Source: a virus
Lineage: Monodnaviria > Loebvirae > Hofneiviricota > Faserviricetes > Tubulavirales > Inoviridae
Reading direction: 5' to 3' (one strand)
Length of the DNA stretch: 7,348 bases
IMG/VR virus record: IMGVR_UViG_2537562221_000013
The position numbers were made by a program, and so were the translations under genes. Below, piece by piece: positions 1 through 7,348 of this stretch (the stretch's first letter is position 1; the number at the start of each line of letters is the position of its first letter). The notes below the pieces were generated by a model that did not search any database, had not been told where the DNA came from, and saw only the letters and a list, made by a program, of their open reading frames with translations.

Positions 1-325
1 CGGGCACATACAGGCAGAGTGGCCGTGAAAGAAAGCAATCAGCGATGGTGCTCTGACGGGTTCGAGTTCTGCTGTGATAACGGAGAGAGACTGCGTGTCA
101 CGTTCGCGCTGGACTGCTGTGATCGTGAGGCACTGCACTGGGCGGTCACTACCGGCGGCTTCAACAGTGAAACAGTACAGGACGTCATGCTGGGAGCGGT
201 GGAACGCCGCTTCGGCAACGATCTTCCGTCGTCTCCAGTGGAGTGGCTGACGGATAATGGTTCATGCTACCGGGCTAATGAAACACGCCAGTTCGCCCGG
301 ATGTTGGGACTTGAACCGAAGAACA
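1..325 (+). mobile_element. insD: IS2 (IS3 family) remnant, 3'-truncated; internal part of the orfB/InsD transposase reading frame, running off the left edge of the window
   Basis: Frame-1 translation ([108 protein letters not shown]) matches IS2 InsD as I recall it. Identity stops abruptly after ...GAACCGAAGAACA at about 325, where IS2 continues CGGCGGTG... but this window reads tccgtccttaa. The remaining InsD C-terminus (about 77 aa) and the right inverted repeat are absent. Confidence 0.85.
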
Positions 326-336
326 TCCGTCCTTAA
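1..336 (+). pseudogene. insD: Truncated IS2 InsD transposase gene; the last four codons plus stop (IRP*) come from non-IS2 sequence
   Basis: The ORF-track product 19..336 is an internal InsD segment. The frame is open from position 1 and ends at a stop created by the junction sequence. Confidence 0.8.
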
Positions 337-368
337 ATAAGTAACAGCACCCTCTGGTGTTTTCGTAT

Positions 369-393
369 GCAGTGTCTATGCGACAGACACTGC
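369..393. repeat. Perfect 9-bp inverted repeat (GCAGTGTCT, 7-nt spacer, AGACACTGC) between the IS2 junction and dif
   Basis: Base-by-base pairing of 369-377 with 385-393 checked. No T/U tract follows on either strand, so it is not an obvious intrinsic terminator. Function unknown. Confidence 0.6.
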
Positions 394-528
394 GCTCTTA
401 GCATGGGGCAGGGAATAACCAGGCTATTTCTCCATGCACAGGCCAATTATGAAAGAGGAGAGGCTTAAGTTCTTGAACCCTGAACGAATAACGACTACCA
501 GAAAAGCACTTCGCATCACTCAGACATG

Positions 529-556
529 ATTTAACATAATATACATTATGCGCACC
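529..556 (-). other. dif: dif-type XerC/XerD site-specific recombination site (chromosome dimer resolution site), exact 28-bp match to E. coli dif, reverse orientation
   Basis: The + strand reads ATTTAACATAATATACATTATGCGCACC, the reverse complement of the canonical dif GGTGCGCATAATGTATATTATGTTAAAT. The XerD arm faces the IS2 side and the XerC arm faces the prophage. Confidence 0.85.
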
Positions 557-588
557 AATGGTAAGGATGGCAGAATCTGGCGGGAATC

Positions 589-607
589 GTTGACACTGGC
601 CGTCAAC
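589..607. repeat. Palindrome GTTGAC-N7-GTCAAC, 33 bp to the right of dif; candidate protein-binding site
   Basis: 6-bp arms at 589-594 and 602-607 are exact reverse complements. Function unknown. Confidence 0.4.
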
Positions 608-687
608 TGGCTACTATCGACAGTGATTCAAAATCATCCGTTTCTCCAAACGAATCAGAATCAAATGTCTGTCAGCAGTAAGTGAAC

Positions 688-710
688 GGCCTGACCTCAC
701 CAATCAGGCC
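688..710 (-). terminator. Possible weak intrinsic terminator: GC-rich 7-bp stem (GGCCTGA / TCAGGCC) straddling the stop codon of the 697..906 ORF
   Basis: Inverted repeat 688-694 / 704-710 with a 9-nt loop. On the minus strand it is followed by GUUCACUUACU, only a modest U content. Confidence 0.3.
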
Positions 711-906
711 TGTTCATCCAGTTAGTTGGTAAATCTGTACCTGATACACGAGAATCAAACACCACTTCTTCAGTGCCATCACCATGATGCCGGATAATCT
801 GGTAACCGGATTGCGGGTTCTGGCTCTCAGCTTCATAAGCAGCCCGGAATGCTGGATCTTTGAGAAGCATCACTTTCAGCTCCTGATGTGTCATGAATTT
901 TTCCAT
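697..906 (-). CDS. Hypothetical small protein (69 aa from the ATG at 906; the same frame is open back to an ATG at 945, giving 82 aa). The N-terminal motif resembles the N-terminus of some Xre-type antitoxins but there is no HTH domain.
   Basis: ORF-track 697..945. The ATG at 906 has a weak GGGG Shine-Dalgarno 6 nt upstream; the ATG at 945 has none. The N-terminus HQELKVMLLKDPAFRAAYEAE recalls the DPEVRAEYEAL-type motif from memory, not from a search. I checked the alternative frames and none restores an HTH. Confidence 0.45.
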   Translation of the reverse strand: MEKFMTHQELKVMLLKDPAFRAAYEAESQNPQSGYQIIRHHGDGTEEVVFDSRVSGTDLPTNWMNRPDW

Positions 907-1067
907 GATAAGCCCCGATGAATGCTGCCGCGCCGAATCAGCCATAACGCTGAAAATGGAAACTGTACGGCTTGGCCAACCCCGGACAGCAACAAAACAA
1001 GTTTTGTCACTGACCGGCGTTATCTTTCAAAACAGACAGTTAACGATTTTTTGTCTGGTGTTTATGC

Positions 1068-1094
1068 GTGAAATTTCGTGCGTACGAAATTCAC
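1068..1094. repeat. Imperfect palindrome/hairpin (GTGAA-A-TTTCG, loop TGCGTA, CGAAA-TTCAC) overlapping the stop codon of the 1091..1339 ORF
   Basis: 10 bp of pairing with a 1-nt bulge. No flanking T tract, so not an obvious terminator. Candidate operator or origin/packaging-type hairpin. Confidence 0.35.
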
Positions 1095-1339
1095 CACCAA
1101 TAAACAAACGGACGATGACTGACCGGAAAAGCAATGCCGTCAGCATCATGACCACGCATTACCTGATTGAGAAGCCTTCTGACTTCACGGCGCTCAGGCC
1201 TGGTCATCATCATATTGCGATACCAGGACGGCGATTTATCAAACCATCTGGCACAACTGGCAAAATGTGAACCTACACGACGATAAGACTTAAGGCGGCC
1301 ACCGGGAAGTCGGTCACGCGCCTTATTTTTTACAGACAT
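1091..1339 (-). CDS. Hypothetical small basic protein (82 aa), possibly nucleic-acid binding; phage cargo or regulatory gene between pIV and dif
   Basis: Strong RBS: AGAGGA then 6 nt then ATG at 1339. By my count about 18 Lys/Arg against 6 Asp/Glu. It lies directly downstream of pIV on the same strand with no terminator between. The overlapping + strand ORF 893..1270 has no comparable RBS. Confidence 0.5.
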   Translation of the reverse strand: MSVKNKARDRLPGGRLKSYRRVGSHFASCARWFDKSPSWYRNMMMTRPERREVRRLLNQVMRGHDADGIAFPVSHRPFVYWW

Positions 1340-1427
1340 AATAAATCCTCTAAGTAACTGAATACCTAGAAGATGTCGTACTGTTCATACCCCATAAAAG
1401 TTAACGCCATAATAAAAATCCATACAA

Positions 1428-2672
1428 TCAGTTCAGGTTGTCCCGGAACAGTTCACCGCTCCTCGCGGCGCTGCGGGGCGTCGCCCTGCTCCGGTCAACC
1501 TTTCTGACCTGAAGCATCACCATAATATCAGTCTTGTTGCTTTCACTGGTACGGGAACCGAAGAAGCTCCAGCCGGAACTGGCCTTACTGTCTTTCTGTT
1601 CAGCAAGGCCACCAAGTAAAATAATATCACCATCTGCAAGGCTGACTTCGGTTGTTACATCACGCTTGATAAGGGTTGGCGAGTTATTGACGCCGGTTTC
1701 AGTGGTCACAAAGTTGGAAAGCTGCTGCTGAATCTTGAGATCCATTGTCCGACTTTTGATTGATGGCGTTACGTTAAACAAAACACCGCTGGAACGATAT
1801 TCAACGGATTGCGTGGTCGTATTGTTATTCACCGTAACACTGCCCAGTACTGGCACATCAGAGCCGACTGAAAAAGACGCTGAGGCATTATTTTTTACCC
1901 GCAGTCGTGGCGCACTGACAACAGTAAAACGACTGTCGGTTTTAAGCAGATTGAAAATGGCATCAATGGAGCCGGTTCGAATATTGATAAAATTATCCAG
2001 TCCGGCAGCACCAACTGAAATATTGAATTTATCAGACAGAATTTTAGCCGCTAAAAGAATGCCGGAGCCGTCAGACTGCGAGGTCTGAACCTCAAAAACA
2101 TAACCAGAAACAACCACTTCATCACTCATCGTATCCAGCGAAGTGACCAGTGTTTTCAGGATGGCGATATCCTCTTTCGTACCATAATAAACCAGAATAT
2201 CACCGGTTCGATTAATGTAGTTGCTTGCCCCTGATGAACCTTTTAGCGAATCGTCAGAAATCACGGCTCCACTGTTATTGAAGGAGCCTGAAACGTAGCC
2301 GCCAAGAATATCAGACAGGTAGGCAACAGAACGGTACTGAGGCGTATAAGTCCATGTATAACGTGGCTTAACCGGCTCTTTCGGCGTATAGGGCGCGATA
2401 AAATCAACACCCTTTTTCGTCCATATTCGAATGTTCATATTGCCAAGATAACGGGTTACAAATTCCCGTTCATCAATATCAGGTGTTAACCTGAATGTAA
2501 TCATTCGTTCATCATTAACAAGCTGTGGATCTAGCATATACGGGACTTTAAGCACCTCACTATAAATAAGAGAAATAGCCTCCGGTAGCTTGACTTTATT
2601 TAATTCAAGCTCTGACCCTGCGAAAGCACATGAAGAAAATAGTAGCGTTAATGCGAGTAAAATCTTTTTCAT
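1428..2672 (-). CDS. Filamentous-phage pIV-type secretin (outer-membrane export channel for virion extrusion), 414 aa
   Basis: N-terminal signal peptide MKKILLALTLLFSSCAFAGSE. The C-terminal half has secretin-like motifs (VVSAPRLRVKNNASASFSVGSDVPV, ILLGGLAEQKDSK). It is the last gene of the module, directly after pI as in Ff phages, and its start overlaps the pI stop by 1 nt (TAATG). Confidence 0.85.
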   Translation of the reverse strand: MKKILLALTLLFSSCAFAGSELELNKVKLPEAISLIYSEVLKVPYMLDPQLVNDERMITFRLTPDIDEREFVTRYLGNMNIRIWTKKGVDFIAPYTPKEPVKPRYTWTYTPQYRSVAYLSDILGGYVSGSFNNSGAVISDDSLKGSSGASNYINRTGDILVYYGTKEDIAILKTLVTSLDTMSDEVVVSGYVFEVQTSQSDGSGILLAAKILSDKFNISVGAAGLDNFINIRTGSIDAIFNLLKTDSRFTVVSAPRLRVKNNASASFSVGSDVPVLGSVTVNNNTTTQSVEYRSSGVLFNVTPSIKSRTMDLKIQQQLSNFVTTETGVNNSPTLIKRDVTTEVSLADGDIILLGGLAEQKDSKASSGWSFFGSRTSESNKTDIMVMLQVRKVDRSRATPRSAARSGELFRDNLN

Positions 2673-3697
2673 TATTTTTTCCCCGTATAAAGCGTCACAC
2701 GCTCACCATCAATAATTCCGCTCATCAACATCCCTTTGTAATTAAAACTGGATGCAGGAACGGCACGCAAAACACCGGCACCGTTAACAAGAATCACAAA
2801 CGCCCTGCCTTCACTGGTCATTCTCCCTGATATACGCCACTCGGTTGAAAGTGGCGGTTCAGCTGGTTCTGAGGGAGTATCTGGTGCTGGAGTAGCAGCG
2901 GAAGAACGAAACATGGCCGCATCACGTACATCTGTTGTAGCCAAATCTGGCGAGGGATCGCTTCGGCCAAACGTGCTGAAAAATGAGTAAATCAGCCAGC
3001 CTGACCCGATAAACATCAATGGAAAAAGCACAAGAAAGAACCTGACTTTGCCAGAATTCCAGATGCTCTGGCGTTTATCTGTCTGCTTTTCATTACCGTT
3101 ATTTCCTTCATAGCTTTTATAAAGTTCAAAAATATCAGGGTTATATTTATTGCGATAACTGGTGACGAGGTTGCTTTTATAGATTTTGTGGCCTGAATAT
3201 ACGTCAATGCAGTAATGATTATTCAGGCCCAACGCTTTCAGCTTGCGCATCCGGTAAGTTGTTTCTATTTTGTCTTTCAGAAAGCGAGCAATATTAGAAA
3301 GTGACTGATTTACAATAACCAAATCACAGCTAATACCCGTTTCAGGGTGCGTAAAATGACGATGTTCAGCAATAAATGATTTCTTCTCAGCCGTCATATC
3401 CTTATCGCTACCGAAGATTCGCCATGCTTCATCAATAACAATTAAATCACCAAACTGGCAAAAGCTCCCTTCCCCACCTTTAAAAGGAAAGAAATCTGCT
3501 TTAAGCACATCATCATTATCCACAACAATAATTTCTCCCGTTGCATCAGGATAACGTTCGGTGATTTTATCTTTTTGTAAACCATAAATGTTCGTCATAA
3601 CTCTCCGGCCGCTGGTAAATGCAGGAATAATGACATTGCAAACGGCTTCATAACTTTTTCCTGAGCCGGGTATGCCAATATATGCAGAAATAGCCAT
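2672..3697 (-). CDS. Filamentous-phage pI / Zot-family assembly NTPase, 341 aa
   Basis: N-terminal Walker A motif (GIPGSGKSY) and a downstream Walker B-like LIVIDEAW. A single internal hydrophobic segment (FFLVLFPLMFIGSGWLIYSFF) is followed by a Pro/Ser/Thr-rich C-terminal domain. This is the Zot/pI architecture, in the expected position between pVI and pIV. Confidence 0.85.
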   Translation of the reverse strand: MAISAYIGIPGSGKSYEAVCNVIIPAFTSGRRVMTNIYGLQKDKITERYPDATGEIIVVDNDDVLKADFFPFKGGEGSFCQFGDLIVIDEAWRIFGSDKDMTAEKKSFIAEHRHFTHPETGISCDLVIVNQSLSNIARFLKDKIETTYRMRKLKALGLNNHYCIDVYSGHKIYKSNLVTSYRNKYNPDIFELYKSYEGNNGNEKQTDKRQSIWNSGKVRFFLVLFPLMFIGSGWLIYSFFSTFGRSDPSPDLATTDVRDAAMFRSSAATPAPDTPSEPAEPPLSTEWRISGRMTSEGRAFVILVNGAGVLRAVPASSFNYKGMLMSGIIDGERVTLYTGKK

Positions 3698-3700
3698 AAC

Positions 3701-3988
3701 TCACCCTATAACAGGAATACGTCGAATAATAAAACGAGTAGCCATTGCGGAGATAATCATACTAATCCCCTGTGGTAATTTACTCAGGTTAATGAAGTAC
3801 CAGAATCCGTCTGATAAATTGGCAAACAGCGATGAGAGATTGCTTGAATCTGGCAGTAACTCAACAAGGATTTCAACGAAGCCCTGGACTACAAAATACA
3901 GCGCAAAGAATACGACGAATTTAATAATCAATGACCGGAATACAAAACCTAACAAAGTATTTAATGCACTAATCAGAATCCCAAACAT
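3701..3988 (-). CDS. Putative minor coat protein pVI-like, 95 aa, very hydrophobic
   Basis: Multiple hydrophobic segments, with size and position (between pIII and pI) matching gene VI of Ff-type phages. The assignment rests on position and composition, not on sequence identity. Confidence 0.65.
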   Translation of the reverse strand: MFGILISALNTLLGFVFRSLIIKFVVFFALYFVVQGFVEILVELLPDSSNLSSLFANLSDGFWYFINLSKLPQGISMIISAMATRFIIRRIPVIG

Positions 3989-4000
3989 AGTTGCACTCCT

Positions 4001-5713
4001 TTAGGCACTCAGAATAATACGGAGCGCAACAAATCCCCATATAATCAGAAAAATGGTTTCTACGGCGCTTCTGTTCTGCTCAATTAACGGACAATGGGAG
4101 GCAATTCTGTACTGGTGATTAAACACGCTGAATTCAACAACGGGGCAGGATGCTGAACGAGAGCCGATGTTAAATTCGTTTGTAAAAGGCAACAAGTTAA
4201 TAATTGGCGTTAAAATATCTCTTGCCGTTGGCGTTTCTTCAAGCTCAGGCTCTTTTACACCGGGATCTTCTCCCAAATCTATATTGCCATTATTTCCAGT
4301 GTCAGACCCTGAGTTGTTATTAATGGTAATATCAATATTGACGTCAGCCCCTGCACTGTCAGATACAGGTGAAAGCATATCTAATAACGTTGGAGATAGC
4401 CTAAGTTCCGACATCGCAGAAGTTACTTCAGCCGGTGAAACCTCTTTAAACGGTAAGCCGTTATAATCGGCATTAACGGCAGCTTCAGACCACAGCTCGT
4501 TAATCATGTCGGCAAGAAGTGCTGGCGATACACTAACACTATCAAGATACTCCAGATAATCAATCATGGACTCAATATTTCCGGCCTCCAGTACTTCCGT
4601 CATGGCTTTATATTTGGTATTGGTCCAGATAGTAAGCTCACTCTTTTCATCAATATCTTTTGCGGTGTAATCCTCTTTTTCAGGAACGGCGCAAATCGTC
4701 GAATATCCACCATTTGACTGATTAGTCGTTTTACAAGGCGTGTTGTGATACTGATATTGCTTGCCTGCTGTTAAATAAGCAACGCTGTAATACATGGGAA
4801 GCCCTGCTACATTTTCATACATGGGAATACCTGCGGGAAATGAAGATGCGGCCGGGTTGCTATACAAGTGTGTAATCTCAGGTATTTCATAAAATGAGGA
4901 AGGATAAGTAAACTTATAATTCTGTTCAGTAAAGGATACATCTCCATTACTGTTGACAACTTTATTCGTCACAGTGCGTTCAAAATTCGTTAGTGTTTCA
5001 GTATAAGTACGCGAGTTATAGTCATTAAGATAATTTCTGGCAATTTCAGTTGGATTATCACCATAGTAATAAATTAGCTCTTTCGAATCCTGATAATAAT
5101 AAAGCGCATTATCTGGCGTGGAATATCCTGTTTCAACACCTACAACTGGAGAACCCGCATCCACATTATTACGACTAACATGAAGGATTACCGGACTTAA
5201 TTCCTGTGGTTCAAAATTAACGGTTATCGTCTTACTTTCACCACTTTGACCACTGTACGTTACTTCATATAAATTATCGGAAATCTTTTTACCGTTAGTC
5301 ATTACCATTACCGAGCCGTCAGATGAACTCAAAGAAGACGGAACAAAAGATGATACAGCAGCAGCAATACCCGCCCACGTTGCAACACCGCTCATTTTGT
5401 ATGATGAGGCAGCAGGCAAGTATTCGGCAGCATTAGCCGCAGCGCGGCCAACAAAAACACGGGTTGCTGTAAGCTGTGATGCCGTATAAATCGCATCATT
5501 GGCAGCAAAGCGACGAACAAGCACCCGGCCAACGACTTTAGGAATAACAGCCCGCGCAGCCACTGCTGCAATTGCTGGTACAAATGAATATGAATATCGG
5601 GGAAAGGAAACCCAGAGAAAGGAAAAAATAAAGGAATAAACCGTCAGCCTCTTAGCCCAAGAATAACGACATAAGCTGAGACGATCCCCCATAAAAGGGA
5701 ACCCAATTTCCAT
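4001..5713 (-). CDS. Putative adsorption/minor coat protein pIII-like (570 aa as the maximal ORF; an internal signal-peptide-like Met at 5395 would give about 465 aa)
   Basis: Largest gene, sited between pVIII and pVI. It has a Gly/Ser/Asn-rich linker (NNNSGSDTGNNGN), two Cys near the C-terminus and a C-terminal hydrophobic anchor (VETIFLIIWGFVALRIILSA). The ATG at 5713 has a GGAGA RBS 7 nt upstream. The ATG at 5395 (MSGVATWAGIAAAVSSFVPSS) looks signal-peptide-like but has no SD. Confidence 0.7.
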   Translation of the reverse strand: MEIGFPFMGDRLSLCRYSWAKRLTVYSFIFSFLWVSFPRYSYSFVPAIAAVAARAVIPKVVGRVLVRRFAANDAIYTASQLTATRVFVGRAAANAAEYLPAASSYKMSGVATWAGIAAAVSSFVPSSLSSSDGSVMVMTNGKKISDNLYEVTYSGQSGESKTITVNFEPQELSPVILHVSRNNVDAGSPVVGVETGYSTPDNALYYYQDSKELIYYYGDNPTEIARNYLNDYNSRTYTETLTNFERTVTNKVVNSNGDVSFTEQNYKFTYPSSFYEIPEITHLYSNPAASSFPAGIPMYENVAGLPMYYSVAYLTAGKQYQYHNTPCKTTNQSNGGYSTICAVPEKEDYTAKDIDEKSELTIWTNTKYKAMTEVLEAGNIESMIDYLEYLDSVSVSPALLADMINELWSEAAVNADYNGLPFKEVSPAEVTSAMSELRLSPTLLDMLSPVSDSAGADVNIDITINNNSGSDTGNNGNIDLGEDPGVKEPELEETPTARDILTPIINLLPFTNEFNIGSRSASCPVVEFSVFNHQYRIASHCPLIEQNRSAVETIFLIIWGFVALRIILSA

Positions 5714-5736
5714 AATTCAATCTCCATAATAACCTC

Positions 5737-5764
5737 AAGTAAAACGGGCGATATTGTATCGCCC
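5737..5764 (-). terminator. Rho-independent terminator downstream of the major coat protein gene
   Basis: Perfect 8-bp stem GGGCGATA / TATCGCCC (5746-5753 / 5757-5764) with a 3-nt loop. On the minus-strand transcript it is followed by GUUUUACUU. This matches the position of the strong terminator after gene VIII in Ff phages. Confidence 0.6.
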
Positions 5765-5777
5765 ATGAATAATGAAT

Positions 5778-6011
5778 TTATGCGGATTTAACGGTACGCA
5801 ATACCCAGCGAACGCCAGCGACACCGGCATAAAGTGTTACCAGTGAAGCAGCAACGGCCATAATCGCAACCAGAACTGTACTGAAATCAATGCTGTTCGT
5901 CAGCGGCGATAAATCAACACCACTTGATGCCGCTCCTTCTGCAGCGAAAGTCGCGCCAGAAACAGCCATTAATGCAGGTACAGCCAGAAAACTAACGATT
6001 TTTTTAAACAT
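5778..6011 (-). CDS. Major coat protein pVIII-like, 77-aa precursor
   Basis: Signal peptide (MFKKIVSFLAVPALMAVSGATFA), then an acidic N-terminal segment (AEGAASSGVD), a hydrophobic core (VLVAIMAVAASLVTLYAGVAGV) and a basic C-terminus (RWVLRTVKSA). This is the classic inovirus major capsid layout. GGAGA RBS 7 nt upstream. Confidence 0.85.
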   Translation of the reverse strand: MFKKIVSFLAVPALMAVSGATFAAEGAASSGVDLSPLTNSIDFSTVLVAIMAVAASLVTLYAGVAGVRWVLRTVKSA

Positions 6012-6045
6012 AACTCTATCTCCATTACATTTTAAAGGTTCGCAT

Positions 6046-6297
6046 TCAAGCAGTACGAACCATCTTTATTACCTGTCCCACACCTACAGAAAAAAGCCAG
6101 AGCAGCAGGACAGAGTCAAAACCTAATGTCCAGTAATTTCCCATTGCAGAATAATCAATTTGATGAAATGGTTCAGAACGTACCATTATTGCCTGACATT
6201 CTTTTGCATTGTTCGCATTACATAAATAACCTTCAATACGGTAACCATTTTCAGGAATATGATTATCAAACTGAATATCGAAACCTGATGTATCCAT
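6046..6297 (-). CDS. Hypothetical phage protein, 83 aa, with a C-terminal transmembrane segment; in the pVII/pIX (minor coat) position but larger
   Basis: C-terminal hydrophobic stretch SVLLLWLFSVGVGQVIKMV. It follows the upstream gene after a 2-nt gap, with a weak AAGG RBS. Confidence 0.5.
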   Translation of the reverse strand: MDTSGFDIQFDNHIPENGYRIEGYLCNANNAKECQAIMVRSEPFHQIDYSAMGNYWTLGFDSVLLLWLFSVGVGQVIKMVRTA

Positions 6298-6299
6298 AA

Positions 6300-6617
6300 T
6301 CAGCCTTTTATTTCAGTAATGCCGCCATCTGATGAAATGTTATAAGTTACTCCTTCCCTCCCCTCCATTGACCAGACGCGAACATATACAGGTATCTGGA
6401 CTAACTTACCGATAAAATTATTTGCCTGATTCATTACACCGGCATTAACAAGAGCCTGAGATACACGAATAATAATCTGGTCTTGCTTAGTGCCACCAAA
6501 ACCATCAGGAATCTCTAAGCCAACACCAATTTCATTATAGTATCCCTGACCATTGACCTTATTACGCTGGCGAGCACCAAGCATTTTACCTTTTACAAAA
6601 AGACCATAATTAGACAT
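6300..6617 (-). CDS. Hypothetical phage protein, 105 aa; candidate ssDNA-binding protein (gene V position)
   Basis: Strong RBS AAGGAGAG about 5 nt upstream of the ATG. Gly-rich with predicted beta character. The function is inferred from gene order only. Confidence 0.5.
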   Translation of the reverse strand: MSNYGLFVKGKMLGARQRNKVNGQGYYNEIGVGLEIPDGFGGTKQDQIIIRVSQALVNAGVMNQANNFIGKLVQIPVYVRVWSMEGREGVTYNISSDGGITEIKG

Positions 6618-6628
6618 ATCACTCTCCT

Positions 6629-7348: not shown

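Follow-up and report, generated by a model that had tools for sequence, protein, structure and literature searches.

A filamentous prophage of the CUS-1/YpfΦ group at the dif site of Escherichia coli, probably integrated through host XerC and XerD

The stretch of DNA analyzed here (the window; 7,348 nucleotides, the reverse complement of contig APXU01000208.1) contains a filamentous-phage gene cluster bracketed by parts of two insertion sequences. At its left end, positions 1 to 325 (plus strand) hold a remnant of IS2 orfB, not phage DNA, which is 100% identical to the IS2 transposase InsD in phage records and runs into the left contig end, an assembly break. At the same place, 510016 has an annotated incomplete IS2 transposase, and a sister contig described below (L006) has matches to Pfam rve/HTH_21. 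Positions 326 to 528 are native chromosomal DNA that flanks dif on its XerD side (toward ydeT/yneL) and is identical to about 3985-4192 of K-12 (L002). An exact dif site follows on the minus strand at 529 to 556, and the phage body occupies positions 557 to 6990 of the minus strand, with 99.4 to 99.9% identity to known copies. The left end of IS1 (insA; 6991 to 7348, plus strand) lies in gene II, is 99.4% identical to IS1 in phage records, matches Zn_ribbon_InsA, and ends at the right contig end, again an assembly break.

The genes of the phage body are on the minus strand and are given here from IS1 toward dif. Gene II, encoding the replication initiator, is represented by its 3' part (6629 to 6990), cut by IS1; an ORF at 6629-6943 corresponds to the C-terminal pX-like domain (PF05155, G2P_X_C; E 4e-35), and the intact gene in UTI89 is 1053 nt long. 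It is followed by gene V for a single-stranded-DNA-binding protein (6300 to 6617; PF17426, Putative_G5P, E 1e-52), a gene for a small membrane protein in the gene VII/IX position (6046 to 6297; phrog_3679; "membrane protein" in RefSeq), gene VIII for the major coat protein (5778 to 6011; phrog_2186, virion structural protein, E 4e-29, with a weak match to PF05356), a gene III-like adsorption protein gene (4001 to 5713; phrog_3942, E 8e-252), a gene VI-like minor coat protein gene (3701 to 3988; DUF2523, PF10734; phrog_974), gene I for a Zot-like assembly ATPase (2672 to 3697; PF05707, Zot; phrog_197, E 6e-93), and gene IV for the pIV secretin (1428 to 2672; PF00263, Secretin; phrog_1012, "protein IV of M13", E 8e-138). 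The gene IV stop codon occupies 1428-1430, and the pIV sequence is the same as in Y. pestis (100% identity). The 510016 fragment homologous to the gene III-like protein is called "PuvA domain protein" in RefSeq, and puvA of CUS-1 encodes a virion protein required for receptor binding (PMC4266046).

Between gene IV and dif lie two small ORFs, also on the minus strand. The first encodes an arginine-rich protein of 82 amino acids (1091 to 1339) and is the homolog of YPO2280a by position. It has 34 homologs with 63 to 98% identity in Salmonella, Pantoea, Brenneria, Morganella, Xenorhabdus, and Pectobacterium; no family match was found in Pfam, NCBIfam, or PHROGs, and homolog searches returned only hypothetical proteins. 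An AlphaFold2 model of the 82-amino-acid protein, built from an 18-sequence alignment, had a pLDDT of 53 and was unusable. The second ORF, next to dif (697 to 945; the 65-amino-acid RefSeq form spans 697-894), is the homolog of YPO2281 by position and matched phrog_6642 (E 1e-53) and no Pfam or NCBIfam entry; all 33 of its homologs are named hypothetical. The two ORFs next to attR have been described as having no predictable function (PMC4266046). These genes belong to the phage and are conserved across the phage family. No Rfam family was found in the window, and a scan of positions 330-1500 gave five promoter-like sites (1.6 expected) and one terminator-like site (1.2 expected), none of which could be tied to a function.

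Over window positions 529-6991, and without indels, the sequence is 99.9% identical to M9682-C1, 99.8% identical to the UTI89 prophage, and 99.4% identical to Y. pestis YpfΦ (both NCTC5923 copies). We take UTI89 to be an O18:K1:H7 strain. The window shows the roughly 99% nucleotide identity across the regulation, replication, and assembly genes and the two ORFs by attR that mark the CUS-1/YpfΦ species group, and its gene order, gII-gV-(small)-gVIII-gIII(puvA)-gVI-gI-gIV-two small ORFs, fits that set except that gene II is truncated. The preliminary description had cited CUS-1 and YpfΦ as analogs; the XerCD/dif model it took from them stands, but analogy understates the relationship, since at these identities the element is CUS-1/YpfΦ. 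A megablast search of 50,697 phage records with the complete window as query found no CUS-1/YpfΦ sequence at or above about 85% identity and matched only IS1 and IS2. CUS-1 is a prophage of E. coli O18:K1:H7 (Gonzalez et al. 2002, J Bacteriol 184:6050, cited in PMC4266046, PMC2731167, and PMC3442271), and YpfΦ is a phage of Yersinia pestis (Derbise et al. 2007; reviewed in PMC4266046). Integration at dif, an intact dif rebuilt at the 3' end, tandem repeats, and an inverted pair of XerC/XerD sites have been reported for both (PMC4266046, PMC2731167).

The window has a single, mismatch-free copy of the 28-mer GGTGCGCATAATGTATATTATGTTAAAT, on the minus strand at 529-556, and none of 200 dinucleotide-preserving shuffles contained a match to it within three mismatches. 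The same 28-mer is found at the K-12 terminus, between ydeT and hipA. On the plus strand the order is XerD arm (529-539), center (540-545), and XerC arm (546-556), so that both the exactness of the site and the claim that its XerC arm faces the prophage were borne out; the Inovirus morphogenesis operon on that side is complete. The dif flank of the window has matches at 99% identity or more in about 3,100 E. coli genomes, among them K-12. Among 30 sampled matches, most, which are K-12-type empty sites, end at 555-559, and a few end within or before dif; one genome carries the element and matches the window throughout. Because the flank matches stop at 555-559, the joint between chromosome and phage is placed where the XerC arm of dif ends. 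Where a sampled genome lacks the element, chromosomal homology ends at most 3 nt from that point, and the extension of the native flank past 557 that would have spoken against this placement was not seen. Removing the element restores the K-12 empty site exactly.

Homology to the copy at a tandem joint (see below) begins at window position 542, and positions 542-556, which comprise the XerC arm and TGTA, form a 15-nt identity with the phage attP. Under the Xer model the crossover lies within this identity, and the chromosomal origin of positions 529-541 is certain. The XerC arm of the window's dif would then have been donated by the phage, making the exact dif seen here a probable chimera. The spacing of about 870 bp between dif and the prophage genes in the preliminary description is correct (871 nt, 557-1427), but phage DNA does not start at those genes; it starts at the crossover inside dif.

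A second dif-like site had been predicted at the far boundary of the prophage, and we found it at 6466-6493 of L006, the sister contig (AQET01000021.1), which has the identical IS1-in-gene-II joint and was traced through an exact match to the protein of the truncated gene II ORF. Both the far site and the hairpin described below are outside the window, and their presence in the window's own assembly is deduced from this sister assembly. The far site directly adjoins the K-12 hipA-side flank in the sister assembly, in 510016 (L001, 21838-21865), in UTI89 (L003, 15560-15587), and in M9682-C1 (L005, 21830-21857). The element has these sequence features of an IMEX: it is integrated at the chromosomal dif, with a junction inside the identity of dif and attP and a second dif-like site in direct orientation at the other boundary. 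Tandem copies are present in M9682-C1 (period, 9357 bp) and Y. pestis NCTC5923 (period, 8742 bp), with an attP-type 28-mer at the joint in both. This copy-to-copy joint is attP, and its site attP1 consists of the XerC arm GGTGCGCATAA, the 11-nt spacer TGTACGACTCG, and the XerD-like arm TTATGTTGAAA.

The XerC arm on the dif side is constant, always GGTGCGCATAA, and that of the far site depends on the host, being GGTGCACATAA in Yersinia and AGTGCGCATAA, AGTACGCATAA, or GATGCGCATAA elsewhere. A far-site arm that changes with the host is what a crossover on the XerC side would be expected to give. The arms fit the CTXφ class, in which crossover at the boundary of XerC arm and center keeps the host arm at the far site and joins the phage arm to the host center and XerD arm. 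The exception is the window lineage, whose far-site XerC arm, AGTGCGTATAA, has two substitutions that the model does not predict. The 510016 arm is nonchromosomal at A1 and T7, and UTI89 and M9682-C1 have the exact arm. The arm in strain CUPF09, AGTGCGCATAA, is an intermediate with a single change, which suggests that the two substitutions are later point mutations. With a 6-nt center, the far site has a TLC-like XerD arm with 5/11 matches; this register was rejected in favor of the one with the 11-nt spacer, in which the XerD arm matches at 9/11 positions and pairs in the hairpin.

Using attP regions from the tandem joints and circular contigs of relatives, we found an inverted, imperfect partner site (attP2) 35 nt from attP1. 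The (+) strand of the region folds as a forked hairpin with a ΔG of -33.2 kcal/mol (z, -8.47), and five diverged attPs give the same fold (z, -5.3 to -8.3). In the attP alignment, 96.2% of cells were paired, compared with 28 to 48% when the partners were slid, and four pairs had changed on both sides; none of 500 shuffles attained the observed values. The covariation comes from nine closely related sequences, with most of the compensatory changes from one of them (Brenneria). All relatives keep the inverted partner site, and in the L030/K. spallanzanii type the stem-loop has been swapped for a different one. The two inverted dif-like sites and the forked (+)-strand hairpin that characterize the CTXφ class are thus present in the sequences of relatives. 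In the window, the morphogenesis genes and the top strand of dif are both on the minus strand, which makes the phage (+) strand collinear with the dif strand that XerC cleaves.

No tyrosine or serine recombinase was found among the window ORFs or the remaining element ORFs of L006, UTI89, and M9682-C1 (Pfam, NCBIfam, PHROG, and RefSeq annotations). The absence of an integrase or recombinase that had been remarked for the window therefore extends to the element of the window lineage and to those of UTI89 and M9682-C1. We consider it very probable, judging from the sequence, that the window contains the 6.4 kb nearest dif of a filamentous prophage (Inoviridae) of the CUS-1/YpfΦ group, that this is an IMEX belonging to the CTXφ class, and that the phage, having no integrase of its own, was integrated by host XerC/XerD. 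In the packaged (+) strand, which is the window minus strand, attP1 and attP2 would pair to form a forked hairpin resembling a dif duplex. As in CTXφ, XerC would, by analogy, cut after the XerC arm and swap one strand with the top strand of the chromosomal dif; TGTA, the 4-nt identity in the center, may stabilize the exchange, and replication would turn the junction into a prophage. What is seen on the hipA side is the hairpin with the XerC arm of the host and the spacer of the phage, and at the other end the phage XerC arm with the host center and XerD arm, which is the exact dif at 529-556. The rebuilt dif would remain the site of chromosome dimer resolution in the cell.

Like CUS-1, the CTXφ phage of Vibrio cholerae, a class I IMEX (Val et al. 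2005; PMC4246890), lacks an integrase and has a forked (+)-strand hairpin and two inverted dif-like sites whose spacers differ in length. The two also share the XerC-side crossover, a dif rebuilt at the end away from the repressor/replication module, tandem arrays, and a divergent RstR-like HTH gene, and both have accessory genes between the last morphogenesis gene and dif: ctxAB in CTXφ and the two small ORFs in CUS-1. They show no detectable nucleotide similarity and belong to different host families; unlike CTXφ, CUS-1 encodes its own pIV secretin and has spacers of 11 and 5 nt. Catalysis by XerC alone, a single-stranded DNA substrate, and help from EndoIII have been demonstrated for CTXφ and only proposed for CUS-1 and YpfΦ (PMC4246890, PMC4266046, PMC3442271). 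For CUS-1 and YpfΦ, the exchange of a single strand pair by XerC, resolution of the junction through replication, and irreversible integration are likewise proposals (PMC4266046, PMC3442271). Reviews list both phages under the CTXφ class (PMC4246890, Table 2; PMC3442271), an assignment that in PMC4266046 and PMC3442271 is a proposal from sequence analysis rather than biochemistry. A superinfecting YpfΦ favors the imperfect joint between copies (PMC4266046), which the classical CTX model does not predict.

The same phage could have used XerCD at dif by the route of VGJφ, in which the double-stranded replicative form recombines through attP1 alone with XerC catalysis and XerCD could excise the prophage again. 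An attP1 whose XerC arm equals that of dif and whose center is identical only on the XerC side (TGTA) is also a hallmark of VGJ-type sites (PMC4246890), and extrachromosomal forms and a dynamic copy number have been reported (PMC4266046). As a duplex, however, attP1 is noncanonical, with either an 11-nt spacer and a 9/11 XerD arm or a 6-nt center and a 5/11 XerD arm, and this route gives no reason for the conserved inverted partner, the compensatory changes, or the swapped stem-loop of the L030/K. spallanzanii type. Given also the CTX class assignment in reviews (PMC4246890, PMC3442271), we regard it as unlikely. Far less likely still is integration as in TLCφ, where attP has a degenerate XerD arm and an XafT-like activator encoded by the phage drives an XerD-first exchange that XerC completes. 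The far site resembles the TLCφ attP superficially when read with a 6-nt center (PMC4246890), but its center differs from dif on the XerD side (CG versus TA), and the 11-nt register yields the better XerD arm, which pairs in the hairpin. No XafT/DUF3653 match was found in any element ORF of the window, the window-lineage element, or the UTI89/M9682-C1 cargo.

That the prophage lies beside dif incidentally, having entered elsewhere by its own integrase or arrived by transposition or illegitimate recombination, is barely credible. The IS1 and IS2 sequences at the two ends of the window show that this region has been rearranged, and in one assembly YpfΦ is apparently not at dif (PMC7307601). Against this, the joint falls inside the 15 nt common to dif and attP across E. 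coli backgrounds, Y. pestis, and several other hosts; taking the element out leaves the exact K-12 site, and it has no recombinase gene.

Within the CUS-1/YpfΦ group, the window and CUS-1 of UTI89 share their gene order, including the pIII-like PuvA-labeled gene and the two small ORFs by dif, and their insertion site between the ydeT side and hipA. The window copy has IS1 in gene II, and its lineage differs further in the two far-site substitutions, in the IS2 remnant on the XerD side, and in its far-end cargo, which consists of ORFs of 159, 91 (ECs_2282, Zn-binding), and 140 amino acids where UTI89 has an ORF of 369. YpfΦ, like the window, has an intact dif rebuilt beside its YPO2280a/YPO2281 end, and its tandem copies have the same attP joint and hairpin as the E. 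coli versions. Its host XerC arm at the far site is the Yersinia arm given above, it is shorter (8.7 kb compared with about 9.4 to 9.6 kb), and the accessory ORFs at its far (attL) end differ from those of CUS-1, in agreement with a review (PMC4266046). The UPΦ phages of the Enterobacterales are likewise filamentous, occur at dif in E. coli and relatives, and have accessory genes by dif, but they form a separate, IKe/I2-2-like lineage (PMC7307601).

In the sister contig, the sequence for the N-terminal 259 amino acids of gene II lies beyond IS1. The insertion of IS1 is a simple one, flanked by a 9-bp duplication of its target, ATTGAGACG. No complete E. coli genome covers the window's joint of phage and IS1, and an exact-pattern scan of species-representative genomes was negative. 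The prophage of the sister assembly stands alone rather than in tandem. Because gene II is interrupted and the sister assembly has a single copy, this copy is most likely an inert, immobile remnant.

Each CTX-type insertion would swap the XerC arm of the active dif and set phage-end DNA beside it, and decay of the prophage would leave that end as apparent chromosome. It is conceivable, though we think it unlikely, that the "native" XerC-side half of dif and about 45 nt of its flank in E. coli and Yersinia are fossil ends of earlier IMEXs. Just outside the XerC arm in K-12, UTI89, and Y. pestis, 15 to 17 of 30 positions are identical to the CUS-1/YpfΦ end (empirical P, 0.0004 to 0.004), and these flanks share the pattern ATGAC...GATTCYNCC with diverged phage ends. 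The terminal 44 nt of a second dif-integrated element in CUPF09 share about 87% identity with the hipA-side flank of E. coli. Similarity of this kind is absent from XerD-side flanks, although this contrast is weak.

Among 5,426 complete E. coli genomes, the phage body is at least 80% present in 99 and the far junction is present in 201. Integration of CUS-1 at dif has already been published, and its interpretation here is right but not new: CUS-1 has been known at E. coli dif since 2002, YpfΦ is well studied, and both have been classed with CTXφ, so the finding carries little weight as a discovery. What the analysis adds is the recognition of the window as a probably defective CUS-1 copy with IS1 in gene II, the prevalence of the phage body and far junction among E. 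coli genomes, and explicit sequence support, with modest covariation, for a CTX-type hairpin attP in enterobacterial phages.

The window contains a single copy of the 28-mer GGTGCGCATAATGTATATTATGTTAAAT, located on the minus strand at 529-556, which matches E. coli dif with 0 mismatches; none of 200 dinucleotide-preserving shuffles contained a match with three or fewer. The identical 28-mer lies between ydeT and hipA at the K-12 terminus. On the plus strand, the XerD arm occupies 529-539, the centre 540-545, and the XerC arm 546-556, so that the XerC arm points right, to the phage genes. Both the exact dif site and the XerC arm facing the prophage had been reported in the preliminary description, and both are borne out. 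When window 337-1430 was compared with 5,426 complete E. coli genomes, 3,998 had a match, with approximately 3,100 records at 99% identity or higher. In a spread sample of 30 matching records, most alignments, including that of K-12, spanned 337 to 555-559, and a minority ended inside or before dif. The match extended through the small ORFs in only 74 of the complete E. coli genomes. Past dif, the sequence is AATATAAACCAAGG in K-12 versus AATGGTAAGG in the window. Homology is therefore lost no more than 3 nt from the end of the XerC arm, which excludes a native flank running past 557.

All of the phage genes are on the minus strand: the gene IV secretin (1428-2672), gene I/Zot (2672-3697), a gene VI-like protein with DUF2523 (3701-3988), a 570-aa gene III-like protein (4001-5713; a fragment in strain 510016 is named PuvA by RefSeq), the major coat protein (5778-6011), a small membrane protein (6046-6297), the G5P single-stranded DNA (ssDNA)-binding protein (6300-6617), and the C-terminal part of the replication protein (G2P_X_C, 6629-6943). 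As had been claimed, no integrase or recombinase gene was found among the window genes. The window ends within an IS2 remnant on the left (1-325) and IS1 on the right (6991-7348), and these ends are therefore assembly breaks inside repeats, not biological boundaries. K-12 carries another pseudogene (HTH) upstream of the point that corresponds to window 326, so a deletion on the ydeT side accompanies the IS2 remnant.

The 870-bp segment between dif and gene IV had been described as cargo, with the phage genes starting to its right. The spacing is correct, but the segment is itself phage DNA with two small conserved genes, at 697-894/945 and 1091-1339, which are by position the homologues of YPO2281 and YPO2280a, respectively. 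They lie where CTXφ carries ctxAB (PMC4266046). The arginine-rich 82-aa protein encoded at 1091-1339 has homologues with 63-98% identity in Salmonella, Pantoea, Brenneria, Morganella, Xenorhabdus, and Pectobacterium, and ORF 697-894/945 matches phrog_6642 and has 33 homologues. Protein family searches found no functional family for either ORF, and the structure model of the 82-aa protein (pLDDT 53) was too poor for use.

Window 529-6991 aligned without indels to strains M9682-C1 (99.9% identity) and UTI89 (99.8%) and to both tandem YpfΦ copies of Y. pestis NCTC5923 (99.4%). CUS-1, from E. coli O18:K1:H7, and YpfΦ have been described as 99% identical, as integrating at dif with an intact dif rebuilt at the 3' end, and as forming tandem repeats, with two unassigned ORFs adjoining attR (PMC4266046; also PMC2731167, PMC7307601). 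Reviews place both in the CTXφ class (PMC4246890 Table 2; PMC3442271). The element is thus CUS-1/YpfΦ, an already known CTXφ-class integrative mobile element exploiting Xer (IMEX). The CUS-1 body is present at 80% coverage or more in 99 of the 5,426 complete E. coli genomes.

The phage/IS1 joint of the window is absent from complete E. coli genomes and from species-representative genomes. An exact-protein look-up with the truncated gene II ORF returned 21 contigs, including APXU01000208.1 (GCA_000357385.2; 7,348 bp), which is the reverse complement of the window. The identical joint is present in AQET01000021.1, a 608-kb contig of a sister assembly (locus L006). In AQET01000021.1, a second dif-like site, AGTGCGTATAATGTACGACTCGTTATGT, adjoins the hipA flank, as had been predicted for the region beyond IS1. 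With this site found, no integrase among the window genes, and the native flank ending at dif, the proposal of an XerCD-integrated prophage (IMEX) is supported. Strain 510016 matches the IS2/dif flank of the window at 100% identity, and its element ends in AGTGCGTATAA-TGTACG-ACTCGTTATGT, immediately adjacent to the flank found on the hipA side in K-12. In UTI89 and M9682-C1, the far site is GGTGCGCATAATGTACGACTCGTTATGT, consisting of the exact chromosomal XerC arm and then phage sequence. M9682-C1 carries two complete tandem copies with a period of 9357 bp, and the joint between them contains the same 28-mer as the far site, which identifies it as the phage attP. Aligned to the inner copy, next to the joint, the window matches from position 542 onward, and dif and attP have 15 nt in common (GGTGCGCATAATGTA); judging from these sequences, the crossover lies inside the shared 15 nt.

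In the CTXφ class, the substrate is the folded (+) single strand, XerC swaps one strand pair, and replication finishes the process (PMC4246890; PMC3442271). The attP site can be read as an XerC arm (GGTGCGCATAA), an 11-nt spacer (TGTACGACTCG), and an XerD-like arm (TTATGTTGAAA; 9/11 match to dif), and this reading with an 11-nt spacer is the better one. An inverted partner, GGTTCGCATAA-TGACG-TTATGCTAAAG, lies 35 nt from attP. The computed fold of the (+) sense strand is a forked hairpin (ΔG -33.2 kcal/mol, z -8.47), and the same fold, with z from -5.3 to -8.3, was obtained for the attP of YpfΦ, a circular Brenneria contig, two IMG/VR circular contigs, and one further joint. One type, found in L030 and, judged by its sequence, in K. 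spallanzanii, has unchanged arms but a terminal stem-loop that is longer and unrelated. In a nine-sequence alignment, 96.2% of cells were paired versus 28-48% when the partners were slid; four pairs were altered on both sides, and none of 500 shuffles reached the observed values. For this small set of closely related sequences, pairing and covariation lend the predicted hairpin modest but consistent support.

The strand that encodes the phage genes continues into the top strand of dif, which is what splicing of the (+) strand into the strand cut by XerC would demand. The far-site XerC arm varies with the host, being GGTGCACATAA in Yersinia and AGTGCGCATAA, AGTACGCATAA, or GATGCGCATAA by other flanks, and the XerC arm at the rebuilt dif is always GGTGCGCATAA. 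This pattern is the signature of a crossover at the boundary between the XerC arm and the centre, and it also indicates that the phage supplied the XerC arm now seen in the window's exact dif. We found no recombinase or TLCφ-type activator (XafT/DUF3653) in the element. The main rival explanation, integration of the duplex by a VGJ-type route, is improbable, as the conserved inverted partner would have no explanation under it. Under the ssDNA route that we favor, the (+) single strand would fold into the hairpin and be spliced into the XerC-cleaved dif strand, and replication would complete the integration. Dependence on XerC/XerD, the ssDNA substrate, and irreversibility are what we infer for this element.

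The far-site XerC arm of the window lineage (L006 6466-6476; 510016 locus 21855-21865) is AGTGCGTATAA, two transitions from the chromosomal GGTGCGCATAA, and that of CUPF09 (12042-12052) is the single-change form AGTGCGCATAA. An unchanged host arm is expected under the model, so the altered arms look like stepwise mutations in a site no longer used. In the E. coli collection, 201 genomes have the far junction, which comprises the hipA flank, hybrid site, and hairpin, versus 99 with at least 80% of the CUS-1 body; therefore, about half of these junctions derive from degraded copies or other attP-sharing elements.

The IS1 in gene II of L006 is a simple insertion with a 9-bp duplication (ATTGAGACG), and beyond it the element continues with the remaining 5' portion of gene II, a divergently oriented HTH repressor gene, and cargo comprising three ORFs. 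Phage production by CTX-class prophages needs tandem copies and an active initiator. Gene II of the window copy is split by IS1, and the prophage is single copy in AQET01000021.1; the window copy is therefore most likely an inert remnant; its remaining genes have no indels relative to UTI89. ORF 6629-6943, left after the IS1 cut, has an internal ATG start and spans exactly the G2P_X_C domain. In Ff phages, pX is made from an internal start in gene II; the ORF resembles pX and could still be expressed. A second IS1 in L006 (5614-6381; 9-bp duplication GTAAGTGAG) lies between hipA and the far site, and with two IS1 copies so arranged, deletion or inversion of the far prophage end could occur. 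Strains 510016 and CUPF09 have differing IS1-associated deletions within the phage.

What varies in the CUS-1 phage is the accessory region at its far end. The cargo of the window lineage includes a 91-aa ECs_2282-family CxxC zinc-binding protein (L006 7042-7317; 510016 locus 21014-21289) whose similarity to Lar restriction alleviation is weak (Pfam E 9e-4, under the cut-off), and the cargo of UTI89 and M9682-C1 differs from it. Other elements also occur at these sites. In CUPF09, a second, unrelated element of approximately 3.4 kb (18479-21952) lies at dif downstream of the CUS-1 remnant; it encodes only hypothetical proteins, has the left site GGTGCGCATAA-TGTGTTGAACATGTTAAAT and an exact dif on the right, and its last 44 nt show approximately 87% identity to the dif flank on the hipA side in E. 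coli. In M9682-C1, the XerD side of dif has DNA other than the ydeT region (1206-2970), with an IS1 and two genes for site-specific integrases, of which one is truncated; on this side, dif therefore borders a different island. IMG/VR contig L033 has two different attP-type hairpins, at 666 and 5612, 4.9 kb apart, with diverged phage genes between them (pIV 56% identical) and a CUS-1-like body following, which looks like two different IMEXs in tandem.

We compared the stretches of 30-45 nt that adjoin the XerC arm on its outer side (window 557-600, K-12 locus L002 4221-4265, and locus L013 3330-3374). The XerC-side host flanks of K-12, UTI89, and Y. pestis are identical to the CUS-1/YpfΦ end at 15-17 of 30 positions (empirical P 0.0004-0.004), and a loose pattern, ATGAC...GATTCYNCC, is common to these flanks and diverged phage ends. 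XerD-side dif flanks showed no such resemblance to the phage end. These dif-flank observations are the sole mildly new leads from the analysis, and they weakly hint that the XerC-side flanks of dif may be fossils of earlier integrations.

What the first reader, a model, noticed from the sequence alone, without database searches (positions are those of the whole stretch)
557..1427. Two uncharacterised small genes in the cargo position between pIV and dif
Toxins and other accessory genes carried by filamentous phages typically sit between the last assembly gene and the attachment site, as ctxAB does in CTXphi. Two minus-strand ORFs occupy that slot here. ORF 1339..1091 (82 aa) has a strong RBS (AGAGGA, 6 nt, ATG), is strongly basic and ends in FVYWW; no terminator separates it from pIV, so it is probably co-transcribed with the phage operon. 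ORF 906..697 begins MEKFMTHQELKVMLLKDPAFRAAYEAE, which resembles the conserved N-terminal motif of some HTH-type antitoxins and regulators, but an unrelated sequence follows instead of an HTH. I recognise neither protein. The pair could be a regulatory module, an addiction-like module, or a moron affecting host phenotype.
Basis: partly seen in the sequence, partly recalled or inferred. Interest (0 to 1): 0.65.

Follow-up and report, generated by a model that had tools for sequence, protein, structure and literature searches.

The report
Leader-gated small gene in filamentous prophage
The two small genes at the end of this E. coli filamentous prophage are real but already listed as unknown (YPO2280a/YPO2281 of the plague phage YpfPhi); the new point is that the first is switched on through a previously unnoticed 14-codon leader peptide and an RNA hairpin, a module shared by many other mobile elements.

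Summary
Both minus-strand ORFs exist at the stated coordinates and are under purifying selection. They are the CUS-1/YpfPhi genes YPO2280a (ORF1, 1339..1091) and YPO2281 (ORF2, 906..697). A 2014 review already calls them function-unknown and already compares their position with ctxAB.

They are not a two-gene cassette. ORF1 is present in every related dif-integrated inovirus examined, whereas ORF2 is often missing, truncated or replaced. An ORF2 homologue also occurs without ORF1 on a 3-kb Morganella plasmid.

Three things are new here.
- A conserved 13-15-codon leader ORF (window 1410..1366, MALTFMGYEQYDIF*) lies just upstream of ORF1. Its last codons pair with the ORF1 Shine-Dalgarno sequence in a hairpin supported by covariation.
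- Leader, hairpin and ORF1 form an autonomous module. It occurs in about 90 further loci from diverse metagenomes, often beside toxin-antitoxin genes and not near dif. It has no Pfam, PDB or Rfam match.
- The ORF2 N-terminus matches the N-terminal extension of an HTH antitoxin encoded beside a Gp49/HigB-type toxin, but ORF2 has no HTH.

The biochemical functions remain inferred. ORF1 is probably a translationally gated, very basic effector. ORF2 may be an orphan antitoxin-like binder.

The parts
529..556 (-). Reconstituted chromosomal dif site. The XerD arm is at 529-539 and the XerC arm at 546-556. Sequence from 543 onwards is phage-derived.
   Evidence: It matches E. coli dif exactly. Identity to the 9.6-kb episomal phage L143 begins at window 543. 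The full folded-type attP, two inverted dif-like sites around a GC hairpin, is readable in the F11 tandem junction and in L143.
557..696 (-). Non-coding spacer between ORF2 and the attP XerC arm. It is retained in phages that have lost ORF2.
   Evidence: It is 90-97% identical in L036 and L038-L040 although ORF2 is deleted or replaced there. Its ssDNA fold is no better than chance (z -1.4). It carries a promoter-like site on the opposite strand at 590-617.
697..906 (-). ORF2 (YPO2281 homologue), 69 aa, acidic (pI 5.2). The model has two N-terminal helices, a beta-hairpin and a disordered variable tail.
   Evidence: Supported. The N-terminal motif is shared with the pre-HTH extension of a Gp49-associated antitoxin. 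There is no fold match.
907..1090 (-). ORF1-ORF2 spacer with two strong hairpins, at about 1063-1095 (overlapping the ORF1 stop) and at 978-1021. It is a candidate cis element, either an end-of-operon structure or a single-strand DNA signal.
   Evidence: Inverted repeats I1 and I6. The ssDNA fold has z -3.74, with 0 of 200 shuffles as stable. The 969-1021 hairpin is retained in the Pantoea and Erwinia remnants and in L038-L040.
1091..1339 (-). ORF1 (YPO2280a homologue), 82 aa, pI 11.5. It belongs to a wider uncharacterised family with the C-terminal signature P.WW..n..TRP.RR...G.D.D..FP...KP..YYW.
   Evidence: dN/dS is 0.14. Length is constant at 82 aa in all but two of the 19 aligned homologues (83 and 79 aa), with 21 invariant columns. 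The profile search finds 153 clusters at E below 1e-3. There is no Pfam, NCBIfam, PADLOC or PDB match. The AF2 model is unusable (pLDDT 51).
1345..1374 (-). RNA hairpin that pairs the last leader codons and the stop (ATCTTCTAGGTA) with the ORF1 Shine-Dalgarno region (TACTTAGAGGAT). In many versions GACAT can also pair with the ORF1 start ATGTC.
   Evidence: Detected. It is the MFE structure in the 19 unique versions that were correctly extracted, at -9.5 to -18.3 kcal/mol. In the 12-bp helix, 93% of cells are paired against 40-60% in slid registers, and only 1 of 500 shuffles reaches the covariation score.
1366..1410 (-). Leader micro-ORF MALTFMGYEQYDIF*, 14 codons plus TAG. It starts 17 nt after the pIV stop and ends 26 nt before the ORF1 ATG. 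PGAP does not annotate it.
   Evidence: It is present in all 39 Enterobacterales loci in 18 nucleotide versions. In the last 8 codons the variable sites number 2, 2 and 7 at codon positions 1, 2 and 3. The Y-x3-D-I-F motif occurs in 56 of 66 wider-family loci. Tyr(-7) is kept in 53 of 54 unique versions using both codons.
1428..2672 (-). pIV secretin gene, given as context. It is the last assembly gene of the phage operon.

Best explanation
The interval holds three coding units and some cis-acting DNA, not a two-gene cassette.

(1) Leader, hairpin and ORF1.
- Shown: a 14-codon leader ORF ends inside the 5' arm of a hairpin whose 3' arm is the ORF1 Shine-Dalgarno sequence.
- Shown: the leader, the hairpin and ORF1 are conserved together in all related dif-integrating inoviruses, whatever their replication gene or secretin type.
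- Shown: the same trio occurs in about 90 unrelated mobile-element loci.
- Inferred: ORF1 is translated only when a ribosome occupies the end of the leader and melts the hairpin. This is translational coupling or attenuation of the cat/cmlA/ermC or tap-repA kind.
- Inferred: the conserved Y-x3-D-I-F nascent peptide probably makes the ribosome pause there.
- Inferred: in CUS-1 the leader begins 17 nt after the pIV stop, so ORF1 would be made from the late phage operon.
- Inferred, weak: ORF1 is a very basic, aromatic-rich, partly disordered 82-aa protein. I take it to be a nucleic-acid- or ribosome-binding effector whose dose must be kept low, possibly growth-inhibitory. It is an accessory 'moron' module rather than a phage core gene or a Xer factor.

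(2) ORF2.
- Shown: it is an independent, dispensable gene in the truly variable slot.
- Inferred, weak: its N-terminus is homologous to the pre-HTH segment of a Gp49/HigB-associated antitoxin and it lacks a DNA-binding domain. It may therefore act as an orphan toxin-binding decoy, an anti-addiction or anti-abortive-infection factor.

(3) Spacers.
- Inferred: the hairpin-rich ORF1-ORF2 spacer and the 140 nt before attP are probably cis elements of the phage.
For: Identity:
- The segment matches CUS-1-type prophages, a circular episome and Y. pestis (L007 and L008).
- The review PMC4266046 names the genes.

Coding status.

ORF1 linkage:
- It lies between a secretin gene and dif in phages with pII/X, Phage_GPA or Rep_trans replication genes.
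- Secretin identity falls to 23% while ORF1 stays at 65-85%.
- Nucleotide homology between divergent phages starts about 55-75 nt upstream of the ORF1 ATG, around the leader.

Leader.

Hairpin.

Autonomy of the module:
- Distant members at 35-60% identity carry the leader and hairpin in TA-rich or plasmid-like contexts with no dif close by.
- Their neighbours are HigBA, PIN/RHH and Fic genes.

ORF2 independence.

ORF2 antitoxin-like N-terminus.

Spacer structure.
Against: - No experiment or homology tells what ORF1 or ORF2 does.
- The ORF1 structure model is unusable, and ORF2 has no fold match.
- D-I-F conservation could be a by-product of RNA constraints, because GACAT/CTTC are complementary to the ORF1 AUG and SD. 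Only Tyr(-7), the fixed frame and the third-position variation argue for a peptide role.
- In 33 wider-family loci the leader has no stop after DIF and reads on into ORF1. Termination at that spot is therefore not essential to the mechanism.
- Covariation in the helix is modest: 2 pairs with double changes.
- The ORF2-antitoxin similarity covers only about 27-50 residues, and its E-value comes from a single pairwise comparison. The database-wide tblastn E-values were 0.5-4.
- Adjacency to TA genes may only reflect shared residence in accessory hot spots.
Confidence: 0.6

Rival explanations
1. ORF1 and ORF2 form a toxin-antitoxin (addiction-like) pair. Basic ORF1 would be the toxin and acidic ORF2 the antitoxin, in toxin-first order as in higBA.
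For: - The charges are opposite (pI 11.5 against 5.2).
- The order is toxin-like gene first.
- The ORF2 N-terminus resembles that of an antitoxin.
- The pair persists at dif in Brenneria with no phage present.
Against: - ORF1 is intact and under selection without ORF2 in many lineages, including a Pantoea remnant where it stands alone.
- ORF2 occurs without ORF1 on a 3-kb plasmid.
- The 184-nt structured spacer is unlike the tight coupling of TA operons.
- ORF1 matches no toxin family.
- No ORF2-like motif was found in the wider-family loci held.
Confidence: 0.1
2. The leader is only a passive coupling device, or an accident of RNA constraints. Any ribosome passing through opens the hairpin, and the peptide sequence itself has no function.
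For: - The D-I-F codons are the anti-AUG and anti-SD arm of the hairpin.
- Class B leaders read through without stopping.
- Known coupling leaders (tap, repY, mok; from my own knowledge) need no specific peptide.
Against: - Tyr(-7) lies outside the helix and is kept in 53 of 54 versions with both codons.
- The frame and the 25-31 nt distance to the ORF1 ATG are constant across 35%-identity homologues.
- Changes in the last 8 codons are almost all synonymous, apart from two tolerant positions.
Confidence: 0.3
3. ORF1 is an accessory factor for XerCD/dif integration or excision of the phage, analogous to XafT of TLCPhi.
For: - In Enterobacterales, every ORF1 locus where a dif site was found lies 0.1-2 kb upstream of it, in one orientation.
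- ORF1 survives in dif-adjacent remnants.
Against: - It has no Pfam match at E up to 1, so no DUF3653 match.
- The wider family, with the same leader, lies in loci with no dif close to the gene.
- The attP is of the folded CTXPhi type. From my own knowledge of CTXPhi, that type needs no phage factor.
- Dif-proximal remnants are expected passively, because deletions cannot remove dif.
Confidence: 0.05
4. The segment is non-coding phage intergenic DNA (origin, packaging signal) and the ORFs are spurious.
For: - In Ff phages the region after gene IV is the intergenic region (own knowledge; also stated for IKe and M13 in PMC7307601).
- There are strong hairpins at 907-1095.
Against: - Both ORFs show frame-specific purifying selection.
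- ORF1 has constant length and invariant residues across genera.
- ORF1 has homologues outside inoviruses.

The idea survives only for the spacers.
Confidence: 0.03
5. They are secreted virulence factors comparable to ctxAB.
For: - They occupy the same genomic position as ctxAB in CTXPhi.
- CUS-1 and YpfPhi modestly increase fitness in animals.
Against: - Both proteins are small and hydrophilic, and I see no signal-peptide-like N-terminus by eye.
- ORF1 relatives are common in environmental metagenomes.
- ORF2 relatives sit on cryptic plasmids.
Confidence: 0.03

Closest known systems
YPO2280a and YPO2281 of Yersinia pestis YpfPhi, and their CUS-1 homologues in E. coli O18:K1:H7
   Same: They are the same genes. 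ORF1 is 100% identical in Y. pestis NCTC5923 (L007, L008) and ORF2 is 97% identical. They occupy the same position next to attR/dif.
   Different: Nothing differs at the gene level. The literature gives no function and does not mention the leader ORF, the hairpin or the wider family.
Leader-peptide translational attenuators of cat-86, cmlA and ermC (own knowledge)
   Same: A short upstream ORF precedes the gene. The downstream gene's SD lies in the 3' arm of a hairpin whose 5' arm is covered by a ribosome at the end of the leader. The C-terminal leader residues are conserved.
   Different: No inducer is known. The peptide motif Y-x3-D-I-F is unrelated to those leaders. Half of the family lacks a stop after the motif. 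The controlled gene is not a resistance gene.
Translational coupling leaders tap-repA (IncFII), repY-repZ (IncI/IncB) and mok-hok (own knowledge)
   Same: Translation of a mobile-element gene depends on translation of a small upstream ORF that unfolds an inhibitory structure.
   Different: Those leaders are targets of antisense RNAs and are not conserved as peptides. The promoter scan found no candidate antisense promoter facing the leader, and ORF1 is neither a Rep protein nor a membrane toxin.
HTH (XRE-type) antitoxins encoded beside Gp49/HigB-type toxins, such as V. cholerae HigA2 (own knowledge)
   Same: ORF2 residues 3-29 share the K-x-x-T-H-x-x-[LI]-x5-D-x2-[FY]RAAYEAE motif with the N-terminal extension of such an antitoxin.
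   Different: ORF2 has no HTH domain, no adjacent toxin gene, and a beta-hairpin plus a disordered tail in its place.
ctxAB cargo of CTXPhi
   Same: The position is the same, between the morphogenesis genes and the attachment site of a dif-integrating inovirus.
   Different: There is no sequence or feature similarity. ORF1 is conserved rather than lineage-specific cargo, and neither protein looks secreted.
XafT (DUF3653), the Xer activation factor of TLCPhi
   Same: It is a small phage-encoded protein of a dif-integrating element (the paper is listed).
   Different: There is no DUF3653 match, the family is not confined to dif-linked elements, and the attP type differs.

Membership tests
Type II toxin-antitoxin pair (ORF1 + ORF2) | The two genes co-occur obligatorily. 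| tested here: not met
   ORF1 occurs without ORF2 in Morganella, Pantoea, several Xenorhabdus loci, L036 and L038-L040. ORF2 occurs without ORF1 on plasmid L144.
Type II toxin-antitoxin pair (ORF1 + ORF2) | The operon is compact, with overlapping or closely spaced genes. | tested here: not met
   A 184-nt spacer with two strong hairpins separates them.
Type II toxin-antitoxin pair (ORF1 + ORF2) | There is homology to a known toxin or antitoxin family. | tested here: inconclusive
   ORF1 has none. ORF2 shares only the N-terminal 27-50 residues with a Gp49-associated antitoxin.
Type II toxin-antitoxin pair (ORF1 + ORF2) | One partner is toxic and the other neutralises it. | not testable with these tools
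   This needs expression experiments.
XRE/HigA-type antitoxin (ORF2) | It has a helix-turn-helix DNA-binding domain. | tested here: not met
   ORF2 has no HTH Pfam match at E up to 1. The Pantoea comparator has HTH_3 at residues 37-86. The ORF2 model shows a beta-hairpin there.
XRE/HigA-type antitoxin (ORF2) | A cognate toxin gene lies adjacent. | tested here: not met
   There is no Gp49-like sequence in the window, the episome or related phages.
Leader-peptide translational attenuation or coupling (leader + ORF1) | A short translated ORF lies immediately upstream of the regulated gene. | tested here: met
   It is present in 39 of 39 close loci and 56 of 66 distant loci, with a codon-position pattern of variation. 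Translation itself was not observed.
Leader-peptide translational attenuation or coupling (leader + ORF1) | The SD of the regulated gene is sequestered in a structure overlapping the end of the leader. | tested here: met
   The hairpin is the MFE structure in the 19 correctly extracted versions. Cells are 93% paired against 40-60% in controls, and there are compensatory changes.
Leader-peptide translational attenuation or coupling (leader + ORF1) | The ribosome stalls on the leader, dependent on the peptide or on an inducer. | not testable with these tools
   Conservation of Tyr(-7) and D-I-F is suggestive only. Toeprinting is needed.
Xer activation factor XafT / DUF3653 (ORF1) | It has a DUF3653 HTH domain. 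| tested here: not met
   No Pfam match at E up to 1.
Xer activation factor XafT / DUF3653 (ORF1) | It is confined to Xer-exploiting elements. | tested here: not met
   Family members with the same leader lie in loci with no dif close to the gene.
ctxAB-like secreted toxin cargo | It has a signal peptide or a secreted enzyme fold. | tested here: not met
   Both proteins are hydrophilic (GRAVY about -0.8) and I see no hydrophobic N-terminus by eye. There is no toxin family match.
Ff-type intergenic region (packaging signal or origins) | The DNA is non-coding, with large single-strand hairpins after gene IV. | tested here: inconclusive
   The ORFs are coding. The spacer 907-1095 folds far better than chance. 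Function is untested.

The most novel reading that the evidence does not exclude
Y-x3-D-I-F is a new ribosome-arrest (sensor) leader peptide. It would gate synthesis of a new, widespread family of small, very basic effectors carried by phages, plasmids and TA-rich islands, including the plague-associated YpfPhi and ExPEC CUS-1. ORF2 would be an HTH-less antitoxin decoy that neutralises Gp49/HigB2-type toxins of the host or of rival elements.
Probability: 0.2. Interest if true: 0.75.

Novelty: new variant of a known kind. Interest (0 to 1): 0.5.

Why it matters
YpfPhi and CUS-1 are the filamentous phages linked to fitness of the third-pandemic plague lineage and of invasive E. coli K1. The genes at their ends are the only candidates for that effect, and the 2014 review names their function as an open question.

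This work gives those genes a testable anatomy.
- ORF1 is not free cargo. It is a tightly gated module shared with many mobile elements, so its control can be dissected with a few point mutations.
- ORF2 points to toxin-antitoxin interference.
- The leader motif, if it arrests ribosomes, would add a new natural arrest peptide.
- The family also shows that genome annotation pipelines miss a conserved 13-15-codon gene in about a hundred sampled loci.

Tried and rejected
Searches that found nothing:
- Pfam, NCBIfam, PHROGs and PADLOC gave nothing informative for ORF1. The only ORF2 hit was the function-unknown PHROG 6642.
- Profile searches against PDB sequences found only chance hits.
- The ORF1 AF2 model had pLDDT 51 and was not searched.
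- Rfam had no match in the window region or in five related loci.
- Literature searches for the gene names and peptide motifs found nothing on function. The Gonzalez 2002 paper is not held.

Hypotheses and leads dropped:
- I entertained the Xer-accessory hypothesis because ORF1 is always near dif in Enterobacterales. I dropped it once distant homologues with the same leader were found away from dif.
- The Pseudomonas 'homologue' L024 is spurious, because it lies inside a 960-aa enzyme gene.
- The 125-aa plus-strand ORF 893..1270 antisense to ORF1 shows no selection (rc frame 0, ratio 1.3-1.4).
- The two largest 'neighbour clusters' were antisense artefacts of ORF1 itself.
- No single conserved neighbour gene was found for the wider family.

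- Covariation could not be shown for the 978-1021 hairpin, because the sequences are too similar or too irregular.
Full report
WHAT THE WINDOW IS

The window is E. coli chromosome carrying a minus-strand filamentous prophage. The gene order is pII fragment, pV, coat genes, pIII/PuvA, pVI, pI/Zot, pIV. A perfect dif site lies at 529-556.

The prophage is flanked by an IS2 fragment at 1-336. The left flank matches the 'IS3-like element IS2 family transposase' annotated in strain 510016. An IS1-like ORF sits at about 7047-7322 and truncates the replication gene.

The target segment is 98.5-100% identical in about 96 of 5426 complete E. coli genomes. ORF1 is 100% and ORF2 97% identical at protein level in Y. 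pestis NCTC5923 (L007, L008). The segment is 99.8% identical to a 9565-bp circular E. coli record that is evidently the episomal phage (L143).

The review PMC4266046 identifies the two ORFs next to attR as YPO2280a and YPO2281. It states that they have 'no predictable functions' and notes that ctxAB occupies this position in CTXPhi.

CHECK OF THE OBSERVATION

- ORF1 (1339..1091) and ORF2 (906..697) are as described.
- All ORF2 homologues and the PHROG 6642 profile start at the 906 Met. The PGAP start is 894 and the longest ORF starts at 945.
- ORF1 is under strong purifying selection in its frame. Over 25 unique sequences the median dN/dS is 0.14, against about 1.3 in control frames.
- ORF1 is 82 aa in all but two of the 19 aligned homologues (83 and 79 aa), with 21 invariant columns.
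- ORF2 is also selected (pN/pS 0.45 overall, 0.15-0.27 between E. coli and Brenneria, about 1.2 in controls).
- The 'non-coding DNA' refutation therefore fails for both ORFs.

ANATOMY OF THE PHAGE END

The F11 tandem junction and the episome give the attP. Two inverted dif-like sites flank a GC-rich hairpin, a CTXPhi-style folded site. Phage identity in the window begins at 543, inside dif.

Reading in the phage sense, the order is:
- pIV stop (1428)
- 17 nt
- leader ORF (1410..1366)
- hairpin (1374..1345)
- ORF1
- a 184-nt spacer with two strong hairpins (ssDNA fold z -3.74)
- ORF2
- 140 nt of non-coding DNA
- attP/dif

ORF1 AND ORF2 ARE NOT A CASSETTE

ORF1 homologues at 65-100% identity lie between a secretin gene and dif in three kinds of inovirus:
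- pII/X replication genes in E. coli, Yersinia and Brenneria
- Phage_GPA in Xenorhabdus
- Rep_trans plus Ff-like G5P, G7P and G8P in Morganella

The neighbouring secretin falls to 23% identity while ORF1 stays conserved.

ORF2 behaves differently:
- It is absent in Morganella, Pantoea and several Xenorhabdus loci.
- It is replaced in L036.
- It has lost its 5' half in L038-L040, through deletion of window 752-916, while both flanking spacers are kept.
- It is internally deleted in L032.
- It carries an in-frame stop in three Xenorhabdus loci.
- A 68%-identical ORF2 homologue is one of two annotated genes on a 3-kb Morganella plasmid that has no ORF1.
- In relatives, the slot between ORF1 and dif holds unrelated small genes.

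ORF2 therefore sits in the true cargo slot, whereas ORF1 is a conserved fixture. In Pantoea and Brenneria, the leader and ORF1 (with ORF2 in Brenneria) sit at dif beside ordinary chromosomal genes. These are most simply decayed prophage ends.

THE LEADER AND THE HAIRPIN (NEW)

Nucleotide similarity between otherwise unrelated phages begins about 55-75 nt upstream of the ORF1 ATG. That stretch reads as a micro-ORF of 13-15 codons ending G-Y-E-(Q/M)-x-D-I-F-stop.

- It is present in all 39 loci, in 18 nucleotide versions, 24-29 nt before the ORF1 ATG.
- In its last eight codons the variable sites number 2, 2 and 7 at codon positions 1, 2 and 3. The non-synonymous changes are confined to two positions.
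- Its final codons and stop (ATCTTCTAGGTA) pair with TACTTAGAGGAT, which contains the ORF1 SD. In many versions GACAT also pairs with the start ATGTC.
- The hairpin is the predicted MFE structure in the 19 unique versions that were correctly extracted, at -9.5 to -18.3 kcal/mol.
- On a 21-sequence alignment, 93% of cells pair against 40-60% in slid registers. Only 1 of 500 shuffles reaches the covariation score, and there are compensatory changes at two pairs.
- PGAP annotates nothing here, and Rfam has no match.

A WIDER FAMILY

An exhaustive profile search found 153 clusters of small proteins (49-146 aa among the 150 listed). They share the ORF1 C-terminal half, with the signature P.WW..n..TRP.RR...G.D.D..FP...KP..YYW. 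They have no Pfam or PDB match.

Members at 35-60% identity come from marine, soil and freshwater metagenomes and from Endozoicomonas. They are not in inoviruses, and no dif site lies close to the gene. The two dif-like hits found are more than 9 kb away.

Most of them still carry the leader and hairpin:
- Of 66 loci, 23 have a leader that stops right after DIF.
- In 33, the stop is replaced by CAG or CCG, and the leader reads on into ORF1 in varying frames.
- 10 escaped my pattern, several with near-variants such as D-F-L, G-I-F or ...VL*.
- Over 54 unique versions from 92 loci, Tyr at -7, outside the helix, is kept in 53 using both codons (TAT 32, TAC 21). The Phe-to-ATG distance is 25-31 nt.

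No single neighbour gene is conserved. HigB/HigA, PIN/RHH and Fic genes recur beside the module. Leader, hairpin and ORF1 thus form an autonomous, mobile unit.

MECHANISM

Shown: the geometry and its conservation.

Inferred: ORF1 is translated only when a ribosome at the end of the leader holds the 5' arm and frees the SD and AUG. This is the design of the cat/cmlA/ermC attenuators and of the tap-repA, repY-repZ and mok-hok coupling systems (my own knowledge).

Peptide-level conservation suggests a nascent-peptide pause, but the D-I-F codons are also the anti-SD and anti-AUG sequence. A purely RNA-level explanation therefore keeps about 0.3 probability.

In CUS-1 the leader follows pIV by 17 nt with no canonical terminator or promoter between them. 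ORF1 would then be expressed with the late operon.

What ORF1 does is unknown. Its charge (pI 11.5), its conserved Arg, Pro and aromatic residues, its poor structure prediction and its elaborate gating suggest to me a dose-sensitive nucleic-acid- or ribosome-binding effector. This is inference only.

ORF2

The AF2 model (pLDDT 70) shows two helices, a beta-hairpin and a disordered tail. It has no fold match.

A tblastn search with the first 31 residues found:
- the phage itself
- hypothetical genes on tiny Morganella and Proteus plasmids
- weakly, 'helix-turn-helix transcriptional regulators' of Pantoea

One of the Pantoea regulators follows a Gp49 (HigB-type) toxin gene. It aligns with ORF2 over residues 3-51 (pairwise E 5e-7), and its HTH_3 domain starts where the similarity fades.

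It also suggests that ORF2 is a DNA-binding-less relative of the antitoxin N-terminal segment. From my own knowledge, that segment is the toxin-neutralising part in HigA2. An orphan decoy against such toxins is my best guess, at roughly 0.3.

COMPARISON AND NOVELTY

The genes are known and were left unexplained. The UPPhi paper likewise reports two unknown genes in this slot and found homology between UPPhi901 and YpfPhi only for genes II and V.

I found no report of the leader ORF, the SD-sequestering hairpin, the breadth of the ORF1 family or the ORF2-antitoxin link.

The regulatory principle is a known kind, while the peptide motif and the protein family are new. I therefore rate this 'new variant of a known kind', with interest 0.5.

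Noticed in passing
window 6629-7348 and 1-336: The prophage in this window is defective. Only the C-terminal G2P_X_C part of the replication gene remains (6629-6943). An IS1-like InsA ORF follows at 7047-7322. An IS2 transposase fragment lies at 1-336 on the chromosomal side of dif.
   Followed up: partly
L002 about 18020-18120 (F11 tandem junction) and L143 258-350: Strain F11 carries the prophage in tandem. The junction and a 9565-bp circular E. coli record (deposited as an untypable plasmid) show the complete attP. It consists of two inverted dif-like sites (GGTTCGCACAA...TTATGCTAAAG and TTTCAACATAA...TTATGCGCACC) around a GC-rich hairpin, the CTXPhi-type folded site.
   Followed up: partly
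window 590-617 (+ strand): A good sigma-70-like site (TTGACA, 16 nt, TACTAT; 10 of 12 matches) points antisense towards ORF2 from the non-coding spacer beside attP. No plus-strand gene follows it.
   Followed up: no
L017 5611-5820; L015 5611-5820; L018 3941-4175; L019 4576-4815; L045 4635-4865; L003 10667-10870: A conserved non-coding element of about 200 nt (ATGCCC-TTTA-GGGCAT hairpin, CCGCCGATAC, GGAGACAAAAGAA) occurs in Xenorhabdus inoviruses. It lies either between pIV and the leader or after ORF1. It has no Rfam match and may be the phage single-strand origin or packaging signal.
   Followed up: partly
L144 1482-1664 (Morganella 3-kb plasmid); also Proteus plasmid NC_019374.1: ORF2 homologues (55-68% identical) sit on very small cryptic plasmids. 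The only other annotated gene on the Morganella plasmid is an HTH_36/DnaD_N Rep-like protein. This suggests that ORF2 benefits minimal replicons in general.
   Followed up: partly
L038-L041 against the window: Phages whose secretin is only about 27% identical to the window's (Morganella-type pIV) carry the leader and ORF1 at 80-84% identity. The spacer next to attP is 91-97% identical in L038-L040. This indicates exchange of the dif-proximal end between different inovirus backbones.
   Followed up: partly
leader peptides of class A (window 1410..1366; L053, L050, L052): Leaders that stop after the motif end in an acidic and aromatic tail with a free C-terminal Phe (...YDIF, ...EQDIF, ...DWDDF). 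From memory this resembles the SSB C-terminal tip (...DDDIPF). Half of the family has the motif internally, so this is probably a coincidence.
   Followed up: no
L004 11105-11302 and L003 11489-11686: The cargo slots of the Morganella and Xenorhabdus relatives hold other small antitoxin-like ORFs, namely a TacA1-like weak Pfam hit and a 65-aa protein (MKDESLHEWDVVDFIKTKEEILFYL...). The dif-proximal slot therefore repeatedly collects TA-related fragments.
   Followed up: no

Follow-up and report, generated by a model that had tools for sequence, protein, structure and literature searches.

The window, that is, the whole stretch of 7,348 nucleotides analysed here, is by its sequence a degraded filamentous prophage of the CUS-1/YpfPhi type encoded on the minus strand. 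With the 20 E. coli chromosomes that match it best, among them that of UPEC F11, its DNA shares 99.7–99.9% identity, and an identity of at least 99% was found in 109 of the 110 matching records. The Y. pestis copy shows 99% identity, and pIII of Y. pestis NCTC5923 is likewise 99% identical. No match was obtained when the phage collection was searched by megablast with the stretch, and tblastn against phages gave matches to the C-terminal part only, in two uncultured inoviruses. Degradation is evident from an IS1 element adjoining a truncated gII and from an IS fragment at the opposite end. The gene order is rep–ssb–83-aa ORF–gVIII–gIII–gVI–Zot–secretin, with gVI encoding a DUF2523 protein, gI Zot, and gIV the secretin; this order agrees with the published description of YpfPhi, which gives 13 ORFs (PMC4266046).

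The gene of the major coat protein precursor, gVIII (77 aa; 5778..6011, minus strand), lies directly upstream of the locus considered here, a small ORF overlapping gIII. The gVIII product matches Pfam Phage_Coat_B weakly and PHROG 2186 ('virion structural protein') with an E-value of 4e-29. Between the gVIII stop codon and the ribosome-binding site of the small ORF, the terminator scan identified an intrinsic terminator or attenuator hairpin, GGGCGAU-ACAAU-AUCGCCC followed by a U-tract (5738..5766, minus strand; RNA fold z = -2.2). A hairpin with a T-run was recognized by eye at the equivalent place in eight other lineages, with differing stems, and RNAfold drew it in seven of these eight, the exception being L040.

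The small ORF comprises 27 codons (5644..5727, minus strand; stop codon TGA at 5646-5644) and encodes MEIELWKLGSLLWGIVSAYVVILGLRG. A GAGG Shine-Dalgarno sequence (5733..5736, minus strand; -6.3 kcal/mol) lies 5 nt before its ATG at 5727. A 40-aa version starting at ATG 5766 was considered and rejected; since this ATG has no Shine-Dalgarno sequence (+1.6 kcal/mol), is located within the stem of the terminator and is missing from other lineages, the 27-codon form is taken as the right one. The second ORF is gIII (4001..5713, minus strand), assigned by its reading frame, gene order and full-length homologues, which specifies an adsorption/minor coat protein precursor of 570 aa from ATG 5713. Its GGAG Shine-Dalgarno sequence (5722..5725, minus strand), separated from the ATG by an 8-nt spacer, is made by codons 1–2 of the small ORF and is kept in a clade with 63–66% identity. 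An earlier sequence-only reading had described the 570-aa ORF, an internal ATG at 5395, the Shine-Dalgarno sequences and the small ORF, and all of its coordinates and sequence statements were correct on recheck.

That reading left the start of the adsorption protein uncertain, while suggesting that the 106 codons upstream of ATG 5395 are coding. Several lines of evidence bear this out. The chance of a 106-codon open stretch at the local base composition is about 0.002. Six homologues with 88–36% identity align across the entire 570 aa and hence retain the upstream part. In six lineage pairs, dN/dS over codons 24–130 was 0.04–0.19 in the pIII frame and above 1 in both other frames, and for codons 24–50 alone the pIII-frame values were 0.03–0.29. 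The variable sites of codons 24–130 were distributed over codon positions 1, 2 and 3 as 33/17/83, and the pIII frame is thus under purifying selection here. As the homologues cover all 570 aa, the extension counts as a real domain and not as the anomaly for which it had been taken.

Among the candidate start codons, the predicted duplex with the anti-Shine-Dalgarno sequence was strongest at ATG 5713 (-6.4 kcal/mol, equal to that of gVIII), followed by ATG 5692 (-3.6 kcal/mol), GTG 5563 (+0.9 kcal/mol) and ATG 5395 (+2.2 kcal/mol), in line with the earlier description of a good ribosome-binding site at 5713 and none at 5395. It is exceedingly improbable that pIII begins at this last codon, Met107 (5393..5395, minus strand), with MSGVATWAGIAAAVSSFVPSS as its signal peptide and the 106 upstream codons non-coding or serving otherwise. 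The MSGVATWAGIAAAVSSFVPSS segment is moderately hydrophobic (Kyte-Doolittle 1.1–1.4) and preceded by a Lys, and the TGA of a 63-codon ORF in another frame overlaps ATG 5395 (ATGA), an arrangement resembling translational coupling. However, codon 107 is ATA, ATC or ATT in L006, L014, L007, L003 and L004, its column is variable in the family alignment, purifying selection acts strongly on codons 24–106 in the pIII frame, and in the AF2 model GVATWAGIAAAV forms a strand and a helix buried within a folded domain (pLDDT 90–96), all of which mark Met107 as an internal residue. The 63-codon ORF (5583..5392, in the small-ORF frame) was rejected as a coupled upstream gene, being broken by stops in L011, L007, L003 and L004, with dN/dS above 1 in its frame.

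RefSeq/PGAP places the start at the GTG of codon 51 (5561..5563, minus strand), which yields a 520-aa pIII and leaves the 214 nt to gVIII intergenic. This form is annotated in complete E. coli genomes and is common across protein databases, but it is very unlikely to be right: the GTG has no Shine-Dalgarno sequence, the low dN/dS of codons 24–50 extends upstream of it, a signal peptide kept across the family would be deleted, and the 570-aa form is what other pipelines predict. No ATG, GTG or TTG occurs in the pIII frame between codons 8 and 51. A start at codon 8 (ATG 5692) instead of ATG 5713 is considered less likely; this codon is ATG, TTG or GTG in all eight lineages compared, a pattern largely forced by a Trp codon of the small ORF. 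In lineage L059, the codon-1 ATG is the sole canonical gIII start. In the most distant clade, a pIII-frame GTG lies 2 nt from the small-ORF ATG, with further in-frame starts at codons 12 and 14, and the position of the gIII start therefore clearly differs among lineages. For the locus analysed here, the 570-aa form from ATG 5713 is the best-supported product, its exact start codon being predicted from these nucleotide signals.

Residues ~1–43 of this form can be read as a Sec-type signal peptide with predicted cleavage at S43|F44. Codons 1–22 (5648..5713, minus strand) would encode a long n-region, which is overlapped by the small ORF and contains ATG 5692. With a pIII-frame dN/dS of 1.6–2.6, it shows no protein-level constraint of its own, and the residues that do not vary in it (G9, Y17, S18 and R22) are all accounted for by invariant codons of the small ORF. 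Codons 23–43 (5585..5647, minus strand), delimited by the family alignment, dN/dS and AF2 modeling, comprise an h-region, LTVYSFIFSFLWVSF, and a c-region, PRYSYS. The n-region carries the positive residues R11, R16, K21 and R22, and the c-region ends in S41-Y-S43, followed by F44. In the alignment of 38 family sequences, position -3 is A, S, V or C in 37, position -1 is A or S in 37, and Pro46 (+3) is present in 37. The sequence features are those of a Sec (SPase I) signal peptide with an atypical n-region; 22 residues is long for an n-region of this type. In L038, the pIII start lies only 9 residues ahead of the h-region. AF2 predicted a helix at residues 19–36 followed by a low-confidence stretch at 37–46. 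The sequence-only reading had looked for the signal peptide at Met107 and had missed this n/h/c layout at the upstream end of the frame. A topology with three transmembrane segments across residues 23–125 was also considered and is not favoured, segments 2–3 being amphipathic or Gly-rich in the family and AF2 modelling a folded domain.

Downstream of the predicted cleavage site, codons 44–130 (5324..5584, minus strand; dN/dS 0.04–0.29) encode an Ala/Val/Arg-rich N-terminal module that corresponds to the 'GC-rich' tract. The AF2 model of pIII has a mean pLDDT of 81, with values of 79–96 in the blocks spanning residues 51–140. Within the module, it places helices at 46–53, 56–71 and 78–96, followed by a TWAG motif (pLDDT 79–96). 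An HMM of residues 1–135 matched more than 40 distant pIII-like representatives of 400–600 aa whose central regions are unrelated, and these alignments place the module among the two best-conserved regions of the pIII family.

The locally raised GC content was confirmed in 150-nt windows (0.49–0.52 over ~5330–5620 vs 0.37–0.42 on either side), as were the G-rich first codon positions (0.47–0.49 in codons 44–130 vs 0.31 in codons 131–400). Across codons 44–130, GC1 is 0.62, GC2 0.60 and GC3 0.32, the last being equal to that of the 270 codons that follow. The rise is confined to GC1 and GC2 and reflects amino-acid composition, as 41 of the 87 residues are Ala (23), Val (12) or Arg (6). The suggestion that the tract was inserted by horizontal transfer or exchanged as a host-range module, for which the local rise in GC to 0.52 against flanks of ~0.40 and the receptor-binding role of the N-terminal parts of Ff-type pIII could be cited, is accordingly left with almost no probability: GC3 is unchanged, the tract is highly conserved in the family, and it is joined to many different central regions. 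No close relatives were found that lack the tract or carry an unrelated one.

The variable part of pIII is its centre, ~residues 135–380. The C-terminal region, profile positions ~380–572, is the most widely shared and was matched in most of the best 150 of 777 hits; it includes a hydrophobic membrane anchor at residues ~548–569 (4007..4072, minus strand; Kyte-Doolittle 1.9–2.3, AF2 helix 548–569). Gene position, Sec signal-peptide features and the C-terminal anchor place the protein in the inovirus pIII class. With g3p of Ff phages it shares its genome position, an N-terminal signal peptide, a flexible linker, a conserved C-terminal domain with anchor, and a modular architecture in which the receptor-binding part varies, while no similarity to Ff g3p (N1/N2/C) was detected by sequence or structure and the pIII model gave no significant structural match. 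Searches for related loci that used one distant protein at a time as the query (P0022, P0038) gave no hits. When the search for homologous proteins was repeated with the alignment as the query, close relatives only were returned.

In the stretch where the two ORFs overlap, the pattern of constraint is reversed. In six lineage pairs, dN/dS in the frame of the small ORF was 0.03–0.15, versus 1.6–2.6 for the overlapping pIII codons 1–23, and many substitutions are synonymous for the small ORF and missense for pIII. The ORF is intact in every homologous locus and lineage examined; the GenBank genomes of Dulem virus 52 and Inovirus D_HF5_61 also carry it intact and unannotated. The N-terminus of its product is acidic, the hydrophobic core (LGSLLWGIVSAYVVILGL) spans 18 residues, and a basic residue lies near the C-terminus. 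The overlapping hydrophobic ORF with its GAGG, which had been noticed from the letters alone and likened to pVII/pIX in size and hydrophobicity, is therefore real, and the likeness in these two properties holds. On the evidence of its own-frame conservation, it is a strongly conserved, hitherto unannotated gene, probably for a small membrane protein, common to many filamentous phages.

An ORF that is very short, overlaps gIII, belongs to no database family and has never been annotated might be no gene at all, with its conservation a shadow of selection in the pIII frame, or it might be merely a regulatory uORF. This has a very small probability, as it is the small-ORF frame and not the pIII frame that is constrained in the overlap. 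Moreover, the peptide is conserved where the gIII overlap is absent (L038; 10 arrangements), and the motif WG(L/I)(L/V)(C/S)A(W/Y)(A/V)VI.G is kept where pIII is only ~25–37% identical. A motif scan of IMG/VR identified 57 distinct peptide variants in 94 viral contigs; being selected on the peptide motif, these contigs show the distribution of the gene and the integrity of the ORF, not an independent discovery. In the matches, the stop codon always lies 14–17 codons past the conserved Trp, and an ORF of 400–650 aa comes next. There is no overlap with gIII in 10 of the 52 distinct arrangements (L038 and about 10 other lineages). The peptide was not found in the RefSeq annotation, Pfam, PHROGs or a collection of 15 billion proteins; its absence from Pfam, PHROGs and gene-caller output is explained by its length of fewer than 30 codons and its overlap with gIII. 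Counting the YPO numbers named in the YpfPhi description leaves no slot for the 27-aa gene, on which the paper itself is silent (PMC4266046).

Both frames are thus under purifying selection in their own segments, and the switch occurs at the stop codon of the small ORF. The two start sites are separated by 14 nt at this locus and by 2 nt in the distant clade, so that both genes presumably share their read-through transcripts and are expressed at low, linked levels. In the non-overlapping lineages, gIII has its own ATG at or just after the small-ORF stop, followed by a normal signal peptide. The precise switch of the selected frame at this stop could also be produced by programmed frameshifting that joins the small ORF to gIII, with the peptide forming the true N-terminus of pIII. 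The probability of this is vanishingly small, however: there is no X XXY YYZ slippery heptamer, the clades share no conserved sequence at the place where the small ORF ends, in-frame starts served by a Shine-Dalgarno sequence exist in all overlapping lineages, and the non-overlapping lineages have the separate ATG and signal peptide just described. Termination–reinitiation at the small-ORF stop was likewise rejected for the locus analysed here, where codon 23 offers no conserved start-like codon (CTG, ATA, TCA).

The small peptide resembles pVII and pIX, of which the virion carries about five copies at its leading tip and which are needed to initiate assembly. These proteins measure 33 and 32 aa, lack a signal sequence and form single helices (PMC10175506), and in Ff phages their genes belong to a structural module near gVIII with tightly packed or overlapping starts (PMC10175506; PMC7697814). 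Size, a single hydrophobic helix, the lack of a signal peptide and a location in the structural module are all found in the 27-aa product. In contrast to Ff, where the pVII and pIX genes lie between gV and gVIII, the small gene here lies downstream of gVIII and overlaps gIII. No meaningful similarity to Ff pVII or pIX was found with MAFFT, and there was no Pfam or PHROG match. Phage VGJphi (AY242528) has an identical order, rep–ssb–ORF81–ORF44 (major coat)–ORF29–ORF493 (adsorption)–ORF80–ORF384. At the same position, its ORF29 is annotated as a 'putative minor capsid protein' and is a 29-aa single hydrophobic helix with a basic residue at the end; a 12-sequence alignment showed generic hydrophobic resemblance only between it and the peptide described here. 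Unlike in our locus, ORF29 does not overlap ORF493, and the terminator hairpin is located after ORF29 and not before it, so that expression levels may differ. ORF493 has a short ordinary signal peptide, and the N-terminal module is absent from it.

Taken together, these data favour, with a probability of roughly 0.8, a two-gene model in which gIII starts at 5713 with a signal peptide at residues 1–43 and a separate 27-codon gene encodes a membrane peptide. In this model, translation of gIII would begin at ATG 5713, or less probably at ATG 5692, and give a 570-aa precursor, which signal peptidase I would cut at S43/F44, so that mature pIII would begin with FVPAIAAV. The mature protein would consist of a helical Ala/Val/Arg-rich module of ~85 residues within a folded N-terminal domain, then a variable β-rich centre that presumably binds the receptor, a linker, and a conserved C-terminal domain that carries the membrane anchor. 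The 27-codon gene, situated between the gVIII terminator and gIII, would give rise to a single-helix membrane peptide. The start of gIII would have shifted upstream into the small gene at this locus, with peptide codons 6–27 doubling as the pIII n-region and selection acting on the small-peptide frame until its stop and on the pIII frame beyond. By analogy with the proteins compared above, the peptide most likely serves as a minor component of the virion or in its assembly, and would be inserted into the inner membrane without a signal sequence; both this location and this role are suggested by the resemblance in size, helix and gene position.

Inovirus tip and assembly proteins outside the Ff phages are poorly defined. 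More tentatively, and with rather less than even odds, we hypothesize that the 24–30-aa peptide (..LW....F.WGLLCAWAVI.GL.G) could be an overlooked component, essential for virion structure or assembly, in a large clade of inoviruses to which YpfPhi/CUS-1 belongs, and that an interlock of the start sites might be a conserved device that sets how much peptide is made per adsorption protein. In the overlapping lineages, the two starts lie 2–14 nt apart or are served by one shared Shine-Dalgarno sequence; in the non-overlapping ones, they are ATGA-coupled. Because the overlapping pIII codons are unconstrained, the small gene can be cleanly knocked out, which makes its role directly testable. The pattern at this locus also provides a worked example of how the selected frame in overlapping genes can be read from synonymous and non-synonymous changes. 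For YpfPhi/CUS-1, a prophage linked to the virulence of Y. pestis and ExPEC, the analysis corrects the gene model of the adsorption protein; as the 520-aa RefSeq model lacks the signal peptide, expression or display constructs designed from that annotation would give a non-secreted product. It likewise adds one more conserved gene to a genome described with 13 ORFs.

Over the 2.5 kb around the start of gIII, the 20 E. coli chromosomes that match best, UPEC F11 among them, show 99.7–99.9% identity, and 109 of 110 matching records reach at least 99%; a Yersinia pestis copy of the pIII ORF is 99% identical. The element is therefore the CUS-1/YpfPhi filamentous prophage of PMC4266046. Its minus strand carries a gII remnant (6629–6943), gV (6300–6617), a gene for an 83-aa membrane protein (6046–6297), gVIII (5778–6011), gIII, the long ORF in question (4001–5713), gVI (DUF2523; 3701–3988), gI (Zot; 2672–3697) and gIV (secretin; 1428–2672). 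Within 6629–7348, gII is reduced to its C-terminal 104 codons, matching only the G2P_X_C domain (intact copies encode 350 aa), and IS1 (InsA, 7047–7322) lies directly past the truncation; the prophage is defective. At the opposite end (1–336), a transposase fragment with an rve integrase core (19–336), IS2/IS3-like by our reading, stops abruptly, so an IS element seems to bound or disrupt the prophage on its far side as well. The 83-aa protein, encoded between gV and gVIII, has a soluble N-terminal half and, in its C-terminal part, a hydrophobic helix with basic residues after it (…VIKMVRTA). Its PHROG match is 3679, a family of unknown function, and the corresponding position in VGJphi is taken by ORF81 (‘putative minor capsid protein’). 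One E. coli genome, DA33137, carries the gene for the 83-aa protein as a pseudogene with an internal stop.

Re-reading of the ORFs, start codons and upstream sequence confirmed all coordinates of the sequence-only reading: ATG 5713 opens a 570-codon ORF, of which ATG 5395 is codon 107; GGAG lies 8 nt before ATG 5713, with nothing SD-like before ATG 5395; and a 27-codon ORF occupies 5727–5644, with GAGG 5 nt ahead of its ATG. The suggestion that the 106-codon extension between the two ATGs is real coding sequence was borne out. The alignment with pIII homologues which that reading had proposed yielded full-length matches from residue 1 at 88, 83, 66, 63, 37 and 36% identity (protein search), and homologue DNA was compared in three frames, with dN/dS calculated by the Nei-Gojobori method for six lineage pairs. 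In pIII codons 24–130, codon positions 1, 2 and 3 hold 33, 17 and 83 variable sites, and dN/dS is 0.04–0.19 in the pIII frame and above 1 in both other frames; codons 24–50, upstream of the RefSeq start, alone give 0.03–0.29. These low pIII-frame ratios indicate that the extension is translated. The chance probability of a 106-codon open stretch is about 0.002.

Calculated anti-SD duplex energies are −6.4 kcal/mol at ATG 5713, −3.6 at ATG 5692 (codon 8), +0.9 at GTG 5563 and +2.2 at ATG 5395, with −6.3 at the small-ORF ATG 5727. The RefSeq/PGAP annotation begins a 520-aa protein at GTG 5563, and both the 570-aa and the 520-aa versions are present in databases as ‘hypothetical protein’; this GTG lacks an SD and would cut off conserved coding sequence. 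Met107, which had been noted as signal-peptide-like, was rejected as a start because its codon is ATG only in the window’s own clade and ATA, ATC or ATT elsewhere. pIII starts at neither Met107 nor the RefSeq GTG. In the distant clade (homologous loci L003, L004 and L037), the small-ORF ATG shares the string ATGTG with a pIII-frame GTG that begins 2 nt later, and one GAGG precedes both; one ribosome-binding site would have to initiate both reading frames there. In this clade, pIII codons 12 and 14 are additional in-frame ATG/GTG codons.

A windowed check confirmed the locally raised GC content, which had raised the possibility of an inserted or swapped N-terminal region. Codons 44–130 show GC1 0.62, GC2 0.60 and GC3 0.32, and GC3 is also 0.32 in the next 270 codons; the 87 residues include 23 Ala, 12 Val and 6 Arg. 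The GC-richness is compositional: an insert was rejected since GC3 is unraised and the Ala/Val/Arg content explains the rise, and swapping was rejected since the N-terminal module is conserved across the family, whose variable part is the centre. A profile search of 1.84 billion representatives returned 777 matches, with the C-terminal part (profile positions roughly 380–572) common to most matches listed; an HMM of residues 1–135 also matches more than 40 retrieved proteins of 400–600 aa with unrelated central regions.

The N-terminal alignment of the family, with a basic n-region, a hydrophobic h-region, small-x-small and then [N/F/L]-P, reads as a textbook Sec signal peptide. Position −3 (window numbering) is A/S/V/C and position −1 is A/S in 37 of 38 sequences each, and Pro46 is likewise present in 37 of 38; on this pattern, cleavage in the window is predicted at PRYSYS|FVPAIAAV (S43|F44). 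Conserved in the mature N-terminus are, in this order, an amphipathic helix with an R-R-x-A-A-N-D-like motif at its end, a second helix and a near-invariant G-x-x-T-W-A-G. In an AlphaFold2 model built with a 33-sequence alignment (mean pLDDT 81), residues 1–15 and 37–46 fall below pLDDT 50, helix 19–36 is the signal peptide, and helices 46–53, 56–71 and 78–96 together with a strand and helix at 110–119 lie within blocks of pLDDT 79–96. The model thus places MSGVATWAGIAAAV, the segment likened to a signal peptide, in a predicted folded domain. Most of the suspected anomaly dissolves: the extension starts with a signal peptide whose n-region is long and unconstrained, and it continues as a conserved N-terminal module.

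Further along, the model comprises a beta-rich region (135–378), a disordered linker (467–488) and a C-terminal transmembrane helix (548–569). The centre (about 135–380) reaches pLDDT 90–97, with many long beta-strands, e.g., one drawn over 259–288, and nothing in PDB or BFVD matches it significantly; beta-pore-forming toxins (alpha-hemolysin, VCC, MACPF, gasdermin) make up most of the non-significant Foldseek list, probably only on account of the long hairpins. Against solved g3p domains, Foldseek gave E 0.02 or worse, and a PDB sequence search returned no match. Since neither sequence nor structure relates the protein to these domains, its assignment as pIII rests on its position, its signal peptide and its C-terminal anchor rather than on homology to Ff g3p. 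The 90%-identity cluster of P0001, which holds the window pIII, also lists secretin (GspD) members of 379–414 aa, and some database proteins (P0010, 737 aa; P0017, 462 aa) join pIII residues to a secretin domain, probably as clustering or assembly artefacts from chimeric gene calls. In the metagenomic relatives L007, L008 and L009 (pIII 63% identical), a short secretin-domain ORF of 230 aa comes straight after gIII, and neither gVI nor Zot is called between the two, which suggests a deleted or rearranged assembly module.

The small ORF overlapping the gIII start is intact in every lineage examined. Its peptide reads ME[IML]ELWKL[GL]SL[LF]WGI[VI]SAYVVILGL[RK]G in the close clades, MWD[IF][VA]VFLWGLLCAWAVIQGLSG[HR] in the 36–37% clade, MTWQMIFFIWGLLCAYVVIRGIDG in Dulem virus 52, MLWDFAYFLLGMVCGLVVVLGLNG in Inovirus D_HF5_61 and MWELMSFFTGVLCAWAIIQGFNSY in the IMG/VR contig L038. 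Its own-frame dN/dS is 0.03–0.15, and the same nucleotides read as pIII codons 1–23 give 1.6–2.6; in the codon table, many substitutions leave the small peptide unchanged and alter pIII. Invariant small-ORF codons impose all four of the residues that are invariant in pIII codons 1–22 (G9, Y17, S18 and R22). Together, these patterns argue that the selected frame switches exactly at the small-ORF stop codon. Frameshifting between the two frames was rejected, as there is no slippery heptamer, and so was reinitiation at the small-ORF stop, where no start-like codon is conserved. The small gene and gIII stand apart in L038, where pIII begins MIKYSFKKQ, nine residues ahead of the h-region.

Scanning IMG/VR with a degenerate DNA pattern for the motif WG..(C/S)A(W/Y).VI.G retrieved 94 contigs, mostly of 5–12 kb, with 57 distinct peptides of 17–30 aa; the stop always falls 14–17 codons past the Trp, and a 400–650-aa ORF comes next almost every time. 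An in-frame pIII start lies within the small ORF in 42 of 52 distinct arrangements, commonly an ATG 34 nt before the small-ORF stop that gives the recurrent pIII N-terminus ‘MR[LM]G[SC]’, the shadow of ‘CAWAV’ in the other frame. The other ten lack overlap, with the pIII ATG 1 nt before the stop (ATGA type) or a few nt after. The peptide has no family in Pfam or PHROG, was not found in a 15-billion-protein collection in its 27-aa or 40-aa form, and is unannotated in RefSeq E. coli genomes and the two GenBank inoviruses (Dulem virus 52 and Inovirus D_HF5_61). YpfPhi was described with 13 ORFs (PMC4266046), and by our count of the named YPO numbers, that description has no place for it.

Between the gVIII stop and the small-ORF SD lies a GC-rich hairpin with a U-tract (5738–5766, minus strand). 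A hairpin with a T-run occupies the same position in eight other lineages (L010, L006, L007, L003, L004, L038, L039 and L040; RNAfold drew seven of the eight), and the stems differ with pairing kept (GGGCGAU/AUCGCCC, GGGCGGC/GUCGCCC, GGGGC/GCCCC, GGGAGC/GCUCCC and others). The structure is terminator-like, a putative intrinsic terminator or attenuator, and resembles the one that follows gene VIII in Ff. With this hairpin ahead of the small-ORF SD, the small gene and gIII are presumably expressed at low level from read-through transcripts.

In Vibrio phage VGJphi, the gene between those for the major coat and adsorption proteins is ORF29, which bears the annotation ‘putative minor capsid protein’; the gene order is exactly that of the window, with ORF29 in the small gene’s place. 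The two peptides share no clear sequence similarity, and the VGJphi terminator hairpin follows ORF29, whereas that of the window stands directly after gVIII, before the small gene. Ff pVII and pIX, of 33 and 32 aa, are single helices without signal sequences and touch the packaging signal with their C-terminal residues (PMC10175506); their starts are coupled (PMC7697814). The small peptide differs from them in sequence and gene position; it is alike in size, as the sequence-only reading had noticed, and in design, with an acidic N-terminus, an 18-residue hydrophobic core and a basic residue near the C-terminus. The small overlapping gene is real, widespread and unannotated, and most likely encodes a membrane or virion protein of the pVII/pIX kind.
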